The translations under genes and the position numbers were made by a program. Source: a bacterium (GTDB lineage Bacteria > Patescibacteriota > Minisyncoccia > Phycocordibacterales > Phycocordibacteraceae). Taken from it: 64,000 nt of DNA. The DNA lies in NCBI GenBank assembly GCA_023269085.1, contig JAHFML010000003.1, forward strand, positions 52,863 to 116,862. The letters run 5' to 3'. Shown piece by piece: positions 1-64,000 of the stretch. The number at the start of each line of letters is the position of its first letter. Within the stretch, counting starts at the first letter, position 1. A model generated the notes under the pieces. It made no database searches. It was not told the DNA's origin and was given only the letters and a program-made list of their open reading frames with translations.

Positions 1-300
1 TGGCTCGACTTCAGCCCGGTGCGCGGGCACGAACAGGACGGCAGGCGACCGGCGCTTATCGTTTCTCCGCACACGTATAATGCGAAGTCGGGGCTGGCGC
101 TCGCTTGCCCCATAACCTCACAGGTAAAGGGATACCCGTTTGAGGTCGCTTTCAAAGTGAAGCAGGTGCAGGGAGTTATTCTCGTCGACCAGATCCGCGG
201 GGTGGATTGGAAGGAGCGAAGGGCGGAGAAGATCGGTGCCGTTTCCGATTCTGTCATGCATGAGGTTCAAGAGTACCTCAAGAAGCTCATCGCTGAATAA
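1..300 (+). CDS. MazF/PemK-family endoribonuclease toxin (5' end runs off window start)
   Basis: Translation ...RRPALIVSPHTYNAKSGLALACPITSQVKGYPFEV... matches the conserved MazF/PemK core; the ORF continues upstream of position 1. Confidence 0.8.
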   Translation, partial: WLDFSPVRGHEQDGRRPALIVSPHTYNAKSGLALACPITSQVKGYPFEVAFKVKQVQGVILVDQIRGVDWKERRAEKIGAVSDSVMHEVQEYLKKLIAE

Positions 301-433
301 CCACCATGTGACGAAGTAGTTTCCATATAAAAATGTGAAAGTCCGACTTTCCAGAAATTGGGAAGTTGAAAGTGCGAGAGTGAGCCGTCGAAGGCGACCT
401 TCGACGGCCTTCGTTTTGTGCTACAATTAGCCC

Positions 434-730
434 ATGCAACCGACGATTCAAGAAATTGCAGAGAAGGCGAAGCCCGTATTCGAGAAGTACGGCATCTCGT
501 ATGCTGCGCTCTATGGGAGCATTGCGCGCGGTGAAGCGCGCCCAGATAGCGATGCTGATCTGCTTGTCGAGTATGACCGTCCGCTTGGGTTTGAATATTT
601 CGATATGCGCCGCGAGCTTGAAGAGGGTCTCGGCCGGCCGGTCGACATCATCACCGACGCGAGCATGAACAAGTTTTTGCGTCCGTACATCGTTCCCGAC
701 CTCACCCCCATCTATGGAGAAAAGCGATAG
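434..730 (+). CDS. mnt: Minimal nucleotidyltransferase (MNT) antitoxin of a HepT/MNT pair
   Basis: GS...ARGEARPDSDADLLV nucleotidyltransferase motif; overlaps the downstream HepT gene by 17 nt. Confidence 0.85.
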   Translation: MQPTIQEIAEKAKPVFEKYGISYAALYGSIARGEARPDSDADLLVEYDRPLGFEYFDMRRELEEGLGRPVDIITDASMNKFLRPYIVPDLTPIYGEKR

Positions 731-1064
731 TCCGTACCTCGCGCAGATTGCGGAGAATGTCACGAAGATACGAGCCTTTGTCGGCGACGAAGACTTTGAC
801 GCGTTCCTCGCGGACGGGAAGACGCAGAGCGCCGTCTTGATGCAGCTCCAGCAGATCGGCGAGCTCGCGAAGCGTGTTTCGCCGCAAGCGCAAGCGGAGA
901 CGCCATCGGTGCCGTGGCGCGATGTCACTGACTTTCGCAATGTGGTGGCGCATGAATATTATTCGGTGCAGTTGCCGGTCGTGTGGGAAATCATCACCGA
1001 TCAGCTCGCGCCGCTTGAAGTCGCTTGTGTTGAATATCTGAAAGCCCACCCGATACCGGAGTAG
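714..1064 (+). CDS. hepT: HepT (DUF86) RNase toxin
   Basis: C-terminal R-x4-H-x-Y motif (FRNVVAHEY); translationally coupled to MNT. Confidence 0.85.
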   Translation: MEKSDSPYLAQIAENVTKIRAFVGDEDFDAFLADGKTQSAVLMQLQQIGELAKRVSPQAQAETPSVPWRDVTDFRNVVAHEYYSVQLPVVWEIITDQLAPLEVACVEYLKAHPIPE

Positions 1065-1164
1065 GAGCCGCGGCCGGCAGAGCCGGCCGCGTGCTTGTTG
1101 ACGCTTCGGGGGCGAGGTGATACATTACTCGTACGCTCTTCGGGGCTTTATTTTTTACTGCTAC

Positions 1165-1434
1165 ATGGCAAAGACATCCCAGCTCGCGCGAATCGTCAAG
1201 AAGACGAAGCTCGTCGCTAAATATGCTGAAAAGCGCGCCGCCCTCAAGGCGGCGGGCGATGTCGCTGGTCTGCAGAAGCTCCCGAGAAACTCCTCGCCGG
1301 TCCGCTTGAAGAGCCGTTGCGCGATTACTGGTCGTTCGCGTGGCTATATGCGCGCCTTCGGCGTCTCGCGCATCCAGTTCCGCGAGATGGCGCTCGAGGG
1401 CAACATTCCGGGCGTTAAAAAAGCATCATGGTAA
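1165..1434 (+). CDS. rpsN: 30S ribosomal protein S14
   Basis: [29 protein letters not shown]...[39 protein letters not shown]; start taken at the internal Met of ORF 1117. Confidence 0.95.
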
Positions 1435-1832
1435 CAGACCGCATCGGCGATTTCATCATCCGCTTGCAGAACGCCGCGAAGGTGGGCAAGCGCGAGGCCA
1501 CTATGCCGTATTCGGCGCACGTGCTCGCTATCGCCAAGAAGCTCAAGAGCCTCGGCTTCATCGAGACGGTCGAGGTCGAAATAGTCGGCGATTCGACCGT
1601 GAAGAAGAACATCCTCGTCACGCTCGCCTTCGACGCGAAGGGGGCGCCGCGCTTGCGCGGCGTGAAGCGCATCAGCAAGCCGGGTCGTCGGCTCTATGTG
1701 TCCGCGGCCGAGGCGCACACGGTGAAGGGCGGTACGGGGAAGCGCATCATCTCGTCGTCGACCGGCATCGTCTCCGACGTCGAAGCCCGCAAGGGGAATG
1801 TCGGTGGCGAAAATCTCTTTGAGATCTGGTAG
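1428..1832 (+). CDS. rpsH: 30S ribosomal protein S8
   Basis: [16 protein letters not shown]... S8 signature; overlaps rpsN by 7 nt. Confidence 0.95.
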
Positions 1833-1846
1833 CCCTATAATACTCT

Positions 1847-2377
1847 ATGTCACGCCTCGCTAAAAAACCGATTGCCGCAGGGAAGACCGATATCTCGGTC
1901 GCGGGTGGCACCTTGACCGTGAAGGGCACCAAGGGCACCTTGACCAAGCGCGTCCACCCGACGATCGATATTGCGGTCGAAGCGGGCCACGTGACCGTCA
2001 CGCCGAAGGATCGCTCGCGGCTCGCGAAGGCGCTCACGGGCACCTTCGCCTCGCATGTGAAGAACATGGTGCAGGGCGTCGAGACGCCGTTTGTGAAGAA
2101 GCTTATCCTCGAAGGCGTCGGCTACAAGGTCGCGACCGACGGGAAGAATGTTGTGCTCACGGTCGGCTTCTCACACACGGTACCGCTCGCTATCCCCGAG
2201 GGTGTCGTGGCGAAGGTCGAGAAGAATATCATCACGCTCGAGAGCATTGATAAAGAAGTGCTCGGCCAGTTCGCCGCCAACATTCGCCGCGTGAAGCCGC
2301 CAGAGCCATATCTCGGCAAGGGCATCCGCTACGATGGCGAGGTTATCCGTCGCAAGCAGGGCAAGAAGGCCGTCTAG
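1847..2377 (+). CDS. rplF: 50S ribosomal protein L6
   Basis: MSRLAKKPIAAGKTDISVAGGTLTVKGTKGTL...; two L6 repeats. Confidence 0.95.
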   Translation: MSRLAKKPIAAGKTDISVAGGTLTVKGTKGTLTKRVHPTIDIAVEAGHVTVTPKDRSRLAKALTGTFASHVKNMVQGVETPFVKKLILEGVGYKVATDGKNVVLTVGFSHTVPLAIPEGVVAKVEKNIITLESIDKEVLGQFAANIRRVKPPEPYLGKGIRYDGEVIRRKQGKKAV

Positions 2378-2385
2378 TCATTTAT

Positions 2386-2739
2386 ATGCAAACACACGCA
2401 CCCACCACCAAGTCTGAGCTCCGCGAGCGTCGCCACGCGCGCGTCCGCGCTATCGTGAAGGGCACTGCCGAGCGACCGCGCCTCGCCGTCTACCGGAGCA
2501 ATCGCTTTGTCTCGGCCCAGCTCATCGACGACACGGCAGGGAAGACACTCGCGGCGTCGCACGGCCGCGAGTTCAAGGGTGCGCAATCGGTGCAGGCGAA
2601 GTCGGTCGGCACCGCGATGGCCGAGAAGGCGAAGAAGCTCGGTGTCACGACGATCGTCTTCGATCGCGCCGGCTATCGCTATGGCGGGCAGGTGCAGACG
2701 CTTGCCGAAGCCGCGCGCGAAGGAGGTCTCATCTTTTAA
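2386..2739 (+). CDS. rplR: 50S ribosomal protein L18
   Basis: RLAVYRSNRFVSAQLIDD...GYRYGGQVQTLAEAAREGGL. Confidence 0.95.
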   Translation: MQTHAPTTKSELRERRHARVRAIVKGTAERPRLAVYRSNRFVSAQLIDDTAGKTLAASHGREFKGAQSVQAKSVGTAMAEKAKKLGVTTIVFDRAGYRYGGQVQTLAEAAREGGLIF

Positions 2740-2742
2740 TAT

Positions 2743-3327
2743 ATGGCAACCATGACACCAGAAAAAGGAATTGGAGCAGAGGCAACCGCGACACCGATCG
2801 CCGCTACATCGGCACCAACCGCGTCGTCGCGAGGCTCACTCCGTGGCCGCGGGAGCCGGCCGGCTGGCCGTGGTGCTCGCCCGCCGCGCGAGCGCGGAGA
2901 GTTCGACTCGGTCACGATCGACGTCCGTCGCGTGGCGCGCGTTATGGCCGGCGGTCGTCGCTTCAACTTCAGCCTCGTGGTCGTCATCGGCGACAAGAAG
3001 GGTCGGGTCGGCGTCGGCCTTGGCAAGGGTGTCGACACGGCGCTCGCTATCGACAAGGCGACGCGCGACGCGAAGAAGCATCTCTTCACCGTCGCTCGTA
3101 CGCGATCAGGCTCGATCCCGCACGAAGTGATGGCGAAGTACGCCTCATCGACCGTCGAGATTATCCCGTCGGAGGGTCGCGGTCTCGTCGCCGGTACTGC
3201 CGTGCGCACCGTGCTCGATCTCGCCGGTGTCACCGATGTCGTGACCAAGATCCATTCACGTTCGAAGAACAAGCTCACGATCGCCCGCGCGACCATCGAC
3301 GCTTTGAAGCAATTGCGCACCGCCTAG
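2743..3327 (+). CDS. rpsE: 30S ribosomal protein S5
   Basis: VTIDVRRVARVMAGGRRFNFSLVVVIGDKKGRVGVGLGKG... S5 core with an Arg/Gly-rich N-terminal extension. Confidence 0.95.
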   Translation: MATMTPEKGIGAEATATPIAATSAPTASSRGSLRGRGSRPAGRGARPPRERGEFDSVTIDVRRVARVMAGGRRFNFSLVVVIGDKKGRVGVGLGKGVDTALAIDKATRDAKKHLFTVARTRSGSIPHEVMAKYASSTVEIIPSEGRGLVAGTAVRTVLDLAGVTDVVTKIHSRSKNKLTIARATIDALKQLRTA

Positions 3328-3337
3328 CCTCTTTACC

Positions 3338-3790
3338 ATGCAACTCAACACACTAGCTCCGAAGACAAAGAAAGAAAGCCACCCGAAGGTTGGGCGTGGC
3401 GGCAAGCGCGGTAAGACCAGCGGCAAGGGCGGCAAGGGTCAGACCGCGCGCGCCGGGCATCATATCCGCCCGGAGGTACGCGACCGGATCAAGAAACTCC
3501 CCAAGCTCCGCGGCCACGGCAAGAATCGTTCGCGCACCGTCCGCACCAATCGTATCGATGCGGCGGTCGTCAATCTCGCCGCGCTCGAAGCCGCCTTCAA
3601 AGCGGGTGAGGTCGTCTCGCCGGCAGCACTCCTCGCGAAAGGGCTCGTGCGCCGCGCGAAGGGTCGCGCGCCCGAGGTGAAGATCCTCGGCATGGGCACC
3701 TTGACCAAGGCGCTCACGATTCGCGGTTGTGTCCTCTCGGCGACCGCTCTTGCCGCGGTGCTCGCGGTCGGCGGCACCAACAATGATTAA
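3338..3790 (+). CDS. rplO: 50S ribosomal protein L15
   Basis: MQLNTLAPKTKKESHPKVGRGGKRGKTSGKGGKGQ... L15; begins 10 nt after rpsE with no rpmD (L30) in between. Confidence 0.95.
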   Translation: MQLNTLAPKTKKESHPKVGRGGKRGKTSGKGGKGQTARAGHHIRPEVRDRIKKLPKLRGHGKNRSRTVRTNRIDAAVVNLAALEAAFKAGEVVSPAALLAKGLVRRAKGRAPEVKILGMGTLTKALTIRGCVLSATALAAVLAVGGTNND

Positions 3791-5057
3791 TTCTTTTTTG
3801 CATAAGGTGAAGCTGGCGCTCGGCGATGCCGAGATCCGCTTCCGCATCCTCTTCGTCGTCGGCGCACTCGCCATCTTCCGGCTCCTTGCGGCTATTCCCA
3901 TCCCGGGAGTCGACAAGGCGGCGCTCGCGCAATTCTTCGCGAGCAATCAGTTTTTCGGTCTTTTGAATATCTTCTCGGGCGGCGGGCTCGCGCATCTCTC
4001 TATCGTGATGCTCGGCGTCGGCCCTTACATCACCGCTTCTATCGTGATGCAGCTCGCGACGATCGTCTTCCCGCAGGTGAAGGAGGCGTACTTCGAAGAT
4101 GGCGAGGCCGGTCGCGCGAAGTTCATCGAGTGGAGCCGCCTCCTCACGATACCGATCGCGGTCTTGCAGGCTATCGGCTTCCTCTTCTTGCTTCAGAATC
4201 AGCATGTCATCGGTCACTTGAGCACCGTCGCTCTCATCGCGAACATCGCAATCGTCACAGCCGGCTCGCTCCTCCTCATGTGGATCGGTGAGCTCGTGAC
4301 CGAGTTCGGTATTGGCAACGGCGTGTCGCTCATCATCCTCGCGGGTATCCTTGCGAGTGTACCGGCGAGCATCTCGCAGAGCCTCTTCGCCGCCTCGGCC
4401 GCGAACATCCCGGCCTATCTCGGCTTCATCATTCTCGCGGCCGCGATGATCTATGCGGTGGTGGTCGTTTCGGATGCCGAGCGTTCGATACCCATAGCGT
4501 ACGCCCGCGCCGTCCGCGGTGCGGCGATGGCGCAGGGAGCCGCAACGTATCTCCCGATTCGTCTCCTCCAAGCCGGCGTGATACCCATCATCTTTGCGCT
4601 CTCGCTCCTGCTCATCCCGCAGATGGCGCTCTCGATGCTCTCGACTCTGCACGTCTCCTTCGCACAGGGCGCGGCGCTCTGGTACACCGCCTTCCTCTCC
4701 AACCCGTGGCAGTACGGCGCTATCTACTTCGCGCTCGTGGTGCTCTTTACCTACTTCTATACCGCCGTCACCTTCGAGCCGAAGCGCGTCGCCGAGAATC
4801 TCCAGAAGACCGGCGCCTTCGTCCCGGGCGTGCGCCCCGGCCGCGAGACCGAGGAGTATATCAATAACGTGGTCAATCGCGTGACGCTTCCCGGAGCCTG
4901 CTTCCTCGGCCTCCTCGCGGTCTCGCCGTCGATTATCCAAGGGCTCACCGGCGTCACGACGCTCGTCCTTGGCGGCACGGCGCTCCTCATCGCGGTGCAG
5001 GTCATCCTCGACCTCGTGAACAAGATCGACGCCCAAGTCTCGCTTCGAGAATACTAA
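3783..5057 (+). CDS. secY: Preprotein translocase SecY
   Basis: MINSFLHKVKLALGDAEIRFRILFVVGALAIFR...MLGVGPYITASIVMQL...; 10 TM; ATG at 3783. Confidence 0.95.
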   Translation: MINSFLHKVKLALGDAEIRFRILFVVGALAIFRLLAAIPIPGVDKAALAQFFASNQFFGLLNIFSGGGLAHLSIVMLGVGPYITASIVMQLATIVFPQVKEAYFEDGEAGRAKFIEWSRLLTIPIAVLQAIGFLFLLQNQHVIGHLSTVALIANIAIVTAGSLLLMWIGELVTEFGIGNGVSLIILAGILASVPASISQSLFAASAANIPAYLGFIILAAAMIYAVVVVSDAERSIPIAYARAVRGAAMAQGAATYLPIRLLQAGVIPIIFALSLLLIPQMALSMLSTLHVSFAQGAALWYTAFLSNPWQYGAIYFALVVLFTYFYTAVTFEPKRVAENLQKTGAFVPGVRPGRETEEYINNVVNRVTLPGACFLGLLAVSPSIIQGLTGVTTLVLGGTALLIAVQVILDLVNKIDAQVSLREY

Positions 5058-5101
5058 AGCACGCGCCGCTTCGCGGCGTGTGGCGTGCTACTATAACAAC
5101 C

Positions 5102-5665
5102 ATGCAACCACGCACTATTTTTTTTATCGGCAAGCCCGGCTGCGGGAAGGGGACACAGGCGAAATTACTTGCACAAGAGACCGGCTGGCAGATTGTCTCT
5201 GCTGGCGACCAGTTCCGCGCCATCGCGCTCGAGGAGACGCCGGTCGGGCATAAGATCAAGGCGCAGATGGAGGCAGGCGATCTCGCGCCGCACTGGTTCG
5301 CGATGTATCTCTATCTGAAGTCGCTCTTCGCGGCAGACGAGGGCGCGGACATCATCTTCGACGGCTTCAACCGCGAGCTCTCTGAGGCGGTGCTCGTCGT
5401 CGACTCACTCGCGTGGCTCGGGCGCCCGTTCAATATCGTGAACCTTGTCATCTCGGACGAAGAAGTTCTCGCGCGTCTCGCGAAGCGGAAGGAAATAGAG
5501 GGTCGCGCCGATGACAATGTCGTCGAGGAGCGCTTGAAGGAGTTCCATCAGCACACTGATCCTGCGATCGCGATGTTCAGAGATGCGGGCGTCCTCATCG
5601 ACGTGAACGGCGATCAGGGTATCGAAGCTATTTCGGCCGATATCCGTTCGGCACTCGGCGTCTAG
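5102..5665 (+). CDS. adk: Adenylate kinase
   Basis: IFFIGKPGCGKGTQAKLLAQE... P-loop adenylate kinase. Confidence 0.93.
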   Translation: MQPRTIFFIGKPGCGKGTQAKLLAQETGWQIVSAGDQFRAIALEETPVGHKIKAQMEAGDLAPHWFAMYLYLKSLFAADEGADIIFDGFNRELSEAVLVVDSLAWLGRPFNIVNLVISDEEVLARLAKRKEIEGRADDNVVEERLKEFHQHTDPAIAMFRDAGVLIDVNGDQGIEAISADIRSALGV

Positions 5666-5668
5666 CTC

Positions 5669-6436
5669 ATGATTATCAAGACCGAGGCAGAACGCGCGGC
5701 TCTCATTGAAGGCGGCAAAAGGCTCGCGGCTATTCTGCGCGCGCTCGGAGCGAAGGCCGCGCCGGGTGTCACCGCTCACGAGCTCGATGCACTCGCCGAG
5801 GAGATGATACGCACGGGCGGGGACGAGCCCTGCTTCAAGGGCTACACGCCCGAGGGGGCCGCGCGGCCGTACCCGGCCGCGCTCTGCGTCTCCATAAACG
5901 ACGAAGTCGTGCATGGCATCCCGAACGAGTCGGTGAAGATTCTAAAAGAAGGCGACATCGTCGGGCTCGACCTCGGGCTCCGGCACGGTGGCATCGTGGT
6001 CGACGCGGCTATCACGGTCGCCATCGGCGCGGTGAACGAAGAGACTCTGCGGCTCATGCGCGCGACCTCTGCCGCGCTCGCGGCGGGCATCGCGGCCGCC
6101 CTCCCGAGCGGCCGCGTCGGCGACATCGGCCACGCGATACAAGAAGTGATTGAAGACGCAGGCTTCAAAGTGGTCAAAGAGCTCGGCGGGCACGGCGTCG
6201 GCACTCTCGTGCACGAAGAGCCCTTCATCTCGAACTTCGGCAAGCGCGGCACGGGCGAGCTCCTCGAAGAGGGTATGGTGCTCGCCCTCGAGCCTATTGC
6301 TTCGGCGGGCAAGGCGGCGGTCGTTGTCGCGCCGGACGGCTACACTTTCCGTACCAAAGACGGCTCCAAGAGCGCCCACTACGAGCACACCATCTTGCTC
6401 GAGAATGGCGGCGCAACCGTGGTAACGGTTTGTTGA
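5669..6436 (+). CDS. map: Methionine aminopeptidase type I
   Basis: pita-bread fold; metal ligands DxD...H...E...E pattern; conserved position after adk. Confidence 0.93.
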   Translation: MIIKTEAERAALIEGGKRLAAILRALGAKAAPGVTAHELDALAEEMIRTGGDEPCFKGYTPEGAARPYPAALCVSINDEVVHGIPNESVKILKEGDIVGLDLGLRHGGIVVDAAITVAIGAVNEETLRLMRATSAALAAGIAAALPSGRVGDIGHAIQEVIEDAGFKVVKELGGHGVGTLVHEEPFISNFGKRGTGELLEEGMVLALEPIASAGKAAVVVAPDGYTFRTKDGSKSAHYEHTILLENGGATVVTVC

Positions 6437-6517
6437 TAAGCTACTTGCGGAGTAGCGGTCGGCGTACTAATATGACTTTGTGCTATCCAATTAGCAGAAA
6501 GTCTCTTTTTACATAGT

Positions 6518-7645
6518 ATGCATATTTTCCGCCGTAAATTAGAGGACCACATAGTTCAAAACATCGCATCGGGGAAGATTTTGCTCATCTTCGGTCCGCG
6601 ACAAGTTGGTAAGACAACACTAGCAAAGAGAATTCTCGCTGAATACGGAGATCCTGCGGCATACTTCAATTGCGAAGAATTGGCTGTGCGCGAACACCTC
6701 GTCGTCGGCGTCGCAGAGCGGCTCAAAGAACTTGCCGGAGATCATAAGCTCATCGTGCTTGATGAAGCGCAGACGGTCGAAAATATTGGTGCTATCCTCA
6801 AACTCTTTGCCGATACCTATCCGGATACCCAAATCATCGCGACAGGATCTTCGTCATTCGACCTTGCGAACAAAATAAACGAGCCGCTTACTGGCCGCGC
6901 TTTTTCGTATACACTCTTGCCGCTCTCGCTTGAAGAGATTGCGTCGGCAAAAGAGGTCAATCGCGACGAGCTCGACCTCCTCATGCGCTTCGGAGCGTAT
7001 CCGGCGATTGTTGCGGCAAGCACGGTCGCCGACAAAGAGCAGAATCTCAAGAATATAGCGACGAGCTATCTCTACAAAGATATTTTCACTTTTGAGAGAA
7101 TCAAGAGCCCTCTTCACTTTGAGCATCTTTTGAAACTGCTCGCGTATCAAGTTGGTTCTACTGTGTCGCTCAACGAGCTTGCCGAGAGTCTCGGCGTGAG
7201 CCGCCATACGGTCGAGAAATACCTGCGCTTGCTTGAGCAGGCGTATGTGATCCGGCGCGTGTACGCGTTCTCGCGGAACAAGAGGAACGAGATTCGTCGC
7301 GCATTTAAAGTATTCTTCTTGGATAATGGTGTGCGCAATGCGGTCATCAACGATCTGCGCGATATCGGCATGCGCGAAGATGTCGGGCCACTATTCGAGC
7401 AGATGTTCTTCGCCGAGCTGTTGAAGCAGACGACACTTGAAACGCTCTCTCCCGAGGTGCGGTTCTGGCGCACGAAGCAGGGGCTCGAGATCGACTTTAT
7501 CGTTGAGCGTGCGGGAGATCTCCGTGCCTACGAGTGTAAATGGGGTGCCGGAGAGGTATCATTTCGGGCGTTCCAAAACCGGTATCCCGACGCGCATGCA
7601 GAAGTCGTTCACCCAGAGACTTTGCTGGCGGCGTTTGCGCAATGA
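6518..7645 (+). CDS. AAA+ ATPase with DUF4143-like C-terminal domain (COG1373-type)
   Basis: Walker A LLIFGPRQVGKTTLAKRIL, Walker B LIVLDEAQ; occupies the slot where infA-rpmJ-rpsM-rpsK would normally follow map. Confidence 0.75.
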   Translation: MHIFRRKLEDHIVQNIASGKILLIFGPRQVGKTTLAKRILAEYGDPAAYFNCEELAVREHLVVGVAERLKELAGDHKLIVLDEAQTVENIGAILKLFADTYPDTQIIATGSSSFDLANKINEPLTGRAFSYTLLPLSLEEIASAKEVNRDELDLLMRFGAYPAIVAASTVADKEQNLKNIATSYLYKDIFTFERIKSPLHFEHLLKLLAYQVGSTVSLNELAESLGVSRHTVEKYLRLLEQAYVIRRVYAFSRNKRNEIRRAFKVFFLDNGVRNAVINDLRDIGMREDVGPLFEQMFFAELLKQTTLETLSPEVRFWRTKQGLEIDFIVERAGDLRAYECKWGAGEVSFRAFQNRYPDAHAEVVHPETLLAAFAQ

Positions 7646-7736
7646 ACATGTCCTTGCTCGAAGCGTCCGGAGCGCGTATTATCACGGCATAGCCTACAAG
7701 GCGTCCGCCAGCTGGCGGATTAATATTTTTTGAACT

Positions 7737-8213
7737 ATGGCACATCCTAAAGAAGAGAAGACGCTTATTATCTTGAAGCCGGATGCCGTGCATCGCGGTC
7801 TCATGGGCGAGATCGTCACGCGCTTTGAGCGCAAAGGGCTCAAGATTGTCGGCATGAAGATGATTCAACTCGAGGACGCGCTCATCGAGGCGCACTACGC
7901 GCACATCGCCGACAAGCCCTTCTTCGCGGGCATCAAGACCTTTATGAAGCAGTCGCCGGTGGTGGTGATGGCGCTCTCGGGCATCAACGCGGTCGCCGCG
8001 ACGCGCCTCATCGTCGGCCCGACAAAGGGCTATGAGGCCGCGGCGGGCACCATCCGCGGTGATCTCTCGCTCTCGATGCAGAGCAATATCGTGCACGCCT
8101 CTGATAGTCTTGAGTCGAGCGCAGCAGAAGTCGCACGATTCTTCAGTGAAGCCGAAATCTTCGACTACAAGCGCAACGACTTCGACTTCATCCACGCCGA
8201 CGAGGTGTTCTAG
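7737..8213 (+). CDS. ndk: Nucleoside diphosphate kinase
   Basis: EKTLIILKPDAVHRGLMGEIVTRFERKGLKIVGMKM...; NDK active-site region. Confidence 0.93.
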   Translation: MAHPKEEKTLIILKPDAVHRGLMGEIVTRFERKGLKIVGMKMIQLEDALIEAHYAHIADKPFFAGIKTFMKQSPVVVMALSGINAVAATRLIVGPTKGYEAAAGTIRGDLSLSMQSNIVHASDSLESSAAEVARFFSEAEIFDYKRNDFDFIHADEVF

Positions 8214-8512
8214 CCGATAAAAGCGAGTGTTTGTGCGATAATTCAGCGTTTTCCCCACCCCTGCTTGACGGAGGGGGTATAATGAAAGGTAGGAGCTGTT
8301 CTCGAAAACGCAACTTGCCAATCATACGGGACTCCGACAGTTCGTGCGTCTCGGTTTGAGCACTTCGGCCTTACGGCCTCAGTATTCCGACAGTCGTGCG
8401 ATAGGTAACCCACCTGGCAAGACACAGTTGCTTCACTGAGGACAGTTCCGTAGAAAATCCCATCTCTCCCGAGATGGGATTTTCTACGTCCCGAGCGCGC
8501 GTCGAGGGACTG

Positions 8513-8568
8513 CGTGCTACAGTATCCACATGCTTAAACTCACCTCATTCGGCGAGGCGGGGAAGGCG
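8513..8568 (+). repeat. Direct repeat DR-L (~88% identical to 9276..9330); partial duplicate of the 5' end of the downstream beta-CASP RNase gene
   Basis: cgtgctacagtatccacatgcttaaactcacctcattcggcgaggcggggaagg versus cgtgctacagtaccttcatgcttaaactcacatcattcggcggggcggggaagg. Confidence 0.8.
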
Positions 8569-8592
8569 GCAGACTTCTCTTGGACTTGAGCG

Positions 8593-8946
8593 TCAAGGGG
8601 TTGGTAATTCTGCAAGGCATTGCTTCACACCTGTTTTGAACGGTGGCAAATCGTTCTGGATAGTATCCCACACCGCATGGATATCGACCTCGGGATACTC
8701 GTGAATGAGGAAGTCGCGCATTGCCGCGGCCGGCTTCCAGTCGATATTGGGGTACGCCTCGCGCACCGCGTCAGGGATACGCTTGACCGCTTCGCCGATA
8801 ATCTCGAGATTGCGCACGACCGCATCTTGCGTCTTCCCATCTGCGCCAAATGCCTCTGCCGACATGTCGATGGTGTACGACTCGATGCTCGTGATTGCAC
8901 CGATTATATCTGCTAGGTAGAGACGGATGTCGCGCGGAGCGGTCAT
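8593..8946 (-). CDS. hepT: HepT (DUF86) RNase toxin, second copy
   Basis: MTAPRDIRLYLADIIGAI...RDFLIHEY R-x4-H-x-Y motif; 4-nt overlap with upstream MNT. Confidence 0.85.
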   Translation of the reverse strand: MTAPRDIRLYLADIIGAITSIESYTIDMSAEAFGADGKTQDAVVRNLEIIGEAVKRIPDAVREAYPNIDWKPAAAMRDFLIHEYPEVDIHAVWDTIQNDLPPFKTGVKQCLAELPTP

Positions 8947-9221
8947 AGGATGGCGACTTCGTCTTTGAGGATGCGCTCGCGCAGGGCTGGTTTGATGGTG
9001 TCGTAGGCGATAAGGTCGACATTCTTCCCGAGTGTCGCTTCGAGCTCCTGTTTGAGCGTAAGGAACGAGAATAGTCCGTAAGGGCGCTTCATCTCGACGA
9101 GCAGATCGACATCGCGTGCAAACGGCTCGCCGCGCGCGACCGAACCGAACACTCCAGCGCGCGTTACCGCACGCCGCTTCAGTATTGGCGTCACTTTTTC
9201 TCGTACCTCTGCTATTTCCAT
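8943..9221 (-). CDS. mnt: MNT nucleotidyltransferase antitoxin, second copy
   Basis: GVFGSVARGEPFARDVDLLV nucleotidyltransferase motif. Confidence 0.85.
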   Translation of the reverse strand: MEIAEVREKVTPILKRRAVTRAGVFGSVARGEPFARDVDLLVEMKRPYGLFSFLTLKQELEATLGKNVDLIAYDTIKPALRERILKDEVAIL

Positions 9222-9275
9222 ACCTGAGAATCATACCATATTTTTGCGTGGCCGCCCCTTTAGGGTCGGCCGTGT

Positions 9276-9330
9276 CGTGCTACAGTACCTTCATGCTTAA
9301 ACTCACATCATTCGGCGGGGCGGGGAAGGT
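9276..9330 (+). repeat. Direct repeat DR-R (partner of 8513..8568); contains the start codon of the beta-CASP RNase gene
   Basis: see DR-L. Confidence 0.8.
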
Positions 9331-10741
9331 GACGGGCTCTAACTTTTTGATCGAAGGCGTACAGGCTAAAACCGCCGAAGGCGGTTCGCCCGACGCGGCA
9401 CAGAGTGCCGCGTTTAGGGGCAAGATGCTCGTCGACTGCGGTATGGAGCAGGGGGGCGACTTCGCGGTCGCCGAGATCTATGCGCCCTTCGCCTATGATG
9501 CCGCTTCTATCGACGCGCTCGTCGTGACGCACGCGCACCTCGATCATGTCGGGCGTATCCCCAAGCTTGTGCGGGAAGGGTTCAAAGGGAAAATATATAT
9601 GACTCCGCCGACCAAGGATCTCGCGCTCCTCATCCTTCACGATTCCATTAACATCTTGCGCGAAGAAGCGATGCGCCTCGGCAGGGCGCCCTTGTATGAA
9701 GCCGAGGATGTCGAGCGCGCGACCGCACTCATCGAAACGCTCGACTATCATATTGAGAAAGAAGTGGCGCCGGGCCTCTCGGTCTATTATCGCAACACGG
9801 GGCACATCCTCGGCGCGGCGAGCGTGCGCATCACGGATGAAGAGGGCACCGTGCTCGTGCTCACGGGCGACATCGGCAACTCGCCCTCGCCGCTCCTGCC
9901 CGACTGGGAGCCGGTCCCGGGCGCCGATGCGCTCCTCATGGAGAGTGTGTATGGCGACCGGCTCCACCCGGCGCACGCTGATCGCGTCGCGCGCTTGCGC
10001 GAGGCGCTCAAGCGCGCGATAGCGAAGGGCGGCACCATTCTTATCCCATCCTTCTCGATAGAACGCACCCAGCTCATGCTCTATGAGCTCTCCAACTTCT
10101 TCTCGGCGAGCGAGCTCCCGCCGGTGCCCGTCTTCCTCGATTCGCCGCTCGCTATCCATGTGACCGAGGTGTATGAGAAGTATGGCGCGACCTACTTCAA
10201 GAGCGAGGCCGAAGAGGAGATGAAGCGCGAGAAGAGCCTTTTCGAGTTCCCCTTCTTACAGAAGACGCTCGCACCAGAGGACTCGGCCGCGATAGCGAAG
10301 GTGCCGAGCCCGAAGATTATCATCGCGGGCGCGGGCATGAGCCATGGCGGCCGCATCGGCCGCTGGGAGGCGCGCTACTTGCCCGACCCAACCACGACGC
10401 TTCTCATCGTCGGCTACCAAGCCCCCGGCTCGCCGGGCAGGCGCATGGCCGACGGCGCACCGACGGTGCGCCTCGGCGGGCAGACGATTCACAATAGAGC
10501 GACCGTCGAGATTCTCGAGGGTTGGTCGGCGCATGCTGATCGCGACGAGCTTTTGAAATTTGCCGAAGAGGCACTCACCGACAAAAATAAAAAACTCAAG
10601 ACCATCTTCGTCGCGCTCGGCGAGCCTTCGGCCGAACGGTTCCTCGCCCAGCGCATCCATGACTACCTCGGCGCGACCGCCATAGTCCCCGAGCCCGCCG
10701 AGACATGGGAGATCTCGAAGGATGAGGTGAAGAGGGTGTGA
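9293..10741 (+). CDS. MBL-fold beta-CASP family ribonuclease (RNase J/CPSF-like)
   Basis: MLKLTSFGGAGKVTGSNFLIEG...VVTHAHLDHVGRIPKL (HxHxDH); beta-CASP C-terminal motifs; start placed at the internal Met matching the duplicated fragment. Confidence 0.75.
   Translation: MLKLTSFGGAGKVTGSNFLIEGVQAKTAEGGSPDAAQSAAFRGKMLVDCGMEQGGDFAVAEIYAPFAYDAASIDALVVTHAHLDHVGRIPKLVREGFKGKIYMTPPTKDLALLILHDSINILREEAMRLGRAPLYEAEDVERATALIETLDYHIEKEVAPGLSVYYRNTGHILGAASVRITDEEGTVLVLTGDIGNSPSPLLPDWEPVPGADALLMESVYGDRLHPAHADRVARLREALKRAIAKGGTILIPSFSIERTQLMLYELSNFFSASELPPVPVFLDSPLAIHVTEVYEKYGATYFKSEAEEEMKREKSLFEFPFLQKTLAPEDSAAIAKVPSPKIIIAGAGMSHGGRIGRWEARYLPDPTTTLLIVGYQAPGSPGRRMADGAPTVRLGGQTIHNRATVEILEGWSAHADRDELLKFAEEALTDKNKKLKTIFVALGEPSAERFLAQRIHDYLGATAIVPEPAETWEISKDEVKRV
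9366..9418 (+). repeat. In-frame ~53-nt palindromic insertion element (TIR ctaaaac...gtttag, two hairpins), copy 1
   Basis: ctaaaaccgccgaaggcggttcgcccgacgcggcacagagtgccgcgtttagg; ~80% identical to 56629..56678 in gatC. Confidence 0.75.
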
Positions 10742-10760
10742 TGTGGTATGCTTAACTTCT

Positions 10761-10955
10761 ATGGCGAAAGATTGGTCAAAACTCTATAAAAAATACAAAG
10801 GACTGTGGGTTGCTCTTGCGCAAGACGAAGAGACGGTGCTCGGTTTCGGTCCTACGGTGCAAGAGGCCGTCAAGAAGGCCCAGAAAAAAAGCGCCGAGAT
10901 GCCCTACCTCACTCGTGTCCCGAAGAATCTCAATGCGTATGTCGGCGTCATATGA
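10761..10955 (+). CDS. Small hypothetical protein (DUF5678-like)
   Basis: MAKDWSKLYKKYKGLWVAL...EAVKKAQKK pattern. Confidence 0.5.
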   Translation: MAKDWSKLYKKYKGLWVALAQDEETVLGFGPTVQEAVKKAQKKSAEMPYLTRVPKNLNAYVGVI

Positions 10956-11013
10956 AGTTCAGATACGCTCAGCATGAAAACAGAAGAGTTATTTCATGAG
11001 ATAGAAATAAAAA

Positions 11014-11037
11014 TGGTCCGCCAGTGAGGCGGACCAG
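11014..11037 (-). terminator. Rho-independent terminator after the membrane-protein gene
   Basis: ggtccgcc agtg aggcggacc hairpin preceded on the + strand by an A-run (a T-run on the - strand). Confidence 0.5.
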
Positions 11038-11041
11038 ATGA

Positions 11042-11668
11042 TCAAGTAATCATGACAAGAACCGTCACAATCATGAAGAGCCCGTTTTCGAGGGAAAACC
11101 CAGACACCTCAAGTGCTTGAAGCGGGCTAGTTGTCCGGTTGCACAACTTGTGCGGCAGTTCTTCGACAAGCGTGACATTTATCGTCGCGCCGAGGATCCA
11201 CATACCCCACCCGAGCAGCATCCACTCGGTCGGTAAATCGTGTGGCTCGAGATATTGCTTGAGCTGCGGATAGAACGACAAGATGTCGGCTGCAATGCCG
11301 CCCAAAAACAAGATGCGGGCGTTCCACTTTCCTGTTATACCGCCTATCGTAGCCCAAAGGCTGATAGTTACGACTATGCCAAATAGCACGACACTTTCGG
11401 CATGACCGAGGTTGAAAGTAGAGCCTCTTCGGCAGATCGCCAAGATGAGCATTGAGGCGTTCCCAATAAGGAACCCGAATGGCATGCGCCAGCCAGCAAA
11501 TCCTTGCGTATGCGATGCATAAAGTAACATCGCTGAAAGGATGAGCCAGAGGCTGTATGAAGCGGTATTTACTTCTGACGGGTGTTGCCATCCGCCGACG
11601 CCGAGGGGTATATATGCCCCGGCGCTAAGGAGCAGGACAAGCCAGCTCCAATAATCTTTCCGAGACAT
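11042..11668 (-). CDS. Hypothetical polytopic membrane protein
   Basis: ~7 predicted hydrophobic helices; start at MSRKDYWSW. Confidence 0.55.
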   Translation of the reverse strand: MSRKDYWSWLVLLLSAGAYIPLGVGGWQHPSEVNTASYSLWLILSAMLLYASHTQGFAGWRMPFGFLIGNASMLILAICRRGSTFNLGHAESVVLFGIVVTISLWATIGGITGKWNARILFLGGIAADILSFYPQLKQYLEPHDLPTEWMLLGWGMWILGATINVTLVEELPHKLCNRTTSPLQALEVSGFSLENGLFMIVTVLVMIT

Positions 11669-11809
11669 GGTGTTCTCCCAAAGAACAACCTCCAATCGAG
11701 GCGGTAATATATTACCATACTTACTGCCTAGAAGTCAATTTTTGCAACTTGTAGCAAAAGGCCGCTACTTTAAGGCAACGGTCTTTTTGTAAAATGGGGA
11801 AGCGAGGCG

Positions 11810-12157
11810 TTAGCTGACCTGCTTGCTGATGCGTTCGAAGATCTCGGGCTTGGTCGAGGCGAATTCGGCGAGGACCTTGCGGTCGAGGCCGATGTTGGCC
11901 TTCTTCAACTTCGCGATGAAGGTGCTGTAGGACTGGTGCCCGAGCTCGCGGACCGCGGCGTTCAAGCGGACTATCCAGAGCTGACGGAAGACGGTCTTCT
12001 TGTCGCGACGATGGGCGAAGGCGTAGCGACCGGCGCGCATCAGGGCTTCGTGCGCGAAGTTGAGCTTCTTGGAGCGATTGCCGCGATAGCCCTTGGCGCG
12101 CTCGAGGAGATTCGTGCGTCGCTTGAGTGCCATCATGCCGCCTTTGATTCTTGTCAT
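11810..12157 (-). CDS. rplT: 50S ribosomal protein L20
   Basis: MTRIKGGMMALKRRTNLLERAKGYRGNRSKKLNFAHEALMRAGRYAFAHRRDKK. Confidence 0.95.
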   Translation of the reverse strand: MTRIKGGMMALKRRTNLLERAKGYRGNRSKKLNFAHEALMRAGRYAFAHRRDKKTVFRQLWIVRLNAAVRELGHQSYSTFIAKLKKANIGLDRKVLAEFASTKPEIFERISKQVS

Positions 12158-12181
12158 ACGAAAGTAATTAAATAAGGATAA

Positions 12182-12367
12182 TTAGGTGCCGGGGAGGAAG
12201 CGACGCTGCTCCTTGGCGGTGAGGCTGATGGTGATAGCGACGCGCTTGCCCGAGCGCTTCGAGCCGCTCTGCTTCGCATTGAAATGGTTCTGGCCCGCCT
12301 TGCGTGCGACGAGCTTGCCGGTGCGGGTGACGCGGATTCTTTTGGTATACGATTTATTTGTTTTCAT
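12182..12367 (-). CDS. rpmI: 50S ribosomal protein L35
   Basis: MKTNKSYTKRIRVTRTGKLVARKAGQNHFNAKQSG. Confidence 0.93.
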   Translation of the reverse strand: MKTNKSYTKRIRVTRTGKLVARKAGQNHFNAKQSGSKRSGKRVAITISLTAKEQRRFLPGT

Positions 12368-12939
12368 ATTTTGGTTTCGTCTTTCTGTGCTCCGGCAATC
12401 TCCTTTTCGCGTTTGGCTTGAGCTTGGAGATCTCGTTCGATGACGCCGGCAAACCCTTTTGGGCTCCGCGCTATCGGCTCGGCGACCTTGTAGGCGTAGG
12501 GGATGCGGGTGAGGAACTTCTCGAGGCGAACCTTGAGGAACTCCTCGCTCATCCCCTTGTAGCGCCCCTTGAGGAAGAGCTCGGCGCGGACCCGATGGCC
12601 CTCACTGAGCCATTCGGCGGCCTTTTTTGCCTTCAAGGCCATGTCGTTGTCGCCGGTGCCCACTTTGATCTGGACCTCCTTCGTCTCCGAGACTTTGACC
12701 TTCGCCCGGGCTACCTTCTCCTTCTTGCTCCGCTCATATTCGAATTTACCATAATCCATGATCTTCGCAACGGGCGGGGTCGCTGAGGGCGAGATCTCGA
12801 TGAGGTCGACTCCCGCCCTCTTTGCGGCCGCGAGAGCATCAGAAAGTGAGAGAACTCCCAGGTTTTCGCCTTCTGCACCAATAACGCGCAACTCAAGCGC
12901 GCGTATTTCATTATTGATGCGGATGCGTTCGGTAGCCAC
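12364..12939 (-). CDS. infC: Translation initiation factor IF-3
   Basis: INNEIRALELRVIGAEGENLGVLSLSDALAAAKRAGVDLIEISPSATPPVAKIMDYGKFEYE; conserved infC-rpmI-rplT operon. Confidence 0.93.
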   Translation of the reverse strand: MATERIRINNEIRALELRVIGAEGENLGVLSLSDALAAAKRAGVDLIEISPSATPPVAKIMDYGKFEYERSKKEKVARAKVKVSETKEVQIKVGTGDNDMALKAKKAAEWLSEGHRVRAELFLKGRYKGMSEEFLKVRLEKFLTRIPYAYKVAEPIARSPKGFAGVIERDLQAQAKREKEIAGAQKDETKI

Positions 12940-12987
12940 TGGAAGTCACTCGATTGTAGCACAAAAAGGCAGGAATATGCAACTTTT

Positions 12988-13016
12988 TCGCAGATACAAA
13001 AAATGCGCCGACCTGA
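12988..13016 (-). terminator. Rho-independent terminator (minus strand)
   Basis: gcgccgacc ttca ggtcggcgc stem with a T-run on the minus strand. Confidence 0.5.
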
Positions 13017-13030
13017 AGGTCGGCGCAGGA

Positions 13031-13318
13031 TCAGAGTATCTCAAAGAACGGAACGGACGTCACAGGAAACAGATCCGAACTGATGATGGAATCAGGGGAC
13101 AGCACCCACTCGTTGTTCTGAAAGATTAGTAGGTATGTTTGACCCGAGGGAGACCGTACGCGGGTTCCGCGTCTTCCCTTGGGGGGAAAGCATGGCACAA
13201 ACAGGCATTGATTCCGTGTGCCGCGTTTCTCCTGTGCAGGCTGCGTCATAAGCCAAAAGCTCTGAGCGTAGTATCCAACAACATCGCCGGATGTTATTAC
13301 ACCGTTGTGCGAGTCCAT
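13031..13318 (-). CDS. Small hypothetical protein (95 aa)
   Basis: Strong SD (AAGGAG, 5 nt spacing) upstream of ATG; terminator downstream; no recognisable domain. Confidence 0.35.
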   Translation of the reverse strand: MDSHNGVITSGDVVGYYAQSFWLMTQPAQEKRGTRNQCLFVPCFPPKGRRGTRVRSPSGQTYLLIFQNNEWVLSPDSIISSDLFPVTSVPFFEIL

Positions 13319-13400
13319 TTACATCTCCTTTTTTGCGATGAGTTGCGGGAGGGCCCACCCAAATTGCCCGTTGAGAGTAAAGCACGAGGTGAGTGTGGTG

Positions 13401-14342
13401 TCAATCGCCGCGGAGCTGATCGGGAGAGGTGAGAACGATCTCGGCCTGGCCCTGGTAGGAGGTGATCTTGCCGATCAGGGTGACCGTCTTGCCAGCATAT
13501 TTGGAAAGGTCGCCGAATTTTTTCACATCGTCGGCGAAGATGACGCCCGAGAAGGGGCAACCTTTGTAGGACTTGCAAAAGTCGAGGAAGACGGTGCCGC
13601 TCTTGCTCGTGTAGGCGTCGACGAGCGTGCCGCGCACCGAGGCAGTCGCGCCGATGTGCGCGGGAGCGTCGGTGGTGGCGATGGTGCCGATAGAAACGGG
13701 CGCGGCCGCGCTAGCGGCCGCGTTGGTGCCCGCATAGGCCGTGAATAATTTCTTCAAGATATTCTCATACGTCTGTCGCAGGGTCGGGTCGGTGCCGATT
13801 TCCAATAACTCATCATTTACGTTGGTCGCCGAATTCGTCCAGTTGTAGCTCCCGAGCGCATAGGCCGAATCGGTGACGAGCGCTTTGATATGCATGATGC
13901 CCGAGCCGCTCGCGTGTTTCTCGGTCTCGACCGGGATACCGGCCGCGACGAGCTCCGCGATGATCGGCTTGTCGTAGCTCTTAGCGCTCTCACCGCTGTC
14001 GACGAGCCCGCGCACCTCGACCCCGCGCCCCTTCGCCGCGACGAGCGCGTCGGCAACATCCTTGAGCGTGAACTCATAGATGGCGAAATAAATATGACTC
14101 TTCGCCGCATTGATGAGCGCAATGAGCTCTTTGTCATTCTGCTTTTGGTCGAGCGAGTAGAGCACGCGGGTCGTGCCTGCCTTCGGCTCGGCGACGGTCG
14201 TAGCGGGGACGCTCACACACGTACCTGCCACCGATCCCTTGTCGCTCGCCATCGCGTAGCCAATCGTTCCCGATGCGAGCACGAGCACGAGCGCCACCCC
14301 GGCACGAATCAGTTTCTGCTTCATGGCTGTAGTATAATCCAT
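13401..14342 (-). CDS. Secreted/membrane-anchored phospholipase D-family nuclease (Nuc-like) with C-terminal OB-fold-like domain
   Basis: N-terminal signal/TM region (LIRAGVALVLVLASG); HxK motif (GIMHIKALV) of PLD/Nuc nucleases; C-terminal beta-rich domain. Confidence 0.7.
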   Translation of the reverse strand: MDYTTAMKQKLIRAGVALVLVLASGTIGYAMASDKGSVAGTCVSVPATTVAEPKAGTTRVLYSLDQKQNDKELIALINAAKSHIYFAIYEFTLKDVADALVAAKGRGVEVRGLVDSGESAKSYDKPIIAELVAAGIPVETEKHASGSGIMHIKALVTDSAYALGSYNWTNSATNVNDELLEIGTDPTLRQTYENILKKLFTAYAGTNAAASAAAPVSIGTIATTDAPAHIGATASVRGTLVDAYTSKSGTVFLDFCKSYKGCPFSGVIFADDVKKFGDLSKYAGKTVTLIGKITSYQGQAEIVLTSPDQLRGD

Positions 14343-14344
14343 TT

Positions 14345-15046
14345 ATGGCACTCGTATTCGACATTGAGACGGTGGGGGAGAAGTGGGAGGCGCTTGATGA
14401 GACGACCCAGCATAACCTCTCGTGGTACTTGCGTGAGTCGTCGCGCTCGGAGGAGGAGTTTGAATATGAGATGAAAGAGTTGAAGGAGGGCATGGGCCTC
14501 TCGCCTCTGACCGGCAGTGTCGTCGCTATTGGTGTTTTCGATACGGAAAAAGAGAAAGGCGCGGTCTATTTCTCGGCGCCGGGCGAAACGATCGAGGCGC
14601 ACGAAGAGGGCGGCATCAAGTATGAAGCGATGGAGGAGAAGGAGATGCTTGAGAAGTTCTGGCAGGTCGCCACGGTGTGCAATGAGTTCGTCTCCTTCAA
14701 TGGTCGCGGCTTCGACGCGCCTTTCCTCGCTATTCGCTCGCTCGTGCACGGGGTCCGCCCGACGAAGGATCTACTCAGCAATCGCTACCTCTCGCTCCAG
14801 CGAGGCTGTGCGCATATCGACCTGATGGACCAACTCACCTTCTACGGCGCGGCGCGCTTCCGCAAATCGCTCCACCTCTTTTGTCGGGCGCTCGGTATCG
14901 AGAGCCCGAAGGCGGGTGGCACGACCGGCGACGACGTCGCGGCCCTCTATGCCAATAAAAAATATGAGGACATTGCGCGCTACAACGCGGGCGACCTCTT
15001 CGCCACCGCGGCACTCTATCACCGTTGGCACGATACGCTACGATAG
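14345..15046 (+). CDS. RNase H-like 3'-5' exonuclease (PolB-exo/YprB-like)
   Basis: MALVFDIETVG (Exo I motif), ...FNGRGFDAPFL (Exo II), ...YNAGDLFATAALY (Exo III). Confidence 0.65.
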   Translation: MALVFDIETVGEKWEALDETTQHNLSWYLRESSRSEEEFEYEMKELKEGMGLSPLTGSVVAIGVFDTEKEKGAVYFSAPGETIEAHEEGGIKYEAMEEKEMLEKFWQVATVCNEFVSFNGRGFDAPFLAIRSLVHGVRPTKDLLSNRYLSLQRGCAHIDLMDQLTFYGAARFRKSLHLFCRALGIESPKAGGTTGDDVAALYANKKYEDIARYNAGDLFATAALYHRWHDTLR

Positions 15047-15069
15047 TCGCTTTGTGATATGGTGAGCAC

Positions 15070-15543
15070 ATGAAAGGCGAGCGAGATATCCTGTGGCTCT
15101 TCGACTTCGCGCTCATCGCGAAGATGTTGAATGGCGCGCTTGAGACGCTCGCGGCCTTGCTCGTGCTATTCGTGCCGCCGGCATTCGTCATCAAGGTAGT
15201 CGAGTGGGCGACGAGCGGCGAGCTCGCACAGGATCCGACCGACCCCATCGCGACGCTTATCCGATCGACCGCACACACTTTCACCATCCACACGCATTAT
15301 CTCCTCGCGCTCTATCTCGCGCTCCACGGTGTCGTGAAGGTCGCGCTCGTCATCGGCATCTTCGCGAAGAAGCGAATCGCATACCCGCTCTTTATGCTTG
15401 CGCTCGCACTCTTCGGCGCGTATGAGCTCTATCGAGGGCTCCTCCTCAACGAGCTACTCCTCCAAGCGCTTGGCGCGTTCGATTTCGCGCTCCTGCTCCT
15501 CACGGCGTACGAGTATCGGCAGAGGTATCCGCTCCCTGCTTGA
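15070..15543 (+). CDS. DUF2127-like membrane protein
   Basis: 4 TM helices; pattern typical of DUF2127. Confidence 0.5.
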   Translation: MKGERDILWLFDFALIAKMLNGALETLAALLVLFVPPAFVIKVVEWATSGELAQDPTDPIATLIRSTAHTFTIHTHYLLALYLALHGVVKVALVIGIFAKKRIAYPLFMLALALFGAYELYRGLLLNELLLQALGAFDFALLLLTAYEYRQRYPLPA

Positions 15544-16126
15544 ATCGGCTGGCGAGCACATTGTGCCGGCCTATGAAGAAGAGAATGATGAGGAAGATTG
15601 CCGCGATGCCCCAGCGCACCGGCCCGATGAGCTCGGTGGTGAGCGTACCGAACCAATACGAAGCGGCGAAGAGCGCCGTCGTCCAGACGCTCGCGGCGGC
15701 GGTCACGACGAGGATAAAGGTGCCGAGCGGCGAGCCGAAGAAGCCGCTTGTCGTGTAGGTGGGGAAGCGCGCACCGGGGATGAAGCGCGCGGAGAAGACC
15801 GTGATGGCGAAACGCGTCTCGAGCCAGCCTCTGAAGGGGGCGGTCATCTCGTGATCAACGTAGCGCGCGAACCACGGGTGCTTGCTCGCGAGCCAGCCGA
15901 TACCGTAGAGCAGAATGTCGCCGAAGATGATGCCCGCATAGAGTGAAGCGAGGGCGAGCGGGATCGAGATAATATGGTCAGCCGCGAGGAGGCCGACGAT
16001 GATGGTCGTCGGGTCCTCGACGAAGAAGACGCCGATCATGATGGCCGCCGCGAAGAGGAATGGGCTCGCTGCTGCGCCGATGATGAAATTGTAGAGGAAA
16101 TGAAGATGCATGGGCCGCTTCAGCAT
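15500..16126 (-). CDS. DedA/VTT-domain membrane protein
   Basis: DedA-like motif region (GIIFGDILLYGIGW...); multiple TM helices. Confidence 0.65.
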   Translation of the reverse strand: MLKRPMHLHFLYNFIIGAAASPFLFAAAIMIGVFFVEDPTTIIVGLLAADHIISIPLALASLYAGIIFGDILLYGIGWLASKHPWFARYVDHEMTAPFRGWLETRFAITVFSARFIPGARFPTYTTSGFFGSPLGTFILVVTAAASVWTTALFAASYWFGTLTTELIGPVRWGIAAIFLIILFFIGRHNVLASRFKQGADTSADTRTP

Positions 16127-16170
16127 AGCAAATTTTTCTTTGTCGCGGGCGTAGTACAATAGGCGGACGT

Positions 16171-16749
16171 ATGCAAAGTGATGCTACCGATCAAGAAATC
16201 GTCCGCCGGACGCTCCATGATAAAGAATCCTTCGCGCTCCTCATCGAGCGATATGAGGCGAAGCTCCTGCGCTACCTCGAACGACTCGGCGTTGGCGTGA
16301 GAGAAGATCGGGAGGATATCTTGCAGAACGCCTTCGTGAAGGCCTACAAGAATTTGAACAGCTTCGACCCCGAACTCGAGTTCTCTTCGTGGATGTATCG
16401 CATCACGCACAACGAGGCGATGAGCTTCTTCCGGGCGAAGCGCGCGCGGCCGCAGGTGATCTTGAGCGAGGACGGTGAGTTGCTCCTCACCGAGTTGCGT
16501 GATGAATCGTCTGACACGGCGGCCATAGCCGAGCATCGTCTCGATAGCGAAGAGCTCGCGCGCGCGTTTGCAGAGCTCGAGCCGAAGTACCGCACGGCGC
16601 TCGTGCTCCGCTTCTTCGAGGACCGCTCCTACAACGAGATGTCGGACATTCTGCAGGTACCCGTCGGGACCGTCTCGACGCTCCTCTATCGAGCGAAGAG
16701 GGAGCTCAAGAAAGTATTACCCGAGCATCACCGTGCGAATCATTTTTGA
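16171..16749 (+). CDS. ECF-family RNA polymerase sigma factor
   Basis: sigma-70 region 2 (FVKAYKNLNSFDPELEFSSWMYRITHNEAMSFFR) and region 4 (YNEMSDILQVPVGTVSTLLYRAKREL). Confidence 0.88.
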   Translation: MQSDATDQEIVRRTLHDKESFALLIERYEAKLLRYLERLGVGVREDREDILQNAFVKAYKNLNSFDPELEFSSWMYRITHNEAMSFFRAKRARPQVILSEDGELLLTELRDESSDTAAIAEHRLDSEELARAFAELEPKYRTALVLRFFEDRSYNEMSDILQVPVGTVSTLLYRAKRELKKVLPEHHRANHF

Positions 16750-17654
16750 ATACCATGACCACCATGCCGCCATCTCACCATCACGACGATCCGCTCACGA
16801 AGCGGGTCCTTGAGCGCATCAGTGACGAGCACGTGCGCCCGCGCTGGGAGTTCGTAGTGAAGAATTACTTTTTTTGGGGACTCGGCGCGCTCGCGGTCTT
16901 GCTCGGCGCTCTCGCCGTGTCAGCTATCCTCTTCGAGGTCACCAATGTTGACTGGCGGCTCGCATCGGCGACGCATGGGAGTCTCGCCGCACTCATCCTC
17001 GCCGCCGCGCCGTATCTCTGGATCGTGGCGCTCATCGTGTTCGTTGTGGTCGGATATCGCAATGTCCGCCTGACGAGCCGCGGCTATCGGTATCGGCTTT
17101 CGACCATCGCGCTCGGGGCGGTCCTCACCTCGCTCACGCTCGGGAGCGCGCTCCATATGGGCGGCTTCAGCAGAGCGATTGAAGAATCGATCGGCGATCA
17201 TCCCGCCTTCTATCGCCCTATCCTCGCGACGGAACAGTCATGGTGGAATGCGCCCGAGAAGGGTCTCATCGGCGGTGTGGTGACAGCGGTCGCGCCGGAC
17301 ATCGCGTCCTTCACGGTGCGCGGGTTCGACGGCGCGACCTGGCAGGTCGACGGCGACGACCTCCTGCTTCGCGATCGCACGACGGTCGCGCGCGGCGGCA
17401 TGGTGCGCATTGTCGGCGTGCCGCTCGTCTCGACGAGCACATCGGGGACATTTTTCCATGCTTGCTTCGTTTTCCCCTTCGCGCCGATGATGGGCTGGCG
17501 CCATATGATGCCACCTCCGCCCTTGGCGACCCTTGCCTCGACGAGCGGGCACGAGTCTCCAGCCGAGCGCAGTGCCGAGTGTCGCGGCATTCAGCCCTAT
17601 CACGACCTCCGTCAAGTCGAGACCGATGATGCCGCCGCCTCGAACGAGAATTAG
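16746..17654 (+). CDS. Putative anti-sigma factor / membrane protein coupled to the ECF sigma
   Basis: 4-nt overlap with the sigma gene; N-terminal cytoplasmic segment then TM helices. Confidence 0.5.
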   Translation: MNTMTTMPPSHHHDDPLTKRVLERISDEHVRPRWEFVVKNYFFWGLGALAVLLGALAVSAILFEVTNVDWRLASATHGSLAALILAAAPYLWIVALIVFVVVGYRNVRLTSRGYRYRLSTIALGAVLTSLTLGSALHMGGFSRAIEESIGDHPAFYRPILATEQSWWNAPEKGLIGGVVTAVAPDIASFTVRGFDGATWQVDGDDLLLRDRTTVARGGMVRIVGVPLVSTSTSGTFFHACFVFPFAPMMGWRHMMPPPPLATLASTSGHESPAERSAECRGIQPYHDLRQVETDDAAASNEN

Positions 17655-17754
17655 TTTGTGCATATCTGGTTTGCACGAGTGCGCTGGGGGCTTGCTTTTT
17701 TGCATAATGTGTGCTAGTCTAAAACCTAGATAGAACCTTGCCATTACGCACGTT

Positions 17755-17813
17755 CGCCACAGCAGAAAGGGGCTTTCGCCAGTCGGCAGGCTCGGCCGTT
17801 TTCTGCTGTGGCG
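17755..17813 (+). promoter_or_regulatory. Conserved 5' leader stem-loop of DGR-1 target gene (paralogue at 54000..54058)
   Basis: cgccacagcagaaa...tttctgctgtggcg 14-bp stem with an inner hairpin; ~85% identical to the copy upstream of the second DGR target, with compensatory changes in the inner stem. Confidence 0.7.
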
Positions 17814-17887
17814 AACCGAATATGTCGGTGCGTCGTACAGCACGCGACAATATCAGCAATGATAGTCGCACAAAAGGAGATCGCATC

Positions 17888-18604
17888 ATGTTGACCGACT
17901 CTCGCACCATCGCTCAAGCATACGGTCTTGGGCAAAAAGTTTTCTCCGCCGGCGAGGTTGCCGGTATGACGCCAGAGCTTTGGAATGCTCTGGCTCAAGA
18001 CGCGCGATTGTTTGCGCAGCTTCCGGCGATGATCCGCGGCTCTTTGGCGGATGCGTTGGCTGAACAGCGCGAACAGCAACCCAAGTTCTTCACTCACATC
18101 GCGACGACCAACCTTGCCGCGACTGTGGGCAAAAAGACGAGGAAGTGTTTCGTTGGCAGTCGCTATACGTATCGCGACAACGACTTCGACAACTGGCTTC
18201 CCGCCAATCAGCCATCCGCCGATGCCTGCGTTATCACAACGCTTGCTTCTGAGCAGGACTGGACGTTTGCCGAAGCCGCTGCCAAAGTCCTAGGTGTTGG
18301 CGCTGGCACGAACATCATCTTGCTCGGCAAAGCGCTCATCGAGAACGGTCATATCATGACCTTGGCGCAAGCTGAAGAAATGATCGAAGCCAACGAGCAC
18401 GGCGAGAACACCGGTATGCACCGCGATGGTCGGGGCAATTTCTTCTTCGTGGAAACGGAGGACGAAAATAATCCCGTCTCGGTTGGCGGCGTCGGTCGCG
18501 TTGAGCGCGCTTGGGTCGCGTACGTCGGCTGGCTCGTCAGCGGCGATCGCTGGGACGCTGGCGGTCGGCTCCTCGTCCGCAACTTGGACGCTTCGAAACT
18601 CTGA
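17888..18604 (+). CDS. DGR-1 target protein with C-terminal variable region
   Basis: SD AAAGGAGA 7 nt upstream of ATG 17888; C-terminal 36 codons form the VR. Confidence 0.75.
   Translation: MLTDSRTIAQAYGLGQKVFSAGEVAGMTPELWNALAQDARLFAQLPAMIRGSLADALAEQREQQPKFFTHIATTNLAATVGKKTRKCFVGSRYTYRDNDFDNWLPANQPSADACVITTLASEQDWTFAEAAAKVLGVGAGTNIILLGKALIENGHIMTLAQAEEMIEANEHGENTGMHRDGRGNFFFVETEDENNPVSVGGVGRVERAWVAYVGWLVSGDRWDAGGRLLVRNLDASKL
18475..18583 (+). repeat. DGR-1 variable repeat (VR)
   Basis: 109 nt aligning to the TR at 18863..18971; ~20 mismatches, 19 at TR adenines. Confidence 0.9.
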
Positions 18605-18862
18605 CACTTGGTCTCTTTCGAGTGTCCTCTAATTACTCCTCTCACGTATTACGCGTGCGAGGAGTATACTTTTGTCTGAACACGCTGGCATCTTCGGTTC
18701 CCAAACTTGAGGTGGCGAGGTTCCGGGTAAGTTCACCCGAAAAAAGAAATATAAGTTGGTGTGTCGCGCTGGTGGGCTCACGGCCCCGAATAAGATACAG
18801 CTCAGAGAGCATTCGATGGGTGGTAACCTTCGCTGGTGGTAAGGATGGTGCGACACACAAAG

Positions 18863-18971
18863 CGTCTCGGTTGGCAACGTCAATCGCGATGAGCGCGATT
18901 GGAACGCGAACGTCAACCGGCTCGACAACGACAATCGCTGGAACGCTGACAATCGGCTCCTCGTCCGCAAC
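18863..18971 (+). repeat. DGR-1 template repeat (TR)
   Basis: Intergenic; rich in AAC/AAT/GAC codons in the VR frame; all but one difference from the VR are at adenines. Confidence 0.9.
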
Positions 18972-18976
18972 AGATC

Positions 18977-19336
18977 TTACTTTCTCTCGCTTTCTGCGGG
19001 AGTTTTCTTTTCAAGATATGAACGCCATGCGACCAGCATTTTGCTTGCATCAACAAGTAGTCCGCTTATACGTACATGTTGAGCGTTCGTAATCGCATTA
19101 CTCTCCCACCCGACAAGTAGAAGGAATTTCGCCACATCGAGTCGGGCAATTGAGATGTTGAGCGCAGAAATCTTTTGCGCGGACGGAAGATATGCCGCAG
19201 AAAAGGCAGATTCAAGCGTGTCGAGAAGAGCCGTGTCAATTCTCGTACCGATAGTCTGTCGCTTCGTTTTGGCAACGTGAGGGAGTGCTGCTTGCCAAGC
19301 GAGATACGCCTCCTTCAATTTCGATACTACGGGCAC
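18977..19336 (-). CDS. avd: Accessory variability determinant (Avd) homologue, DGR-1
   Basis: 119-aa four-helix-bundle-type protein; resembles Bordetella phage Avd; homologous to the 55141..55509 ORF; GTG start. Confidence 0.7.
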   Translation of the reverse strand: MPVVSKLKEAYLAWQAALPHVAKTKRQTIGTRIDTALLDTLESAFSAAYLPSAQKISALNISIARLDVAKFLLLVGWESNAITNAQHVRISGLLVDASKMLVAWRSYLEKKTPAESERK

Positions 19337-19361
19337 GAGCTTTTCTTGTTGCGGAAACGTC

Positions 19362-19373
19362 GGGGGGGGGGGG
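19362..19373 (+). repeat. Homopolymeric G12 tract in the 50-nt divergent avd/RT intergenic region
   Basis: cgtcGGGGGGGGGGGGtacgttcagaagaATG; lies 14 nt upstream of the RT ATG and 26 nt upstream of the avd start. Confidence 0.95.
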
Positions 19374-19386
19374 TACGTTCAGAAGA

Positions 19387-20409
19387 ATGGATAGAATAAA
19401 TATCACTCATTCCTTCGACAATATCACCTTGGTAGATAATTTGCTCGACGCGTGGAAAGAATTCTTGCGCGGCAAACAGAAGAGGAAAGACGTGCAAGTA
19501 TTCGGATATAATCTAATTGAAAATATAAAAAGCATCCACGCGGACCTCATTTCCGGCATCTACCAGCACGGCCAGTACGAGCACTTCAAAATCAACGACC
19601 CAAAGCCCCGCGACATCCACAAAGCGAGCGTGCGCGACCGGCTCGTGCACCATGCCATTTATCGCATTCTCTACCCATTCTTCGATCGCACTTTTATCAG
19701 CGACTCCTACTCCTGCCGCAATGGGAAGGGGACGCACAAAGCCATGAATCGCTTTAGAGCCTTTGCGCGCAAAGTATCGAAGAATGACACGCGCACTGCT
19801 TGGGTCTTGAAGTGCGACATACGCAAGTTCTTCGCATCGATTGATCAGCCAACGCTCCTCGCCCTCTTGAGAGAACGCATTTCAGACGAACGCACCCTGC
19901 TACTCCTGCAACGAGTTATCGAGAGCTTCTCAAGTACAGCGAGAGGGAAAGGCCTCCCGCTCGGCAATCTCACCTCACAGCTCCTCGTGAACATCTACAT
20001 GAACGAGTCCGATCAATTCGTGAAGCATATACTCAAAGCGAAATACTATATCCGCTATGCCGATGACTTCGTATTCATCTCCCACGATCGCAGAGAACTC
20101 GAGGCGCTTCTGCCTCGTGTCGATGCCTTTTTGCGCGACCGGCTCAAGCTCGAATTGCACCCGAATAAAGTCTCAATCGCCACGCTCGCTTCGGGTATCG
20201 ACTTCTTGGGCTGGGTGCATTTCTCTGACCATCGCGTCTTGCGAGGCGCGACGAAGCGACGGATGTTGCGGAGGATTGAAGAGACGAGCGACAAGCCGGA
20301 GGTGATGAGCTCGTATCTGGGGATGCTAGAGCATGGAAATGGGTACAAGTTGCGAGAAGAGATTATGTATTTGCATACACTCACCGAGGCGCGTACCATG
20401 GTGGCATGA
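19387..20409 (+). CDS. DGR-type reverse transcriptase, DGR-1
   Basis: RT motifs including YADD and the DGR-characteristic LGNLTSQ (motif 4, in place of the group II QGxxxSP); start could alternatively be the upstream in-frame ATG at 19285. Confidence 0.9.
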   Translation: MDRINITHSFDNITLVDNLLDAWKEFLRGKQKRKDVQVFGYNLIENIKSIHADLISGIYQHGQYEHFKINDPKPRDIHKASVRDRLVHHAIYRILYPFFDRTFISDSYSCRNGKGTHKAMNRFRAFARKVSKNDTRTAWVLKCDIRKFFASIDQPTLLALLRERISDERTLLLLQRVIESFSSTARGKGLPLGNLTSQLLVNIYMNESDQFVKHILKAKYYIRYADDFVFISHDRRELEALLPRVDAFLRDRLKLELHPNKVSIATLASGIDFLGWVHFSDHRVLRGATKRRMLRRIEETSDKPEVMSSYLGMLEHGNGYKLREEIMYLHTLTEARTMVA

Positions 20410-20903
20410 AGCGTATCTTGGTTGCAACCATACTTTTTCTCGCGTTCTGCGGGCTCTCGGATTCGGTCTATCTCGCCGAGCACGAGGCGACCAGCACGCC
20501 GCTCGTCTGCAATATTCAGGGTCTTACCGGTTGTAACATCGTCGCGACAAGTTCCTACTCGCACCTCTTCGGCATCCCGACGGCACAGCTCGGCATTGCG
20601 TTCTACAGCGTTCTCTTCATTATCGCCGCGCTCGAACTCGCGCTTTTCACCAAGGTCTTGCGTCGCGCGCTGCAAGGGCTCTCGCTTGTCGGCACGGTCG
20701 CCTCGGTTGTCTTTGTTGGCCTGCAAGTCTTCGTGATTCACGCCTACTGCATCTATTGCCTTGCGTCAGCGATTATTGAAGTCATCATCTTCGCGCTCGC
20801 GCTCGGTATCGAGCCGGTCGAGGTGAAGGACAAAAAGAGGAATGAACCGCCGCTAGCTCCTCCGCAGTTTGAGTCGCACCTGTCGATGCCGCCACTTTCG
20901 TAG
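20406..20903 (+). CDS. VKOR-family thiol-disulfide oxidoreductase (membrane)
   Basis: Loop cysteines CNIQGLTGC and TM CxxC (CIYC); 4-5 TM. Confidence 0.65.
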   Translation: MKRILVATILFLAFCGLSDSVYLAEHEATSTPLVCNIQGLTGCNIVATSSYSHLFGIPTAQLGIAFYSVLFIIAALELALFTKVLRRALQGLSLVGTVASVVFVGLQVFVIHAYCIYCLASAIIEVIIFALALGIEPVEVKDKKRNEPPLAPPQFESHLSMPPLS

Positions 20904-20905
20904 AT

Positions 20906-22069
20906 ATGCGTTCCACATTTCTCACCCTCCTCGCCGCACTCATGCTCCCGACGAGTGCTCTGGCCGCACCTGCGGCGACGAAGCCAGCGTCCTTCTCGGC
21001 GGCGCAGTCGCTCACGGCCGCGAGCTCGTCTCCTGGGAATGCGTATGTCGCGGGCGCGTCGGTCGTCCTCACCGCACCCGTGGCGGGCGATCTCTCGGCA
21101 GTGGCCGGCTCGCTCGTGACGGCCGCGCCTGTTGGCGGCGACGATCTACTCCTCGCCGGCTCGATCAATTCTCGGGCGAGCGTCGCGGGCGATGTCCGTG
21201 CCGTGGGCGGGAGTATTGCTATTGACGCGCCCGTCGCCGGCGATCTCTTTGCAGTCGGCCTCACGGTGCAGGACAGCGGTCGGGTCGGGGGGAGCGTGTT
21301 TATCATCGGCGCGAACACGACGCTCGCGAATGGTGCTGCCGGGCCAGTAACGATTTATGCGAATAATATATCGCTTGGTGGCATCTTCACGGGAGATGTG
21401 CAGTTGAGTGCGATAGGGCATATCGCGCTCTTGCCGGGTACGGTGATTCGCGGGAAGCTGATCTATGACGCTCCCGAGCGGGCGGTCATCCCGGCGACGG
21501 CGGAGATCATCGGCGATACAGTGTATACGAATACCTCCTATCTCCCTGACACGAACGCTTCGCAGATGCTTGCCTTCGCGAGCGTTGGGTTCTTCATTAT
21601 CGTACGCATTGTCGGTGCATTGCTTCTCGCTGGCCTTCTCGCCGGTCTCTTCCCGAGCTTCGCCGACACGATTGCTGACCAGATGGTGCTGATGCCGCGA
21701 CGTAGTCTCTTCTTGACGATACTTCTCGGTTTCGCTGGTATCGTCGCAACGCCGGTGGTCATCGGCGTGCTCTCGCTCACCTTCGTCGGCATTGGTCTCG
21801 CGCTCCTACTGCTTGTCTTGTATGCACTCTTCATTCTGCTCGCTTTCCTCTATGCGGGCATCATTGCGGGTACGCTTCTCACGCGACAGTTCCTGCATCG
21901 CGAGCAAGTCTTGTGGCACGACGGCGTGCTCGGTATGACGCTCGTTTCGCTCATTGGGCTCGTGCCGATTGTCGGCGTGTGGGCACTCGCACTCTTCGTA
22001 TTCTTGACGCTCGGCATACTTCTACGACTTTGTTTCGTCTTTGCTTTTTCGCATGACGGTCGTGATTGA
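20906..22069 (+). CDS. Signal-peptide protein with bactofilin-like (polymer-forming) repeats and C-terminal multi-TM anchor
   Basis: Signal peptide MRSTFLTLLAALMLPTSALA; repeated AGDxxAVGGS... units; 4-5 C-terminal TM helices. Confidence 0.5.
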   Translation: MRSTFLTLLAALMLPTSALAAPAATKPASFSAAQSLTAASSSPGNAYVAGASVVLTAPVAGDLSAVAGSLVTAAPVGGDDLLLAGSINSRASVAGDVRAVGGSIAIDAPVAGDLFAVGLTVQDSGRVGGSVFIIGANTTLANGAAGPVTIYANNISLGGIFTGDVQLSAIGHIALLPGTVIRGKLIYDAPERAVIPATAEIIGDTVYTNTSYLPDTNASQMLAFASVGFFIIVRIVGALLLAGLLAGLFPSFADTIADQMVLMPRRSLFLTILLGFAGIVATPVVIGVLSLTFVGIGLALLLLVLYALFILLAFLYAGIIAGTLLTRQFLHREQVLWHDGVLGMTLVSLIGLVPIVGVWALALFVFLTLGILLRLCFVFAFSHDGRD

Positions 22070-22088
22070 GGGACTTTCAGAACGGAAG

Positions 22089-22727
22089 ATGCGCGCGAAG
22101 AAGATTGTCGCGTATCTGAAGAAGGCGTATCCGGAGCCCTCGAGCGAGCTGAACCACGAGACGCCGTTTCAATTTGTCGTCGCGGTCGTGCTCTCGGCGC
22201 AGTGTTCCGATAAGGCGGTGAACAGAGTGACGGCAGAGCTTTTCAAAAAATATAAAACACCTCGCGACTTTGCCGCCGCGAATCTCGCGACGTTTACGAA
22301 AGAGATTTCATCGGTGACCTTCTTCCGTAACAAGGCAAAAGCGATTATTGTGACGGCGAAAGAGGTAGAGGCGCGGCACGACTCTGTCGTGCCGCGCACC
22401 GAATCTGAACTTGTCGCCCTCCCCGGTATCGGCTACAAGACCGCGCATGTGGTCTTGGGCGAGCTCTATGACCTCTGGGAGGGGATCGCGACCGACACGC
22501 ATGTGAAGCGCTTCGCGCTCCGCTTCGACCTCACGAGCGAGACGGACCCGACGAAGATTTCAAAAGCGCTCGAAGCGCTCATATCAAAAAAAGATTGGAA
22601 GTATGTGAACAATGGCCTTGTTCTCTATGGCCGCTATGTTTGCCCGGCCCGCCCGCATGACTGCGCCTCGCATCCTCTGACCCTCCTCTATCCGCCCGCC
22701 GCGCTCCGGTGGGTAAAAGTGAAATAA
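22089..22727 (+). CDS. nth: Endonuclease III
   Basis: HhH-GPD motif (LVALPGIGYKTAHVVL), catalytic Lys/Asp, C-terminal Cys cluster. Confidence 0.88.
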   Translation: MRAKKIVAYLKKAYPEPSSELNHETPFQFVVAVVLSAQCSDKAVNRVTAELFKKYKTPRDFAAANLATFTKEISSVTFFRNKAKAIIVTAKEVEARHDSVVPRTESELVALPGIGYKTAHVVLGELYDLWEGIATDTHVKRFALRFDLTSETDPTKISKALEALISKKDWKYVNNGLVLYGRYVCPARPHDCASHPLTLLYPPAALRWVKVK

Positions 22728-22740
22728 GTGGACTGAAGAT

Positions 22741-23783
22741 TCCCCTTTGAAATGCAATTGCTCTAACATGGAGCAATATGCAAAAGCGCCAAGAATTCAA
22801 ACATTTACAACAGAAGGACAGAGACCGTATTCATGATCTGTATCTGTTCGGCCACAGCCAGAAAGGCATCGCGGAAGTACTCGGGGTGAGCCCGGGCACC
22901 ATCTCGCGAGAACTGAAGCGGTATGACAAACGCACCTGGCGGTACTCCGCCACGAGAGCGCAAGAGGACGCAGAGCTGAAGCGTCTGCACAGCAAGCGCC
23001 CCGGCATGAAGATTGCCGAGAACCACGCACTGCGCCAGCAGGTCATTCAAGAACTAAAGAAACTCCGTTCCCCAGACGAGATTGCGGGACGCATGAAGAA
23101 AGAGGGAGTGTCACCACGAGTCGGCAAGAACGCTATATACAAATGGCTGTACAGCGAGGACGGCAAAGCATACTGTCGGTATCTCTGCACCAAACGAACC
23201 AAACCAAGAGGGCGTCGGTACCTTGAGGCACGTGTCCTCATTCCCGATCGAAAGTCCCACAGAACAAGGCCGGATTCCCCAGGGCTCATCCATACCGAAG
23301 GAGACTTGTTCGTATCACCACAAAAGTCAGGATCAACTGTATGTGGCCTTCTCGTGGTGGAAAAAGAGAGCAAGCTATACTCGGGTGCGCTCATTTCAAA
23401 CAAGAGCGCCGCGTTCATCGTACCCGCAATGCGACGAGCAACCCGAGCCGTCAGTGCAGACACCTGTACGCTCGACAATGGCATTGAGAACATCTGCCAT
23501 CGAAACTTCGACGTGGACACCTACTTCTGCGACCCAGGGACACCGACCCAGAAGCCGGATGTTGAGGGGTCAATCGGGCTCGTACGTCGCTGGTTCCTGC
23601 CAAAAGGAACTGACCTGTCCACCGTCTCCAATGAGACATACCAGTCGCAACTGCACCTGCTGAATCACAAGTATCGGAGGTCGCTCGGATACCGGAGTGC
23701 GTATGAAGACGCCCTTGAGCGAGGTATCATCAAACGAGTGCCGAGGGTTTCATTACAAATGGCGATTGCATTTCGCTAGGGAA
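22741..23783. mobile_element. IS30-family insertion sequence (~1.04 kb)
   Basis: Imperfect terminal IRs (CCCTTTGAAATGCAATTGC ... GCGATTGCATTTCGCTAGGG) bracket a single transposase ORF. Confidence 0.75.
22778..23779 (+). CDS. IS30-family DDE transposase
   Basis: N-terminal HTH (HSQKGIAEVLGVSPGTISRELKR), C-terminal DDE-type catalytic domain; ORF ends inside the right IR. Confidence 0.85.
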   Translation: MQKRQEFKHLQQKDRDRIHDLYLFGHSQKGIAEVLGVSPGTISRELKRYDKRTWRYSATRAQEDAELKRLHSKRPGMKIAENHALRQQVIQELKKLRSPDEIAGRMKKEGVSPRVGKNAIYKWLYSEDGKAYCRYLCTKRTKPRGRRYLEARVLIPDRKSHRTRPDSPGLIHTEGDLFVSPQKSGSTVCGLLVVEKESKLYSGALISNKSAAFIVPAMRRATRAVSADTCTLDNGIENICHRNFDVDTYFCDPGTPTQKPDVEGSIGLVRRWFLPKGTDLSTVSNETYQSQLHLLNHKYRRSLGYRSAYEDALERGIIKRVPRVSLQMAIAFR

Positions 23784-23898
23784 TTTACAGACAAAAAAGT
23801 TTGCGCGCTAGGCAAGAAGGTGTATAGTAAAAGTCTAACCGCACCACCTCTGTCTTCGGGCAGGGGTGGTTTGTTTCTGGAGGGAGTATACTAAAAAA

Positions 23899-24462
23899 AT
23901 GGTTTTGAACTTGAAAGAACGAGCGGCTGTTTATATCGACGGGAGCAACACTTACAACAAATTAAAATCTCTTGGGTTGCCGGAAAGTACGAAGAGGTTC
24001 GATTTCTCCGCGTTTGTGTCGCATATCGTCGGGGAACGATCTCTGGTCTCTCAAAGGTACTATGTCGGGATTGTTCGTAATCATGACACTACCGAAAAGA
24101 GCGAGACGCTTGTGCGCAAGCAACAGCAATTCTTGGAAACGCTACGGCTATCAGGATTTGAAATCAAACCGGGGAAAATCATGTATGACGGTGGTCGCAT
24201 ACGAGAAAAAGGTGTCGATGTAAAATTGGCGATTGATTTGGTCATTGGTGCGGCGGAAGATTTATACGACATCGCGATTGTCATCAGCTCAGATACTGAT
24301 CTTATACCGGCAATAAAATATGTTTTGAACGGAAAGAACAAGAAGGTCGAGTATGTTGGATTCGCTGGCGCGCCCTCACTCGGGATGAGTAAGGAGTGCA
24401 GTACGCAACGCCTTTTCTCGAAAGAGGATCTTTCCCCGTTTCAATTCCTTAAAGAAAATTAA
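23899..24462 (+). CDS. NYN-domain (LabA-like) putative RNase
   Basis: AVYIDGSN...VDVKLAIDLV...ISSDTDLIPAI NYN/PIN-like motifs. Confidence 0.75.
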   Translation: MVLNLKERAAVYIDGSNTYNKLKSLGLPESTKRFDFSAFVSHIVGERSLVSQRYYVGIVRNHDTTEKSETLVRKQQQFLETLRLSGFEIKPGKIMYDGGRIREKGVDVKLAIDLVIGAAEDLYDIAIVISSDTDLIPAIKYVLNGKNKKVEYVGFAGAPSLGMSKECSTQRLFSKEDLSPFQFLKEN

Positions 24463-25299
24463 ATGTTAGCAGTATCGAAATTCAGAACGACCGTGTGGCG
24501 CTACTACCGAGAGCAGGGGCGGCATGATTTGCCGTGGAGGAAGACGCAGGATTTGTATCACATTCTCGTTTCTGAAGTGATGTTGCAACAGACGCAGGTA
24601 CATCGGGTACTCCCGATGTATGCCGAGTTCACGAAGCGTTTCCCGACGGCGCGGCGGCTTGCCGCCGCGCCGCTCTCTGAAGTGCTCAAAGTGTGGCAAG
24701 GGCTCGGCTACAATCGCCGCGCGAAAATGTTGCACCAAGCGGCGAAGGAAATTGAAGCACGCCCGACAAGGTTCGACCTTGAGGATTCGGATGTAAGGTC
24801 GAACCTTGTCGGGCGGCTCGAGGCGTTGCCCGGGGTGGGGCACTACACCGCGCGAGCCGTCGCGGCCTTCGCCTACAACGAAGACACCATCGTCATTGAG
24901 ACGAATATTCGCACGGCGGTTATCCATCACTTTTTTGCCGAGAGAACCGACAAAGTCTCGGATGCGGAAATTACTGAAGTACTCGCGCGCGCCCTGCCGC
25001 GAGGCGGGGCGCGCGACTGGTACAGCGCGCTCATGGACTATGGCGCGCACTTAAAGCAGATCGGCATCTCGCACAATGCCCGCACACAGGCGTCGGCGAA
25101 GCAGTCGAAGTTCGCGGGTTCGCTCAGGCAAGCGCGCGGGGCTCTCTTGCGAGAGCTCGCGCGCGGCGCGCAGAGCGCGCCGCATCTCCGCAACCTTTTG
25201 GGCGTCGACCGGCGCGACCAGGTGAACGCCGCTCTCAACGCGCTCCTCACCGAAGGCTTTCTGCAAAAAGAAAAAGGGAAGTATCGCCTTGCCGGCTAA
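24463..25299 (+). CDS. HhH-GPD DNA glycosylase (MutY/Nth-like) with C-terminal winged-helix-like domain
   Basis: LVSEVMLQQTQVHRVLPMY...LPGVGHYTARAVAAFAY HhH-GPD; no obvious 4Fe-4S Cys cluster. Confidence 0.7.
   Translation: MLAVSKFRTTVWRYYREQGRHDLPWRKTQDLYHILVSEVMLQQTQVHRVLPMYAEFTKRFPTARRLAAAPLSEVLKVWQGLGYNRRAKMLHQAAKEIEARPTRFDLEDSDVRSNLVGRLEALPGVGHYTARAVAAFAYNEDTIVIETNIRTAVIHHFFAERTDKVSDAEITEVLARALPRGGARDWYSALMDYGAHLKQIGISHNARTQASAKQSKFAGSLRQARGALLRELARGAQSAPHLRNLLGVDRRDQVNAALNALLTEGFLQKEKGKYRLAG
24762..24813 (+). repeat. In-frame perfect palindrome (19-bp arms, 14-nt spacer) inside the glycosylase gene
   Basis: cccgacaaggttcgacctt gaggattcggatgt aaggtcgaaccttgtcggg. Confidence 0.9.
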
Positions 25300-26477
25300 C
25301 GGAAATCTTTGATACACAAGGTTGCGATGGTGCCCGCGATCATGACGAATCCGCCCGTGAGCGCGAAGAAAAGCGGATAATTATAGTGACTGCAAAATAG
25401 GATTAGCGTGCCTGCGAGCGGTGCGAGTATGTTCGAGAGTGGCCACACGCCGCGGAAGACGCTCACTGACACGATGTCTTGTTCGGAGACACGGCGGAAG
25501 AAGTGCCCCTCGGTCATACTCTCGATCAAGGCCGCGCCGACGCGAGTTGCGAGCAGAACGGTGATGATAACGAGCACTGATGAGTGCGCGGTGATGAGGC
25601 CGATCGACGAGAGCGCCGCCCCTGCAATGATGAAGCCCGCGAGCATCATCTCCTTGTCGCCGAGGACACGATCGGCGACCCATCCGGCGGGATATTCGAT
25701 AAGGACATAGGGCAGAAGCATGAGCGAGAAGACCCAGCCGAGCTCGCTCCACGGGAGGCCGAGCACGCCGTGGAGGTAGACCGGCACATAGAGCGGCGCC
25801 CACATATAGAACATATACAAAATAAGATGGCCGATAGTGACTGCCGCGAGGTCGCGATTGTGCACGAGGTGGTGGAGCGTGTCGTGCACATGAGAGGGAT
25901 TGGGCGCCGTTCCATGGGGCAATTTGCGGAGCGAGAAGATGACGATGAAAGGCACGAGCACTGCGGCGGCGGTGAAGAAGACGAACGAGTAGCTCTCGGT
26001 CGACGCGAGCAGGGTGCCGATAAGAAGCGGCGCGACAAGGGAGCCGAGGTTGCCGCCGGTGAGGAACAATGTCCGTGCGCGGCCAGTCGTGCTCTCGCCG
26101 TCTATCGTCGCTTCGAGGAGAAGGTCGAGGCCGTAGTAGAGAATAGGCTGGAGTGATATGACGAGCACGACAAAAATCGCGCTCGCGATCGTGCTCGGCG
26201 CCGCCGCGACCGCGAAGAGCAGGATCATCGTGGTGAAGACTGAGGCGAGTGTGAGCCACTGAGCGCCCGTGCGCGCGACGATGCGCGGCAAGAAGAAGAA
26301 GAGTGCGAGCGCGGCCGCCGCGCCGAGCGCGATCGCGAAGCCGATGAGTGCCGCGGGGATGAAGGTGAGGAGATACGAGATGAGCGTGTAGCTCACCAAG
26401 GTTGATGAGACCGCGATAAAAAAGTTCCCGAGAAATAGCGTCGTCCGTGCGGGCATGGTTATCGTAGAGTTTAGCAT
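25296..26477 (-). CDS. MFS transporter
   Basis: 12 TM; start uncertain (26477 or 26456). Confidence 0.8.
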   Translation of the reverse strand: MLNSTITMPARTTLFLGNFFIAVSSTLVSYTLISYLLTFIPAALIGFAIALGAAAALALFFFLPRIVARTGAQWLTLASVFTTMILLFAVAAAPSTIASAIFVVLVISLQPILYYGLDLLLEATIDGESTTGRARTLFLTGGNLGSLVAPLLIGTLLASTESYSFVFFTAAAVLVPFIVIFSLRKLPHGTAPNPSHVHDTLHHLVHNRDLAAVTIGHLILYMFYMWAPLYVPVYLHGVLGLPWSELGWVFSLMLLPYVLIEYPAGWVADRVLGDKEMMLAGFIIAGAALSSIGLITAHSSVLVIITVLLATRVGAALIESMTEGHFFRRVSEQDIVSVSVFRGVWPLSNILAPLAGTLILFCSHYNYPLFFALTGGFVMIAGTIATLCIKDFR

Positions 26478-26492
26478 GAACGAAATCAATTT

Positions 26493-26517
26493 CGGGTGGA
26501 CACTAGGTGTCCACCCG
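26493..26517 (+). repeat. 25-bp inverted-repeat element copy 1 (cgggtggacac-tag-gtgtccacccg)
   Basis: 11-bp perfect arms with a 3-nt spacer; 4 copies in the window. Confidence 0.95.
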
Positions 26518-26609
26518 TGTGTTTGCATATTGTCGCGCTCTGTGGCATGCTCACAGCGGACCCCGAGACGCGTTTTGGGGATGTTCCACAAACTGTGAAG
26601 GAGAAAATC

Positions 26610-27155
26610 ATGGACGAGTCCATGCAATTTGATGTGCTGAAGGGTACGGCAATGTTACCTGCCTGCAAACTCAAATCGGGTGTTCTGCGACGTCTCGTTG
26701 AGGAGATGTTTTACGAAAGTCACGGGAGCGCGCAGACATTTGCGTCCATATTTCAGGGCCATATGTTTCTGCAAAGCATATCAAATGGAATGGTTAACTG
26801 GACACGATGTCCCGGACTAGGGATGCAGACACGCGCTTATATGGTCGGGTCTGCGCGAAGTGACGAGGAAACGCAGAATCTGTGCGTAGCGTGGGTAGCG
26901 GGGTCGCGTGAGGAAATCGTATGGGTTATCGTCAAGACCTCACGCGCCGCCGGGCCGAGAGCGGAGGTGTCGCCAATCAGCGATACCGAAGTTGATGTGT
27001 TTTTGCAAGAGCGATTGGCGAACGCGAATTGGCATTTAAACGCCATCGTTCAGCATCTGAACACGCAACTCTGCATGCTTGAAGAGAGGCGTAGGAATCT
27101 GACCTCTGCTCACTATCTACTTGCGGGCGCGTTGAGGCGGATTGATTGGCCATAA
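26610..27155 (+). CDS. Hypothetical protein (181 aa)
   Basis: SD AAGGAGA 5 nt upstream; terminator downstream; bracketed by IR-element copies 1 and 2. Confidence 0.55.
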   Translation: MDESMQFDVLKGTAMLPACKLKSGVLRRLVEEMFYESHGSAQTFASIFQGHMFLQSISNGMVNWTRCPGLGMQTRAYMVGSARSDEETQNLCVAWVAGSREEIVWVIVKTSRAAGPRAEVSPISDTEVDVFLQERLANANWHLNAIVQHLNTQLCMLEERRRNLTSAHYLLAGALRRIDWP

Positions 27156-27175
27156 TCAGACCGCCGCGAAAAAAT

Positions 27176-27216
27176 CGCGGGCACGCCAGAGGCGTGCCCG
27201 CGGTTTCTCTTTTTTA
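27176..27216 (+). terminator. Rho-independent terminator
   Basis: cgcgggcacgcc agag gcgtgcccgcg + tttctctttttt. Confidence 0.7.
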
Positions 27217-27228
27217 CTTCTATCCTCG

Positions 27229-27253
27229 TGGGTGGACACTAGGTGTCCACCCA
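27229..27253 (+). repeat. 25-bp inverted-repeat element copy 2
   Basis: tgggtggacactaggtgtccaccca. Confidence 0.95.
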
Positions 27254-27255
27254 TT

Positions 27256-29184
27256 TTACATACCGATGAGGACAGGGATGACCATCGGCGCTTTGTTGGT
27301 GCGCGCGAAGAGGAATCCGGCGACGACGTCGGTGAGATTATTCTTCACGTAGTCGAGATCGATCGGGTTCATCCCGTTCGTCGAATCTTCGATCGTCTTC
27401 TTGATCAAGATGCGCGCTTCGTTCAAGAGCGACTGGCTCTCGCGCAGGTAGATGAAGCCGCGGCTGATGATGTCGGGGCTCTTGCGAAGCTTGCCGGTCT
27501 TCAGGTTGACGCTCGCGATGATGACGAACATGCCGTCCTTGGCGAGCGACTGGCGGTCGCGGATAACGACCTCCTGCAAATCGCCGATAGTGAAGCCGTC
27601 GACGACGAGCGGTGCTGAGGGGACCTTCTCTTTGTGCACGACCATTTCCTTGCCGTCGATGATGTCGATGACGATGCCGTTGTCGGGGATGATGACGTTC
27701 TCCCTCGGGAAGCCGGCTTGCTCGACCGCGCGCGCGTGGCAGGTGGTCATCGAGCGGTAGCCGTAGCTCGGCATGAAGAACTTCGGATGCACCTTCTGAT
27801 TGATCCACACGAGCTCGCCTGAGTTGCCGTGGCCGGTCGAGTGCACATCCGAAGAGCGGTAGTGGATGATGGTCACGTTGTTGCGATACAAATTGTCCTT
27901 CAATTTTTGCACCGAGATCTCGTTGCCCGGGATGACGGAGGAGGAGAGGACGACGGTATCGCGATCGTTGAACTGGATGTACTTGTGCTGCTTGGTCGCG
28001 ATGCGCATGAGGGCCGCGAACTCTTCGCCCTGCGCGCCGGTCGCAAGCACGATGATCTTATTCGGCGGGTAGTCCTGCATGTCCTGCGCCTGGATCAGCG
28101 TATCTTTGTTGACGGTGAGGAGGCCGGCGCGCTCGGCGATCTCGATATTGGTCTTGATCGAGCGGCCTTCGGTGACGACCTTCTTGCCGTACTTCTCAGC
28201 GAACTGGATGATGTTGATCATGCGCTCGAACTGCGATGCGAAGGTGCCGATGATAAGGCGGCTCTGCACCGTCTTGACGATCTCCTCGAGGGTGAGGAGG
28301 ACGCGCGCCTCGGGGATAGAGAAGCCGTCGCGCTCGGCGTTGGTCGAGTCGGCGATGAAGAAGAGGTTATCGTCTTTGCCGATGTCGCCCCAGGTCTTCT
28401 GTTCGATCTCGGTCGGGACGCCGTCGACATGGTCGAGCTTCAAGTCGCCGGTGATGACCACGTTGCCGTAGGGCGTGCTCATCGAGACACCCATCGAGTC
28501 GGGAATAGAGTGCGTGACGGGGAAGAACTTCACTTTGGTCTTCCCGAGCGTTACCTCAGAGCCGACTTCGATTTCGTTGATGACCGGCGCGGGAACGTCT
28601 GGATACTCCTCTTGGCGGCGCTGGATCATGATGCTGGTCGCGCGACGCGTGTAGAGGGGCGGATTGCCGAAGCGGGGGAGGAGGAAGGGGATGCCGCCGA
28701 TATGGTCGAGGTGGCCGTGGGTGATGATGACCGCGCGGATACGATCCATGTTCTTCTCGAGGAACTTCGTGTTCGGGAGCGTGTAGTCGACGCCGGACAT
28801 GTTCTCTTCGTCTTTGAAGTGGAAGCCCGCGTCCATCACGATAATGTCGCCGTTCACATCGATAGCGACCATGTTGCGGCCGACCTCTTCGGCGCCGCCC
28901 AAGGGGACGATGCGAACAACGTTCTCGCCCGGCTTCTCGGGATAATAATCGGTCGTGCGCGGGGCGCGCGTGCCGCCGACGCCGGGGCGCCGGAGGATGC
29001 GCTGGATGCGCCGAGTGACGCCGCCCGGGCGGGAACCGCCGCGTGCGGTGCTGTCGCCAGTGCGTCGCGGGCCGCTGCGATGCGGAGGGCGCGTGGGGTG
29101 CTCGTGCGGTGTCGCTTCTGGACGCGGAGTGTGTGTCGGATGTGCTGGTGTCGGCGCGGGGGCCGGAGCAGGTGCTTGGTTCAT
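27256..29184 (-). CDS. rnj: Ribonuclease J
   Basis: MBL HxHxDH (ITHGHLDHIGG), beta-CASP and C-terminal domains; ~95-aa Pro/Arg/Thr-rich low-complexity N-terminal extension. Confidence 0.88.
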   Translation of the reverse strand: MNQAPAPAPAPTPAHPTHTPRPEATPHEHPTRPPHRSGPRRTGDSTARGGSRPGGVTRRIQRILRRPGVGGTRAPRTTDYYPEKPGENVVRIVPLGGAEEVGRNMVAIDVNGDIIVMDAGFHFKDEENMSGVDYTLPNTKFLEKNMDRIRAVIITHGHLDHIGGIPFLLPRFGNPPLYTRRATSIMIQRRQEEYPDVPAPVINEIEVGSEVTLGKTKVKFFPVTHSIPDSMGVSMSTPYGNVVITGDLKLDHVDGVPTEIEQKTWGDIGKDDNLFFIADSTNAERDGFSIPEARVLLTLEEIVKTVQSRLIIGTFASQFERMINIIQFAEKYGKKVVTEGRSIKTNIEIAERAGLLTVNKDTLIQAQDMQDYPPNKIIVLATGAQGEEFAALMRIATKQHKYIQFNDRDTVVLSSSVIPGNEISVQKLKDNLYRNNVTIIHYRSSDVHSTGHGNSGELVWINQKVHPKFFMPSYGYRSMTTCHARAVEQAGFPRENVIIPDNGIVIDIIDGKEMVVHKEKVPSAPLVVDGFTIGDLQEVVIRDRQSLAKDGMFVIIASVNLKTGKLRKSPDIISRGFIYLRESQSLLNEARILIKKTIEDSTNGMNPIDLDYVKNNLTDVVAGFLFARTNKAPMVIPVLIGM

Positions 29185-29255
29185 ACTGGTTGAGTGGTTA
29201 TTCGGGCTTGTAAAATAATTAATGAGACCCGTACGAAAATGATAAGAAACTTTTT

Positions 29256-30992
29256 CTAGCGAGCGAAGAACGGCCAGACCGCGTCGGTCGCGCGATACCA
29301 CGAGGCGATCGTCGCGAAGCGATCAGAGGGAGTGATGATCTGAGGGAGCACGACGCCGGAGAGATCAGAGGGAATCGCGTAGATGAAGTCAGGCGAGTAG
29401 ATGAAGGCGGCAGGATAGTCGGCCGAAACTAGGTCTTCTATCTTCTGCAGAGCTTTGACGCGCGTCTCGGTATCTGTGGTCGTGCGTGCGTTCTCGAGTA
29501 GTGTGTCGACGGACTTATTCGCATAGAGGGCGATGTTCAGCCCGGGGTCGTTACGCTCTTGAGAATCCCAGAAGGCGTAGAGGTCTTGATCGCGGCCGAT
29601 GACCTCTCCATAGAGAAGAGCATCATACTTACGCGGGCGGATGACGTTCTGTGACAGGTCGCCCGGCTCATAGAGCTCGATAGCGACGCCCACGCCGAGT
29701 TTCTCCCACCCCGCCTTTACCGCACCCGCGACATTCTTGAGTTCAGGAACATTACTTGTGCGGATGGTGATGGTGGGAATCGTGAGCTTTGCTTTCGTTC
29801 CGCCTTGGGCGAATTGCCAGACACGCGACGAGCCGTCGTATGTCCAGCCACTCATGGTCAATACCTGGGCCGCGTTCGTAATCGGGTCGCTCGTCGTTGG
29901 GATGGTCGTTTGAGTTACATTCCCGCCAGGGGGAACGGGCCCTAGTATCGGTGTCGCGTAGCCGCCCAGAACCGAGGTGATAATAGCTTTACGGTCGATG
30001 GCCAACGAAAGCGCCTTGCGTACTTCAGTCCGCGCATAAATCTTTTGCTGATCGGGATTCCAGAACACGCCGAAGACGCGCGCATACGGTGCGGTTACGA
30101 CATGCGTCGAAGGAATGCCATATGCGCTCTCTATTGAACCGTTCTTGAGCGCATTCGCCTTATCATCACTGTTCGTGTAGAAGGTGAAGGTAATCTCGTC
30201 GAGATATGGCCGACCAAGTACATATTTCTGATTCGCGCCGAGCGATACGCTCTTGATAAGACCGGACGCATCGCGCGAGATGCTCACAATCTTGAACGGT
30301 CCGTTCCCGACAGGATTCGTCTCGAGGGTAGAGAAGGGGAACTCTGTGGTACCGATGCTCTGCCAGAGGTGCGCCGGCAGGATGCCAAGCGTTGTGAGAC
30401 CGATGAATGGCGAATAAGGCTTCGTGAGCGTGAAGCGCACCGTCCCCTTATCGACGGCGACGACTGACACGCCTGACCAGTTCGCGTACTCCGGGCTCTT
30501 GAGCGCGGGGTCCTGCGCTTTCTTCACAGTGAAGACGACATCATCTGCTGTTATTGGCGTCCCATCGGTAAAGAGGGCGTTAGGACGCAGGGTGAAGGTG
30601 TAGATTTTACCGTCGTCGCTCACCGTGTAGTCGCTCGCGAGCACCGGCACGAGATTGCCCTTGCCGCCGATGCCCATGAGTCCTGCGTAGGTTAGGCTTG
30701 ACAGATCACGATCGGCGTCGCTGATAGCGAGAAGCGGATTTATGAATTGTGGAGAACCTATTTCTCCTTCAGAGAGCGTGCCGCCATAAGTCGGTACTTG
30801 CACCAAGAGCGCCTGCTCGAGAGCCATGAAGCTCGCAATCGACGAAATGACAACGCCGAGAGCGAGTATTGAGAAAATAGCGCGGTCGCCGCGCGAGAGC
30901 GCGACGACATACTCGCTCGCATGTTCGAACATCGCGGCGCGCCGAATGCGTTTCATTTCTGCTCGCCAATCCGGGCGGCTGTCATCCGTCAT
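29256..30992 (-). CDS. ABC transporter substrate-binding protein, family 5 (peptide/nickel type)
   Basis: SBP_bac_5-like length and motifs; N-terminal TM anchor. Confidence 0.75.
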   Translation of the reverse strand: MTDDSRPDWRAEMKRIRRAAMFEHASEYVVALSRGDRAIFSILALGVVISSIASFMALEQALLVQVPTYGGTLSEGEIGSPQFINPLLAISDADRDLSSLTYAGLMGIGGKGNLVPVLASDYTVSDDGKIYTFTLRPNALFTDGTPITADDVVFTVKKAQDPALKSPEYANWSGVSVVAVDKGTVRFTLTKPYSPFIGLTTLGILPAHLWQSIGTTEFPFSTLETNPVGNGPFKIVSISRDASGLIKSVSLGANQKYVLGRPYLDEITFTFYTNSDDKANALKNGSIESAYGIPSTHVVTAPYARVFGVFWNPDQQKIYARTEVRKALSLAIDRKAIITSVLGGYATPILGPVPPGGNVTQTTIPTTSDPITNAAQVLTMSGWTYDGSSRVWQFAQGGTKAKLTIPTITIRTSNVPELKNVAGAVKAGWEKLGVGVAIELYEPGDLSQNVIRPRKYDALLYGEVIGRDQDLYAFWDSQERNDPGLNIALYANKSVDTLLENARTTTDTETRVKALQKIEDLVSADYPAAFIYSPDFIYAIPSDLSGVVLPQIITPSDRFATIASWYRATDAVWPFFAR

Positions 30993-31228
30993 GCTCCTGA
31001 CAGAAGGAAGCTCGCTATCGCCGCAAGTACGAGCAAAATCGCGATAAGTACGGTCGCGTTGAATAGGAATTTCTCCGCGCCTCTGCGCTTGTAGAAAGTT
31101 GACGCGAAATTATCACCGCCGAAGGCTCCGCCGAGGGTCGCGCCGCGCTGTTGGAGCACGATGCCGACGATAAGGAGCAGGGCGAGGGTGATCTCTGCGT
31201 ACGGTAGTGCCGATACGAGTGCTTCCAT
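30989..31228 (-). CDS. secG: Preprotein translocase SecG
   Basis: Two TM helices with Gly-rich loop (LLIVGIVLQQRGATLGGAFGG). Confidence 0.7.
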   Translation of the reverse strand: MEALVSALPYAEITLALLLIVGIVLQQRGATLGGAFGGDNFASTFYKRRGAEKFLFNATVLIAILLVLAAIASFLLSGA

Positions 31229-31279
31229 CTGTGCTCTCAAGATACCATGCCGCCCGCGCGTCGTGCAAGTCGATGAAAA

Positions 31280-31304
31280 CGGGTGGACACTAGGTGTCCA
31301 CCCG
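31280..31304 (+). repeat. 25-bp inverted-repeat element copy 3
   Basis: cgggtggacactaggtgtccacccg. Confidence 0.95.
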
Positions 31305-31336
31305 TCTGTCGCCTACCGGCATCGCATATTATTCAA

Positions 31337-31384
31337 TCAAAGCTCGTCCGGGCGGATGCCTGCGTACTTCAAGATCTCGTGCAA
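31337..31384 (-). pseudogene. hicA: hicA C-terminal remnant fused out of frame to the hicB 3' end
   Basis: +1 frame encodes ...QDTLHEILKYAGIRPDEL, matching the HicA C-terminus (compare intact HicA 33976..34185 ...LVRIAKHTGLTSEDL); the rest of hicA is absent. Confidence 0.55.
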
Positions 31385-31542
31385 AGTGTCTTGTACCCGC
31401 CGATGGCGTCCTCGGCCATCTGGTGCGCCTGTTCGACGGTCTTGCCGTAAGTAATGCATCCGGGCAGAGAGGGAACAATGACGGTATAGCCGCCCTCCGG
31501 CTCCGGCCGCAGGATTATTTGGTACGACGCCGTCTTTTTCAT
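31369..31542 (-). CDS. hicB: HicB-family antitoxin (orphan)
   Basis: MKKTASYQIILRPEPEGGYTVIVPSLPGCITYGKTVEQAHQMAEDAIGGY. Confidence 0.75.
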   Translation of the reverse strand: MKKTASYQIILRPEPEGGYTVIVPSLPGCITYGKTVEQAHQMAEDAIGGYKTLCTRS

Positions 31543-31650
31543 GGCTGCATTGTACCATATTCGTACAAAAAGTTGCATCACGTCGCACAGGGTCTATACT
31601 TCGAACACCAGTGCTCGGGCGATTATTCATTTATATAGATACAAAAGACT

Positions 31651-31956
31651 ATGACAAAGAAACTGTCACTTATACCGCTTGGCGACAAGATTGTGGTCCT
31701 GCCGTCAGAAAAGGAAGGCGAGAAGAAGCTCGCCTCGGGCATCATCATCCCCGAGACGGTGGACAAGGAGAAGCCGGCGCAGGGCACGGTGGTCGCAACA
31801 GGCCCGGGAAAATATGAAGACGGCACACGCATCCCGATGCAGGTCGCGGTCGGCGACCTCGTCCTCTTCAGCAAGTACGGCTACGACGAAGTGAAGGTCG
31901 ACGGTGAAGACTATTACATCCTTGCGGAGTCGAATGTGCTCGGCATTATTAACTAG
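31651..31956 (+). CDS. groES: Co-chaperonin GroES
   Basis: LSLIPLGDKIVVLPSEKEGEKKLASGIIIPETVDKEKPAQGTVVATGPG. Confidence 0.95.
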   Translation: MTKKLSLIPLGDKIVVLPSEKEGEKKLASGIIIPETVDKEKPAQGTVVATGPGKYEDGTRIPMQVAVGDLVLFSKYGYDEVKVDGEDYYILAESNVLGIIN

Positions 31957-32009
31957 CAATTAGGCGCTGGGCTCTAGGAATGAACATCCAGCTAGAGCCT
32001 AATGCCTAA

Positions 32010-33668
<1,659 letters not shown>

Positions 33669-33700
33669 CAACATTGTGAAAGTCTGACTTTCACAAACAG

Positions 33701-33733
33701 CGCGGCGGGGCAGAGCCCCGCCGCGCTTTTGTG
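33701..33733 (+). terminator. Rho-independent terminator after groEL
   Basis: cgcggcggggc agag ccccgccgcg + cttttgtgg. Confidence 0.7.
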
Positions 33734-33746
33734 GTACAATCGAGTT

Positions 33747-33995
33747 ATGAATAAGTTAGCTAACCAGCCAACAAAGCGCCCTTCTTTTGCCGTCGAGTTC
33801 GACCGCGAGGTGGATGGTCGCTGGATTGCCGAGATAACTCGACTCCCGGGCGCTATGGCCTATGGCGCGACGAGGCGCGAGGCACTTGAGCGCGTCTATG
33901 CGATCGCACTCCGCACGCTCGCCGACAATGTCGAGCAGGGCGCTCTCTTTACGCCGGTCTCGCGCATGTTCGGCTATGGAATGGCGAGCCGTTAA
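33747..33995 (+). CDS. hicB: HicB-family antitoxin
   Basis: FAVEFDREVDGRWIAEITRLPGAMAYGATRREALERVYAIAL. Confidence 0.75.
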   Translation: MNKLANQPTKRPSFAVEFDREVDGRWIAEITRLPGAMAYGATRREALERVYAIALRTLADNVEQGALFTPVSRMFGYGMASR

Positions 33996-34185
33996 GGCTC
34001 CGCGCGTGTTGAAGGCGCTCATTGCGAAGGGTTGGGTTATCAAACGACAGAAAGGTTCGCATCGTATTCTCGCGCGGCATGGCCAACCGAATTTTACTTT
34101 TGCTTTTCATCTACAAGAAGAAATCGGCCCGCACATGCTTGTGCGCATCGCTAAACATACCGGGCTCACATCAGAGGATTTGTAG
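33976..34185 (+). CDS. hicA: HicA-family mRNA interferase toxin
   Basis: MEWRAVKAPRVLKALIAKGWVIKRQKGSHRILARHGQPNFTFAFHLQEE...; overlaps hicB by 20 nt. Confidence 0.8.
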   Translation: MEWRAVKAPRVLKALIAKGWVIKRQKGSHRILARHGQPNFTFAFHLQEEIGPHMLVRIAKHTGLTSEDL

Positions 34186-34331
34186 TCGCAGAGCGTTGCC
34201 ACCGAGATTATCGCCTCGCGTAAATAAATCACCAGCAAAAATACATAGGGTAGTCCTATGTATTGAACACACGCGGCCGCCCATTGGGGCGGCCGCAGGT
34301 TGGATTATAATAGCAAGCGTTACCATGACTG

Positions 34332-35165
34332 ATGAGGTATACTTTTGCTATGAATAATGAGCGGCCTCAAAAATCGCTTTCATCTGAAGAGAATATTGAA
34401 CGAGAACAACCAACTCGAACACCAGAAGTTCACCATGACTGGCCATTGATTACCTATGAGTACTCAAGACTGTATCTCGACCTAGCAGACAAACACCTTG
34501 AGAAAGATGACCCGCTGCGTGCAAGAATTGTTGACTATTTTTCCGAGTCGGAACGACTAGAACATGAGTTGAGAACGCTGTTTGCAGGACTCGATGACGA
34601 CGAGATTCATCAGAGAATGGAAGATGTGGCGAAACAGCTTTTCGATAGAACATTCTTCGTTGAACATTACCAGAAAATCTTTGAGCGTATGGACGCCCAC
34701 AATGGAATAAAGGAACGGACGATCGAGCGTCCAATGGCGACGCAGGAAGAATACGATCTCGGCACCTATAAAGAAGGATTGGAACGGCAAGTAAGAGACG
34801 CTTGTTTCCTTTTGAGCAAAAAGGGTTACAAGACGTTCGAATCAGGCTTTCGCGAGAAGGAGGACGATCGAGATCAGTATCTCGGTGTGAGTAACAAGAC
34901 AGTTGAAATACCCGATGAGGTTATCGCGCGTCTCAAAGAAAAACAATTCGAGGTGTCGATTATTCGCCAAAATGACAGGACTATCATAAATATTCATCCT
35001 GAAAAGACAGACGCGGTTACTCTGGAGGAATGGGAGGAGATCTGGAATGAATTGGCACGAGGTATGCCTGCGGCGAAATCAGAAGATTTTTCTGGAGTCA
35101 AAATATACGAACTCCACCGCACCTTCCGGGAACGACAAGATGTTCTGAGGCGTTTGCATTTCTAA
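34332..35165 (+). CDS. Hypothetical protein (277 aa), low-GC
   Basis: Acidic, Glu/Arg-rich; no recognisable domain; GC clearly below flanking genes. Confidence 0.5.
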   Translation: MRYTFAMNNERPQKSLSSEENIEREQPTRTPEVHHDWPLITYEYSRLYLDLADKHLEKDDPLRARIVDYFSESERLEHELRTLFAGLDDDEIHQRMEDVAKQLFDRTFFVEHYQKIFERMDAHNGIKERTIERPMATQEEYDLGTYKEGLERQVRDACFLLSKKGYKTFESGFREKEDDRDQYLGVSNKTVEIPDEVIARLKEKQFEVSIIRQNDRTIINIHPEKTDAVTLEEWEEIWNELARGMPAAKSEDFSGVKIYELHRTFRERQDVLRRLHF

Positions 35166-35326
35166 CAGCGTTCTCGTATAGTGTCTCTAACGCATCTTGG
35201 CGTCGCTCTTTGGCTTGTCTGCTTTGTGAGTTGGCGGGCCGCGGAGCTTTTTTCCGACTCGCTTGTCTGCCGACAGGCAGGCGTCGGAATGATTCGTGAT
35301 TTACTAAAACATTACCGATAATCATT

Positions 35327-36532
35327 ATGGCAACAGCAGAATTCAATCGTGCGAAGCCGCACATGAACGTGGGCACCATCGGCCACGTTGACCACGGCAA
35401 GACGACCCTCACCGCCGGCATTCTCAATATCCTCTCGAAGCTTACGGCCGAGGGCTATGCCGCTCGCGTCGAAGGCGTCGACAACATCGACAGCGCACCA
35501 GAGGAGAAGGCGCGCGGTATCACTATCGCGCTCCACCACTCTGAGTATGAGTCGCCGAACCGCCACTACGCGCACATCGATGCGCCGGGCCACGCCGACT
35601 ATATCAAGAACATGATCACCGGCGCCGCCCAGATGGACGGAGCGGTTCTCGTGGTCGCCGCGACCGACGGCGTGATGCCGCAGACGCGCGAGCACATCCT
35701 CCTCGCAAAGCAGGTGGGCCTCAAGAAGCTTATCGTCTTCCTCAACAAGGTGGACATGGTGGACGAGCCGGACCTCATCGACCTCGTCGAAGAAGAGATC
35801 CGCGAGCTCCTCACCAAGCAGGGCTACGACGGCGCGAATACGCCGATTATCCGTGGCTCGGGGCTCAAGGCGCTCGAGGCAACTGACGTGAGCGACGAAT
35901 GGGCGCAGAAGGTGAAGACTCTCGTCGACACGATGGACACTTACTTCGATCTCCCTGAGCGCGAAGTCAACAAGCCGTTCCTCATGCCGATCGAGGACAT
36001 CTTCTCGATCGAAGGTCGCGGCACCGTCGTCACGGGTCGCATCGAGCGCGGTATGGTCAAGGTCGGCGAAGAAGTCGAGATCATCGGCATCAAGCCGACG
36101 ATGAAGTCGACCGTCACCGGTATCGAAATGTTCAACAAACAGCTCTCGGAGGGTCAGGCAGGCGACAACGCCGGCATCCTCCTCCGCGGCACCAAGAAGG
36201 AGGATGTGCATCGCGGCCAGGTCCTCGCGAAGACGGGCTCGGTCACGCCGCACACCGACTTCGAGGCCGAGGTCTATGTCCTTGGCAAGGACGAAGGCGG
36301 TCGTCACACGCCGTTCTTCTCGGGCTACAAGCCGCAGTTCTATATCCGCACCACCGACGTGACGGGCGAAGTCACGCTCCCGGAGGGTAAGGAGATGGTC
36401 ATGCCGGGTGACACCGTCACCTTCAAGGTGAAGCTCACCGCACCGGTCGCGCTCGAAGCGCAGCAGCACTTTGCTATTCGCGAAGGCGGCCGCACCGTCG
36501 GCGCCGGCGTCGTGACTAAGATCACGGCATAA
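35327..36532 (+). CDS. tuf: Elongation factor Tu
   Basis: [22 protein letters not shown] GTPase motifs. Confidence 0.98.
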
Positions 36533-36556
36533 GTCATTAGCAGAATCCACACTCAT

Positions 36557-36991
36557 ATGGAACCAACCACGGAAGTAAAACCGAAAGCGACTAAAACTTC
36601 CTCAGGAAGTTCGTCCGACACTTCGCGAAGCGAAGTGTCTAGGAAGCGTGTTTCGAAGAAGGTCGCGGCCGTCGCTCCGGTAGTCGAGCACAAGCTCCGG
36701 ATCCGGGTTCGCGCCTATGAGCACAAGATTCTCGATCTCTCGGTGAAGCAGATCATGGACACAGCGGCGCGTTTCGACGCGGTGATCGTGGGCCCTGTCC
36801 CGCTCCCGACCGAGATCAAGCGTTGGACAGTGAACCGCTCGACCTTCGTCCACAAGGACGCGCGCGAGCAGTTCGAGATGCGCATCCATAAGCGCCTCAT
36901 CGACATCCGGAACCCGTCGCCGAAGGTGATCGAGGCCCTCACGAACCTCAATCTCCCCTCCGGTGTGACGATTGATGTGAAGATGGTGTAG
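36557..36991 (+). CDS. rpsJ: 30S ribosomal protein S10 with ~42-aa Lys/Ser-rich N-terminal extension
   Basis: ...HKLRIRVRAYEHKILDLSVKQIMDTAARFDAVIVGPVPLPTEIKRWTVNRSTFVHKDAREQFEMRIHKRLIDI. Confidence 0.9.
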   Translation: MEPTTEVKPKATKTSSGSSSDTSRSEVSRKRVSKKVAAVAPVVEHKLRIRVRAYEHKILDLSVKQIMDTAARFDAVIVGPVPLPTEIKRWTVNRSTFVHKDAREQFEMRIHKRLIDIRNPSPKVIEALTNLNLPSGVTIDVKMV

Positions 36992-37004
36992 ACGCCAAGA
37001 AAAA

Positions 37005-37045
37005 AGCACGCGGGCGCCCCAGAGGGGCGCCCGCGTGCTTTTTTG
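37005..37045 (+). terminator. Strong rho-independent terminator directly after rpsJ
   Basis: agcacgcgggcgcccc agag gggcgcccgcgtgct + tttttg. Confidence 0.85.
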
Positions 37046-37093
37046 CTCCAACTGTGGTATCAGAAGAGAGGATTCACAACCAAGGAGACAGAG

Positions 37094-37552
37094 ATGTCAC
37101 AGACACCAGAACTTCGTATCATCTATTACGACACAGGCCTCCCGCGGGAGATTTCTAGTGAAATCCGCAGGAAGAATGCGGCAACTTGGGAAGAAACGAC
37201 TCTTCGAGGCGTCTTCCATTCGATTACGGTGAAGGGTGCCGTCGTTTCGGCAAAAATCGTCTTTCGCTGTTTTGTCGAGACCAAAAGCGCGACGACAAGG
37301 AAGCCGTCCGGTTTTTTCGCAAGATTCATGAAGCGAGAAAGTGATTCTGCCACAGAAGTCATCGAGGTGGTCGATCGGTGGAGTTGTGTCGGCGAAGATC
37401 TAGTGGGCATCGATTTCTGCGGTGAGTACAAACGTTTTTTGCTCGATACCATGAAGCGGAAAGGTATTGCGGTATTGGATACGACAATCAGTACCGTCTT
37501 CGACCCCATCCACGCACGGCTCTTCTATGAGTTGCGGAAGAAAAAGAAGTAA
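37094..37552 (+). CDS. Hypothetical protein (152 aa) inserted between rpsJ and rplC
   Basis: SD AAGGAGA 5 nt upstream of ATG; own terminators on both sides; lower GC; no recognisable domain. Confidence 0.55.
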   Translation: MSQTPELRIIYYDTGLPREISSEIRRKNAATWEETTLRGVFHSITVKGAVVSAKIVFRCFVETKSATTRKPSGFFARFMKRESDSATEVIEVVDRWSCVGEDLVGIDFCGEYKRFLLDTMKRKGIAVLDTTISTVFDPIHARLFYELRKKKK

Positions 37553-37560
37553 CCCCTCTC

Positions 37561-37582
37561 ACGGCCCGCTCGCGCGGGCCGT
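37561..37582 (+). terminator. Terminator-like hairpin after the inserted gene
   Basis: ggcccgctcgcgcgggcc followed by gttgttct. Confidence 0.45.
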
Positions 37583-37597
37583 TGTTCTGCCCGGGAT

Positions 37598-37626
37598 TTG
37601 CAAATTTTGCCTACCTCGTGTAGAGT
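37598..37626 (+). promoter_or_regulatory. Candidate sigma-70-type promoter for rplC-rplD-rplW-rplB
   Basis: TTGCAA -17 nt- TAGAGT. Confidence 0.35.
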
Positions 37627-37665
37627 GCTTGAAACGCTACGTACCTCGCCTTGAGGGACCTCCAG

Positions 37666-37700
37666 CAAATCGCGCCACGCGATTGCTGTGGCGCGATTTG
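37666..37700 (+). promoter_or_regulatory. 13-bp-stem leader hairpin immediately upstream of rplC (possible autoregulatory/attenuator element)
   Basis: caaatcgcgccac gcgattgct gtggcgcgatttg. Confidence 0.45.
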
Positions 37701-37711
37701 CTTTGACCCAC

Positions 37712-38347
37712 ATGAAATTCATCCTCGCCACCAAAGAGAACATGACCCGCGTCTTCGCGGAGGATGGTCGCGCCTATGCGGGCACTATCCTCTCGGTCGC
37801 GCCGATGACGGTCACGCAGGTGAAGACGGCTGAAGGGAAGGACGGCTACGCGGCGGTACAGGTGGGCACCGGCGAACGCAAGACGAAGAACATCAGCAAG
37901 GCGGTCTTGGGCCACACGGGTGGCAAGGGCTATGAGGCTATCCGCGAATTCCGCCTGCCTACCGGTCAGGCAGGTGATGGCGACGTAGCCGAGGTGGGCG
38001 CGACGCTCGATGCCTCAGTCTTCGCGAAGGGCGATATGGTCGAGGTCTCGGGTCTCACCAAGGGCAAGGGCTTTGCCGGCGTGGTGAAGCGCCACGGCTT
38101 CCACGGTGGCCCGCGCTCGCACGGTCAGAAGCACACCGAGCGCTCGCCGGGCTCTATCGGCGGCTCAGGCGGGCGCGCCGGTGGGCGCGTCGTGAAGGGG
38201 AAGAAGATGGCGGGCCGCATGGGTACCGATCGGGTGACGGTCGCCAATCTCAAGGTCCTCGCGGTCGACGCAAAAGCAGGGATGATAGTCATCTCGGGCG
38301 CCGTGCCGGGTCGTCGCGGCACACTCCTCGAAGTCGTGTCCGCATAA
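37712..38347 (+). CDS. rplC: 50S ribosomal protein L3
   Basis: MKFILATKENMTRVFAEDGRAYAGTILSVAP... Confidence 0.95.
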   Translation: MKFILATKENMTRVFAEDGRAYAGTILSVAPMTVTQVKTAEGKDGYAAVQVGTGERKTKNISKAVLGHTGGKGYEAIREFRLPTGQAGDGDVAEVGATLDASVFAKGDMVEVSGLTKGKGFAGVVKRHGFHGGPRSHGQKHTERSPGSIGGSGGRAGGRVVKGKKMAGRMGTDRVTVANLKVLAVDAKAGMIVISGAVPGRRGTLLEVVSA

Positions 38348-38357
38348 TTTCAATACT

Positions 38358-39080
38358 ATGACTACTGCAAAAGACATGAAAGAGATAAAGACGGTCGCGC
38401 CGACGACATTCGAACTCCCTGTCTATTCGATGGAAGGGAAGAAAGTCTCGACGGCCATACTCCCGGAAGCGATTTTCAATGCACCGTGGAAGACTGATCT
38501 CGTGCACCAGGTGACCACCGCGATGCAGGCCAACCTGCGCCAGAACCGCGCCCACACCAAGGACCGCGCCGAGGTCTCGGGCGGTGGCCGTAAGCCGTGG
38601 AAGCAGAAGGGCACCGGCCAAGCGCGCCATAGCTCGACCCGTTCGCCGATATGGCGTCACGGCGGCGTGACCTTCGGCCCGCGCAATGAGCGCGACTACA
38701 GCGAGAAGATCAACAAGAAGATGCGCATGGGCGCGCTCCTCTCGGTGCTCTCTCACAAGGCGAAGGACGGTGAAATTATCTTGGTTGACTCATTCGGCTT
38801 CACGGCACCGAAGACCGCACTCGCGAAGACGGCGCTCGGGAAGCTTGCTGTCGGTGCCGGTGCAGAAGCTTTGGTGACGAAGAAGAAGAACGCCGCGCTC
38901 CTCGCACTCGCCGCGTACGACGAGAACACGATCAAGAGCTTCGCCAACTTCGGCAATCTCACGACCGAGGAGGCGCGCAATCTGAACCCGCTCTCGATCA
39001 TGTCCTGCAAGTATCTCATTATCGAGAAGCCGGTTGAGACGTTTGCCGCTCTCGCGACGCGCCTCGGCAAAAATACATAA
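38358..39080 (+). CDS. rplD: 50S ribosomal protein L4
   Basis: L4 family; ...RAEVSGGGRKPWKQKGTGQARHSSTRSPIWRHGG. Confidence 0.95.
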   Translation: MTTAKDMKEIKTVAPTTFELPVYSMEGKKVSTAILPEAIFNAPWKTDLVHQVTTAMQANLRQNRAHTKDRAEVSGGGRKPWKQKGTGQARHSSTRSPIWRHGGVTFGPRNERDYSEKINKKMRMGALLSVLSHKAKDGEIILVDSFGFTAPKTALAKTALGKLAVGAGAEALVTKKKNAALLALAAYDENTIKSFANFGNLTTEEARNLNPLSIMSCKYLIIEKPVETFAALATRLGKNT

Positions 39081-39086
39081 TTATAT

Positions 39087-39452
39087 ATGGCAATCTTCGG
39101 CGACAAAAAGAAAGAAAAGAAGGAGGTTACGAGCGTGGTACGTCACGCGCACGCGGTCAACGCGACCCACGGGAGCGCGCACGACATCATCCGCGCGCCG
39201 TGGTTCTCTGAGAAGGCGCTCCTCGGCACCGACAAGGGCGTGTATGTCTTCGCCGTCGCCCCGCGCGCAACCTCGGCACAGGTCGCGGGCGCCATCCGCG
39301 AGATCTACAAGGTGACGCCGAAGTCGGTCCACCTCGCGAACTTGCCGGGCAAGAAGAAGGCGATGCGCTCGCGCCACGGCATGGGGCAACGCGCCGCACG
39401 GAGCAAGGCCTATGTCTATTTGAACGCGGGCGACAGCATCCAGTTTGCCTAA
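39087..39452 (+). CDS. rplW: 50S ribosomal protein L23
   Basis: HDIIRAPWFSEKALLGTDKGVYVFAVAPRATSAQVAGAIREIYKV. Confidence 0.93.
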   Translation: MAIFGDKKKEKKEVTSVVRHAHAVNATHGSAHDIIRAPWFSEKALLGTDKGVYVFAVAPRATSAQVAGAIREIYKVTPKSVHLANLPGKKKAMRSRHGMGQRAARSKAYVYLNAGDSIQFA

Positions 39453-39472
39453 AGCCTAGCGCCTAATTATCT

Positions 39473-40321
39473 ATGAAAACCTACAGCCCAACCACCAAGA
39501 GCCGCCGATCGATGACCACCTTGCCCTACAAGGAGCTCCTCTCGGGCGACGCGCCCTACAAGCCGCTTCTCGCCGCTAAGAAGCGTCAGGGCGGTCGCAA
39601 CGCCTTCGGCCGGATAACGACGCGTCATCAAGGTGGCGGGCACAAGCGCCGTTTGCGCGAGATCGACTTCTCCTTCAACAAGAAGAACATTCCCGCCAAG
39701 ATCGAGACGGTCGAGTATGATCCCTTCCGCTCGGCCTTCATCGGCCTCGCGCTCTATCGCGATGGCGAGCGTCGCTATGTCGTCCTGCCGAAGAGCGTCG
39801 GCGTCGGAGCGACTTTCGTCGTCGCCGAGGACGCGCCGCTCACGCCGGGCAACCGTCTTCCGATAGGGAAGATCCCGGTGGGCACCTCGATTTATAATAT
39901 TGAAATCGCTCCGGGCACAGGCGCCGCGCTCGTCCGTTCGGCGGGCACCTTCGCCGAGGTGGTCGCGCACGACGCGGGCTATGCGCAGATCAAGCTCCCC
40001 TCGACCGAGATCCGCCGCGTCTCGGATCTCGCATGGGCCAGCATCGGCGCGGTCGGCAACGAAGAGTACAATCTCGTCGTCATTGGCAAGGCCGGTCGCT
40101 CGCGTTGGCTCGGCATCCGCCCGACAGTGCGCGGCACCGCGATGAACCCGGTTGACCACCCGCACGGCGGCGGTGAAGGGCGTCAGGGCCGCGGGCTTCG
40201 TCGCGCCAAGACCAAGTGGGGTAAGCCGAGTGGCAAGGGCCAGAAGACGCGCACGCCGAAGAAATACTCAAACGTCTTCATCGTCTCGCGCCGCAAGGTC
40301 GGCAAGAAGCGCAAGGGCTAA
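39473..40321 (+). CDS. rplB: 50S ribosomal protein L2
   Basis: GRNAFGRITTRHQGGGHKRRLREIDF...VRGTAMNPVDHPHGGGEG. Confidence 0.97.
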   Translation: MKTYSPTTKSRRSMTTLPYKELLSGDAPYKPLLAAKKRQGGRNAFGRITTRHQGGGHKRRLREIDFSFNKKNIPAKIETVEYDPFRSAFIGLALYRDGERRYVVLPKSVGVGATFVVAEDAPLTPGNRLPIGKIPVGTSIYNIEIAPGTGAALVRSAGTFAEVVAHDAGYAQIKLPSTEIRRVSDLAWASIGAVGNEEYNLVVIGKAGRSRWLGIRPTVRGTAMNPVDHPHGGGEGRQGRGLRRAKTKWGKPSGKGQKTRTPKKYSNVFIVSRRKVGKKRKG

Positions 40322-40334
40322 TTTCACAAAAACA

Positions 40335-40370
40335 GAAAGCACGCGGCGCCTCCGGCGCCGCGTGCTTTCT
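40335..40370 (+). terminator. Rho-independent terminator after rplB (the cluster ends here; no rpsS follows)
   Basis: gaaagcacgcggcgcc tcc ggcgccgcgtgctttc. Confidence 0.75.
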
Positions 40371-40406
40371 CATCGCCTATCCCCACCCCACCCCTTTACC
40401 TCCCCC

Positions 40407-40419
40407 TCGGGGGGGGGGG
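40407..40419 (+). repeat. Homopolymeric G13 tract 40 nt upstream of the surface-protein gene
   Basis: cctcGGGGGGGGGGGGGtacgctacag; flanks closely resemble the G12 tract region of DGR-1 (cgtcG12tacgttcag). Confidence 0.95.
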
Positions 40420-40459
40420 GGTACGCTACAGGTATATCCACCGCGCATAACCCATACCC

Positions 40460-41374
40460 ATGAAAGAACTAACTCGTTCAACGCTCGTCGCCATCGTCGC
40501 CTCATCGCTCTCCCTCCTCGCCTTCTACGCGGTGAGCGCTGGCGCACAATCAGCCTGGACTCCAGCTCCAGCTAACGCTCCCTCAGGCAACGTGGCAGGC
40601 CCCCTCACCACGGGCGCAACCGGTCAGAGCAAAGCCGGTAACCTCATGCTCAACACCGACGGCACCCTCGCCAACGGCCTCATCGTCGCGAATGGGAATG
40701 TGGGTATTGGGACGGTGGCGCCATACTTGCCACTCGTCGTTTATAGTTCGTCAGCCAATGGTTCTGCTGTAGCGCTTGACAGACCGGCTGGCTTGGCTGG
40801 GATGTATCAGGTAAGAACAAACGGATCTCCTCGATGGGTTTTTGGTGCAGACCAAACAACAGAGAGTGGCTCGAATTCCGGATCAAACTTTCGAATTATC
40901 GGGTATAATGATGACGGTCTTGGATTAAATAACGCATTAACAATAAATAGATCCTCCGGCAACGTCGGTATTGGAACGACGAATCCGAACGTCTCGAAGG
41001 GGGCTGGCGGGTATGTCGACGCCAAAGACGTCTATCTCCGTGACGCCGGGAAGTGGGCGAGTGAGGTTGGTGGGAGTGGGAGTATCGTAGCAGGATGCGC
41101 AAAAAATAGGAGAGCAGTTGATTTTTGCGGAAGAGTTAACAACAACCCAGCAGGACTAATCGCTGATGTTTGTTGGGGAGGCGCATCATTTACTACTATT
41201 GAAATAGGCACCCTCGGAGCGGATTGGGGAGCGAGTACCGTTTATACGACAAAGACATTTTCTTGCCCGAGCGGATCCACTGTTCGACTCGTTGGGACTA
41301 TGGGCGAAGGCTGTGGGAGTAACTCATATTCGTCGTCTAGCGTATCACTGGATACCTTTTTCTGTATCAAATAA
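40460..41374 (+). CDS. Secreted Gly/Asn-rich repeat protein (fibre/surface-protein-like)
   Basis: Signal peptide (LVAIVASSLSLLAFYAVSAGAQS); repeated NGNVGIGT / SGNVGIGTTNP motifs; C-terminal Cys-rich region. Confidence 0.6.
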   Translation: MKELTRSTLVAIVASSLSLLAFYAVSAGAQSAWTPAPANAPSGNVAGPLTTGATGQSKAGNLMLNTDGTLANGLIVANGNVGIGTVAPYLPLVVYSSSANGSAVALDRPAGLAGMYQVRTNGSPRWVFGADQTTESGSNSGSNFRIIGYNDDGLGLNNALTINRSSGNVGIGTTNPNVSKGAGGYVDAKDVYLRDAGKWASEVGGSGSIVAGCAKNRRAVDFCGRVNNNPAGLIADVCWGGASFTTIEIGTLGADWGASTVYTTKTFSCPSGSTVRLVGTMGEGCGSNSYSSSSVSLDTFFCIK

Positions 41375-41520
41375 CCTGCTCGATACTCGCGAAAAGCGCG
41401 TGCCGCATTTGTTCATTTCAACCCATCAAGATGTTCTCCGCACGTTCTCTCACAATGAGAAAATTGTTTTGCACACCTTGGTGCTGAAGGTTTGAGTGGG
41501 CATAGCGTATACTAAATCAA

Positions 41521-42267
41521 ATGGCCTCGCTCTCTTCGATACCAACATCATTCGTTCCGCATCAGGCGGCGGTTGAGCGCCGTCAATTCAGCAGCGACTT
41601 CTCAAGCGCGTTCTCCTTCTTCGCCTACCTCGTGCTCCTCATCGTCTTCGCGCTCGCTCTCGGCGTATTCTTTTACGGCCGCATCTTATCCTCGACACAA
41701 GCGTCCAGGGAGGCTGAACTTACCAAAGCCGAAGCGGCTATCGACCAGGCGACCGTGGACGATTTCGTGCACTTGCGCGATCGCCTCAATTCCTCGCAGT
41801 CTTTATTGGGGAAGCATGTCGCGTTATCGAACGTGTTCTCGACGCTTCAGACCATCCTTCCTTCAAGCGTGCGCCTCTCGTCTCTGCACATAGCGCTCGA
41901 TGATACTGGTGCAGTCAAGATAGAGGGGAGCGGTTTCGCGAAGAGCTTCAATTCACTCGCCTTCGCATCGGAAGTGTTCTCTGCGGACAGCAGTATCAAA
42001 GAGGTCATATTCTCCAGGATAGGCGTCACAAAAGATTCGACGATCGCGTTCAATCTCGCGGCGTCTATCGACCCAAAGCTGATTGCTTATTCGCCGAGCA
42101 CGAGCGTGCCGGATCTCTCTGGCATGTCGAGCGTTCCGAGCATGCCGGCGTTGTCACTGCCAACCGTAGCGACTTCGAGCATTATGGCGACATCAAGCGC
42201 TCCCGCCAAGGTCGCGTCATCGTCTAAGCCGACAAGCAAGCCGGCCGCTAAGTCTCGCGTACCATGA
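41521..42267 (+). CDS. PilN-like type IV pilus assembly protein
   Basis: Single N-terminal TM then periplasmic domain; Ser/Pro-rich C-terminal tail. Confidence 0.45.
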   Translation: MASLSSIPTSFVPHQAAVERRQFSSDFSSAFSFFAYLVLLIVFALALGVFFYGRILSSTQASREAELTKAEAAIDQATVDDFVHLRDRLNSSQSLLGKHVALSNVFSTLQTILPSSVRLSSLHIALDDTGAVKIEGSGFAKSFNSLAFASEVFSADSSIKEVIFSRIGVTKDSTIAFNLAASIDPKLIAYSPSTSVPDLSGMSSVPSMPALSLPTVATSSIMATSSAPAKVASSSKPTSKPAAKSRVP

Positions 42268-42818
42268 ACAACCGCATTCTCCCCAGTCTCGCGCTCCTTA
42301 TCGCCATCGGCATCTTCTTCGCCTATGTGAATCCGACGTGGACAGGGTCCATCGCTACTGCCCGGGCGGCAATCGCGGTCGATGATGCGTCGCTCGTTAC
42401 GGCTAGGCACTATGTCACAGAGCAGAACGAGCTTGCCGCCGAGCGTGATGCTATCGATCCGAAAGATCTCTCTGCGCTCACGGCCTTCCTCCCCGATTCG
42501 GTCAATAACGTCGGTCTCATTCTCGATCTGAATACGCTCGCCGCACGAACCGGGTTCTCGATTACGGCCATAGACGTGACGGGGAATACCGACAAGAAGA
42601 CAAGTGTATCCTCAACGCCGTCCGGCTCGCCGAACGAGCTCGTCGGTACGGTAGACTTGGCGCTATCGGCGCAAGGGACATTCTCGTCTCTAAAATCATT
42701 TTTGGCCGGTATCGAGAGGAGCGGACGACTGCTTGATGTGCAGGACATGGTCGTGCGTGACTCCGAGACAGGCGTGTATACCTATCAGATGCGTATCCGC
42801 CTCTATTGGCTCCGTTAA
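42264..42818 (+). CDS. PilO-like type IV pilus assembly protein
   Basis: N-terminal TM, coiled-coil segment, C-terminal PilO-like domain; 4-nt overlap with upstream gene. Confidence 0.5.
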   Translation: MNNRILPSLALLIAIGIFFAYVNPTWTGSIATARAAIAVDDASLVTARHYVTEQNELAAERDAIDPKDLSALTAFLPDSVNNVGLILDLNTLAARTGFSITAIDVTGNTDKKTSVSSTPSGSPNELVGTVDLALSAQGTFSSLKSFLAGIERSGRLLDVQDMVVRDSETGVYTYQMRIRLYWLR

Positions 42819-42830
42819 TCATTTGAGAAC

Positions 42831-43112
42831 ATGAAATCAAATCCTGTACCCTTCATCATCGCAACAGTCCTTGTCGGTATCGGCGCGTACTGGTTTTTCT
42901 TCGTCAATGGCACGGAACAACCGTCATTGACGATGAATTCGACGCAGAATGGTGCCCAAGCCAAGTTCCAGGCGCTCGCGAGCCAATTGCAGTCGATTTC
43001 GTTCGATACGCGCATATTTTCCGATCCGAATTTCGTATCGCTCGTCAGTCTCACCACATCGATAACACCAGAAACGAAGGGCACCATCGATCCGTTCGGC
43101 CCTATCCGCTAG
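42831..43112 (+). CDS. Small membrane protein (PilP-like?) in pilus operon
   Basis: N-terminal TM; position between pilO-like and pilB. Confidence 0.35.
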   Translation: MKSNPVPFIIATVLVGIGAYWFFFVNGTEQPSLTMNSTQNGAQAKFQALASQLQSISFDTRIFSDPNFVSLVSLTTSITPETKGTIDPFGPIR

Positions 43113-43136
43113 CCGTATGCGGCACCCTGCTTCAGA

Positions 43137-44930
43137 ATGAATCTTCTCGAACTTCTCGTCGACAAGAACATGATCTCCGCGCAGGATCGCGTGGAGATTG
43201 AGAAGGCGCTCGGCGAGAAGCAGTCGCTCGCCGAAGCGTTCACGGCGCATAATTTGTCTTTGGCCGATACACTTTCTGCAGTCAGCTCGCTCTACGGCAT
43301 TCCATCAAGGCTTCTCGGTGATCCACCGGCAAATGAAGAAGTTTTCTCTTATATCCCGATTGATTCGGCGCGGCACTATGGTTTCGTCCCGCTCGACGAG
43401 GTTGACGGCGCGCTTGAGGTCGGCATCATCGATCCTGATAATATCGAAGCGCTCGACGCGCTCCAGTTCATCTCGGGCAAGATAGGGATTCCGTATAAGA
43501 TATTCCTCATCACCCGAGAAGATTTCGATAGAGTGCTCGAAGCGTATGCGAATCTCTCGGGTGAAGTGGGGAAGGCGCTTTCTGAATACGAGACGACCAA
43601 GAAGACTCCGCTATCGGGCGCATCGGTCGCCGCCGCGGGAGGTGAAGAAGAGGCTCTCGGTATCGAGGAGTTGAATCTCTCGGGCAAGAGTGAAGCGCTG
43701 AAGGAGGACGCGCCGGTGACGAAGATCGTGTCGACTATCCTGCGCTACGCGATCGAAGGTCACTCGTCCGACATCCATATCGAGCCGTCGCCGACAAAGA
43801 CGCGGGTCCGCTTCCGCATGGACGGGAATCTGCATACCTCGCTCGAATTGCCGAGCAAGGTGCACGAAGCGGTCGTCGCGCGTGTGAAGATCCTGGCGAA
43901 GCTCCGTCTTGACGAGAAGCGCAAGCCGCAGGACGGGCGCTTCTCGGCGAATGTGGATCGGCGGCGCATCGACTTTCGCGTGTCGACATTCCCGACCGAG
44001 TTCGGCGAGAAGGTCGTGATGCGTATTCTCGACCAGTCGGACGCGACGGCGACGCTCGAGACGCTCGGGTTTTCTGCGAATGACCTCGTCAGCGTTCGGA
44101 ACATGATGAAATCTCCCTACGGGATCATCCTTATCGCCGGACCGACCGGAAGCGGTAAGTCGACGACACTCTTCGCCATGCTCTCCGAGCTCGATCGCGA
44201 GACGAACAATGTCGTCTCGCTCGAAGACCCAGTCGAATACCAGATTGCCGGCGTTGCGCAGAGCCAGGTGCGGCCCGAGATCGGCTACACCTTCGCGACC
44301 GGGCTCCGCTCCATCCTGCGTCAGGACCCGGACATCATCATGGTCGGCGAGATCCGCGATAAGGAGACGGCGGTGCTCGCTGTCCAAGCCGCGCTCACCG
44401 GTCACCTCGTCTTCACGACGGTGCACACCAACACCGCTTCGGGAGCGATACCGCGCCTTATCGACATGGGCGTTGACCCGTTCCTCATCGCGCCGACGCT
44501 GATCGCGGTCGTCGGCCAGCGTCTCGTACGCAAGCTCTGCAGTGAGGGAGGGAAATCGTTCCCGGTGAGCGACAGCCTCAAGCAGTATCTAGATCGCGAT
44601 TTCGCCGATCTGCCAGAGGAGTACCGCGCTAAACTACCTCCATTCGAACAGTTCTATCACGCCACGCCGACGCCAGCCTGTTCTGACGGTACGCGCGGCC
44701 GGCTCGGCATCTTCGAGATACTGCGCATGAACAAAGAGCTCGAAAGCATCGTCTTGACCTCGCCTGTCGAGGAGAAGATTTATGAAGTAGCGCGCGAGGG
44801 CGGTATGCTGACCATGCGCGAAGACGCGCTTATTAAAGCGAGTGTCGGGGATATACCATTTGAAGACGTGAATTCGCTCGGCGGCGAGCTATTCCCAGAA
44901 GAAGAGGAGACGGTGCCCAAGCCGGGATAG
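43137..44930 (+). CDS. pilB: Type IV pilus assembly ATPase PilB (GspE family)
   Basis: N-terminal GspE_N domain; Walker A GPTGSGKSTT; Asp/His boxes. Confidence 0.92.
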   Translation: MNLLELLVDKNMISAQDRVEIEKALGEKQSLAEAFTAHNLSLADTLSAVSSLYGIPSRLLGDPPANEEVFSYIPIDSARHYGFVPLDEVDGALEVGIIDPDNIEALDALQFISGKIGIPYKIFLITREDFDRVLEAYANLSGEVGKALSEYETTKKTPLSGASVAAAGGEEEALGIEELNLSGKSEALKEDAPVTKIVSTILRYAIEGHSSDIHIEPSPTKTRVRFRMDGNLHTSLELPSKVHEAVVARVKILAKLRLDEKRKPQDGRFSANVDRRRIDFRVSTFPTEFGEKVVMRILDQSDATATLETLGFSANDLVSVRNMMKSPYGIILIAGPTGSGKSTTLFAMLSELDRETNNVVSLEDPVEYQIAGVAQSQVRPEIGYTFATGLRSILRQDPDIIMVGEIRDKETAVLAVQAALTGHLVFTTVHTNTASGAIPRLIDMGVDPFLIAPTLIAVVGQRLVRKLCSEGGKSFPVSDSLKQYLDRDFADLPEEYRAKLPPFEQFYHATPTPACSDGTRGRLGIFEILRMNKELESIVLTSPVEEKIYEVAREGGMLTMREDALIKASVGDIPFEDVNSLGGELFPEEEETVPKPG

Positions 44931-44949
44931 TCTGTAGTATACTGTAGAC

Positions 44950-45348
44950 ATGGCCTATCATATTTATCTTATCGATGATGATCGATTCCTGCTCGATCTC
45001 TATGCGCTCAAGTTCAAGAATGCCGGTCATGAAGTGAGCACGTTCAATGGCGGGGAAGAGTTGCTTGCCGCTCTGCGAGAAGAAGGTGCAAAAATGCCCG
45101 ATGCACTCTTGATTGACGTCATCATGCCGAATCTTACCGGTTTCGATACGATCGAGATGCTACGTAAGGAGCAGCTTGCGAAAGAGGCGAAGGTCATCTT
45201 CCTCTCTAATCAAGGACAGGACTCAGACTTCGAGAAGGCGAAGAAGCTCGGCGCCGATGGGTACATCATCAAGGCTTCGGCAATCCCGTCTGAAGTGCTC
45301 GCCGAGACCGTGCGGATAATCGAAGCCGCCGCGCCGGTGGTCGCATAA
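44950..45348 (+). CDS. Single-domain response regulator (REC)
   Basis: YLIDDD...phospho-acceptor D in LLIDVIMP...K in YIIKA. Confidence 0.85.
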   Translation: MAYHIYLIDDDRFLLDLYALKFKNAGHEVSTFNGGEELLAALREEGAKMPDALLIDVIMPNLTGFDTIEMLRKEQLAKEAKVIFLSNQGQDSDFEKAKKLGADGYIIKASAIPSEVLAETVRIIEAAAPVVA

Positions 45349-45352
45349 TCCT

Positions 45353-46414
45353 ATGATCGCCGACAAACGCCTCGAAGAACTGCTCGATCTCACTGTGAGC
45401 CAAGGCGGGTCCGACCTCCACCTATTCGCGGGAGGGTCGCCCGTCATGCGCATCTCGGGCGAGCTCGTGACACTTACGAAGTATGCGCCTTTCACTCCCG
45501 ACGAGACGAATGCCGTGCTGAAGAGCATCACCCCTCCCGAGCGATGGGCTATCTTTGAAGAGCGGCAGGCTATCGACCTCTCGTATTCGCACAAGGCCGA
45601 CGCGCGCTTCCGCGTCAACGGCTACCGCGTCCAAGGGACGACCGCGCTCGCGCTCCGGCTCATCCCGCGCACGATCCACTCGTTCTCCGAGTTGAATCTG
45701 CCGCCGATCCTCGAAGTCTTCACTCAGCATAAACAGGGCTTCTTCATCGTTGTGGGGCCGGTCGGGCAGGGCAAATCGACTACGCTTGCGACGATGCTGA
45801 ACCGCATCAACGAGTCGCGTGCCGAGCATATCCTCACCATCGAGGATCCGGTCGAATACATCTTCACGCCGAAGCTCTCGCTCATCCATCAACGTGAAGT
45901 CTTTATCGACGCTCCCGATTTCAAGACAGCGCTCCAGGGCTCCTTCCGCGAGGACGTCGACGTGATCATGGTCGGCGAGATGCGCGATTATGAGACGATC
46001 TCCTCGGCGGTGACCGCCGCCGAGACCGGCCACCTCGTCTTCTCGACTCTGCACACCAACTCCGCCGCGCAGACGATCGATCGCATCATCGACATGTTCC
46101 CGGCTGAACAGCAGAGCCAGGTGCGCGTCCAGCTCGCCGGGAGCCTCACGGGTATCTTCTCGCAGAGGCTCGTCCCGCGCATCTCGGGCGGCCTCATCCC
46201 CGCCTACGAGCTTCTCATCAACAATAACGCGGTGAGTACCCTCATTCGCGATGCGCGCACGCACGAGATCAATGCCGTGATCCAGACCTCGTCGCAGGAG
46301 GGCATGATCGACCTCGACCGGTCGCTCGCCGAGCTCGTTCAGCGCGGAGAAGTAACCGTCGAGCACGCCTACGAGCACGCGCTCGACCCCAAGACCTTTG
46401 AGACGTATCTATAA
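45353..46414 (+). CDS. pilT: Twitching-motility retraction ATPase PilT
   Basis: GSDLHL, Walker A GPVGQGKSTT, PilT-type motifs. Confidence 0.9.
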   Translation: MIADKRLEELLDLTVSQGGSDLHLFAGGSPVMRISGELVTLTKYAPFTPDETNAVLKSITPPERWAIFEERQAIDLSYSHKADARFRVNGYRVQGTTALALRLIPRTIHSFSELNLPPILEVFTQHKQGFFIVVGPVGQGKSTTLATMLNRINESRAEHILTIEDPVEYIFTPKLSLIHQREVFIDAPDFKTALQGSFREDVDVIMVGEMRDYETISSAVTAAETGHLVFSTLHTNSAAQTIDRIIDMFPAEQQSQVRVQLAGSLTGIFSQRLVPRISGGLIPAYELLINNNAVSTLIRDARTHEINAVIQTSSQEGMIDLDRSLAELVQRGEVTVEHAYEHALDPKTFETYL

Positions 46415-46435
46415 TCCAGACCTCACCCTTGCACC

Positions 46436-47641
46436 ATGCTCTTTACCTACCACGCGATTGATTCTGACGGCCACGAGCGGGACGGGACCATCGAAGCGTT
46501 GTCGCAGGACATCGCCATCTCGGCACTCCAGCGCCGCAATCTCGTCATCTCCTCTATCAAGTCGGGCGAGAAGAGTTCCGTATTCGAATTCAAATTCTCT
46601 TTTTCTCATGGCGTTTCCAACAAAGAGGTCGTCATCCTCTCGCGCCAGATCGCTACGCTCTTCAGCGCGCAGGTCTCGGCGCTCCGTGTGTTCCGCCTCC
46701 TCTCCTCAGAAGTCGATAACAAGAATCTGGCGGATATACTCGGTACCGTCGCCGATGAGCTCCAGGGCGGGAGCCCTATAAGCAAAGCGCTCGCGCACCA
46801 TCCGGAGGTCTTCTCTGTCTTCTATGTGAACATGGTGCGAGCGGGAGAGGAGTCGGGCCGCCTGCCCGAGACCTTTGAATACCTCGCCGACTATCTCGAT
46901 CGCTCTTACGACATTGTGAGCAAGGCGGAGAACGCGCTCATCTATCCGGTATTCGTTATCGCTATTTTCTTCATCGTCATGTGGCTCATGCTTACGCTCG
47001 TCATACCGAAGATCAGCGCGGTGCTGGTCGACTCGGGGCAGGCGGTTCCCTTCTATACGGCGGTCATCATCGGCCTGTCGAACTTCCTCGTCCACTACGG
47101 CATCTTCATCATCGTGGCGCTCGTCATCGCCGGCTTCTATGTGTGGCAGATCGGCAAGACGAAGCAGGGTAAGCTCGTTCTCGACGGCCTGAAGCTCATG
47201 GTCCCGTATGTCGGCAATCTCTACAGCAAGCTCTATCTCGCCCGCATCGCGGACAACTTCGCGACGATGCTCCTCTCAGGCGTCTCGGTGGTCGAGGCTA
47301 TCGATATCACCTCGTCGGTTGTCGGCAATGTCGCCTACGAGGCGGTGCTCTCGCAGGTCGCGCTCGACGTGAAGGGCGGTTCGTCGATATCCGACGCACT
47401 TGCGAAACATCAGGAGATGCCGGGCATCATGGTCGCGATGACCAAGGTCGGCGAAGAGACCGGCGAGCTCGGCAAGATCCTCACGATGCTTGCCAAGTTC
47501 TACAACCGCGAAGTGACGAACGCCGTCGACACGCTCGTCGGCCTCATCGAGCCTATTATGATCGTCGCGCTCGGCCTCGGCGTCGGCATCCTGCTCGCGG
47601 CCGTCCTCATGCCGATCTACAACCTCGCGGGGGCGTTCTAA
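46436..47641 (+). CDS. pilC: Type IV pilus platform protein PilC (GspF family)
   Basis: Two GspF repeats, 3 TM segments. Confidence 0.9.
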   Translation: MLFTYHAIDSDGHERDGTIEALSQDIAISALQRRNLVISSIKSGEKSSVFEFKFSFSHGVSNKEVVILSRQIATLFSAQVSALRVFRLLSSEVDNKNLADILGTVADELQGGSPISKALAHHPEVFSVFYVNMVRAGEESGRLPETFEYLADYLDRSYDIVSKAENALIYPVFVIAIFFIVMWLMLTLVIPKISAVLVDSGQAVPFYTAVIIGLSNFLVHYGIFIIVALVIAGFYVWQIGKTKQGKLVLDGLKLMVPYVGNLYSKLYLARIADNFATMLLSGVSVVEAIDITSSVVGNVAYEAVLSQVALDVKGGSSISDALAKHQEMPGIMVAMTKVGEETGELGKILTMLAKFYNREVTNAVDTLVGLIEPIMIVALGLGVGILLAAVLMPIYNLAGAF

Positions 47642-47826
47642 ACGATTGGAAGAAGGCTATAGAAAAGGAGGAACCGCCCTCAAGCGTGGCGGTTCCCGAG
47701 TGAACTTAGTCAGTATACACTGAACAATAGTCTTTGCAAGGCGACGGTGGGCAGGTTATCCACACCGGTCTCCCACAATTGGCTTGCGAGGCGTATACTG
47801 TAGCCATTAACCGTTTACAATAAATT

Positions 47827-48327
47827 ATGTACAAGAATCGTTCACGTGGTTTCACCCTTATTGAATTGCTCGTCGTCATCGCCATCATCGGCGTCTTGTC
47901 GGCCGTCGTCCTCGCTTCGCTCAACACCGCGCGTAGCAAGGGTAACGATGCGGCTATCAAGTCGAATCTCGGCACGGTGTTGACCCAGTCGGCTATCTAT
48001 TATGATACGTATAGCGCCTATGTGAGCGCCGGAACACCAGCTGCAGTTGGAACTCCGACAGTCGCTGCGTGTGGTACTGCGACCTCGTTGTTCGCAGATG
48101 CAAACGTAACACAGGCACTGATCTCTTCCGACAAGGCAGCAGGAGGTCCTGGTACGACGCTCGCCAACATGACGAAAACATACTGTGGTTTTACCGGAAG
48201 TCTTGCTACGTGGGTTGTCTATACCGTTCTCTTGAATAACGGAGCCACAGGACAGTCATGGTGTGTCGATAGCTCGGGGAACTCGAAGCAGATAGCGACG
48301 CCTGCGGGAGCCCTTGCTAATTGTTAG
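47827..48327 (+). CDS. Type IV pilin (major pilin candidate)
   Basis: Prepilin leader + GFTLIELLVVIAIIGVL N-methylation motif. Confidence 0.9.
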   Translation: MYKNRSRGFTLIELLVVIAIIGVLSAVVLASLNTARSKGNDAAIKSNLGTVLTQSAIYYDTYSAYVSAGTPAAVGTPTVAACGTATSLFADANVTQALISSDKAAGGPGTTLANMTKTYCGFTGSLATWVVYTVLLNNGATGQSWCVDSSGNSKQIATPAGALANC

Positions 48328-48357
48328 TCGGCTCAGTTAGGTAAGTTCTCTAAAAGA

Positions 48358-48390
48358 AATCCCCCGCCTTGCGCGGGGGATTTCTTTTTC
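48358..48390 (+). terminator. Rho-independent terminator after pilin 1
   Basis: aaatcccccgc cttg cgcgggggattt + ctttttc. Confidence 0.8.
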
Positions 48391-48410
48391 GGTGCTACAA
48401 TGAGGCGCAT

Positions 48411-48920
48411 ATGATGTATATAAAAAAGAATGCAGGGTTTACCCTTATCGAGCTCATGGTCGTTATCTCTATCATCGGTGTGTTGTCAGCTATCGTCCTC
48501 GCCTCGATGACGGCCGCGCGTAATAAGGGCGCGAACGCGGCGGTGAAGGCCGACCTGAATGGCGTTATTAAGCAGGCAGAGATTTATTTCTACGCTCATA
48601 GCAATGCTTATGGCACAGCCGCACCAAGCAATACAGATTGTGGTGTAGCCGCAAACCAAGTGGGCGTGTTCGCTGATACCAATATCTCTGCGGCGCTCGT
48701 CGCGGCCAAGTCAGCCGAGGGCGGCACCGCGCTCTACTGCACTATGCCAGCGACGGGGACTGCCTACGCAGTCGCTGTCCCGCTCAAGGGTGGCGGGTAT
48801 TGGTGTGTGGACAGCACCGGCATTGCGCGGAGCGCGACTGCGGGCGGCACTGCCTACACCGGCACGAACGGCGCGTCGCCTGCGGCGGTCACGAACGCGA
48901 CGACCTATAAGTGCAACTAG
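48411..48920 (+). CDS. Type IV pilin, second copy
   Basis: MMYIKKNAGFTLIELMVVISIIGVLSAIVLAS; paralogous to pilin 1. Confidence 0.88.
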   Translation: MMYIKKNAGFTLIELMVVISIIGVLSAIVLASMTAARNKGANAAVKADLNGVIKQAEIYFYAHSNAYGTAAPSNTDCGVAANQVGVFADTNISAALVAAKSAEGGTALYCTMPATGTAYAVAVPLKGGGYWCVDSTGIARSATAGGTAYTGTNGASPAAVTNATTYKCN

Positions 48921-48926
48921 CGCGGC

Positions 48927-49694
48927 ATGACGCTACTACTTAGCGTCGCCTTCTTCACTCTCGGGGCGGTCGCCGCGAGCTTCGCGGGCGTGCTCGCGGC
49001 GCGCTACCACACGGGGCAGAGCTGGGTGCGCGGGCGATCAAGATGCGACGCGTGCGGCAAGACGCTTGCGCCGCACACGCTTCTGCCGATCTTTTCGCAC
49101 CTCATCTCGCGTGGCCGCGCGCGCTGTTGCGGCGCGCGGCTCTCAGGCGCGTCGCCCGTGGCTGAAGCGCTCCTCGGTGCGCTCTTCGTTCTTGCCTATC
49201 TGAAGCTCGACCTCACGCTTGCGCTCCCGTTCCTCCTCCTCGCGCTCACCATGCTCCTCGCGCTCGTGCTCTATGACCTCGCGCACCAGATACTGCCGAC
49301 GGCATTTCTCGCGGTCTTCGGCGCGGCCGCAGCGGCCGCGGGATTCCTGCAAGCGGCGTCGCTTGATGAATTCTTCACGACCTTCCTGCTCGCGGCACTC
49401 TTCGCCGCGTTCCTGCTCGCGATTCACTTCTTCTCGCGCGGGCGCGCGATGGGATTCGCGGACGCGCCGCTCGTCTTCGGTCTTGCTCTCATGGGCGGCG
49501 CGACCGCCTTCACAGGCTTCGTCTTCTCCTTCTGGATCGGTGCCGTTGTGGGCATAGCGTTATTGGCAGGGAGGCTGGGTGGCTTTAGAATGAATAGCGA
49601 GGTCCCCTTCGCGCCGTTTCTCGCCGCCGGCTTCATCCTCGCGTACTTCACCCAATGGAACATTCTCACGCTCATCGAGGCTTCACTCTCATAG
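48927..49694 (+). CDS. pilD: Prepilin peptidase PilD (A24 family)
   Basis: N-terminal CxxC...CxxC zinc motifs; catalytic Asp region (MGFADAPL); 8 TM. Confidence 0.85.
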   Translation: MTLLLSVAFFTLGAVAASFAGVLAARYHTGQSWVRGRSRCDACGKTLAPHTLLPIFSHLISRGRARCCGARLSGASPVAEALLGALFVLAYLKLDLTLALPFLLLALTMLLALVLYDLAHQILPTAFLAVFGAAAAAAGFLQAASLDEFFTTFLLAALFAAFLLAIHFFSRGRAMGFADAPLVFGLALMGGATAFTGFVFSFWIGAVVGIALLAGRLGGFRMNSEVPFAPFLAAGFILAYFTQWNILTLIEASLS

Positions 49695-50305
49695 AACTTC
49701 TCATCGTGAGTGGGATTATTGTCGTCATCACGGGCATCGTTTTCGTGAACCAGAGCACCTTCAACAAGACACTCATTCTCTCGAACACCGCCTACGATAT
49801 CGCTCTTTCGATCCAGGCCGCCGAGACCTATGGCATGGGCGGTCATTCGGTCGGTATCTCGCCGGTCGGGTATGGTTTGCATTTCGACAGCAATTTCCCC
49901 AAAGAGTACAAACTTTTCGCCGACATATCTCCTCAGTCCTCAAGCGGGTCGGCTTGTCATGCGCCGGGCAACACGCAGGGCGGGCTGGACGCACAGCCAG
50001 GGAATTGTGTCTATGATGCGGGGAATGATTCTCTTGTTTTGACGTATGGTCTCGGGAATGGTATCAGCATCAGTGAGTTCTGTGCGTACCCGGCGTGGGG
50101 GAAATATTGTGCGAGCACCGGGCTGACGTCGCTCGATGTGGTATTTTCTCGTCCGAACGCGGCTCCGCTTATCAGTACGAGCGGGGCGTACACCGCATCC
50201 GCGAAATCGGCATGTCTCGCCGCGATTTCTCCACAGGGCGGGATTCGTTCCGTCGTAATCTCTGCATCGGGAGAGATAGAAGTAAGGCAGACCGCTTGTC
50301 CATGA
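49655..50305 (+). CDS. Pseudopilin/minor pilin 1
   Basis: RGFTLIELLIVSGIIVVITGIVF prepilin motif; overlaps pilD 3' end. Confidence 0.8.
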   Translation: MEHSHAHRGFTLIELLIVSGIIVVITGIVFVNQSTFNKTLILSNTAYDIALSIQAAETYGMGGHSVGISPVGYGLHFDSNFPKEYKLFADISPQSSSGSACHAPGNTQGGLDAQPGNCVYDAGNDSLVLTYGLGNGISISEFCAYPAWGKYCASTGLTSLDVVFSRPNAAPLISTSGAYTASAKSACLAAISPQGGIRSVVISASGEIEVRQTACP

Positions 50306-50835
50306 ATATGCCGTTGTCGCACTACCGTATGAAGAAGGTCGCTCGCGCGTTTACGCTCATTGAGCTCATGGTAGCGCTCGGGCTCTTCGCGGTCATCATG
50401 ACGATCGCCGCCGGCTCGTATCTCACGATGATCAACGCGAATCGTCATGCGCAGGCGCTCGCGAAGGGCGTCGATAATCTCTCCTTCGCGCTCGAGGTGA
50501 TGACGCGCACGATCAGCACCGGATCGCACTATGACCAGATTGGCACACACGAACTGACTTTCTTGAATAAAGACGGTGTTTCGGTCACGTACGCGGTCGC
50601 GAATAACGCATTACGGCAGACTGTTGGCGGCGTGACGGCGGTACTCACCGATCCGTCGGTCACCATCGGTTCGAGCCAGTTAACATTCATTATCACCGGC
50701 AAACAGTCGGTAAATAGCGATCAAGAACAGGCGCGCGTGCAGATCAACGTGCACGGGAGCGTCAATGTCGGGCCGGGCTCGACTAAGTCGTTCGATATCG
50801 AGACGCTCGCGACGATGCGCGGGAGCGACCTATGA
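50302..50835 (+). CDS. Pseudopilin/minor pilin 2
   Basis: AFTLIELMVALGLFAVIMTIAAGSY; start 50302 or 50329. Confidence 0.8.
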   Translation: MNMPLSHYRMKKVARAFTLIELMVALGLFAVIMTIAAGSYLTMINANRHAQALAKGVDNLSFALEVMTRTISTGSHYDQIGTHELTFLNKDGVSVTYAVANNALRQTVGGVTAVLTDPSVTIGSSQLTFIITGKQSVNSDQEQARVQINVHGSVNVGPGSTKSFDIETLATMRGSDL

Positions 50836-50836
50836 T

Positions 50837-51421
50837 ATGAAAGGCTTCACCCTCATCGAGACTCTTGTGGCGGTGACTATCGTTACGGTTGCCGTTTCGG
50901 GAGCTATTTTCTCTGCGAACAGCGCAATGGTCGCCGCGCAAGTCTCGCGCGATCGGCTTACCGCCTCATATCTCGCTCAAGAGGGCGTCGAATATGTTCG
51001 CGCGATGCGCGATGATGCGTTCCTCCAGGAATATCATGCCGGTAATGCGAACGCGTCTGCTGATGCTTGGAACAGCTTTACCAACGGAGCGCCCGGGTCG
51101 ACGCCATGGTCGATCAGGGGGTGTGTCGATGTGACTTGTACGCTCGATCCGTTGCGCTCTATGGGTTCGGTAGGGAACGGGTCATCGCTTAATTCGTGCG
51201 GCCAAGGGAATGGCAATGCCTGTACGCCGCTTTACTTCGCGAACGGCGCGTATACACAGCAGGACAATATATCAGGCGGCGTGAAGACACCCTTCACTCG
51301 TACGATCCAAGCGACCGCCATTTCCAGCACGGAAGAAAGCATCGTCTCGATCGTAACGTGGAATCTCCATGGAACTCAGTTCACGGCGAGTACGGCCGCC
51401 CATCTCACGCCATGGCAATAA
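50837..51421 (+). CDS. Pseudopilin/minor pilin 3
   Basis: MKGFTLIETLVAVTIVTVAVSGAIF. Confidence 0.8.
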   Translation: MKGFTLIETLVAVTIVTVAVSGAIFSANSAMVAAQVSRDRLTASYLAQEGVEYVRAMRDDAFLQEYHAGNANASADAWNSFTNGAPGSTPWSIRGCVDVTCTLDPLRSMGSVGNGSSLNSCGQGNGNACTPLYFANGAYTQQDNISGGVKTPFTRTIQATAISSTEESIVSIVTWNLHGTQFTASTAAHLTPWQ

Positions 51422-51906
51422 AAAAGACACCACGAGGGTTCGCGCTTCTTATCGCCATTATCTTCATGTCGGTGATGCTCTCCTTCGGGCTGACCTTGAG
51501 CTCGCTCGGGTATAAGCAGGAGCTGCTCTCGTCGAGCGTCGCGCAGTCGCGGGTCGCCTTCTATGCCGCCGATTCGATGCTCGAGTGTGTGCTCTATATG
51601 GACCAGCAATTGGGCACCTTCGCTTATCCATCGGTCGACCCGGGAGCTCCGCCAAGCATGTCTTCTTGCGGCGATGGCGCTGTCATCTCGCCGGCAGAGA
51701 CTTGGTATATGAACAAGTGGGTGGTCAGTGGGCGCTTCTCCCTCGATGACGGAGCGCATTGTGCCGATTTCATGGTGTCGAAGCCGGATCCTGGCGTCTC
51801 TGGCGGCGTAACATATCTTTATTCGCAGGGGTATGATGTCTCTTGTTCATCGGTAGGTTTAAATAATGTCCGGTTTGCTTCGCGCGGGATCACGGCTCAC
51901 TATTGA
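51412..51906 (+). CDS. PilX/GspK-like minor pilin lacking Glu5
   Basis: MAIKKTPRGFALLIAIIFMSVMLSFGL. Confidence 0.6.
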   Translation: MAIKKTPRGFALLIAIIFMSVMLSFGLTLSSLGYKQELLSSSVAQSRVAFYAADSMLECVLYMDQQLGTFAYPSVDPGAPPSMSSCGDGAVISPAETWYMNKWVVSGRFSLDDGAHCADFMVSKPDPGVSGGVTYLYSQGYDVSCSSVGLNNVRFASRGITAHY

Positions 51907-51913
51907 TGGGTAA

Positions 51914-53956
<2,043 letters not shown>

Positions 53957-53999
53957 TGCTATCCTCTACGCAGGTTTTAGGTCTTTTCACTTGTGCATC

Positions 54000-54058
54000 C
54001 GCCACAGCAGAAAGGGGCTTCCGCCAACCGGCGGACTAGGCCGTTTTCTGCTGTGGCG
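54000..54058 (+). promoter_or_regulatory. Conserved 5' leader stem-loop of DGR-2 target gene
   Basis: cgccacagcagaaa...tttctgctgtggcg; paralogue of 17755..17813. Confidence 0.7.
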
Positions 54059-54120
54059 AACCGAATAGGTACGCTTGAACAGCACTGTAAAAACGCTCTT
54101 CCCAAGCCAAGGAGAAAGTC

Positions 54121-54714
54121 ATGAGCGCACAACAGAAGCAAATCACGAAACTAGTGGCCGCTCTGGTCGAGTTTTCTGACCAGTTCGGCCAGATGTCGAC
54201 CGAGGATTGCCAATGGGCAATCCAAAACACGAAAGCGGCAATCGGCCTCTTCGTAGAGGCGGTGAGGAATCGCCCGATAGCAGCTCTGGTCGGGTTGCCA
54301 GAAGGCACGGTCATCCGTCGCGTGAAGGTCGACCGCTCGCATTCTCCGCAGAAAATGGTGAACGCGACCGGCCGTAGGCAGTACATCGACAAGGACATCC
54401 TCGCGACGATGCCTTTGGGCGAAGGCGACGAGGTGGATGTGTACTTCGTACCGACCAAGCGCTTCGTTTTGGCAAGTGAGGTCTCGGCGTTTCTCGCGCA
54501 GTATGGTCTCGTTCCCGACCCGCGCGCGCAAACGGCGGTGAACGAAGCCGATCCGACCTTCGCCGACGACCATCCGAACGGAACGCAATGGAGCGATTTT
54601 TGCTACCTGACGTTCTACCGCTGGTATGACGAGCGGGACGTGTACTGCAACCGCGACGACCGCGTCTGGCGCGGCTATTGGTTCCTCTCGGGTGTCCCGA
54701 CTCCCCGCAAGTAA
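54121..54714 (+). CDS. DGR-2 target protein with C-terminal variable region
   Basis: SD AAGGAGA 5 nt upstream; VR occupies the last ~36 codons (…CYLTFYRWYDERDVYCNRDDRVWRGYWFLSGVPTPRK). Confidence 0.75.
   Translation: MSAQQKQITKLVAALVEFSDQFGQMSTEDCQWAIQNTKAAIGLFVEAVRNRPIAALVGLPEGTVIRRVKVDRSHSPQKMVNATGRRQYIDKDILATMPLGEGDEVDVYFVPTKRFVLASEVSAFLAQYGLVPDPRAQTAVNEADPTFADDHPNGTQWSDFCYLTFYRWYDERDVYCNRDDRVWRGYWFLSGVPTPRK
54601..54707 (+). repeat. DGR-2 variable repeat (VR)
   Basis: 107 nt aligning to 55025..55131; ~14 mismatches, all at TR adenines. Confidence 0.9.
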
Positions 54715-54763
54715 GTCCTCGGGTCTTTGAGTATAAGAACTCTTTAGACCCTTAACCCTTTGT

Positions 54764-54792
54764 GCGCCGCTTTCCCAAGCGGCGCATTTTGT
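54764..54792 (+). terminator. Rho-independent terminator after DGR-2 target
   Basis: gcgccgc tttcccaa gcggcgc + attttgt. Confidence 0.7.
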
Positions 54793-55024
54793 ATATGATG
54801 CAAATGGTAGTAGGCGAATACGGAAGCGATTACGGTTTCTTCCTGCCGAATCCAGTATCCGTACGTTGAGAACGTGTGCGATTACGGTTGCATATGGAGG
54901 ATGTACGCAGAAACTTCAAAAAATGAAGATACTTGGTGTGAAGTGCTGGCGCATTACCGATGCCGAATACGATTCAACCTTGAGAATACTCGATGGGTGG
55001 TGGCACAGATGGCGCTCCATACAT

Positions 55025-55131
55025 TGCTACCTGACGTTCAACCGCTGGAATGACGAGCGGAACGTGAACTGCAACCGCAACGACAACGACTGGAACGACA
55101 ATTGGTTCCTCTCGGGTGTCCCGACTCCCCG
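55025..55131 (+). repeat. DGR-2 template repeat (TR)
   Basis: AAC-rich in VR frame (…NRWNDERNVNCNRNDNDWNDNWF…); intergenic. Confidence 0.9.
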
Positions 55132-55140
55132 TAACTCTCT

Positions 55141-55509
55141 TCATTTCTCGCCCGAACCTCTATGTTCGGGCGAGTTTTGTTTAACGAGCTGCCCATTCCA
55201 TCCACCAAGCATTCTCCCGACCTCCTCAAGTGGCATCGAGAGAGCGATGTATTTCTTCGTATCGAGCGATTTGGTCTCCCAGAGGATGAGTAAGAATATT
55301 TTTAGCGTATCGAGTTTACGAATAGCGAGACGCACCCACGGCTGTTTCTCAGTTTTTGAGAGAAAGCTTGCACTTGCGACTGCTTCAATCAACGCAACGA
55401 ATTCCGCGTCAACTGTTCCACCGAGCGTGTGCCGATGGGTCTTCGGTATGGTTTGATAAAATCCATACCATATAATATACGCATGCTTAATACGCTCGAG
55501 CACCGGCAA
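55141..55509 (-). CDS. avd: Avd homologue, DGR-2
   Basis: 122 aa; ...LSMPLEEVGRMLGGWNGQLVKQ resembles the Avd C-terminus; TTG start. Confidence 0.7.
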   Translation of the reverse strand: MPVLERIKHAYIIWYGFYQTIPKTHRHTLGGTVDAEFVALIEAVASASFLSKTEKQPWVRLAIRKLDTLKIFLLILWETKSLDTKKYIALSMPLEEVGRMLGGWNGQLVKQNSPEHRGSGEK

Positions 55510-55516
55510 GAGCCTC

Positions 55517-55526
55517 GGGGGGGGGG
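55517..55526 (+). repeat. Homopolymeric G10 tract between divergent avd-2 and RT-2
   Basis: agcctcGGGGGGGGGGagcttcgaag; 8 nt upstream of avd-2 start. Confidence 0.95.
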
Positions 55527-55606
55527 AGCTTCGAAGAATCGAATTCGTTCATACCTATGAGCATATCATCTCGATCGAGAACCTTCTCGACGCGTGGCGA
55601 GAATTC

Positions 55607-56542
55607 GTGAGAGGGAAGAAGAAGCGTGCGGATGTGCAAGAGTTCGAGAGAGACTTGATGCAAAATGTCATATCGTTGCATCGTTATCTCGTGTCTGGCG
55701 CGTACCAGCACGGCCAGTACGAGCGCTTCAAAATCAACGACCCCAAGCCTCGCGACATCCACAAAGCGAGCGTGCGCGATCGGCTCGTGCACCATGCCAT
55801 CTATCGCATTCTATATCCATTCTTCGACCGCACTTTCATCAGCGACTCCTATTCCTGCCGCAATGGGAAGGGAACGCACAGAGCCATGAATCGCTTTAGA
55901 GCCTTTGCGCGCAAAGTATCGAAGAATGACACGCGCACTGCTTGGGTCTTGAAGTGCGACATACGCAAGTTCTTCGCCTCGATTGATCAGTCAACGCTCC
56001 TCGTCATCTTGAAGAGACGCATAACAGACGAACGCACGCTGACACTTCTGCAACGAGTTATCGAGAGCTTCCGCACACCCTGTGCAACACCTGGTGTTGC
56101 ACAAAAAGGCCTCCCGCTTGGCAACCTTACCTCACAACTCCTCGTGAACATCTACATGAACGAGTTCGATCAATTCGTGAAGCACGCGCTCAAAGCAAGA
56201 TACTATCTCCGCTATGCCGATGACTTCGTATTCATCTCTCACGACCGCAGAGAGCTCGAGGCGCTTCTGCCTCGGGTCGATGCCTTTTTGCGCGACCGGC
56301 TCAAGCTCGAACTGCATCCAGACAAAGTCTCAATCGCCACGCTCGCTTCGGGTATCGACTTCTTGGGCTGGGTGCATTTCTCTGACCATCGCGTTGTGCG
56401 AGGCGCGACGAAGCGGCGGATGTTGCGGAGGATTGAAGAGATGGGTGGCAAGCCAGAGGTGGTGAGCTCGTATCTGGGGATGCTCTCGCACGGGAACGCG
56501 TACCGGCTTGTTGCTCATATTTCAGAACAGAAGGAAAAGTGA
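55607..56542 (+). CDS. DGR-type reverse transcriptase, DGR-2
   Basis: ~85% identical to RT-1; YADD and LGNLTSQ motifs; no ATG equivalent to RT-1 Met1 (ATG->ATC), so the true N-terminus is unclear. Confidence 0.85.
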   Translation: MRGKKKRADVQEFERDLMQNVISLHRYLVSGAYQHGQYERFKINDPKPRDIHKASVRDRLVHHAIYRILYPFFDRTFISDSYSCRNGKGTHRAMNRFRAFARKVSKNDTRTAWVLKCDIRKFFASIDQSTLLVILKRRITDERTLTLLQRVIESFRTPCATPGVAQKGLPLGNLTSQLLVNIYMNEFDQFVKHALKARYYLRYADDFVFISHDRRELEALLPRVDAFLRDRLKLELHPDKVSIATLASGIDFLGWVHFSDHRVVRGATKRRMLRRIEEMGGKPEVVSSYLGMLSHGNAYRLVAHISEQKEK

Positions 56543-56555
56543 TACAGTAGAAACC

Positions 56556-56900
56556 ATGGCGACTACAGAGGAGGTGAAGAAGCTCGCGGCCTTGGCGCGG
56601 ATTACCATTGCCGACGAAGAACTCACGACTAAAACCGCCCAAGGCGGTTCGTCCGACGCCGCAGAAGCGGCGTTTAGGAAGTTTACGAGTGAGTTTGACG
56701 CTATCTTGGCGTATGTCGGCCAGCTCGAGGAGCTCGAGTTGCCCGAGGGCTTGGTGGGAGAGAAGCCGGCCTTGCGGAACATCTTTCGTGATGACGCAGA
56801 GCCGTATCCCGCGCGCACCTTTACCGAAAAGATTACAGCGCAATTTCCGGCACGTTCGGGCGACGCGCTCTTGGTGAAGCAAATCATTTCTCATGAATAA
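56556..56900 (+). CDS. gatC: Glu/Asp-tRNA amidotransferase subunit C
   Basis: MATTEEVKKLAALARITIADEEL...ILAYVGQLEELEL...ALRNIFRDD; carries an in-frame 50-nt element. Confidence 0.85.
   Translation: MATTEEVKKLAALARITIADEELTTKTAQGGSSDAAEAAFRKFTSEFDAILAYVGQLEELELPEGLVGEKPALRNIFRDDAEPYPARTFTEKITAQFPARSGDALLVKQIISHE
56629..56678 (+). repeat. In-frame ~50-nt palindromic insertion element, copy 2 (in gatC)
   Basis: ctaaaaccgcccaaggcggttcgtccgacgccgcagaagcggcgtttagg; encodes TKTAQGGSSDAAEAAFR. Confidence 0.75.
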
Positions 56901-58341
56901 AGAAAAATTGAATGAGTTGACGATTGGTGAGGCCGCCCGCGCGCTCCGCCTGCCTGACGGCAGTCAGGCGCGCGTCACCGTTCGTGAATTATGGGACGCT
57001 TGCATCGAAGCGGCCAAAGCGAAGAACCCCGAGCTGAACGCCTATCTCGAAATTTTTGATGCTGACGAGGCGGCTATTGCCGACGCACAAAAGAGAATAA
57101 ATGAAGAAGGGGACAAAGCACCACTTCTCTGCGGCATCCCGCTCGCTATTAAAGACAACATCTTGATAGAAGGCCACATCGCGAGTGCCGCGAGCCGGAT
57201 GCTTGAGAACTATCGCGCGACCTACGACGCTACCGTCATCGAGAAGCTCAGGGTGGCGGGCGCGCTCTTCATCGGGCGCACCAACATGGACGAGTTCGCG
57301 ATGGGTTCGTCGACTGAGCACTCGGCCTTCGTGAAGACGCGCAACCCGCACGACCCTGCGCGCGTGCCGGGTGGCTCATCGGGCGGCTCGGCGGCGGCGG
57401 TCGCCGCGCACATGGCGATCGCGGCTCTCGGCACCGACACGGGTGGCTCTATCCGCCAGCCCGCCGCACTCACCGGCCTCGTCGGGTTGAAGCCGACCTA
57501 TGGCGAGGTCTCGCGCTCGGGCGCTATCGCGATGGGCTCGTCGCTCGATCAGATCGGCCCGCTCGCGAAGACAGCTGAAGACGCGAAGATTATTTTCGAT
57601 ACAATACGCGGCGTTGATCCGCTCGATTCGACGACGATTCCTGACGGTCTCTATCCAGTACAAAAAGTGGGGCTGAAGCTGCGCATCGGTGTCCCGCGTG
57701 CGCTCCTCGGCGACAATGTTACGGCCGATGTGCGCGCCGCCTTCGATGCCACCCTCGAGAGACTCGTGCAGGCCGGCCACACGCTCGTCGATATCGAGCT
57801 CCCGACGAGCGCGCACTCGCTCGCGGCCTATTATGTCATCATGCCGGCCGAGGTATCGACCAATCTCGCGCGGCTCGACGGTATCCGTTATGGTCACGCC
57901 GTGCGTGGCGCGACTCTGCTCGACGACTACCTGCTCTCTCGTACCGAAGGCTTCGGAGAAGAGACGCGCCGCCGCATCCTGCTTGGCACCTTCGTCCTCT
58001 CCTCGGGCTATATCGACGCCTACTATCGCAAGGCGCACGCCGCGCGCGACGTGCTCCGCCACGAATATAACGAAGCCTTCAAGAAGGTCGACGTCATCGC
58101 TTTCCCCACGACGCTCTCGCCCGCGTTCAAGTTCGGCGAAAAGAGCGACCCGATCTCTATGTATCTCGAAGACATCTTCACGGTGACGGCCAACCTCACC
58201 GGCATGCCCGCGCTCTCAACACCGATGGGCACGGTCGAGCGGGAAGGGAAGCAGCTCCCGATCGGCATCCACTTCACTGCGCCGCATCAGGCCGAAGAAA
58301 CACTCTTCACCATAGCCTCTCTTGTTGAACATTCGGCATAG
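56893..58341 (+). CDS. gatA: Glutamyl-tRNA(Gln) amidotransferase subunit A
   Basis: Amidase signature GGSSGGSAAAVAA...GTDTGGSIRQPA. Confidence 0.95.
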   Translation: MNKEKLNELTIGEAARALRLPDGSQARVTVRELWDACIEAAKAKNPELNAYLEIFDADEAAIADAQKRINEEGDKAPLLCGIPLAIKDNILIEGHIASAASRMLENYRATYDATVIEKLRVAGALFIGRTNMDEFAMGSSTEHSAFVKTRNPHDPARVPGGSSGGSAAAVAAHMAIAALGTDTGGSIRQPAALTGLVGLKPTYGEVSRSGAIAMGSSLDQIGPLAKTAEDAKIIFDTIRGVDPLDSTTIPDGLYPVQKVGLKLRIGVPRALLGDNVTADVRAAFDATLERLVQAGHTLVDIELPTSAHSLAAYYVIMPAEVSTNLARLDGIRYGHAVRGATLLDDYLLSRTEGFGEETRRRILLGTFVLSSGYIDAYYRKAHAARDVLRHEYNEAFKKVDVIAFPTTLSPAFKFGEKSDPISMYLEDIFTVTANLTGMPALSTPMGTVEREGKQLPIGIHFTAPHQAEETLFTIASLVEHSA

Positions 58342-58353
58342 TATACTGACGCT

Positions 58354-58932
58354 ATGCAGATCCCTGATCAGCTGAACGTCGAGTTCTTTTTCCGTCTCCT
58401 TTACGAATGCCTTCACGGCGCGTGTATGGGTGGCGCCAATGGCGCAATTTTTTCTGCATGGCTCGCGCAGCTCTGGCTCTGGATCGTCCTCATCGGGTAT
58501 CTGCTCGCGATTGTCGGGCTCATCATGATCGTCTATACGACCATGCGTATCTTCGAGCTTCGTAAACGCGAAGAGGAGCACTATGGCACGCTCATTATCT
58601 CGCCGGACGCGGGTGGTGCGAATCCGCGTTGGCTCCACATCGAGACGCTCGCCAAGAGCGCGAACACGAGCGATCTGCGCACCGCTATTATCGAGGCCGA
58701 CATCATGCTCGACGATATGCTCACCACGCAGGGCTACACAGGCGACGGCGTCGCCGAGAAGTTGAAGAATGTCGAGCGTTCTGACTTCGCGACAAGGGAT
58801 GACGCGTGGACGGCGCATAAGGTACGCAACCAGATAGCGCACGAGGGCTCGGCCTTCGACCTCTCTGAGGTACTCGCCCGCCGCACCCTCGCTCACTACG
58901 AAGCTGTCTTCCGCGAATTTGGGATGCTTTGA
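58354..58932 (+). CDS. Hypothetical membrane protein
   Basis: One N-terminal TM then a ~120-aa soluble domain; no recognisable family. Confidence 0.45.
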   Translation: MQIPDQLNVEFFFRLLYECLHGACMGGANGAIFSAWLAQLWLWIVLIGYLLAIVGLIMIVYTTMRIFELRKREEEHYGTLIISPDAGGANPRWLHIETLAKSANTSDLRTAIIEADIMLDDMLTTQGYTGDGVAEKLKNVERSDFATRDDAWTAHKVRNQIAHEGSAFDLSEVLARRTLAHYEAVFREFGML

Positions 58933-59007
58933 GTTGCAAAGCGATTGAGAAGCGGTATAGTGTACCTATCGCAGAGACGCAGGGTCTCTTGCGGTTATGA
59001 GAATATA

Positions 59008-59297
59008 GCGGGGTAGAGGAGAGGTACCTCGGGAGGCTTGAGTTATTCGGGCGTGCGCGCGAGCAATTGCGCGTAAGATCATCTGTCAAATTCGGCGAAC
59101 CCCTCTCGCGAAAACGAAAGGCAACACCGAGCCAAGCTTTGCGAATAATCGCAAGGAAGGTGTAGAGACTAGACGGCAGACATCCTGAGCGTAGTCGAAG
59201 GATGAAGGCATAGTCCAGACCACAAACGAAAGGCAATGAAAATTGTAGTGGTAAGCATAACCTCCAGACCCTGGTTCGATTCCAGGCCCCGCAACAA
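59008..59297 (+). ncRNA. ssrA: Candidate tmRNA-like RNA (tRNA-like T-arm plus acceptor-like 3' end); identity uncertain
   Basis: 3' end ...CCTGG-TTCGATT-CCAGG-CCCCGCA-A mimics T-arm plus acceptor strand; complementary GCGGGG ~285 nt upstream; 410-nt ORF-free interval; followed by a strong terminator; tag ORF not confidently identified. Confidence 0.4.
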
Positions 59298-59306
59298 ACA
59301 AAACAG

Positions 59307-59337
59307 AAAGCCGCCGCAAGGCGGCTTTCTGTTTGCT
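59307..59337. terminator. Bidirectional rho-independent terminator
   Basis: gaaagccgcc gcaa ggcggctttc + tgtttgc. Confidence 0.75.
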
Positions 59338-59344
59338 TCAGAAT

Positions 59345-60616
59345 TCAAAAGAAGGGTGAAGGAGTCGAGAGATCATCGGGCAAGATGGGTGAACGAAATG
59401 CGAGGGAAGGCGCGAGCGCGGTAAGGCGCTTTTCGCAATCATCGGGCTCTTGTCCCGGGATGGGCATCATCTGACGCGGGTCGCCACAGTGTATAAGAGC
59501 GAATTCGGCGAGTCGGGCGATTTCAGTCTTGAATGCGTTCGAGTCAGCATAGCCGCTTGCGGCCTGTAGTTTGGGCTCGAGAGTGGTGAATGGACGCTTT
59601 GGGTCGCCGGTCGCGGCGATGAGACGCGCGACCGCGAGGATGTGCGCCGCTCGCTCCTTCGGGTTGTATCCGAAGATTTCGTTTATATCGGTGAGCACGA
59701 GCCAGTCGAGGATATGATGCGCGGCGTCTTTGAGGCCTTCAGCTATGCGTAAACGTCTGGCAAGGACACTTATTTCCGCGTGGGTGTCGAGAAGAGTGTC
59801 AAGAACTTCTATGGGTTCGATGAGTGTGAGAGAGCCGGAGGCTTTGCCGGAGTGAGCGTTCTCTTCAAGCGATGCGGCTATCTGATTGACGCATTGGCGT
59901 ACCATCTCTTGAAACAGTCGCGAATTCTGATGGCCGTTCTTCATCACGCTCACGAGATGGTTTTCGCCCATCGTGAGCGCGCGCACCACGGGCTGCATGT
60001 CCGCGTAGGTGACCTTCTTGTTGGGGCGAGCTTTGGGCATCTCGACGAGAAGGTAGGTGAGCGCATCACTCGGATCGCGCGTCGGGTCGGTGAATATCGC
60101 GGTGATCGCCTTCAAGTCCTTCTTCGTGCCACCTATGGTGCGCAAAAAATAGAGAAGATTTTCCTCGGCTACTTCGGAGAGAAACTGTAGTCTTTGGTCG
60201 ATAGCCTTCTGTATCCGTTCTTCGTTTTCCGGACTGTTTTCTTCTTCGAGAAGAGCATCGTAATCTATTGGCGGCGCACCGGCGGCAACCTCCTCGCGCA
60301 TCTTCTCGACAGGTGACATGCCGAGATCGTCATGAGGGAAGTGGTTCCATACGCCCGTCATGATCTCGAAGGCATCTATGAAGGTATCCTCGTTTCCAGA
60401 ATGTCGAGCGATGAAGTCAGCGAAAGCAGATTGGAAGTCTTTGAATGGATAGGAGCGTGGTGAGACCATGCCGAGCTTTGTTGCGGCGACGGCCGCTTCG
60501 AATCCGAGCGTGTGCGGGAGTTGAGCGTTCGTAACGAGCGCTTCATAATCACGCTGTATCTCAGCGCGCAACTCTTCTATCGGGCGTTCGAGGTCGGGCT
60601 TGGTGTACGATTTCAT
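59345..60616 (-). CDS. Hypothetical protein (423 aa) co-transcribed with Fic
   Basis: 4-nt overlap with upstream Fic gene; no recognisable domain. Confidence 0.55.
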   Translation of the reverse strand: MKSYTKPDLERPIEELRAEIQRDYEALVTNAQLPHTLGFEAAVAATKLGMVSPRSYPFKDFQSAFADFIARHSGNEDTFIDAFEIMTGVWNHFPHDDLGMSPVEKMREEVAAGAPPIDYDALLEEENSPENEERIQKAIDQRLQFLSEVAEENLLYFLRTIGGTKKDLKAITAIFTDPTRDPSDALTYLLVEMPKARPNKKVTYADMQPVVRALTMGENHLVSVMKNGHQNSRLFQEMVRQCVNQIAASLEENAHSGKASGSLTLIEPIEVLDTLLDTHAEISVLARRLRIAEGLKDAAHHILDWLVLTDINEIFGYNPKERAAHILAVARLIAATGDPKRPFTTLEPKLQAASGYADSNAFKTEIARLAEFALIHCGDPRQMMPIPGQEPDDCEKRLTALAPSLAFRSPILPDDLSTPSPFF

Positions 60617-61680
60617 GGTCGTGTCTTCTTATACCGCGTCGCACGGCCTTGGCCGAGACGCATGATGAGCAAGTGGCTTACGAGACGAAGAAGCGTTTTT
60701 TTGATGGTCGGTACGGCGACAGATCCGTGAAGGCGATTGTGTATCTCGCGGACGGATAGCTCGCTCCCGTCCGCGAAGAGCTCGTAGACGACGATCTGCT
60801 TAGGCGAGAGGAGCATCTCGGGGTGTTTCTCGCCGAGGAGCTTCTCAGCACGCGTCGACTGCGCGAGGAGCGCATCAAGGAAGAACTCGACCCACGGGGT
60901 TACGTCCTCGTCATCGGTCTTGTGACGCTTCTGCGTCTGCCGCAGAGCGAGATAGTAGTCGGTCGTGCGTTCCTCGATAATCTCGTCGAGCGACACGTAG
61001 GGAATGTACGCGTATCCGGCACGCAGGAGGAGCAGGTTTGTGAGCGCGCGCGACAGGCGGCCGTTGCCATCGTGGAATGGGTGGATAGCGAGGAACTCAA
61101 AAATAAAGTTCGCGATCACGAGCAGAGGATGCGTATCAACTTGCGCATCGCGTTCGTTGAACCACGCGACCGCGTCTCCCATTTCCTTTTTCACGAGATA
61201 CGGAGGGGTAGGGCGAAAGAGCACGATCTCTTCACTATCACCGCCACGCATAACGACGACATTGTCGGTCGTCTTGTACGCGCCCTTATGAAGGGCGTCT
61301 TTCTGTGCGAAGTGCAAGAGAATCTCATGGAATTGCAAGGTACGATTCTCGGAGAGTGGCAGATCGGCGAAATGGTCAAATATCCTGCCGAGCAGGTCAG
61401 CATAGCCAGCGACCTCTTCTTCGTCGCGGCCGACCGGCGGTTTCGACTTCAATCCGCGCAGAAGCCGTGCGACTTCGTCATCGCTCAAGTTCGAACCTTC
61501 GATACGCGTCGAGGATCCGGTCGAGGTGATGATGACGGACGTACGCAGACGATCCAAGATTTTCTGGCTCATTTCGGCCGTGCCGCGCCAACGCCCCTTG
61601 AACTCGTCGATGGCCGCGATGCGAGTTACTATATCGTTGGTCAGCTTTATCCTCTTGTTGAATCGATCGTTCATGATCAT
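60613..61680 (-). CDS. Fic-family protein (Fic_N-Fic-wHTH architecture)
   Basis: Canonical active-site motif HPFHDGNGRLSRAL; N-terminal IDEFKGRW Fic_N-like segment; C-terminal wHTH-like region. Confidence 0.85.
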   Translation of the reverse strand: MIMNDRFNKRIKLTNDIVTRIAAIDEFKGRWRGTAEMSQKILDRLRTSVIITSTGSSTRIEGSNLSDDEVARLLRGLKSKPPVGRDEEEVAGYADLLGRIFDHFADLPLSENRTLQFHEILLHFAQKDALHKGAYKTTDNVVVMRGGDSEEIVLFRPTPPYLVKKEMGDAVAWFNERDAQVDTHPLLVIANFIFEFLAIHPFHDGNGRLSRALTNLLLLRAGYAYIPYVSLDEIIEERTTDYYLALRQTQKRHKTDDEDVTPWVEFFLDALLAQSTRAEKLLGEKHPEMLLSPKQIVVYELFADGSELSVREIHNRLHGSVAVPTIKKTLLRLVSHLLIMRLGQGRATRYKKTRP

Positions 61681-61791
61681 ATATAAGCTATATATCCGAT
61701 TATATACGATAGTATCCGATTAGGCAATAGAGCGAGGGAGTGGCGGGGCGAGACTTTTTAGAGACCACGATCTAGGTCGCGGCTTTCGTGT

Positions 61792-62409
61792 GTGTCTAGA
61801 AGAGGTATACTTCCAAATGTGGAAACAGAGATTGAAGCAAAATTTCCCGATATAGATGCCGAAGCGTTACGCGTAACCCTCAAACAAAAAGGGGCGACTC
61901 TCGAACATGCAGAAGTATTAATGCGTCGCAAGAATTACGACTATCCAGATAAGCGGCTTGATAAGATTGGTGGATGGATTCGTGTTCGCGATGAAGGAAA
62001 CAAAGTGACTTTGAGCTACAAACAACTGAATGATCGGACATTGCACGGCACCAAAGAGGTCAGTGTTGTTGTTGATGATTTCGATAAGACTGGTCAATTC
62101 CTTGAAGCAATCGGGATGGAGGCAAAAGCGTACCAAGAAACCAAGCGAGAAAAGTGGAAATATATGGACGTTGAGGTGACTATCGACACGTGGCCATGGG
62201 TGCCGACTTTTGTTGAGCTCGAAGGACCGACTGAAGAAGTGGTGAGAAATGTCGCTGCAAATCTCGGATTCGATTGGAGCAAGGCAATGCACGGAAGCGT
62301 CGAGACTATCTATCAGATGCACTACGACTTCACCGAAGAAGAAATCGATAATTGGGAATCGATCACCTTTATTGCTCCACCCGATTGGTTGTTGGTGAAA
62401 AAGAAGTGA
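61792..62409 (+). CDS. CYTH-domain protein (triphosphate tunnel metalloenzyme)
   Basis: N-terminal ExExK motif (VETEIEAKF); GTG start (alternative GTG at 61819). Confidence 0.65.
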   Translation: MSRRGILPNVETEIEAKFPDIDAEALRVTLKQKGATLEHAEVLMRRKNYDYPDKRLDKIGGWIRVRDEGNKVTLSYKQLNDRTLHGTKEVSVVVDDFDKTGQFLEAIGMEAKAYQETKREKWKYMDVEVTIDTWPWVPTFVELEGPTEEVVRNVAANLGFDWSKAMHGSVETIYQMHYDFTEEEIDNWESITFIAPPDWLLVKKK

Positions 62410-62419
62410 GTATCGACCT

Positions 62420-62938
62420 ATGGAAATCAAATCAACGCTCATCAACCGTTCTGGTCAGACGCTCGCGACTGAGTATCGGGACATCGATTCAGTCGAGGAG
62501 GTTGGTAATAAAAAAGTGCATGGTGTCCATGCCTTTTGCTTCGTGGGCGACAAGCTCGTCGTCGTGTATGCGGCCGCGAAGGGATACTGGACGCCGCCAG
62601 GTGGCGGGGTAGAAGCGGGCGAGACGGTGGAAGAAGCCACTGCTCGTGAGGTACAGGAGGAGACGAACATGCGCGTGCTCAAGCAACGGCCAATAGGCAC
62701 GCTTACCGTTTTCGAACCGGAAGAGACAAAGTTCCAAGTTCGTTCGGTCTGCATCGTCGAACCAATCGGCCCGTTCGTTGCCGACGCTGATCCCGATGAA
62801 GGAGTGACGGAGATCAAACTCATTGACCCTGCCGATATAAAGAAGTATTTCGACTGGGGCGAAATTGGCGATCATATGTTGCGCCGCGCGCTCGAGATCA
62901 AGGGGCAGATGGAGGCCGAGGCGGGACCTATGCTATGA
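62420..62938 (+). CDS. Nudix hydrolase
   Basis: Nudix box GGGVEAGETVEEATAREVQEETNM. Confidence 0.85.
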   Translation: MEIKSTLINRSGQTLATEYRDIDSVEEVGNKKVHGVHAFCFVGDKLVVVYAAAKGYWTPPGGGVEAGETVEEATAREVQEETNMRVLKQRPIGTLTVFEPEETKFQVRSVCIVEPIGPFVADADPDEGVTEIKLIDPADIKKYFDWGEIGDHMLRRALEIKGQMEAEAGPML

Positions 62939-62948
62939 TCACTCGACT

Positions 62949-63848
62949 ATGTGGCAAGTTTTCAGCTTCTTTTCCGTTTTGTCAGGAACGATCGAAGAGA
63001 CGCTCGATAAGGCGACGATGGTCGGCAGTAGAGCAGTCGACATCGTCGGCGCTTCATGGATCCGTAATGCGGCGCTGTTGCTAATTACTTTCTTGGGCGG
63101 ATTGATTCTCGAGACTCATGTGCCGCGACTGGTGTGGTCTATGCCCATTCTCATCCTTGGGACTTTCTATGCGGTGCAGGCATTGTTCTATACCGGTCTC
63201 CTCCGGCATGTCGAGATTACGACGTCGAGCTTGATGGACACCTTCATCCCGCTCATATTTCTCCTCGTCGACATACTTTTCATCGGTACGCCGTTCCTCC
63301 CACGGCAAGTGATCGGCATCATTACGCTGGTCATTGGCGGCGGTCTATTCTTTTGGAAGCGCGAGAATATAACGCGCATGCAAATGCGGCTCATGCTTGC
63401 CGCGTTCTTTTTCGACCTACTCATTTACGGCCTCGAGAGCTATTCTTTCAAGTCGCTATTCGCGACCGGTTCAATCTCGGCACCTGATTTCTTGTGGAGC
63501 ATGTGGGCGGTGATGGTCGCCGTGCTCTCGGTCATGTTCATCGCGGTCTGCGGGTATCAGCGGACATTACCGAGAGTATCGCAGTATGCCGGGTACCTGC
63601 GCGGCTCTCTCAAGGCAAAGACCGCGGACTACATCGGATCATCTCTTTATTTGCAGGCTCTCACGCTCGCGTCGGTCTCTCAAGTGGTGGCGATGAAATC
63701 TATCTATCCGCTCATCCTCATCGGAGTGGCGGGCGTCGCGCAGGGGCATCTCAAGATTAACCTCGACGAGACGCTCGGCCGCAAGACATTGTTCAAAAAA
63801 GTTCTCGCTTCAGGCATCATCTGCGTGGGTGTGTATCTTATTCATTAG
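62949..63848 (+). CDS. DMT/EamA-like polytopic membrane transporter
   Basis: ~10 TM helices in two halves. Confidence 0.55.
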   Translation: MWQVFSFFSVLSGTIEETLDKATMVGSRAVDIVGASWIRNAALLLITFLGGLILETHVPRLVWSMPILILGTFYAVQALFYTGLLRHVEITTSSLMDTFIPLIFLLVDILFIGTPFLPRQVIGIITLVIGGGLFFWKRENITRMQMRLMLAAFFFDLLIYGLESYSFKSLFATGSISAPDFLWSMWAVMVAVLSVMFIAVCGYQRTLPRVSQYAGYLRGSLKAKTADYIGSSLYLQALTLASVSQVVAMKSIYPLILIGVAGVAQGHLKINLDETLGRKTLFKKVLASGIICVGVYLIH

Positions 63849-63876
63849 CCGAATCGAGAACTGCTATACTCACTGC

Positions 63877-64000
63877 ATGAATATGCCACTCTACGAATCG
63901 CGGCCGATAACGGCAGGAGAGCGCAAGGCGGCGCTCGAGACGCTGGTTGCACAGACCGCGCCGAGCCGCGAATATTATCTGCTCGTCGTCGGCGCCATCG
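63877..64000 (+). CDS. Hypothetical protein, 3' end beyond window
   Basis: ORF MNMPLYESRPITAGERKAALETLVAQT... runs off the window end. Confidence 0.3.
   Translation, partial: MNMPLYESRPITAGERKAALETLVAQTAPSREYYLLVVGAI

Follow-up and report, generated by a model that had tools for sequence, protein, structure and literature searches.

A hepT-mnt toxin-antitoxin cassette between two copies of an RNase gene start in a Patescibacteria genome, best read as an insertion with long target duplication

How could a small toxin-antitoxin (TA) cassette come to lie between two copies of the start of a ribonuclease gene while that gene stays intact? The question bears on the gain and retention of accessory genes in the ultra-small, uncultivated Patescibacteria, where classical mobile elements are scarce. 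A preliminary description of the window (the whole analysed stretch of 64,000 nt) had noted that the 5' end of a beta-CASP RNase gene, start codon included, occurs twice and brackets a hepT-mnt pair on the minus strand. We found that this holds, with a repeat core of 54 nt (8513-8566 vs 9276-9329), of which 49 (91%) are identical. The features of the locus are as follows.

8290..8492, plus strand: small-RNA gene, conserved and structured, ancestral left flank of the site
8513..8566, plus strand: upstream (displaced) copy, with an extended -10, a 6-nt spacer, an ATG at 8530 and 12 RNase codons
8530..8589, plus strand: orphan stub ORF, 19 codons encoding MLKLTSFGEAGKAADFSWT and then a stop, RNase frame lost after codon 12
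8567..8592, no strand: spacer of 26 nt from the end of homology to the hepT stop codon
8593..8946, minus strand: hepT, predicted HEPN-family RNase toxin, 117 aa, RX4H motif RDFLIH
8943..9221, minus strand: mnt, predicted nucleotidyltransferase antitoxin, 92 aa, motif GSVARGEPFARDVD
9222..9240, minus strand: mnt promoter, extended -10 TGGTATGAT (reverse complement of 9230-9238), 8 nt before the ATG
9250..9271, no strand: GC-rich hairpin between the divergent mnt and RNase promoters, common to the relative L001
9276..9329, plus strand: downstream (attached) copy, with the working promoter, a 6-nt spacer, the ATG at 9293 and the first 12 codons
9293..10741, plus strand: beta-CASP metallo-beta-lactamase-fold ribonuclease gene, 482 aa, intact

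The insert measures 709 nt and contains hepT and mnt only, in a neighborhood composed of secY, adk, map, a DUF4143 ATPase gene, ndk, the RNase gene, a DUF5678 gene, rplT, rpmI and infC. No mobility gene (integrase, transposase or recombinase) was found within about 4 kb on either side, and the cassette ends carry no terminal inverted repeats. HepT, for whose gene other bounds had been given earlier than the 8593-8946 found here, matches PF01934 (97.7 bits, E=4.9e-28), and Mnt matches PF18765 and PF01909. As in type VII HepT/MntA TA systems, for example SO_3166/SO_3165 of Shewanella oneidensis, mnt lies upstream of hepT and overlaps it (the mnt stop and the hepT start share 4 nt, ATGA), the RX4H and GS...DxD motifs are present and the Pfam cut-offs are passed. 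Unlike them, the window proteins stay under the NCBIfam equivalog cut-offs (HepT_toxin 42.6 bits, MntA_antitoxin 37.8 bits, cut-off 60 for both), and AMPylation of HepT by Mnt and RNA cleavage by HepT are predicted activities. In an alignment of five cassette contexts homology vanishes upstream of the -10 motif of mnt, which marks the conserved left edge of the family. The RNase carries the Pfam domains Beta-Casp, Lactamase_B and RMMBL and has orthologues with conserved synteny in more than 100 loci; it had been called RNase J, but its best NCBIfam matches are Cas14/aCPSF1 models, both under their cut-offs, and we describe it as CPSF/aCPSF-like. Of 72 distinct relatives, 64 have a TAnnnT promoter motif 4-9 nt ahead of the ATG and 4 have a Shine-Dalgarno-like motif, and the RNase mRNA is probably leaderless. 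On the left flank, 37 base pairs are predicted from an alignment of 18 small-RNA sequences and compensatory changes occur in 20 of these, and the terminator hairpin has arms at 8449-8466 and 8471-8488 that are complementary at 18/18 positions. Neither Rfam searches in gathering or E-value mode nor a tRNA/tmRNA scan accounted for anything in the region, the small RNA included.

The repeat starts 17 nt before the RNase ATG, so that it takes in the extended -10 promoter, which corrects its earlier extent. Each copy holds this promoter, TGCTACAGT, with TG at 8515-8516 and TACAGT at 8518-8523 upstream, and at 9278-9279 and 9281-9286 downstream. Clear homology between the copies stops at GGGGAAGG, and weaker similarity continues to 8575; the direct-repeat search of the window gave an extended repeat of 63 nt (8513-8575 vs 9276-9338) with 54/63 identical positions (86%). 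The longest identical run is 15 nt. Four of the five differences in the core fall where working alleles vary freely, three in the spacer between the -10 and the ATG and one at a synonymous site. The upstream copy indeed encodes the dead-end fragment that had been described, and its stub has Glu at the family-invariant Gly of GGAGK when compared with the N-termini of relatives. Both window copies have TTC as codon 7 (Phe), where relatives encode Tyr; such a shared lineage-specific codon suits an in-situ copy or gene conversion equally well and counts against an origin from two alleles.

The repeat pair is real. Two Logan contigs, each from its own run, match the window at 100% identity for 3.2 and 2.4 kb with both copies included, an ENA contig has the same gene order, and we count three independent assemblies carrying both copies, which excludes an assembly artefact. 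Two degenerate sub-patterns of the repeat each match both copies and nowhere else in the 64 kb, with 0 matches in 100 shuffles. When a 60-mer of the RNase 5' end was used as query, the second-best match reached 52/60 in the window vs at most 33/60 in 144 related loci, and all 144 lack a second copy. These comparisons support a repeat that is derived from the target and unique to the window lineage. A common dispersed element, which had been considered at the outset, is ruled out by the presence of exactly two copies in 64 kb and none in relatives, and a DGR variable/template repeat pair by mismatches of five different kinds. The other two strong direct-repeat pairs in the window are genuine DGR pairs, with 19/20 and 12/13 mismatches at template adenines.

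The comparison with empty sites supports an insertion of the cassette into the RNase 5' region. Among 78 related loci in which both ndk and the RNase start are present, 69 are uninterrupted, with a gap of 25-540 nt, while 8 more distant ones have gaps of 623-1388 nt and lie outside the set whose gap contents were read; apart from these 8, hepT-mnt occurs at the site in L001 only. The order at the empty site in Paceibacteria/Kaiserbacteria is ndk, small RNA and terminator, TGnTACAnT promoter, RNase ATG. The upstream copy starts 24 nt past the small-RNA terminator, which is the position of the promoter in the empty-site relatives, and the downstream copy runs on into the intact RNase gene, which was therefore never disrupted.

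L001 carries the same cassette in the same place with the same right-hand junction (hepT 82% and mnt 87% identical to the window genes), without the upstream copy. No remnant of the stub is recognizable in its 20-nt spacer, to which the window spacer at 8567-8592 shows no homology. Given L001, the duplication is not an obligatory by-product of insertion; the preliminary suggestion of a TA insertion with target duplication thus stands for the insertion, not for the duplication as a necessary part of it. At four-fold-degenerate sites the window and L001 are 60% identical, and a neutral relic older than their split would be expected to retain about 72% identity to the working copy vs the 49/54 (91%) observed (P ~6e-4), so that the upstream copy is too well kept for such a relic. 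Among L001-lineage variants we found a 180-bp deletion that begins inside the GC-rich hairpin, and some strains have lost the promoter of mnt together with the 5' half of the gene. The nearest empty-site allele, L003, is 81% identical to the repeat. Genome and metagenome scans gave no relative closer than L001 (77% RNase identity), and exact matching of the RNase, MNT and NDK protein sequences gave the same haplotype only, with no empty-site variant of the same population. As nothing closer than L001 was found and every same-population contig carries the insertion, the window copies are not assignable to donor and recipient.

HepT homologues with 72-77% identity are located beside a DEAD-box helicase/recR, beside uvrA and where a histidine kinase gene meets an isopentenyl phosphate kinase gene, and judging from these placements the mnt-hepT cassette family is mobile. 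The proposed check for similar repeats at other TA modules was positive elsewhere, with a 69-nt duplicate of the histidine kinase 3' end at the cassette of L167 and a 90-nt duplicate of the recR 3' end at that of L163. It was negative in the window itself, where 20 small ORFs contain no recognizable TA domain and the other insertions, the DUF4143 ATPase and DUF5678 genes included, have no flanking repeats. Many other cassettes of the clade are bracketed by duplicated gene ends of 38-92 nt, which differ by site (RNase 5', RNase 3', rplT 3', recR 3', histidine kinase 3', adk 5'), and the bracketed cargo includes non-addictive genes, namely NUDIX, GNAT, Ham1, PaaX-like and radical SAM genes. Relatives hold up to three copies of the RNase 3' end, and in L088, L092 and L098 the entire convergent RNase/rplT junction is duplicated on either side of an insert. 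A search for close genome pairs that differ in RNase-rplT structure gave only duplicates of the same contigs.

Both filled and empty haplotypes were available in one case only, at another hotspot (L178/L182 filled, L179 empty). On the right-hand side of the breakpoint, identity between the haplotypes is 99.9% across 3.4 kb. The displaced fragment of L178/L182 matches the empty-site allele of L179 at 90/90 positions, the attached gene end at 76/83 and the gene body at only 75%. A perfect 77-nt patch spans the boundary, and the joint in L178 shows a 3-nt microhomology (CAG). From these alignments, the two copies at this hotspot are two different alleles and not an in-situ copy.

Insertion with long target duplication was reportedly described for restriction-modification gene complexes by Nobusato et al. 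in 2000, and it is the best reading of the overall structure of our locus. Such events are defined by direct repeats of >30 bp, a single copy at the empty site and an insert of <20 kb without a mobility gene (PMC2853133), and Furuta, Abe and Kobayashi (2010) found them mostly in naturally competent species, often across start or stop codons (PMC2853133). The window locus resembles these cases in its addiction-type pair, the absence of a mobility gene, repeats above 30 bp (here 54 nt), a repeat that is single at the empty site in relatives, and an intact target gene. It differs from them in that the cargo is a TA pair and the host belongs to the Patescibacteria, in that the repeats are 91% identical, not near-identical, with the empty site compared in relatives and not in a conspecific, in that the closest relative has the cassette minus one repeat, and in that the clade also shows the structure around non-addictive cargo.

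For the origin we favor, at a probability of about one half, homology-facilitated illegitimate recombination of imported DNA without a recombinase or transposase. DNA taken up from a close relative would have recombined into the chromosome through a single homologous crossover plus a single illegitimate joint, which we place at 8566/8567 within RNase codon 13, and the two repeats would be the starts of two alleles of the RNase gene left side by side, with no copying on the spot. The data fit both transfer directions. Either a cassette-bearing fragment (hepT-mnt-promoter-RNase) would have entered an empty-site genome, or an empty-site fragment (ndk, small RNA, promoter and 12 codons) would have entered an L001-like genome, with a joint just past hepT in place of a deletion of the cassette, whose retention TA addiction would favor. 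After the insertion the RNase would retain its own promoter, the orphan promoter (-10 region 12/12 identical) would fire antisense across hepT-mnt toward the RNase, and the direct repeats would permit a later precise loss of the cassette. In favor of this origin we count the empty site in relatives, the mobility of the cassette family and its gene-end duplicates in L167 and L163, the lack of a mobility gene and of inverted repeats, the absence of the stub from L001, the high identity of the stub, the placement of four of its five differences, and the two alleles at the L178/L182 hotspot, together with the competent species of Furuta et al. In the literature at phylum level, genes for DNA uptake (competence; comEC, pili) and for homologous recombination are common in Patescibacteria (PMC12455944).

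What counts against this origin is that duplicates of three unrelated target genes flank members of one cassette family, for which a target-independent duplication at each insertion is the simplest account. A less probable alternative is a long target duplication made in situ at the first insertion in the ancestor of the window and L001 lineages, through widely staggered breaks or a replicative template switch, by which 54-63 nt were copied; gene conversion would then have kept the upstream copy of the window similar, and the copy of L001 would have been deleted. The derived TTC codon common to both window copies and the duplication of the whole RNase/rplT junction around the inserts argue for this alternative, as does the concerted evolution of displaced copies with the working end of their own genome: displaced RNase 3' copies are 0.81 identical to the working end within genomes and 0.72 between them (permutation p<5e-5), and given such co-variation old in-situ copies could stay similar through homogenization. 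The differences within repeat pairs also lean this way, as 17 pooled pairs have 74 synonymous and 77 non-synonymous differences (49% synonymous), close to the approximately 42% predicted by duplication and decay of one copy; this test does not separate the models overall and shows only heterogeneity among pairs. The 10 synonymous and 1 non-synonymous differences between the copies in L167 count instead for an origin from two alleles. A nearest-neighbor test of the repeat copies was suggestive but noisy on 50-90 nt. On the other hand, in-situ duplication requires homogenization and, in the L001 lineage, a separate deletion, the longest identical run of 15 nt is today a poor substrate for gene conversion, no enzyme for staggered breaks of 50-130 nt is evident, and the sole case with two haplotypes speaks for two alleles.

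The remaining explanations appear far less probable. It is improbable that the upstream copy arose by a rearrangement apart from cassette entry, either a tandem duplication of hepT-mnt-promoter in the window lineage followed by loss of the first cassette copy or the remnant of a tandem RNase gene, even though L001 shows that the cassette is possible without the stub and the stub looks younger than the split between the window and L001; two precise steps would be required, a tandem RNase gene occurs in none of the related loci examined, and the same structure at many other gene ends would be left unexplained. Slighter still is the case for a tyrosine or serine recombinase acting in trans, with the repeats as attL and attR and the element bringing a replacement 5' end, as is the case for islands at dusA or tRNA genes. 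The element does restore the promoter and 5' end of its target gene, and relatives with as many as three copies of a gene end look as if they had tandem islands, but the cassette and its surroundings contain no recombinase gene, the repeats range in length between 38 and 92 nt, and the repeated sequence is different at every site, so that there is no common att core. On the same two grounds, no recombinase nearby and no common core, the locus does not qualify as an integrase-mediated integrative element. Islands with dusA-specific integrases integrate at the 5' end of their target gene, supply a replacement start, encode the integrase and use a defined att core; our locus shares with them the duplicated target promoter and first codons next to a still intact gene, and lacks the integrase and the att core. 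A transposon or insertion sequence is ruled out by the lack of a transposase and of inverted repeats and by a duplication of 54 nt, where less than about 15 bp would be expected. That the upstream copy is retained for a function, be it an antisense promoter or a small ORF that controls the TA pair or an exchangeable 5' cassette of the RNase, is very unlikely as well: the start codon is intact and no terminator-like site lies between the upstream copy and the RNase gene, but with 5 changes in 54 nt a -10 region conserved at 12/12 positions has a chance probability of about 0.27 and is not significant, the stub bears the radical Gly-to-Glu change, and L001 does without the copy. Nothing points to the 5' cassette exchange system suggested in the preliminary description: no alternative 5' cassettes were found, and the upstream copy is a stub of 12 codons.

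A second known system that resembles the favored origin by illegitimate recombination is found in the rhs, CDI and Vibrio cholerae T6SS loci studied by Kirchberger et al. (2017), in which a conserved gene part serves as homologous anchor while the other end joins illegitimately (PMC5361080). The older gene end is thereby shoved aside and persists as an orphan, and repeated events build displacement arrays (PMC5361080). The displaced gene-end fragment of the window and the relatives with up to three RNase 3' copies are similar to such arrays; in contrast to them, the ends are those of housekeeping genes (in the window the 5' end plus promoter) and not polymorphic toxin domains, and the displaced piece comes without a partner immunity gene.

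As judged from the sequences compared here, the window locus is a further case of a type of scar already described for restriction-modification genes, and this scar recurs in related genomes. At this locus and the many similar ones in related genomes, defense or addiction genes and small enzyme genes have entered beside essential genes without disrupting them and have left gene-end duplicates of 40-90 nt. For annotation, the upstream copy is to be treated as a pseudo-start, which should neither be called as a gene nor be used to extend the RNase ORF. If the scars stem from homology-facilitated illegitimate recombination, the idea of long target duplication would be stretched from restriction-modification to toxin-antitoxin systems, and there would be a sequence-only means of counting transformation events in metagenome-assembled genomes and of dating them. 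More speculatively, Paceibacteria/Kaiserbacteria may gain, stack and lose small cassettes by a general recombinase-free route with the ends of housekeeping genes as homology anchors. Along such a route the second joint would be illegitimate, so that the resident gene end would be displaced, not replaced; displaced ends would be retained, would co-evolve with the working gene end and would mark hotspots of insertion, and for addiction modules such as mnt-hepT the scars would be left from replacement attempts by empty-site alleles that the module survived. From the gene-end duplicates one could then read the history of natural transformation in an uncultivated phylum.

A direct-repeat search of the window paired 8513-8575 with 9276-9338 (63 nt, 86% identity). 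Clear homology ends at ...GGGGAAGG, which sets the core at 54 nt (8513-8566 and 9276-9329) with 49/54 positions identical. Two degenerate sub-patterns of the repeat each match just these two places in the 64-kb window and neither was matched in 100 shuffles; the second-best match of the RNase 5' 60-mer reaches ≤33/60 across 144 related loci, compared with 52/60 in the window. Two Logan contigs from different sequencing runs match the window at 100% identity over both copies, and the gene order is the same in an ENA contig, which rules out an assembly artefact as the source of the repeat. The repeat unit consists of an extended -10 (TGCTACAGT), a 6-nt spacer, ATG and 12 codons. Of the five differences between the copies, three fall between the -10 and the ATG, in the variable spacer; a fourth is synonymous, and the fifth replaces an invariant glycine with glutamate, a radical change. 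The lineage-specific Phe7 codon is common to both copies. The duplicated RNase start put forward in the preliminary description is thus real, and domain matches bear out the gene identities given there:

8593-8946, minus strand: hepT, putative toxin gene (PF01934, RX4H motif)
8943-9221, minus strand: mnt (PF18765 and PF01909), 4-nt overlap with hepT
9293-10741: intact beta-CASP ribonuclease gene, nearer CPSF/aCPSF than RNase J

The HepT and MNT proteins score above the Pfam cut-offs and below the NCBIfam equivalog cut-offs, and the host was placed in Patescibacteria (Paceibacteria/Kaiserbacteria). Regarding the RNase start, a TAnnnT hexamer lies 4-9 nt ahead of the ATG in 64 of 72 distinct relatives, with a TGn extension in 38 of those 64, and a Shine-Dalgarno-like motif is present in just 4/72, so that judging from these motifs the gene is probably transcribed as a leaderless mRNA. 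The orphan promoter of the upstream copy would run antisense to hepT-mnt. In both cases of a duplicated 5' end, homology stops right after GCGGG(G)AAGG, which encodes the Gly-Lys of a GxGK motif (RNase, window 8560-8566; adk, at 48-54 and 140-146 in the related loci L018 and L128); this shared endpoint may reflect chance or a site where breaks or joints preferentially form.

Across about 100 loci, synteny is conserved as map-ndk-[about 200-nt gene]-RNase-...-rplT-rpmI-infC. Between ndk and the RNase lies the gene for a structured small RNA, which has a terminator of its own and shows abundant covariation:

8290-8492, plus strand: structured small-RNA gene, also at 5090-5285 in the closest relative locus, L001, and in the ndk-RNase spacers of >60 loci

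It is about 165-200 nt long and carries a TATAAT promoter of its own; its invariant motifs include ACGCAACTTGC, GGGA, CCCACCTGGCA and AAGTTGC. Compensatory changes were seen in 20/37 predicted pairs, and no Rfam family was matched at any threshold tried. Both ndk and the RNase start are present in 78 loci, 8 of them more distant and with longer gaps; in 69 of the 78 the RNase promoter follows the small-RNA terminator within about 3-25 nt. The upstream copy in the window occupies this native promoter position, 24 nt past the terminator. Outside the window, hepT is present at this site in L001 only (82% identical; mnt 87%, RNase 77%), and a GC-rich hairpin and the junction to the RNase promoter are common to both. 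The upstream copy is absent in L001, where the hepT stop lies 20 nt from the terminator. Two of six L001-lineage contigs retrieved carry a 180-bp deletion that takes out the mnt promoter together with the first half of the gene; this would shut down the entire operon and indicates that the module can be silenced. The deletion (L170 about 2359-2367; L171) is microhomology-mediated and leaves hepT intact. An AAA_14/DUF4143 ATPase gene (6518-7645, plus strand) lies between map and ndk in the window lineage only, these two genes being adjacent in relatives including L001; it has no flanking repeats.

The hepT-mnt cassette is mobile: HepT homologues with 72-77% identity occur in other genomic contexts, and homology among these contexts spans the mnt promoter to the hepT stop codon only. 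Repeats flank the cassette in two of these loci: 69 nt from the 3' end of a histidine kinase gene in L167, and 90 nt from the 3' end of recR in L163, where a membrane-protein gene is enclosed as well (both 84% identical). Self-comparison of all fetched loci revealed that structures of this kind are widespread. There are 71 distinct RNase-to-rplT intervals, 48 filled and 23 empty; 29 are 800 nt or longer, and 14 of these contain displaced RNase and/or rplT 3' ends (38-92 nt, 76-94% identical, up to three per locus), with a ParE toxin and antitoxin, an HTH antitoxin and partner, NUDIX, GNAT, Ham1 and PaaX-like genes as cargo. In L018/L128, another gene is flanked by a duplicated adk 5' end of 49 nt. 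The repeated sequence is different at every site, and no recombinase gene accompanies the window cassette or is listed in the gene calls for the other cassette loci examined. Integrase, transposon, diversity-generating retroelement (DGR) and dispersed element are each excluded or unlikely.

The RNase-rplT interval is an insertion hotspot (L103 1750-4103; L118 1798-3441; L088, L092, L098), where different cassettes are separated by RNase 3' end copies in arrays of up to three, and where some genomes have the entire convergent RNase/rplT junction duplicated either side of an insert. A PaaX_M/Cas2-like gene (193 aa) 3' of the RNase has a palindromic element of about 44 nt on each side (L116 4408-4451 and 5059-5102; similar in L087, L088, L095-L097, L102, L103, L118, L141 and L144). 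This element, ATATCAAA...ACGACCGTGGTAT...TTTGATAT, has an extended -10 inside and ATG at its end, and its arms co-vary between genomes, e.g. CCTC/GAGG in L141; the two elements may be paired operators or a site of recombination. Elsewhere in the window there are two DGR repeat pairs (within 17738-20409 and 54121-55456) and a group I intron match:

18475-18583 (variable) and 18863-18971 (template): DGR pair 1, 19/20 mismatches at template adenines
18977-19336, minus strand: Avd-like ORF by DGR pair 1
19285-20409: reverse transcriptase gene by DGR pair 1
54600-54710 and 55024-55134: DGR pair 2, 12/13 mismatches at template adenines
59030-59235, plus strand: group I intron match (RF00028, 56 bits, above gathering score)

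Another hotspot is the histidine kinase / isopentenyl phosphate kinase junction (L167, L176, L178), for which a filled and an empty haplotype from one aquifer could be compared:

L178 918-1007 and L182 1160-1294: filled haplotype
L179 291-416: empty haplotype

The empty haplotype (L179-L181) has an intact kinase 3' end and 22 nt to the next gene. The filled one, present in three assemblies (L182 overlapping L178 and L183), reads kinase, NUDIX, radical SAM, terminator, 90-nt displaced kinase 3' fragment, next gene. Identity between the haplotypes is 99.9% across 3.4 kb to the right of the breakpoint. The displaced fragment matches the empty allele at 90/90 positions, whereas the attached kinase end matches at 76/83 and the gene body at 75%, the exception to this divergence being a perfect 77-nt patch over the boundary that reaches 36 nt past the fragment. 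Microhomology of 3 nt is present at the joint. At this hotspot, then, each repeat is the end of a different allele, the two having been joined by recombination of diverged genomes. A 10:1 excess of synonymous differences between the L167 copies points the same way. An older third kinase 3' copy (about 81% identical, L178 3461-3566) follows a DUF6922/AbiEii toxin-antitoxin pair, and in L176 (300-470) only about 60 nt, containing a hairpin, lie between the attached kinase 3' end and a displaced remnant of 41 nt, an arrangement that may be the scar of a lost cassette.

Four-fold-degenerate sites of orthologues in the window and L001 are 60% identical (random expectation 37%), or about 0.3 substitutions per site in each lineage. 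A neutral relic predating their split would be expected at about 72% identity to the working copy, compared with the observed 49/54 (P about 6e-4), which is too high for such a relic; the duplication may thus be younger than the arrival of the cassette in the common ancestor, the copies may have been homogenised, or they may be two alleles of close genomes. Homogenisation is part of the main rival reading, an in-situ duplication at first insertion, homogenised in the window lineage, with the upstream copy lost in L001. It has a precedent in this clade, as displaced RNase 3' copies beside the PaaX-like gene evolve in concert with their own working end (own-genome 0.81 vs other-genome 0.72 identity, permutation p<5e-5), and the pooled synonymous to non-synonymous ratio of 74:77 over 17 repeat pairs is also compatible with duplication and decay of one copy. 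At the kinase hotspot, however, the copies are two alleles and did not arise in situ. We regard this rival as possible but less likely than the route favoured below.

[quoted passage not shown] 2010, PMC2853133), where the repeats often cover start or stop codons and most cases come from naturally competent species; the window repeat similarly spans the RNase start codon. As to the route, we favour homology-facilitated illegitimate recombination, by which imported DNA would have been recombined into the locus, at a probability of about 0.5. The same mechanism has been proposed for displacement arrays of other bacteria (PMC5361080), and it is plausible here since Patescibacteria carry competence and recombination genes (PMC12455944). 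The insertion with target duplication that had been suggested from the sequence is supported; the 5' cassette exchange suggested alongside it found no support. Scars of the same type are frequent across this uncultivated clade and could serve to trace gene flow.

Follow-up and report, generated by a model that had tools for sequence, protein, structure and literature searches.

A family of short palindromic repeats, probably mobile and often in frame within genes, in Patescibacteria

The window, i.e. the whole 64-kb stretch of DNA analysed here, contains three copies of a short palindromic repeat: one in the gene of a beta-CASP metallo-beta-lactamase RNase, one in rpsJ and one in gatC. All three lie on the + strand and are read in the same frame. 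The sequence-only reading had described the first of them (9366-9418) as a palindromic element inserted in-frame in the RNase gene, and the DNA there is as described. The relative it named in gatC (56629-56678) is equally real. A 23-nt core CTAAAACCGCCNAAGGCGGTTCG, common to copies 1 and 2, occurs exactly twice in the window and in none of 100 shuffles. Its count of two was short by one, the third copy being located in rpsJ at 36591-36642. A covariance model run with filters off finds these three copies in the window and no other. The features are as follows.

9293..10741, + strand: host gene 1, beta-CASP metallo-beta-lactamase RNase, 482 aa
9364..9419, + strand: copy 1, within host gene 1; 80.4 bits; encodes AKTAEGGSPDAAQSAAFR
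9366-9417, + strand: core of copy 1, CTAAAAC..GTTTAG (52 nt); GG at 9364-9365, repeated at 9418-9419
9370-9386, + strand: hairpin 1 of copy 1
9384-9394, + strand: central linker of copy 1, GTTCG-C-CCGAC, with N' = C at 9389
9395-9411, + strand: hairpin 2 of copy 1
36557..36991, + strand: host gene 3, ribosomal protein S10 (rpsJ); the element lies in its N-terminal extension (~45 residues)
36589..36644, + strand: copy 3, within the rpsJ extension; 70.7 bits; encodes TKTSSGSSSDTSRSEVSR
36591-36642, + strand: core of copy 3 (52 nt); GA at 36589-36590, repeated at 36643-36644
36595-36611, + strand: hairpin 1 of copy 3 (AACTTCC/GGAAGTT)
36614, + strand: N' = T of copy 3; its hairpin 2 at 36620-36636
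56556..56900, + strand: host gene 2, gatC
56627..56679, + strand: copy 2, within gatC; 65.5 bits; encodes TKTAQGGSSDAAEAAFR
56629-56677, + strand: core of copy 2 (49 nt); GA at 56627-56628, repeated at 56678-56679
56633-56649, + strand: hairpin 1 of copy 2; N' = T at 56652; hairpin 2 at 56658-56671

A weak model match at 24737-24818 does not belong to the family; the repeat there is another one, inverted and perfect over 21 bp, and present once only.

The consensus reads GN, then CTAAAAC-hairpin 1-GTTCG-N'-CCGAC-hairpin 2-GTYTAG, then GN. The core has 52 nt and is flanked on each side by the dinucleotide GN; a filled site is thus longer than an empty one by 54 nt (18 codons). Both hairpins of the window's copies are present as had been proposed, with folding z-scores of -3.4 to -5.2 against shuffles. 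The proposed terminal inverted repeat CTAAA/TTTAG holds as sequence; as a base-paired stem it is not supported, its fourth pair being mismatched (A.C) in 18 of the 44 copies. We rejected a three-way junction closed by this stem and prefer an extended hairpin 2; the variable base of the putative closing stem has the G of GAC as its partner in every case, in a G-U or a G-C pair. Core lengths of 43, 46, 49, 52, 55, 58 or 82 nt, all of the form 3n+1, account for 47 of 55 copies; the eight exceptions lie mostly between genes or at gene ends, and within ORFs the length varies in 3-nt steps only.

Compensatory substitutions between copies, first seen in two sequences, are statistically confirmed for both hairpins. 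Paired cells make up 96% of the total compared with 77% in shuffles, cells with a double change number 135 compared with 30, and none of 500 shuffles attains the observed values. Hairpin 1 of rpsJ, for example, is fully compensated (AACTTCC/GGAAGTT for AACCGCC/GGCGGTT), and copies outside the search pattern carry compensatory changes even at the pairs which that pattern holds fixed (AAATC..GATCG, GAT..ATT, GGC..GCT). On the reverse strand the covariance model still scores 16-24 bits; the whole element is therefore a quasi-palindrome, i.e. an inverted dimer, in which unit 1 on the top strand (GGCTAAAAC-hairpin-GTTCGCCC) resembles unit 2 on the bottom strand (CCCTAAAC-hairpin-GTCGGGCG).

An exact-pattern scan combined with the covariance model yielded 55 further copies in 43 loci of 33 Patescibacteria assemblies. 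Together with the window's three this makes 58 copies, spread over 25 or more unrelated genes, with identical unpaired motifs throughout. About 48 of the 58 lie within ORFs. The host genes, whose identities were confirmed by Pfam, include those for ArgRS, GyrA, DnaK, FtsK, UvrD, NusA, KsgA, TrmD, PheS, RecR, ribosomal proteins and others as well as a MutY-like gene; beyond housekeeping they have no common functional theme. In KsgA the same loop is occupied in three genomes, by two antisense copies and one sense copy, and one UvrD gene carries a copy in each orientation. Tandem pairs occur as well, one inside an ORF with a tRNA-binding domain and one between genes.

Another 21 loci from the genome scan, almost all outside CPR (Pirellula, Bradyrhizobium, Clostridia and others), have no hairpins and were discarded as chance matches, of which, by our own estimate, tens are expected for 17 fixed bases in ~1.2e12 positions. 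The single match in viral contigs also lacks hairpins and was treated likewise. A metagenome scan for linkers with a base other than C at N' gave 22 matches, and the only true copies among them (L082 and L084/L086) are all of type G-T-G, which left the sample for the covariation of flank and centre no larger. No Rfam family matched the whole window at gathering thresholds, nor did any match the region of the element when E values of up to 10 were allowed.

Homologues of the beta-CASP RNase were said to have none of the extra residues. This holds for 102 of the 120 closest ones (at least 70% identity), in which the empty site reads GSNFLxEG-xRG-KxLVDCG; the alignment to the structure of the T. 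thermophilus RNase TTHA0252 begins only just after the insert. Filled sites are found in at least eight lineages, each with empty nearest neighbours, and at two insertion points three codons apart. At the DNA level, the empty allele GGGAAGG^TGCTC (L065) corresponds to GGGAAGG[CTAAAAC..GTCTAG]GGTGCTC in the filled one (L007): as in a target-site duplication, GN stands on both sides of the element and once at the empty site. In L068, whose DNA is ~92% identical to L007 over the positions aligned here, precisely 54 nt are absent. In gatC, presence and absence are reciprocal at two sites, the L054 orthologue having no insert where the window has one and carrying its own copy elsewhere. Most orthologues of each host gene examined are without the element, and degenerate remnants occupy the same beta-CASP loop in P0047, P0089 and P0093. 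Length differences inside 90% protein clusters were not counted as polymorphism; they look like alternative start calls instead. Such comparisons do not separate gain from precise loss. Judging by an allele without the copy in ~92% identical DNA, the family appears to have been active recently.

What does an insertion do to the host protein? In the RNase it adds 18 residues, within the 17-19 first estimated; they lie between the first two strands of the metallo-beta-lactamase fold and not, as supposed, before the first. The AlphaFold model (mean pLDDT 84 overall) predicts a low-confidence coil at about residues 24-40, where pLDDT stays under 50, with strand 18-23 before it and strand 41-47 after it. 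In this one host, then, the predicted loop is compatible with the fold. The comparison of gatC with solved structures gave no match. In rpsJ the element must be translated, since no start codon in the same frame follows it before the conserved S10 core is reached.

The RNase and gatC copies do share one reading frame (xCT AAA ACx), as had been noticed, and about 37 of the roughly 50 copies within ORFs use the frame that gives the peptide AKTAEGGSPD...(F/S)R. As a general rule the observation fails: copies are read in two sense frames (F2 and F0) and in two antisense frames, and others are intergenic. The three other frames yield the unrelated peptides LKPxxxVRPT..GLG, PLNAPxxGASGE..VLAE and FPKRGEG... 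Two of the six combinations of frame and orientation contain a TAA stop, and 46% of AAGG occurrences in the window's genes are in the sense phase that gives the common frame. The one-frame bias is thus largely explained by a purine-rich target (AAG^G) together with those stops, and after the AAGG count we set it aside as a sign of selection on the peptide. Given that antisense, tandem and intergenic copies exist, besides those read in other frames, the repeat is an element of DNA and not a protein module.

The base at the centre of the element is linked to the bases outside it. Triplets of base -1, N' and base +2 are GCG in 45 copies, ATA in 6, GTG in 2 and CGC and ACG in one each, and the covariation of the flanks with N' is significant in Fisher tests (p = 7e-6 and 1e-6). 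L002 and L057 occupy the same trmD site and have a unique hairpin 1 in common, yet one is ATA and the other GCG. On the top strand, G.T pairs exceed A.C pairs by 45 to 10. The covariation suggests that integration may be directed by base pairing. For 43 of the 58 copies the element's top strand has a positive local GC skew; the skew bears on strand-specific insertion into the lagging-strand template, as in IS200/IS605 elements, but the figure is confounded by gene orientation.

We consider it likely that the repeats are mobile DNA: a Patescibacteria family of short palindromic elements that are non-autonomous and in which, as in a REP dimer (BIME), two similar hairpin units form an inverted dimer. 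Empty homologues and further copies both support the in-frame insertion, resembling that of Rickettsia palindromic elements (RPEs), which had been read from the window. In the mechanism we propose, insertion into an ORF would never shift the frame because the gain of 54 nt is a multiple of three. Insertions in the two combinations with TAA would be lost, and the survivors would be those in loops, linkers or termini of intact, often essential proteins, where they would be translated as a flexible peptide. Propagation may depend on the hairpins, formed by the top strand in a single-stranded state, and the dinucleotide at the flanks might be chosen or retained through pairing with the central N', by a logic like that of the HUH tyrosine transposases of IS200/IS605 and REP/RAYT, where an internal guide reads cleavage and target sites. 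A putative mobilising enzyme would act in trans. The window encodes no transposase, a Pfam scan of its 20 unassigned ORFs gave no transposase domain, and tblastn with E. coli RayT found no match in ~570 kb of CPR DNA. A search for split halves flanking cargo, or for separated left and right halves, found none. A more specific version of the proposal remains speculative, and we would sooner doubt than expect it: that this is a minimal mobile DNA whose central N' specifies both junction dinucleotides, whose joined-ends form (..GTYTAG-GN-CTAAAAC..) would let the junction GGNC form 4 bp with the centre GN'CC, and which is moved as ssDNA by an HUH-type or other CPR enzyme, or that, alternatively or additionally, the two-hairpin structure is kept by host-level selection in mRNAs of essential genes.

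That last thought leads to a different explanation, in which the repeat is a structured nucleic-acid signal in coding regions, beneficial to the host and kept by host selection, with mobility only its mode of spread; it could be a DNA site for a factor of the nucleoid, of replication or of recombination, or an mRNA element which an RNase or RNA-binding protein recognises. The strong covariation in both hairpins and between flanks and centre speaks for such a signal, and compensated changes are seen within lineages that clearly descend from one insertion, as in the long hairpin 2 of DnaK (GCGTC/GACGC to GCGCC/GGCGC), in hairpin 1 of GyrA (CGCC/GGCG to CGGC/GCCG) and in the triple change at the trmD site. 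The top strand tolerates pairs of the G.U type, and the hairpin loops are GAA or AAA in mRNA sense, antisense copies included. Copies at the same site are moreover 74-93% alike while their coding flanks are 53-80% alike, which could reflect host-level selection on structure and not pure selfishness; it could equally come from ascertainment by the search pattern, re-insertion at hot spots or template-switch correction of quasi-palindromes, and given the first two, selection in situ is suggested by these comparisons but not safely so. The unpaired motifs CTAAAAC, GTTCGCCCGAC and GTYTAGG are kept across many assemblies, but for the 17 fixed bases the search pattern itself accounts for part of this conservation. 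Template switching in quasi-palindromes can re-symmetrise the arms of a DNA hairpin with no selection needed. With five or more copies running antisense to the host gene and others intergenic, no single transcript-level role fits all of them; the predominance of orthologues without the element, the decayed remnants in the beta-CASP loop, the thematically mixed hosts and the lack of an Rfam match speak against it too. On balance we find a host-serving signal unlikely.

Far less probable still is that the peptide AKTAEGGSPD..FR is itself under selection, be it for linking, for being modified or for interacting with a partner, with the palindromy incidental. The prevailing frame does give a small, polar, Gly/Ser-rich peptide, predicted to be disordered, but the same DNA is also read as three unrelated peptides, antisense use contradicts a protein-level role, compensatory changes in the stems alter residues freely (TAEGG to TSSGS, for instance), non-3n copies lie between genes and the target preference reproduces the bias. 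We give just as little credence to an ancestral or locally evolved sequence whose likeness between genes stems from convergence or from gene conversion between unrelated loci. Several genomes do have copies at the same site; the scattering of filled lineages among empty nearest neighbours, the clean 54-nt indel and the empty homologues nevertheless refute this reading, and so many copies with the same unpaired motifs in unrelated genes, where chance predicts zero in the window, are equally at odds with it.

CPR bacteria have tiny genomes, and few mobile elements are known from them. If the mobile family is what we take it to be, 18 extra residues have been written repeatedly into essential proteins such as aminoacyl-tRNA synthetases, gyrase, DnaK, FtsK, UvrD and ribosomal proteins. 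This would account for one class of CPR protein insertions and extensions that so far had no explanation, and the covariance model can be used for masking them. Selfish DNA inside genes, mostly associated with Rickettsia, would extend to a second lineage with a reduced genome and dependence on other organisms, which makes it possible to test whether tolerance of in-frame repeats goes with genome reduction. The covariation of flank and centre offers a falsifiable handle on how REP- or RPE-like repeats with no known transposase choose their sites, and the presence or absence of copies could provide strain-level markers in metagenomes.

Among known systems, IS200/IS605 elements come to mind for their architecture, as the CPR element likewise has hairpins near both ends and no long terminal inverted repeats. 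Its flank and end sequence may be set by pairing with an internal base, much like guide and cleavage site; G.T pairs are tolerated on one strand, and presence and absence are clean enough to be compatible with precise excision. IS608 TnpA reportedly uses a separate guide 5' of each hairpin, whereas here a single central base serves both flanks. The specified site also differs (2 nt, GN, instead of 4-5 nt), and no Y1 HUH transposase was detected among the window ORFs by Pfam or by the RayT search of ~570 kb.

MITEs are similarly non-autonomous and numerous, with a terminal inverted sequence (here the short CTAAAAC / GTYTAG) and a short flanking direct repeat. They usually measure 70-300 bp, have terminal inverted repeats of 15-30 bp and possess a related autonomous IS (PMC3733652, PMC10969869). 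The CPR core of 52 nt with its 6-7 nt terminal sequence falls below both ranges, and no parent insertion sequence was found; covariation with an internal base also shows that the direct repeat at its flanks is no free target sequence.

REPs and BIMEs are closer. They are built from hairpins of 20-30 nt to which short unpaired tags and tails are attached, they occur mostly as inverted dimers and their stems vary between copies by compensated changes, all of which applies to the CPR element, where palindromic units within the 20-40 bp customary for REPs form an inverted dimer. Intragenic REP dimers encoding 20-30 residues have already been described in other phyla (Di Nocera et al. 2013, PMC3733652), often in replication and repair genes such as uvrA and uvrB (PMC3733652); UvrD, GyrA, FtsK, RecR and the MutY-like gene are comparable hosts here, and CGTC REPs likewise have no known transposase (PMC3733652). 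The tags, however, are CGAC/CGAAC and CTAAA(A)C, not the GTAG or CGTC of REPs (PMC3733652), the stems are shorter, the loops have 3 nt, and the two units overlap in the centre. REPs are predominantly extragenic whereas CPR copies are mostly intragenic, Patescibacteria are not among the phyla reported for REPs (PMC3733652), and RAYT had no match in the CPR DNA searched.

RPEs are short palindromic multi-copy repeats, in-frame in housekeeping genes (Ogata et al. 2000, via PMC10969869, PMC3733652). Like them, the CPR element is present in many copies per genome, lies in-frame in intact, unrelated genes of known function whose orthologues are without it, adds a peptide that in the RNase model is compatible with the fold, occurs between genes too and has no known transposase. 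The hosts differ (Rickettsiales versus Patescibacteria), as does the size, ~100-150 bp for the RPE-1 type (PMC10969869) versus a 52-nt core or 18 codons; the two-hairpin inverted-dimer architecture with its own conserved motifs, and a 2-nt flanking repeat that covaries with an internal base, are further distinctions of the CPR element. As the comparison was made by description, we call the element RPE-like and do not file it as an RPE. The sequence-only reading had held that such elements are not described for CPR-like genomes, and we indeed found no literature report of one in CPR bacteria; its kind as such is known, from RPEs and from intragenic REP dimers (PMC3733652). What is new is the host phylum, the compact size of 18 codons and the flanking dinucleotide that covaries with a base inside the element.

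On inspection, the related sequences at 9366-9418 and 56629-56678 both match their description in the sequence-only reading. The window contains their common 23-nt core at exactly two places (0 of 100 shuffles), and a repeat search of the window exposed a third copy of the element. Only these three match the gapped pattern CTAAAAC-N11-GTTCGNCCGAC there (shuffle mean 0.16 matches), and a covariance model run over the whole window with filters off returned no copies beyond them. All three are on the + strand, within + strand ORFs, in the frame xCT AAA ACx (F2, giving an AKTAEGGSPD-like peptide):

9366-9418, + strand, element copy in the beta-CASP RNase gene, encoding AKTAEGGSPDAAQSAAFR
36591-36642, + strand, element copy in the N-terminal extension of rpsJ, encoding TKTSSGSSSDTSRSEVSR
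56629-56678, + strand, element copy in gatC, encoding TKTAQGGSSDAAEAAFR

The rpsJ copy must be translated, because no in-frame start codon can be read between it and the conserved S10 core. Its hairpin 1 is AACTTCC/GGAAGTT in place of AACCGCC/GGCGGTT, with full compensation in the stem and altered residues.

Sequence comparison indicates that the element is an insertion, and one that has moved recently. The extra residues of the RNase had been proposed to be absent from homologues and not ancestral, and this holds: the empty site GSNFLxEG-xRG-KxLVDCG is present in 102 of the 120 closest beta-CASP homologues (>=70% identity), and scan locus L068 lacks exactly 54 nt relative to L007, with ~92% identity over the aligned positions of the region. 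Intact inserts occur in 8 representatives and shorter, degenerate ones in 3; the T. thermophilus RNase TTHA0252 is alignable only from just downstream of the insert. At the DNA level, the syntenic loci L065 and L066 read GGGAAGG^TGCTC and the filled L007 reads GGGAAGG[CTAAAAC...GTCTAG]GGTGCTC, a net gain of 54 nt made up of the 52-nt core and a repeated GG. Zero element copies were found in L065 and L066 across 2 x 21 kb. In gatC, presence and absence are reciprocal: the L054 orthologue is without the window's copy and has one at another site.

In the beta-CASP loop the element has entered at two points, EGxx^GK and EGRRGK^VL, separated by three codons. The nearest neighbours of every filled lineage are empty proteins, at up to 93% identity, which implies that this single loop has repeatedly gained the element, or lost it precisely. 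Inserts of 7-11 residues in the element's loop of homologues P0047/P0156, P0089 and P0093 (LPAATDAAQEGEH, AGGGSASGGE and DLPTGQAGA) may be decayed copies. Toxin-antitoxin pairs of HepT/MNT type (nucleotidyltransferase + HEPN) lie at window 434-1064 and 8593-9234 and at 9303-9931 of L065/L066; one is directly upstream of the RNase gene, a synteny conserved in relatives.

One genome per species was scanned with the exact pattern, giving 64 loci, 43 of which, from 33 assemblies, carry the element. The complete-element pattern is matched by 41 of these; L031 and L059, with imperfect hairpin 1, were added by the covariance model, which was built from 44 copies. The assemblies are labelled Patescibacteria, Paceibacterota, Parcubacteria, Kaiser-, Adler- or Colwellbacteria, Saccharibacteria, or just 'bacterium'. 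The other 21 loci, nearly all outside the candidate phyla radiation (CPR), are without hairpins and were treated as chance matches, since by our own estimate 17 fixed bases should yield tens of them at this scale. The further copies on which the sequence-only reading had made its case depend do exist: beside the third in the window, the covariance model finds 55 more distinct copies in the CPR scan loci, some of which hold several in 8 kb (L001, L047 and L052, for instance, have three apiece). The host genes include the following:

Confirmed by Pfam: ArgRS, FtsK (two copies), GyrA, NusA, KsgA, DnaK, TypA/BipA, PheS, TrmD (two copies), UvrD
Identified by eye: RecR, FolD, TatD, SodA, MutY-like glycosylase, S16, L21, L22, L23, tRNA-binding-domain protein

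The expectation of one shared reading frame is borne out by all three window copies and by most in-ORF copies, which use F2, but it is no rule. Frame F0 is used in PheS, at the 3' end of TrmD and by a tandem pair in the tRNA-binding protein, and antisense frames in UvrD (two genomes), BipA, KsgA (two genomes) and the MutY-like gene. One UvrD gene holds a sense and an antisense copy, the same KsgA loop is occupied in three genomes in both orientations, and L040 has a tandem pair between genes. This makes it a DNA-level element and no protein module. Read directly, the consensus has TAA in one sense and one antisense frame, leaving four open; the left flank is purine-rich, (A/C)(A/C)GG, and 46% of AAGG occurrences in the window's own genes are in the sense phase giving F2. 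Target preference and stop avoidance thus largely account for the shared frame. Core length is 43, 46, 49, 52, 55, 58 or 82 nt in 47 of 55 copies (all 3n+1; 3n with flank), and most of the eight others lie between genes or at gene ends; length evidently varies freely, with only 3n versions retained in ORFs. AlphaFold models the RNase with mean pLDDT 84 and pTM 0.88; in the model the insert, at about residues 24-40, is coil between strands 18-23 and 41-47, with pLDDT < 50 at residues 27-39. An intein (Pfam Intein_splicing and Hint) is present in the UvrD of L047 as well.

The layout of the element is GN + CTAAAAC-[hairpin 1, 3-nt loop]-GTTCG-N'-CCGAC-[hairpin 2, variable]-GTYTAG + GN, N' being the central base. 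Its two-hairpin structure is strongly supported: 96% of alignment cells are paired (77% in shuffles) and 135 are double changes (30 in shuffles), values reached by 0 of 500 shuffles, and slid controls are only 26-45% paired. Copies not meeting the search pattern are compensated even at pattern-fixed pairs (AAATC..GATCG twice, GAT..ATT, GGC..GCT). Thermodynamic folds also give both internal hairpins proposed earlier (z = -3.4 to -5.2). The proposed terminal repeat CTAAA/TTTAG is present as inverted sequence, but as a stem it is broken by an A.C mismatch in 18 of the 44 copies; the same variable base is in every copy paired with the G of GAC, and hairpin 2 therefore extends outward instead. The reverse strand scores 16-24 bits with the covariance model, and the top strand of unit 1 (GGCTAAAAC[hp]GTTCGCCC) is similar to the bottom strand of unit 2 (CCCTAAAC[hp]GTCGGGCG), which makes the element an inverted dimer of two similar hairpin units overlapping centrally. 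The 82-nt core, antisense in UvrD (L047 4643-4737, - strand), bears an extra nested hairpin of ~30 nt in the hairpin 2 loop and is still 3n+1.

Base -1, N' and base +2 (the second after TAG) covary (Fisher p 7e-6 and 1e-6). Of the triplets, 45 are G-C-G, 6 A-T-A, 1 C-G-C and 2 G-T-G (wobble), with one exception; the flanking dinucleotide thus forms a direct repeat and, in addition, complements an internal base. L002 and L057, whose copies occupy one and the same trmD site and share a unique hairpin 1, nevertheless have A-T-A and G-C-G, respectively. Joined ends, ..GTYTAG-GN-CTAAAAC.., are observed in tandem copies; if ends were joined, GGNC at the junction would form 4 bp with GN'CC at the centre. 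The top strand has 45 G.T pairs against 10 A.C pairs. We infer that pairing with the element selects or preserves the flank. Flanks specified by pairing are the logic of the HUH transposases of IS200/IS605 and REP/RAYT, although the IS608 geometry differs from that of the present element. Pfam showed no transposase domain among the 20 unassigned ORFs of the window, a RayT query had no match in ~570 kb of CPR DNA, and split element halves were not seen. The covariation of flank and centre is a specific, testable clue to the mobilising mechanism.

Could the structure be selected in place, for a host function? Same-site copies across genomes are 74-93% identical, against 53-80% for coding flanks, and compensated stem changes within lineages clearly sharing one insertion (DnaK, GyrA, beta-CASP type 2, trmD) would fit such selection. 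However, the copies were ascertained by a pattern fixing 17 bases, similar elements strike the same loops repeatedly, and template switching can re-symmetrise short DNA palindromes with no need of selection. Degenerate remnants in the same beta-CASP loop, copies that are antisense or intergenic, and the empty site of most orthologues all speak for a mainly selfish element. A host function is considered unlikely.

The window holds other features, among them two diversity-generating retroelement cassettes:

54121-56542 and 17738-20409, retroelement cassettes
55607-56542 and 19285-20409, reverse transcriptase ORFs (Pfam RVT_1; segments 92-94% identical between them)
55141-55509, - strand, bAvd accessory gene
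~55024-55134, template repeat
54600-54710, variable repeat at the 3' end of ORF 54121-54714
18475-18583 and 18863-18971, second repeat pair
17755-17825 and 54000-54070, conserved hairpin
59030-59235, + strand, group I intron (Rfam, 56 bits, E = 1.4e-11)

All mismatches between the template and variable repeats at 55024-55134 and 54600-54710 are at template adenines. The intron flanks (~59008-59295) look like two tRNA halves, GCGGGGTAGAGG... and ...GGTTCGATTCCAGGCCCCGCA; ARAGORN found no tRNA in the whole 64 kb. A perfect 21-bp inverted repeat at 24760-24815 (CGCCCGACAAGGTTCGACCTT / AAGGTCGAACCTTGTCGGGCG, 14-nt loop) is in-frame in the MutY/EndoIII-like ORF 24463-25299 and encodes ARPTRFDLEDSDVRSNLVGR; the corresponding stretch of the L031 orthologue is shorter and unrelated. 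The window has one copy of this repeat and the scan loci examined have none; it may represent a second type of intragenic palindrome. The palindrome GGGTGGACAC(T/C)AGGTGTCCACCC has four apparently intergenic copies (~26495, 27231, 31282, 52253) and is either a separate repeat family or a shared terminator.

Full-text literature searches gave no paper tying such repeats to CPR or Patescibacteria, and no Rfam family matches the element. The closest described kin are Rickettsia palindromic elements (RPEs) and intragenic REPs and REP dimers (PMC3733652). In the description of Di Nocera et al., REP dimers consist of tagged hairpins in inverted arrangement; where they are intragenic, REPs and their dimers encode 20-30 residues, often in genes for replication and repair, and no transposase is known for the CGTC class, to which RPE-4 and RPE-6 belong (PMC3733652). 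The present copies are mostly intragenic, unlike REPs, which are predominantly extragenic. REP families carry the tags GTAG or CGTC, whereas the present element has CGAC/CGAAC and CTAAAAC and falls outside them by tag; RPE-1-type elements and MITEs are larger. The RPE-like interpretation offered from the start agrees with many copies, in-frame in unrelated genes, at sites empty in relatives. Taken together, the evidence supports an RPE-like repeat in a phylum without earlier reports of such repeats.

Follow-up and report, generated by a model that had tools for sequence, protein, structure and literature searches.

A very probable diversity-generating retroelement in a CPR/Patescibacteria chromosome, with a covarying RNA leader ahead of its TR

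Diversity-generating retroelements (DGRs) encoded by the tiny uncultured CPR bacteria have already been catalogued. In the CPR set of Wu et al. 2018 (PMC5758913), most elements have a single target of unknown fold, and the B3 architecture is written as TR-(avd)-RT, where the parentheses denote the reverse strand; the same study reported cases of identical IMH and IMH*. Roux et al. 2021 (PMC8144416) found that DGR clade 2 is restricted to Patescibacteria, is encoded by cells and not by viruses, and typically has targets without transmembrane or other recognisable domains. The template RNA is best described for the Bordetella DGR, where a 140-nt spacer located 3' of TR supplies the priming adenosine and pairs upstream of TR to form the cPRT-stop duplex (Handa et al., 10.1101/2023.10.23.563531).

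Here we analysed a 64-kb stretch of DNA (64,000 nucleotides, hereafter the window) and conclude with high confidence that the cassette at 17888-20409 (DGR-1) is a complete, real DGR on the chromosome of a CPR/Patescibacteria (Paceibacteria-like) host. Its gene order is target (+), TR (+), avd (-), RT (+), which is the B3 layout. An initial sequence-only reading had proposed a complete DGR comprising target/VR, TR, avd and RT, and this interpretation is supported by the VR/TR mismatch bias, the identities of the RT and Avd, and the recurrence of the arrangement in 15 cassettes. The call is therefore correct but not new. DGR-1 resembles the cellular DGRs of CPR bacteria (PMC8144416, PMC5758913) in host group, chromosomal location, B3 layout with a reverse-strand avd, and single adjacent target without a transmembrane or known domain, and nothing defining sets it apart when compared with the published descriptions. 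Set against the catalogues by description, only the leader RNA and a G tract ahead of the RT gene might be new.

The genes around DGR-1 are housekeeping genes (sigma factor, VKOR, endonuclease III), which places the element on the chromosome, and the wider window encodes ligA, gatCA and ribosomal proteins. The target protein has 98 homologues of ~230 aa each, whose named sources (Paceibacteria, Minisyncoccia, Kaiserbacteria and Zambryskibacteria) all belong to the CPR/Patescibacteria. The features of the locus are as follows.

17752..17816, + strand: long hairpin (inverted repeat) upstream of the target gene, presumably within its 5' UTR
17888..18604, + strand: target (variable protein) gene, 238 aa, with VR at its 3' end
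18475..18583, + strand: VR, the last 36 diversifiable codons of the target gene
18565..18583, + strand: IMH-like 3' end of VR, GC-rich, 19 nt, the same as the 3' end of TR (18953-18971)
18634..18666, + strand: hairpin and U-rich tail (GTATACTTTTG), 3' of the target stop codon
18678..18862, + strand: structured RNA leader directly 5' of TR, ~185 nt, supported by covariation
18863..18971, + strand: TR, intergenic, with 26 adenines
18977..19336, - strand: avd, an accessory gene for a 119-aa protein, running antisense to target, TR and RT
18984..19012, + strand: stem-loop and U-tract 3' of TR, within the final codons of the antisense avd
19362..19373, + strand: G12 homopolymer, flanked by the divergently oriented starts of avd and RT, 13 nt before the RT ATG
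19387..20409, + strand: 340-aa reverse transcriptase of DGR type, carrying YADD and LGNLTSQ
~54000-56542: DGR-2, a second DGR in the window

The strongest evidence for mutagenic retrohoming comes from the repeat pair. A repeat finder applied to 16-22 kb of the window returned one long direct repeat, 109 nt at 82% identity, at 18475-18583 and 18863-18971, which are the two copies noticed initially. Aligned without gaps, VR and TR differ at 20 positions, and 19 of these are adenines in TR (14 A>G, 4 A>T, 1 A>C), the lone exception being a C>T at TR position 18918, so that the approximate count first given turned out to be exact. When tabulated by TR base, the mismatches are strongly enriched at adenines (p=1.5e-14, hypergeometric), with 19 of the 26 TR adenines changed in VR. 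Read in the frame of ORF 17888-18604, all changes fall at codon position 1 or 2 without introducing a stop codon. In the same frame, AAC or AAT makes up 10 of 36 TR codons, in agreement with the Asn-rich character described previously, and the VR tail peptide quoted alongside it was also correct. Homology between the copies ends abruptly on either side, and a TR query with adenines as wildcards detected no third copy within the 64-kb window. The last VR/TR mismatch is at 18564 and divergence resumes right after the IMH-like end. Unlike in Bordetella phage BPP-1, IMH and IMH* are identical over these 19 nt and differ in their flanks, and the distinction between donor and recipient would therefore have to lie in the flanks.

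The same signature is visible across the family. In an alignment of 33 target homologues, mean entropy reaches 2.56 bits in those VR columns whose TR codon carries A at position 1 or 2, compared with 0.61 bits for the remaining VR columns (p=3e-6); the sole exception among the A-bearing codons is the terminal AAC in the IMH-like end, which never varied in the 33 homologues. We collected 13 further distinct cassettes of the same gene order from related genomes (L001, L002, L005, L007, L010, L011 and L266-L272), giving, with the two in the window, a set of 15 cassettes in which TR adenines account for 223 of 226 VR/TR mismatches. Common to this cassette family are a structured leader 5' of TR, a terminator after TR in the 3' end of the antisense avd, and the G tract. 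Metagenome and viral contigs scanned for exact 14-mers (GAACACGCTGGCAT) gave 240 loci, all of which were chance matches by blastn, and yielded zero extra cassettes.

The target protein has no Pfam, NCBIfam or PHROG match, FGE-sulfatase and DUF1566 of Pfam included. As proposed initially, it lacks a signal peptide, and we found neither a hydrophobic nor a transmembrane segment; it is apparently cytoplasmic or leaves the cell by a non-classical route. Fold prediction, which had been suggested as a follow-up, produced a confident model from 34 sequences (pLDDT 87 overall and >95 for residues 68-238), in which the N-terminal 65 residues are helical and poorly conserved. Foldseek searches of this model against the PDB returned nothing with E below 0.4, and the target-family profile recovered only noise from the PDB sequences. 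In fold, the target comes closest to TvpA and the FGE/CLec family, and residues 68-238 may thus adopt a distant C-type-lectin/FGE-like fold. Compared with the TvpA/FGE-type proteins of Treponema denticola, the target has 13% sequence identity to TvpA and is without a lipoprotein signal.

Two RNA hairpins flank the target gene. The one in the presumed 5' UTR has 22-nt arms that are 91% complementary (-46.2 kcal/mol, z -7.5) and recurs upstream of the DGR-2 target (54000-54064), with the same stem sequence also found ahead of the L268 and L269 targets. The hairpin following the stop codon (-19.9 kcal/mol, z -5.5) is kept in all related cassettes with a differing stem sequence, and is an intrinsic terminator and/or an inverted repeat such as those located downstream of IMH in other DGRs.

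Between this hairpin and TR lies the structured leader, which combines a pair of hairpins on its 5' side with an A-rich strand and a long-range helix closing a two-hairpin domain. The helix comprises 12-14 bp (18759-18770 with 18847-18858), and its 3' strand stops 5 nt before TR. A covariance model of the leader core domain only (R1) matches 21 sites in the collected loci, each directly upstream of a TR, including that of DGR-2; in the alignment fitted to this model 96.4% of cells pair, and compensatory changes are present in 15 of 23 pairs. A MAFFT alignment of 14 full-length RNAs contains 59 pairs that are 96.2% paired, 25 of them with compensatory changes. The covariation score was 0.313 compared to 0.180 for shuffled controls (0/500 as high), and slid controls did not exceed 0.14. 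Neither the leader nor the upstream hairpin matches an Rfam family at gathering or relaxed thresholds. A TATACT conserved upstream of the leader is preceded by no convincing -35 element, and the 5' end of the TR RNA could therefore arise from its own promoter or by read-through from the target gene.

On its other side, TR is followed by a stem-loop and U-tract that starts 12 nt past its end (terminator scan; -11 kcal/mol, z -3.5) and is conserved with compensatory changes in all cassettes. We read this element as terminating the TR RNA and as a stem-loop to which Avd may bind. RNAalifold pairs the A-rich tract of the leader with the 3' U-tail over 7 bp, which we treat only as a suggestion because the covariation is minimal. 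Pairing of an invariant GUUGG, located 5' of the long helix, with the CAAC at the TR 3' end was considered as a primer of the Bordetella kind and rejected, given that only 3-4 bp are possible and that the pairing is lost, with no compensatory change, in cassettes that end in CUAC.

This arrangement differs from that of BPP-1 (mtd-avd-TR-brt), which is encoded by a phage whereas DGR-1 is cellular. The avd gene of DGR-1 is antisense and downstream of TR, and no Bordetella-like downstream spacer with a priming site is evident, TR being followed only by the 19-nt stem-loop and the U-tract. In addition, the helix at the 5' boundary of TR pairs ~80 nt further upstream in DGR-1 and not downstream.

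The second feature shared by the family is the G tract, present in 14 of the 15 distinct cassettes with a range of G9-G17 (G12 in DGR-1, G10 in DGR-2) and ending exactly 13 nt before the RT ATG in 12 of them; beyond the tract of DGR-1, the window has G tracts at 55517-55526 and 40409-40421. In DGR-1 it is flanked by a -35-like TTGCGG and a -10-like TACGTT, and across the cassettes by TTGCGR and then TACGTT or TAGATT. Based on these sequences, we suggest that the tract may be the spacer of a sigma-70-type promoter, a reading that is reasonable because the target genes of relatives have clear TTGAC-N17-TATAAT promoters. The spacer would then measure 16-19 nt in most cassettes (19 nt in DGR-1), with 24 nt for L266, and the RT transcript would have almost no leader. 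Slippage in a spacer of G9-G17 may make expression of the RT, and hence hypermutation, phase-variable. An ECF-sigma-type promoter (GAAAC-N17-CGTT) was also considered at the tract and rejected, the GAAAC motif being unconserved in relatives. No paper linking DGRs to homopolymer switching was found in the literature searched.

The leader and the G tract allow a more far-reaching proposal, which we regard as possible and put forward tentatively. Under this proposal, the DGR RNA of the CPR lineage would be a self-contained molecule of ~335 nt with its protein-positioning structure 5' of TR, that is, a circular permutation of the Bordetella RNA with TR looped, and, separately, the G tract would act as a phase-variable switch of the RT. 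A single segment of the leader would pair with the strand abutting the 5' end of TR and also, by way of its A-rich tract, with the U-tail, such that the two pairings would enclose TR as a loop. The differences from Bordetella are compatible with a permuted RNA of this kind that reaches the same spatial layout.

Regardless of how the RNA is folded, ordinary mutagenic retrohoming is the best-supported explanation of the locus. The + strand RNA would carry the structured leader, the 109-nt TR and the 3' stem-loop/terminator, and the RT together with Avd would copy TR into cDNA while misincorporating opposite template adenines. The cDNA would then take the place of VR, its homologue at the 3' end of the gene encoding the 238-aa target, with the boundary of replacement set by the common GC-rich 19-nt IMH-like end, and up to 15 Asn/Asp/Glu-type codons would be recoded in the ligand-binding face of a C-type-lectin-like domain. 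Within this model, the current activity of the element, the priming of the cDNA, the transcription of the TR RNA and the ligand of the target are parts that we infer.

Alternatively, DGR-1 could be a relic or switched-off DGR whose VR was diversified in the past and whose target is no longer mutated in this strain, which we consider unlikely. The sole second assembly with this locus (L258) is 100% identical over 1977 nt, VR included, in favour of this reading; however, L258 may come from the same sample and its identity therefore says little. Loss of activity would also be in keeping with the 19-nt spacer that G12 gives if the tract is a promoter spacer, most relatives having 16-18 nt, with the decayed modules of the relatives L008 and L263, in which TR is truncated or deleted and the RT is absent, and with the ATC found in the sister element DGR-2 where the RT start codon is expected. 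By contrast, all DGR-1 ORFs are intact, comprising RT, avd and target, and so are TR and every conserved RNA helix, while the 19 of 26 differing adenine positions have introduced zero stop codons. The intact genes and RNA elements and the heavy, stop-free diversification argue, as far as sequence can indicate, that the element is functional.

The assignment as a DGR further depends on the identity of the RT, whose start is best placed at the ATG at 19387, conserved in homologues. The protein matches RVT_1 (3e-24) and PHROG 1423 (2e-109), with at most 38% identity to RTs of phage records, and contains both YxDD (YADD) and the DGR-clade signature [LIV]GxxxSQ of motif 4 (LGNLTSQ), as recognised in the sequence-only reading. 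Its best match among all PDB sequences is the Bordetella phage DGR RT (bRT; 8ub7_A, 8e-47), with the best group II intron RT trailing by 29 orders of magnitude (5e-18), and by these comparisons we classify it as a DGR-type RT nearest to bRT. Although its top NCBIfam match is group_II_RT_mat (3.9e-43; 148 bits against a cut-off of 300, covering the RT part only), followed by weaker matches to Drt and retron models that are likewise far below curated cut-offs, the alternative of a group II intron, retron or defence RT next to an ordinary duplication that is A-biased by chance is effectively refuted and of negligible probability, given the margin of the bRT match, a protein end ~58 aa past the palm/thumb region without a maturase/X or endonuclease domain (NCBIfam), the lack of group II intron or retron RNA at the locus in Rfam at gathering and relaxed thresholds, the adjacent avd gene, and an adenine bias that is not only highly significant but recurs in 15 cassettes.

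The 119-aa ORF between TR and RT had been described as resembling Avd, an identity that holds, whereas its strand had to be corrected to minus. The protein matches NCBIfam DivGenRetAVD (3.4e-8), Pfam bAvd (8e-4) and the PHROG family "Avd protein of DGR" (2e-7), each below the curated cut-off. A phmmer search against PDB sequences gave no match, and structure comparison was used instead: an AlphaFold model built with 25 homologues has a pLDDT of 91.6 and four helices. Sequence profiles and predicted structure thereby confirm this ORF as Avd, with a predicted four-helix bundle.

With tens of thousands of DGRs catalogued, DGR-1 and DGR-2 are two more examples, and their recognition chiefly serves the correct annotation of CPR genomes. 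The target, at 238 aa soluble and with a high-confidence model, is a tractable example of the unexplained non-membrane targets of CPR DGRs. A compact, covarying template RNA that is structured on the side of TR opposite to that in Bordetella would test the generality of the published priming and stop mechanism, and the homopolymer conserved at the putative RT promoter suggests that hypermutation may be switched on and off in a simple way.

A second diversity-generating retroelement, DGR-2, lies at 54000-56542 in the window and has the same layout as DGR-1, with a template region (TR) following a target gene that ends in a variable region (VR), and with genes for the accessory protein Avd and a reverse transcriptase (RT) downstream. 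Its features are as follows.

54121-54714, + strand: target gene
about 54601-54708: VR
about 55025-55132: TR
55141-55509, - strand: avd
55517-55526: G10 tract
3' end at 56542: RT gene

All mismatches between VR and TR (12/12) fall at TR adenines. The RT start position (55538) reads ATC, whereas relatives have ATG, and the TTGCGR element is absent from the DGR-2 RT. DGR-2 is located between ligA and gatC, a site common to the related cassettes L267 and L268 from other genomes and to the solitary target gene of L261.

The RT genes of DGR-1 and DGR-2 share 90% DNA identity across about 780 nt; the targets, TRs and Avd proteins of the two cassettes show either no relationship or just 30% identity. 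Near-identity is confined to the central and 3' parts of the RT genes (19561-20327 in DGR-1 versus 55703-56484 in DGR-2), and the two genes diverge at the 5' end and in the C-terminal tail. Such a pattern suggests that gene conversion has taken place between DGR-1 and DGR-2. The near-identical stretch is also a breakpoint of short-read assemblies, with L258, another assembly carrying the DGR-1 locus, stopping at 19769.

A hairpin of 65-68 nt precedes the target genes of four cassettes (window 17752-17816 and 54000-54064, L268 and the related L269), with folding energies of -46 and -48 kcal/mol. Its stem (GCCAYAGCAGAAA/TTTCTGCTGTGGC) is conserved and its loop varies. The L258 contig end falls within this repeat. 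Other cassettes have a conserved 5' UTR of another kind.

Target-leader-TR modules without neighbouring avd or RT were observed at L015, L263/L264 and L008 in other genomes. L015, whose VR is diversified (16 mismatches, A-only), lies on the same Zambryskibacteria contig as the complete cassette L011 and is presumably served in trans by the L011 RT. The L263 and L008 modules look decayed, with a 3' truncation of the TR in the former and an internal TR deletion in the latter.

Elsewhere in the window, an ORF 2.4 kb 3' of DGR-1 (22778-23779) carries an N-terminal HTH_38 domain and looks like an IS30-family transposase, with no transposase domain proper found in Pfam (E < 0.001). A tRNA gene at 59007-59295 contains a group I intron (Rfam RF00028, 59030-59235, 56 bits). 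It was missed by ARAGORN in standard mode; intron mode returned tRNA-Ser(tga) with a 217-nt intron, an identity that varies with the splice boundaries chosen.

Besides the two DGR tracts, a third G tract sharing their TC-G(n)-TACGYT context occurs as a G13 homopolymer at 40409-40421, 3' of the rplB terminator and 39 nt before a signal-peptide-like ORF (40460-41374). Its presence there suggests that the G tract is a promoter type used genome-wide rather than a DGR-specific element.

Follow-up and report, generated by a model that had tools for sequence, protein, structure and literature searches.

The two cassettes (DGR-1, DGR-2) found in the window, i.e., the whole 64-kb stretch of DNA analysed here, are chromosomal DGRs of the standard CPR/Patescibacteria type with architecture B3. 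As for how such a cassette is expressed, we consider it probable that there are four expression units per cassette, with a TR RNA acting in trans and an overlap of avd and RT that holds a slippery repeat. That is, the target gene, carrying the VR 3'-terminally and followed by a terminator of its own, would form the first unit. The second would be a small-RNA gene for the template, comprising a -10 box, a folded leader of 190-230 nt, the TR and, about 12 nt further on, a hairpin with U-run. The divergent genes avd and RT, overlapping at their 5' ends, would form units three and four, and the template RNA would act in trans together with Avd and RT. The possible importance lies in the mechanism of a very common, unstudied class of CPR DGRs that cannot yet be studied in culture.

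Composition and layout of the cassettes

Both cassettes show the same order and strands, namely target/VR (+), TR (+), avd (-), RT (+), as a previous reading made from the sequence alone had claimed. The respective features are:

17888..18604, + strand: DGR-1 target gene (start placed near 17888 after the 238-aa gene call of the identical contig L086)
18475..18584, + strand: VR-1, at the 3' end of target 1
18636..18675, + strand: terminator-like GC hairpin with T-rich tail of target 1 (read from the sequence; conserved in Avd-1-type loci)
18863..18972, + strand: template repeat TR-1
18977..19336, - strand: called core ORF of avd-1, headed by GTG at 19336
19387..20409, + strand: RT-1, DGR reverse transcriptase with ATG start; His8 CAT at 19408-19410
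54121..54714, + strand: DGR-2 target gene
54600..54712, + strand: VR-2
54762..54799, + strand: terminator hairpin of target 2 (hairpin 54762-54787) with overlapping promoter-like site
55024..55136, + strand: template repeat TR-2
55141..55509, - strand: called core ORF of avd-2, headed by TTG at 55509
55529..56542, + strand: RT-2; homology to RT-1 begins at CTT 55529

Each VR lies within the last ~40 codons of its own target ORF. VR-1 and TR-1 differ at 21 positions, 20 of which are TR adenines, and 12 of the 14 differences between VR-2 and TR-2 are of this kind. The 3' segments of VR and TR are identical (last 19 nt in DGR-1, ~35 nt in DGR-2) and divergent beyond, i.e., they are IMH/IMH*-like; they contain adenines, all of which are unchanged in both cassettes. 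The target ORF of DGR-1 is open from 17738 to its end at 18604 (+) and is without Pfam or NCBIfam match. A -10-like TATACT (18665-18670) sits inside the T-rich tail of its hairpin, and the terminator of target 2 is overlapped by a promoter-like TTCCCA-16-TATGAT with the -10 at 54794-54799.

The RT matches Pfam RVT_1 (E=3e-24), and its best match among PDB sequences is the Bordetella phage DGR RT (8ub7_A, E=8e-47), with a group II intron RT at 5e-18. Its translation contains the motif LGNLTSQ, which we take to be a mark of DGR RTs. The identification of the small minus-strand ORFs as Avd, for which the sequence-only reading had considered a lack of protein conservation, is borne out by 1841 homologues for Avd-2 and 55 for Avd-1 as well as by whole-profile matches to NCBIfam NF033474 (E=3e-8 and 1.5e-15, both below the model's curated cutoff). 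Furthermore, the AlphaFold model of Avd consists of four helices (pLDDT 91.8), and its best PDB match in a fold search is the Bordetella phage Avd 4dwl (TM 0.80/0.90). This likeness was found by the fold search, while the Avd profile gave no match to PDB sequences. A co-directional avd elsewhere, also considered in the earlier reading, is not present in the 64-kb window, which holds no further avd or RT copies besides the two cassettes and no rRNA genes above the Rfam threshold. With a DGR-clade RT, A-specific TR/VR differences, an IMH-like segment and Avd, both cassettes are DGRs.

Their layout, which had been called atypical, is the catalogued one. Architecture B3 has TR-(avd)-RT as its core, avd being reverse-stranded, and makes up 90% of the CPR DGRs in the set of Wu et al. 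2018 (PMC5758913). Compared with the CPR DGRs of this architecture (DGR clade 2, Roux et al. 2021, PMC8144416), both window cassettes show the same layout without difference, and they share with them the single adjacent target with C-terminal VR, the presence of Avd and the chromosomal location. Our comparison covered about 100 related loci. Of 80 related loci from Patescibacteria, 71-74 have this layout as well: RT is divergent from avd in 74/80, and the succession of VR, ~340-nt spacer, TR and, at a most frequent distance of 6 nt, the avd stop is found with A-specific mismatches in 71/80. The Avd-1-type loci (L086-L095) are laid out like the window cassettes, and a contig identical to DGR-1 is present in SRR14366760. 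For Avd-2, the nearest loci, at 82-89% identity, belong to MAGs of Paceibacterota and Kaiserbacteria, and the relatives as a whole come from these and similar MAGs. Being the usual CPR form, the layout itself adds nothing new. For the TR leader, the dual-coded hairpin and the avd repeat treated below, we found no description in the CPR DGR papers considered.

With regard to Bordetella phage BPP-1, the likeness comprises the RT (nearest to bRT, 8ub7_A), the Avd fold (4dwl, 8ub7), the A-specific TR/VR differences and a stem-loop directly 3' of TR. The gene order differs, i.e., avd-TR-brt in BPP-1, whereas avd of the window cassettes follows the TR on the opposite strand.

Start of the RT genes and state of DGR-2

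The short avd/RT intergenic regions described earlier were recovered, with 50 nt in DGR-1 (avd GTG to RT ATG) and ~100 nt in DGR-2 when counted to the GTG at 55607. Directly ahead of RT-1 we find:

19374..19379, + strand: -10-like TACGTT, with the RT-1 ATG 7 nt downstream

The RT-1 mRNA would be leaderless. A candidate -35 element of the RT within the first avd codons agreed, by eye, at only 3-4 of 6 positions, and we make no claim on it.

RT-2 indeed has no ATG at the position of RT-1 Met1, which in the protein alignment faces CTT 55529-55531; the nearest near-cognate codon is ATC 55538, opposite Ile4. Nucleotide similarity had placed Met1 opposite this ATC, a placement we dropped given the protein alignment. 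The RT-2 frame is open from 55460 to 56542.

A decaying DGR-2 would be another explanation, in which RT-2 is not produced owing to the loss of its start codon and -10 box, and in which any recent change of VR-2 was introduced by RT-1 in trans. We consider this rather unlikely. Although there is no in-frame ATG, GTG or TTG before 55607 and the hexamer after the G tract reads AGCTTC, the RT-2 ORF is intact (338 codons), and the missing canonical start is common to the closest relatives from genomes of other species (L001-L004, L006, L010), two of which (L001, L002) also keep ATC at position 4. The start-less RT-2 therefore looks like a clade trait and not like a recent lesion. The 90.4% nucleotide identity of RT-1 and RT-2 over 783 nt, a point in favour of decay, stands against very different cassette leaders and Avd proteins that are only 29% identical, as well as against the 12 A-specific differences in VR-2.

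Probable start of avd and the repeat near it

Non-ATG codons (GTG, TTG) do head the avd ORFs as called, but their interpretation as weak start codons is not supported. The codon aligned with the window's TTG is a non-start Leu codon (TTA, CTA, CTT or CTC) in 44/82 relatives, and among 40 such loci avd lacks any canonical in-frame start in 21. Further upstream there is a conserved ATG, which is the reverse complement of RT His8. Read antisense from this ATG, the frame meets no stop before the repeat in 41/41 loci, while the other two antisense frames carry stops in 37/41 and 35/41 loci, respectively; the lack of stops is in part imposed by RT coding, given that the frame shares some of its length with RT codons. 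Loci without a repeat, representing ~3-4 independent lineages, are in frame with the His8 ATG in 8/8 cases. The repeats of the window are:

19362..19373, no strand assigned: G12 repeat of DGR-1, poly-C (Pro codons) on the avd strand; directly upstream of TACGTT
55517..55526, no strand assigned: G10 repeat of DGR-2

The probable ATG of avd-1 (19410-19408) is out of frame here at a distance of 74 nt, and G13 or G10 restores the frame. The same holds for the probable ATG of avd-2 (55552-55550, distance 43 nt), for which G9 or G12 is required. With both copies out of frame in the assembly, avd expression would be off or leaky. In L087 (G10), avd is in frame with a different upstream ATG, not that of His8, and this gives an Avd of 147 aa.

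From these alignments, the GTG and TTG starts are probably artefacts of ORF calling, i.e., the first start-like codons left in a truncated ORF, and the true avd start is probably the upstream ATG. The gene would thus begin at the His8-antisense ATG, continue through the poly-C repeat with its Pro codons and then enter the four-helix core. For annotation this implies that avd starts in such genomes are probably miscalled and that frameshifted copies are not to be taken for pseudogenes.

Alternatively, Avd could truly start at the GTG/TTG site or at a non-canonical codon there, such that the repeat would be non-coding with a purely transcriptional role, be it that of a spacer or of an UP-like element, in the promoter of RT, of avd or of both. 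The codon statistics above speak against such a start, and we regard this explanation as unlikely. It is in line with the TAnnnT found directly behind the G tract in 30/53 loci, 16 of which have it exactly 7 nt ahead of the RT start, and with a third tract of the window (G13 at 40409-40421) that stands before an unrelated gene and is likewise followed by a -10-like hexamer, TACGCT. There is also no in-frame excess over chance among repeat-bearing loci, of which 27/67 are in frame with an upstream ATG compared to an expected third. The kind of repeats observed, on the other hand, speaks against this explanation. Most are G7-13 (53 loci), the others have units of 2, 4 or 7 nt, and arrays of 3- or 6-nt units are absent among the surveyed loci. 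The units are stop-free on the avd strand, while TGA occurs in three of the repeat types when read on the RT strand. In addition, the arrays reach 28-77 nt in some loci, which is too long for a -35/-10 spacer.

A probable separate unit for the template RNA

The evidence for a separate template RNA is found on both sides of the TR:

18677..18862, + strand: structured leader of the TR-1 RNA (predicted 5' boundary)
18984..19012, + strand: terminator-like hairpin CTCTCGC-tttct-GCGGGAG followed by TTTTCTTTTC; antisense of the last avd-1 codons
54806..55023, + strand: structured leader of the TR-2 RNA with hairpins P1 and P2, an A-rich linker with AAAUGAAGA and the long-range helix P3
55147..55184, + strand: terminator-like hairpin (11 bp) followed by TTTTGTTTAA; antisense of the avd-2 codons KQNSP...GEK*

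A TAnnnT box is located 4-7 nt upstream of the conserved 5' end of the leader in 56/57 loci. For the TR-2-type leader, in which P3 encloses two small hairpins, 39 of 57 predicted pairs show compensatory changes (45 sequences); for the TR-1-type leader, these are 15 of 50 pairs (7 Avd-1-type loci). A local CUUC/GAAG hairpin within the leader linker was discarded, given that it is not kept in L043 and L080. Screening both cassettes against Rfam with a permissive threshold provided only sub-threshold chance matches, i.e., no Rfam family for the leader.

Downstream, the terminator scan matches 18984-19002 and 55147-55174, that is, a hairpin with T-run within ~12 nt of the TR. All 6 predicted pairs of this hairpin show compensatory changes (61 sequences). 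Synonymous variation of avd is suppressed only in the last ~14 codons (AAA 73/78, CAA 74/76, AAC 76/76), while codons 1-108 vary as usual without extra constraint and thus hold no conserved RNA element. Based on the GC stem-loop, the U-run and their conservation, we predict an intrinsic terminator. Instead of or besides that, the hairpin may be a candidate for Avd binding, as a stem-loop directly 3' of TR is predicted to bind Avd in 207/278 DGRs (Handa et al. bioRxiv). Together, this suggests that the template RNA is a small structured gene of its own, with promoter, terminator and RNA ends as predicted from the sequence.

The sequence-only reading had instead considered a TR-to-RT transcript running antisense through avd. 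With TR and RT made in one piece, sense and antisense transcription would interfere with or control one another, and the antisense of avd would provide the priming spacer. In favour of this, only avd separates TR from RT, which share a strand, the essential spacer of the Bordetella phage sits between TR and brt (PMC6182149), and read-through at intrinsic terminators is never zero. This transcript would nevertheless have to pass the conserved, covarying hairpin with T-run directly past the TR and cross avd codons that show no trace of a further RNA constraint. Further points against it are the -10 box ahead of the conserved structured RNA upstream of TR and the -10-like box found 7 nt before the RT start in many loci. 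We thus consider it very unlikely.

The separate template RNA is organized differently from the one of BPP-1, which needs 20 nt upstream and a 140-nt spacer downstream of TR and primes from Sp A56 (PMC6182149). In the window cassettes, sequence and synonymous-site constraint end ~50 nt past the TR, such that a BPP-1-type conserved RNA of ~140 nt is not found there, while ~200 nt of covarying structure lie upstream of TR. The RNA scaffold, i.e., the spacer Sp 3' of TR in the Bordetella phage, would here reside mostly 5' of TR, and the window system may work like BPP-1 despite the different layout of its RNA. In the one DGR whose mechanism is understood, scaffold and primer sit 3' of TR; here, the leader is a candidate for both. 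A precedent for a separately promoted TR RNA is the DGR of Trichodesmium erythraeum, where the TR has its own promoter and yields an abundant 265-nt small RNA (PMC4143802). It differs in belonging to another DGR lineage, in its many remote targets and in that no avd antisense overlap is described.

With regard to priming, the leader motif AAAUGAAGA is complementary to UCUUCAUUU just 3' of TR. The pairing of AAAUGAAGA and UCUUCAUUU would put leader RNA where a primer is needed and may thereby serve priming. It is mostly invariant with weak covariation (one pair with GC:24, AU:3, GU:3), and the observed covariation value is reached by 13-18 of 500 shuffles. The base after GAAG, unpaired in 10/31 sequences, was excluded from this duplex. 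As in the msr-msd RNA of retrons, a structured non-template RNA is located 5' of the template, and a duplex of the 5' and 3' flanks would bring a priming nucleotide to the template's 3' end. This is a resemblance only, given the weakly covarying pairing here, the different RT clade of retrons and the absence of msDNA from the window cassettes. With its predicted boundaries and covariation-backed fold, the template RNA can be synthesised and tried with recombinant Avd-RT.

Length variation of the repeat

Scanning metagenomes by pattern for variants of the tract in one species gave no match, and the variants considered here stem from looked-up contigs and from members of sequence clusters. The Avd-1-type relatives show G9, G10, G11, G12 and G17. 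Among nine contigs with 98-100% identical 250-nt flanks, we observe C8, C10 and C12, and one species has C10 in 32 and C11 in 11 contigs. In other lineages, 2, 3, 7 and 11 copies of TTGG are found between conserved flanks, and L018 with (TGGT)2 is in frame while its sister locus L053 with (TGGT)3 is not. Avd N-termini within single clusters of 90% identity cover all three frames and contain 2-4 Pro. The exact-protein look-up of P0116 returned identical C10 contigs only, since the tract belongs to the called protein.

Homopolymers of 8-13 nt are error-prone and L067 breaks into Ns at the repeat, but sequencing or assembly errors without biological meaning can hardly explain differences of 2 and 4 nt (C8, C10, C12) that each recur in several independent assemblies, the C10 and C11 contigs of one species, or the 2-, 4- and 7-nt repeats at the same site in other lineages.

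Known contingency loci include the poly-G/C tracts within reading frames or promoters of Campylobacter and Neisseria and the (TA)n tract between the divergent genes hifA and hifB of H. influenzae. The avd repeat is like these in its unit size (one nucleotide or 2-7 nt), in its place where an ORF begins, beside a -10 box and between divergent genes, in its length polymorphism among near-identical strains and in the lack of units in multiples of 3 nt. By sequence it is a candidate contingency locus, i.e., a slippable tract in a 5' coding/promoter region that varies in length among near-identical strains. It differs in that the genes under its putative control are a mutagenesis machine and not a surface antigen. 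The avd of BPP-1 is not known to contain a repeat tract.

Slippage of the repeat would move avd into and out of frame. It may alter the transcription of RT as well, given that the -10-like box located 7 nt ahead of the RT start directly adjoins the repeat. That is, the expression of avd, and possibly of RT, would be phase-variable. If true, this would render targeted hypermutation heritable yet reversible, i.e., switched on and off, in very small genomes. More tentatively, and with some doubt on our side, one may envision a CPR DGR machine that is under stochastic control via the avd repeat, which would turn Avd, and perhaps RT, on and off or adjust their level in subpopulations, and that uses a free-standing, permuted DGR RNA with the scaffold for protein binding and priming 5' of TR, in which the flank duplex sets the cDNA start in a retron-like topology. 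In one species, an ATG is available in all three frames, such that the repeat would alter the N-terminus of Avd there and not switch Avd off.

Cassettes and their proteins

Two DGR cassettes (DGR-1 and DGR-2) are present in the window, each with a target gene, a variable repeat at its 3' end (VR), a template repeat (TR), avd and a reverse transcriptase gene (RT).

Parts of the two DGR cassettes (window positions)
ending at 18604, + strand: DGR-1 target ORF
18475-18584, + strand: VR-1
18863-18972, + strand: TR-1
18977-19336, minus strand: avd-1 ORF, 119 codons
19387-20409, + strand: RT-1
54121-54714, + strand: DGR-2 target
54600-54712, + strand: VR-2
55024-55136, + strand: TR-2
55141-55509, minus strand: avd-2 ORF, 122 codons
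55460 to 56542, + strand: RT-2 open frame

Between TR and VR there are 21 differences in DGR-1 and 14 in DGR-2, of which 20/21 and 12/14 fall at TR adenines, respectively. Within each pair, the 3' ends are identical, with adenines retained, i.e., they are IMH/IMH*-like. Directly after VR and before the target terminator, we observe a conserved run of short CTTnG-like repeats or of an inverted repeat (window 54715-54760 and the spacer starts of the related Avd-2-type loci L001-L080). It may represent the IMH-adjacent hairpin, which is a known feature of other DGRs.

The minus-strand ORFs are Avd. Both match the NCBIfam Avd model over its whole length, with scores short of its curated cutoff (E=3e-8 and 1.5e-15), and the predicted Avd-2 structure is a four-helix bundle (pLDDT 91.8) with Bordetella phage Avd as best PDB match (4dwl; TM 0.80/0.90). 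For RT-1, the best PDB match is the Bordetella DGR RT (8ub7_A, E=8e-47). The sequence-only reading thus gave part order and strands correctly for both cassettes, as coordinates, TR/VR pairs and protein matches agree. It also rightly took the small ORFs for true Avd, given their protein-level conservation (1841 homologues for Avd-2, 55 for Avd-1). No additional avd or RT copy was found in the 64 kb of the window, i.e., there is no co-directional avd elsewhere in it.

Layout among relatives

The order TR-(avd)-RT, where parentheses denote the reverse strand, is catalogued as architecture B3 (Wu et al. 2018, PMC5758913). An Avd profile search of species-representative genomes provided relatives in 299 stretches, of which we kept 80 loci, nearly all from Patescibacteria MAGs. 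In 74/80 loci, avd has RT directly upstream of it on the opposite strand, and 71/80 show a VR/TR pair with adenine-specific differences on the RT strand. The modal distance from TR end to avd stop codon is 6 nt, and about 340 nt separate VR end and TR start. An identical layout is found for the rarer Avd-1 type (L086-L095). Judged by these sequences, the lineage normally has this layout, which is not atypical as had been proposed; both cassettes are ordinary members of a known CPR DGR class.

One Avd-1-type DGR (L093, positions 1-5357) is located between ligA and gatC-gatA, the chromosomal site of the window's Avd-2-type DGR-2. The shared site suggests long occupancy with cassette or avd exchange.

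The template repeat as a probable separate RNA unit

The spacer between VR and TR is strongly conserved across relatives. A TAnnnT box follows the target-gene terminator, 4-7 nt before the conserved start GG(T/C)A(G/A)TAGG of the leader (the RNA segment 5' of TR) in 56/57 loci, and carries a TG extension in 29 of the 57. For the Avd-2 type, the leader spans about 230 nt, and its predicted fold comprises two long hairpins, an A-rich linker and a long-range helix of 12 bp, which surrounds two small hairpins and ends just 5' of TR; compensatory changes are found in 39/57 predicted pairs. The Avd-1-type leader is shorter and has the 3' domain in common; here, 15 of 50 predicted pairs are compensated among only 7 sequences. 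Rfam holds no family corresponding to the leader. TR looks like a small RNA gene of its own, for which a TR RNA with separate promoter in Trichodesmium provides a precedent (PMC4143802).

About 12 nt 3' of TR, both cassettes show a hairpin followed by TTTTGTTTT, matched by a terminator scan. The hairpin is nearly universal among relatives, its inner pairs covary, and it is antisense to the C-terminal tail of avd (KQNSP...GEK* in Avd-2, KKTP...ERK* in Avd-1), which is of low confidence in the Avd-2 model. Synonymous variation drops only in the tail codons (AAA 73/78, CAA 74/76, AAC 76/76), while the remaining ~108 avd codons vary ordinarily. Since the constraint is confined to the tail, the conserved RNA element extends no further into avd antisense. 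A TR-to-RT transcript running antisense through avd, as previously envisaged, is neither needed nor favoured. Handa et al. (bioRxiv) predicted an Avd-binding stem-loop just 3' of TR in 207/278 DGRs, CPR included, having considered only 40 nt upstream; our hairpin may both terminate transcription and be this stem-loop.

In Bordetella phage, the DGR RNA depends on 20 nt 5' and 140 nt 3' of TR, with Sp A56 as priming site for the cDNA (PMC6182149). In the cassettes studied here, the bulk of conserved structure lies upstream of TR. The leader motif AAAUGAAGA is complementary to UCUUCAUUU, located between TR and hairpin, with 90% of cells paired and weak covariation (one pair is GC:24, AU:3, GU:3). 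In such a duplex, the leader strand would have its 3' side adjacent to the 3' end of TR, where a primer is needed, making it a candidate leader-to-flank link for priming.

The avd 5' end

The reading of weak avd starts holds insofar as GTG and TTG head the called ORFs. However, the codon aligned with the avd-2 TTG is TTA, CTA, CTT or CTC in 44/82 relatives, such that this position is not the family's start. An ATG antisense to the His8 codon of RT opens an avd-strand frame that is stop-free up to a simple repeat in 41/41 loci, while the other two frames contain stops in 37/41 and 35/41. This ATG is in frame in 8/8 repeat-free loci (few lineages; L030 with its (GCG)3 included), and repeat-bearing loci are in frame with an upstream ATG in 27/67 cases, i.e., near chance. 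For avd-1, the upstream ATG at 19410 (74 nt from GTG) is out of frame, which a tract of G13 or G10 would correct; for avd-2, the respective ATG is at 55552 (43 nt from TTG), and G9 or G12 would bring it into frame. In the Avd-1-type locus L087 (G10), another upstream ATG is in frame and gives a 147-aa Avd. GTG and TTG are thus best read as probable ORF-finder output 3' of a tract that shifts the frame. Some initiation at them, at a low level, is possible because the upstream out-of-frame ORFs end 7 and 20 nt past these codons.

The repeat is present in every lineage, about 8 nt upstream of the TTG-aligned codon. It is G7-G13 in 53 loci, while others carry (TTGG)n, (CTGG)n, (GATT)n, (CTGA)n, (TTCG)n, (GT)n, (CT)n or repeats of one of two 7-nt units. 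Arrays with units of 3 or 6 nt are absent from this site among the loci, apart from a short (GCG)3 in L030. With (TGGT)2, avd is in frame in L018; it is out of frame in the sister locus L053 with (TGGT)3. Nine contigs from different samples show C8, C10 or C12 between flanks of 98-100% identity, and within one species the tract is C10 in 32 contigs but C11 in another 11. In a single 90%-identity cluster, Avd N-termini are spread over the three frames and contain 2-4 prolines, and in one species an ATG is available in every frame. The repeat thus appears to lie inside the avd 5' end, and its length varies in nature. Structured leader, hairpin dual-coded with the avd tail and hypervariable avd repeat appear undescribed in the literature searched; their functional reading is what we infer from sequence.

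In the assembly of L067, the sequence gives way to Ns precisely at the (CTGG)n array (~3400-3500), and the Avd-1-type L090 has a G17 tract, which suggests extreme tract instability or assembly difficulty.

RT starts and RT gene relations

TAnnnT immediately follows the tract in 30/53 poly-G loci, 16 of them with the box exactly 7 nt before the RT start, including DGR-1 (TACGTT, 7 nt, ATG). This suggests a leaderless RT mRNA, with the tract within the promoter spacer. As the sequence-only reading noted, RT-2 lacks an ATG matching RT-1 Met1: CTT is at the aligned position, and no in-frame ATG, GTG or TTG occurs before 55607. The closest relatives (L001-L004, L006, L010) also miss a canonical start, so that its absence is, by this comparison, a clade trait; ATC at RT position 4 is conserved in L001 and L002.

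In L004-L007 and L010, an ATG (CTCATGGAG...) stands just past the G tract, one base out of the RT frame, which has no canonical start except GTG in L005. Recoding, non-AUG initiation or inactivity may apply.

Along 783 nt (19561-20327 vs. 55703-56484), the two RT genes are 90.4% identical in nucleotide sequence, while their first ~55 codons, the leaders and the Avd proteins (29% identity) are diverged. Such similarity amid diverged flanks suggests recombination or gene conversion between the resident cassettes.

Other features of the window

Only three tracts of at least 9 G/C occur in the 64 kb. The third, G13 at 40409-40421, has a -10-like TACGCT behind it, and 39 nt past the tract is the ATG of a 304-codon ORF (40460-41374) with hydrophobic N-terminus; the site has in common with DGR-1 the design of a G tract directly followed by a -10-like box. 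A group I intron match (RF00028) is located at 59030-59235 on the + strand with 56.2 bits (Rfam gathering score 50). Finally, the palindromic repeat GGGTGGACAC(T/C)(A/T)(G/A)GTGTCCACCC is present in four copies (26478-26517, 27214-27253, 31265-31304, 52236-52275), which may be terminators or a REP-like element.
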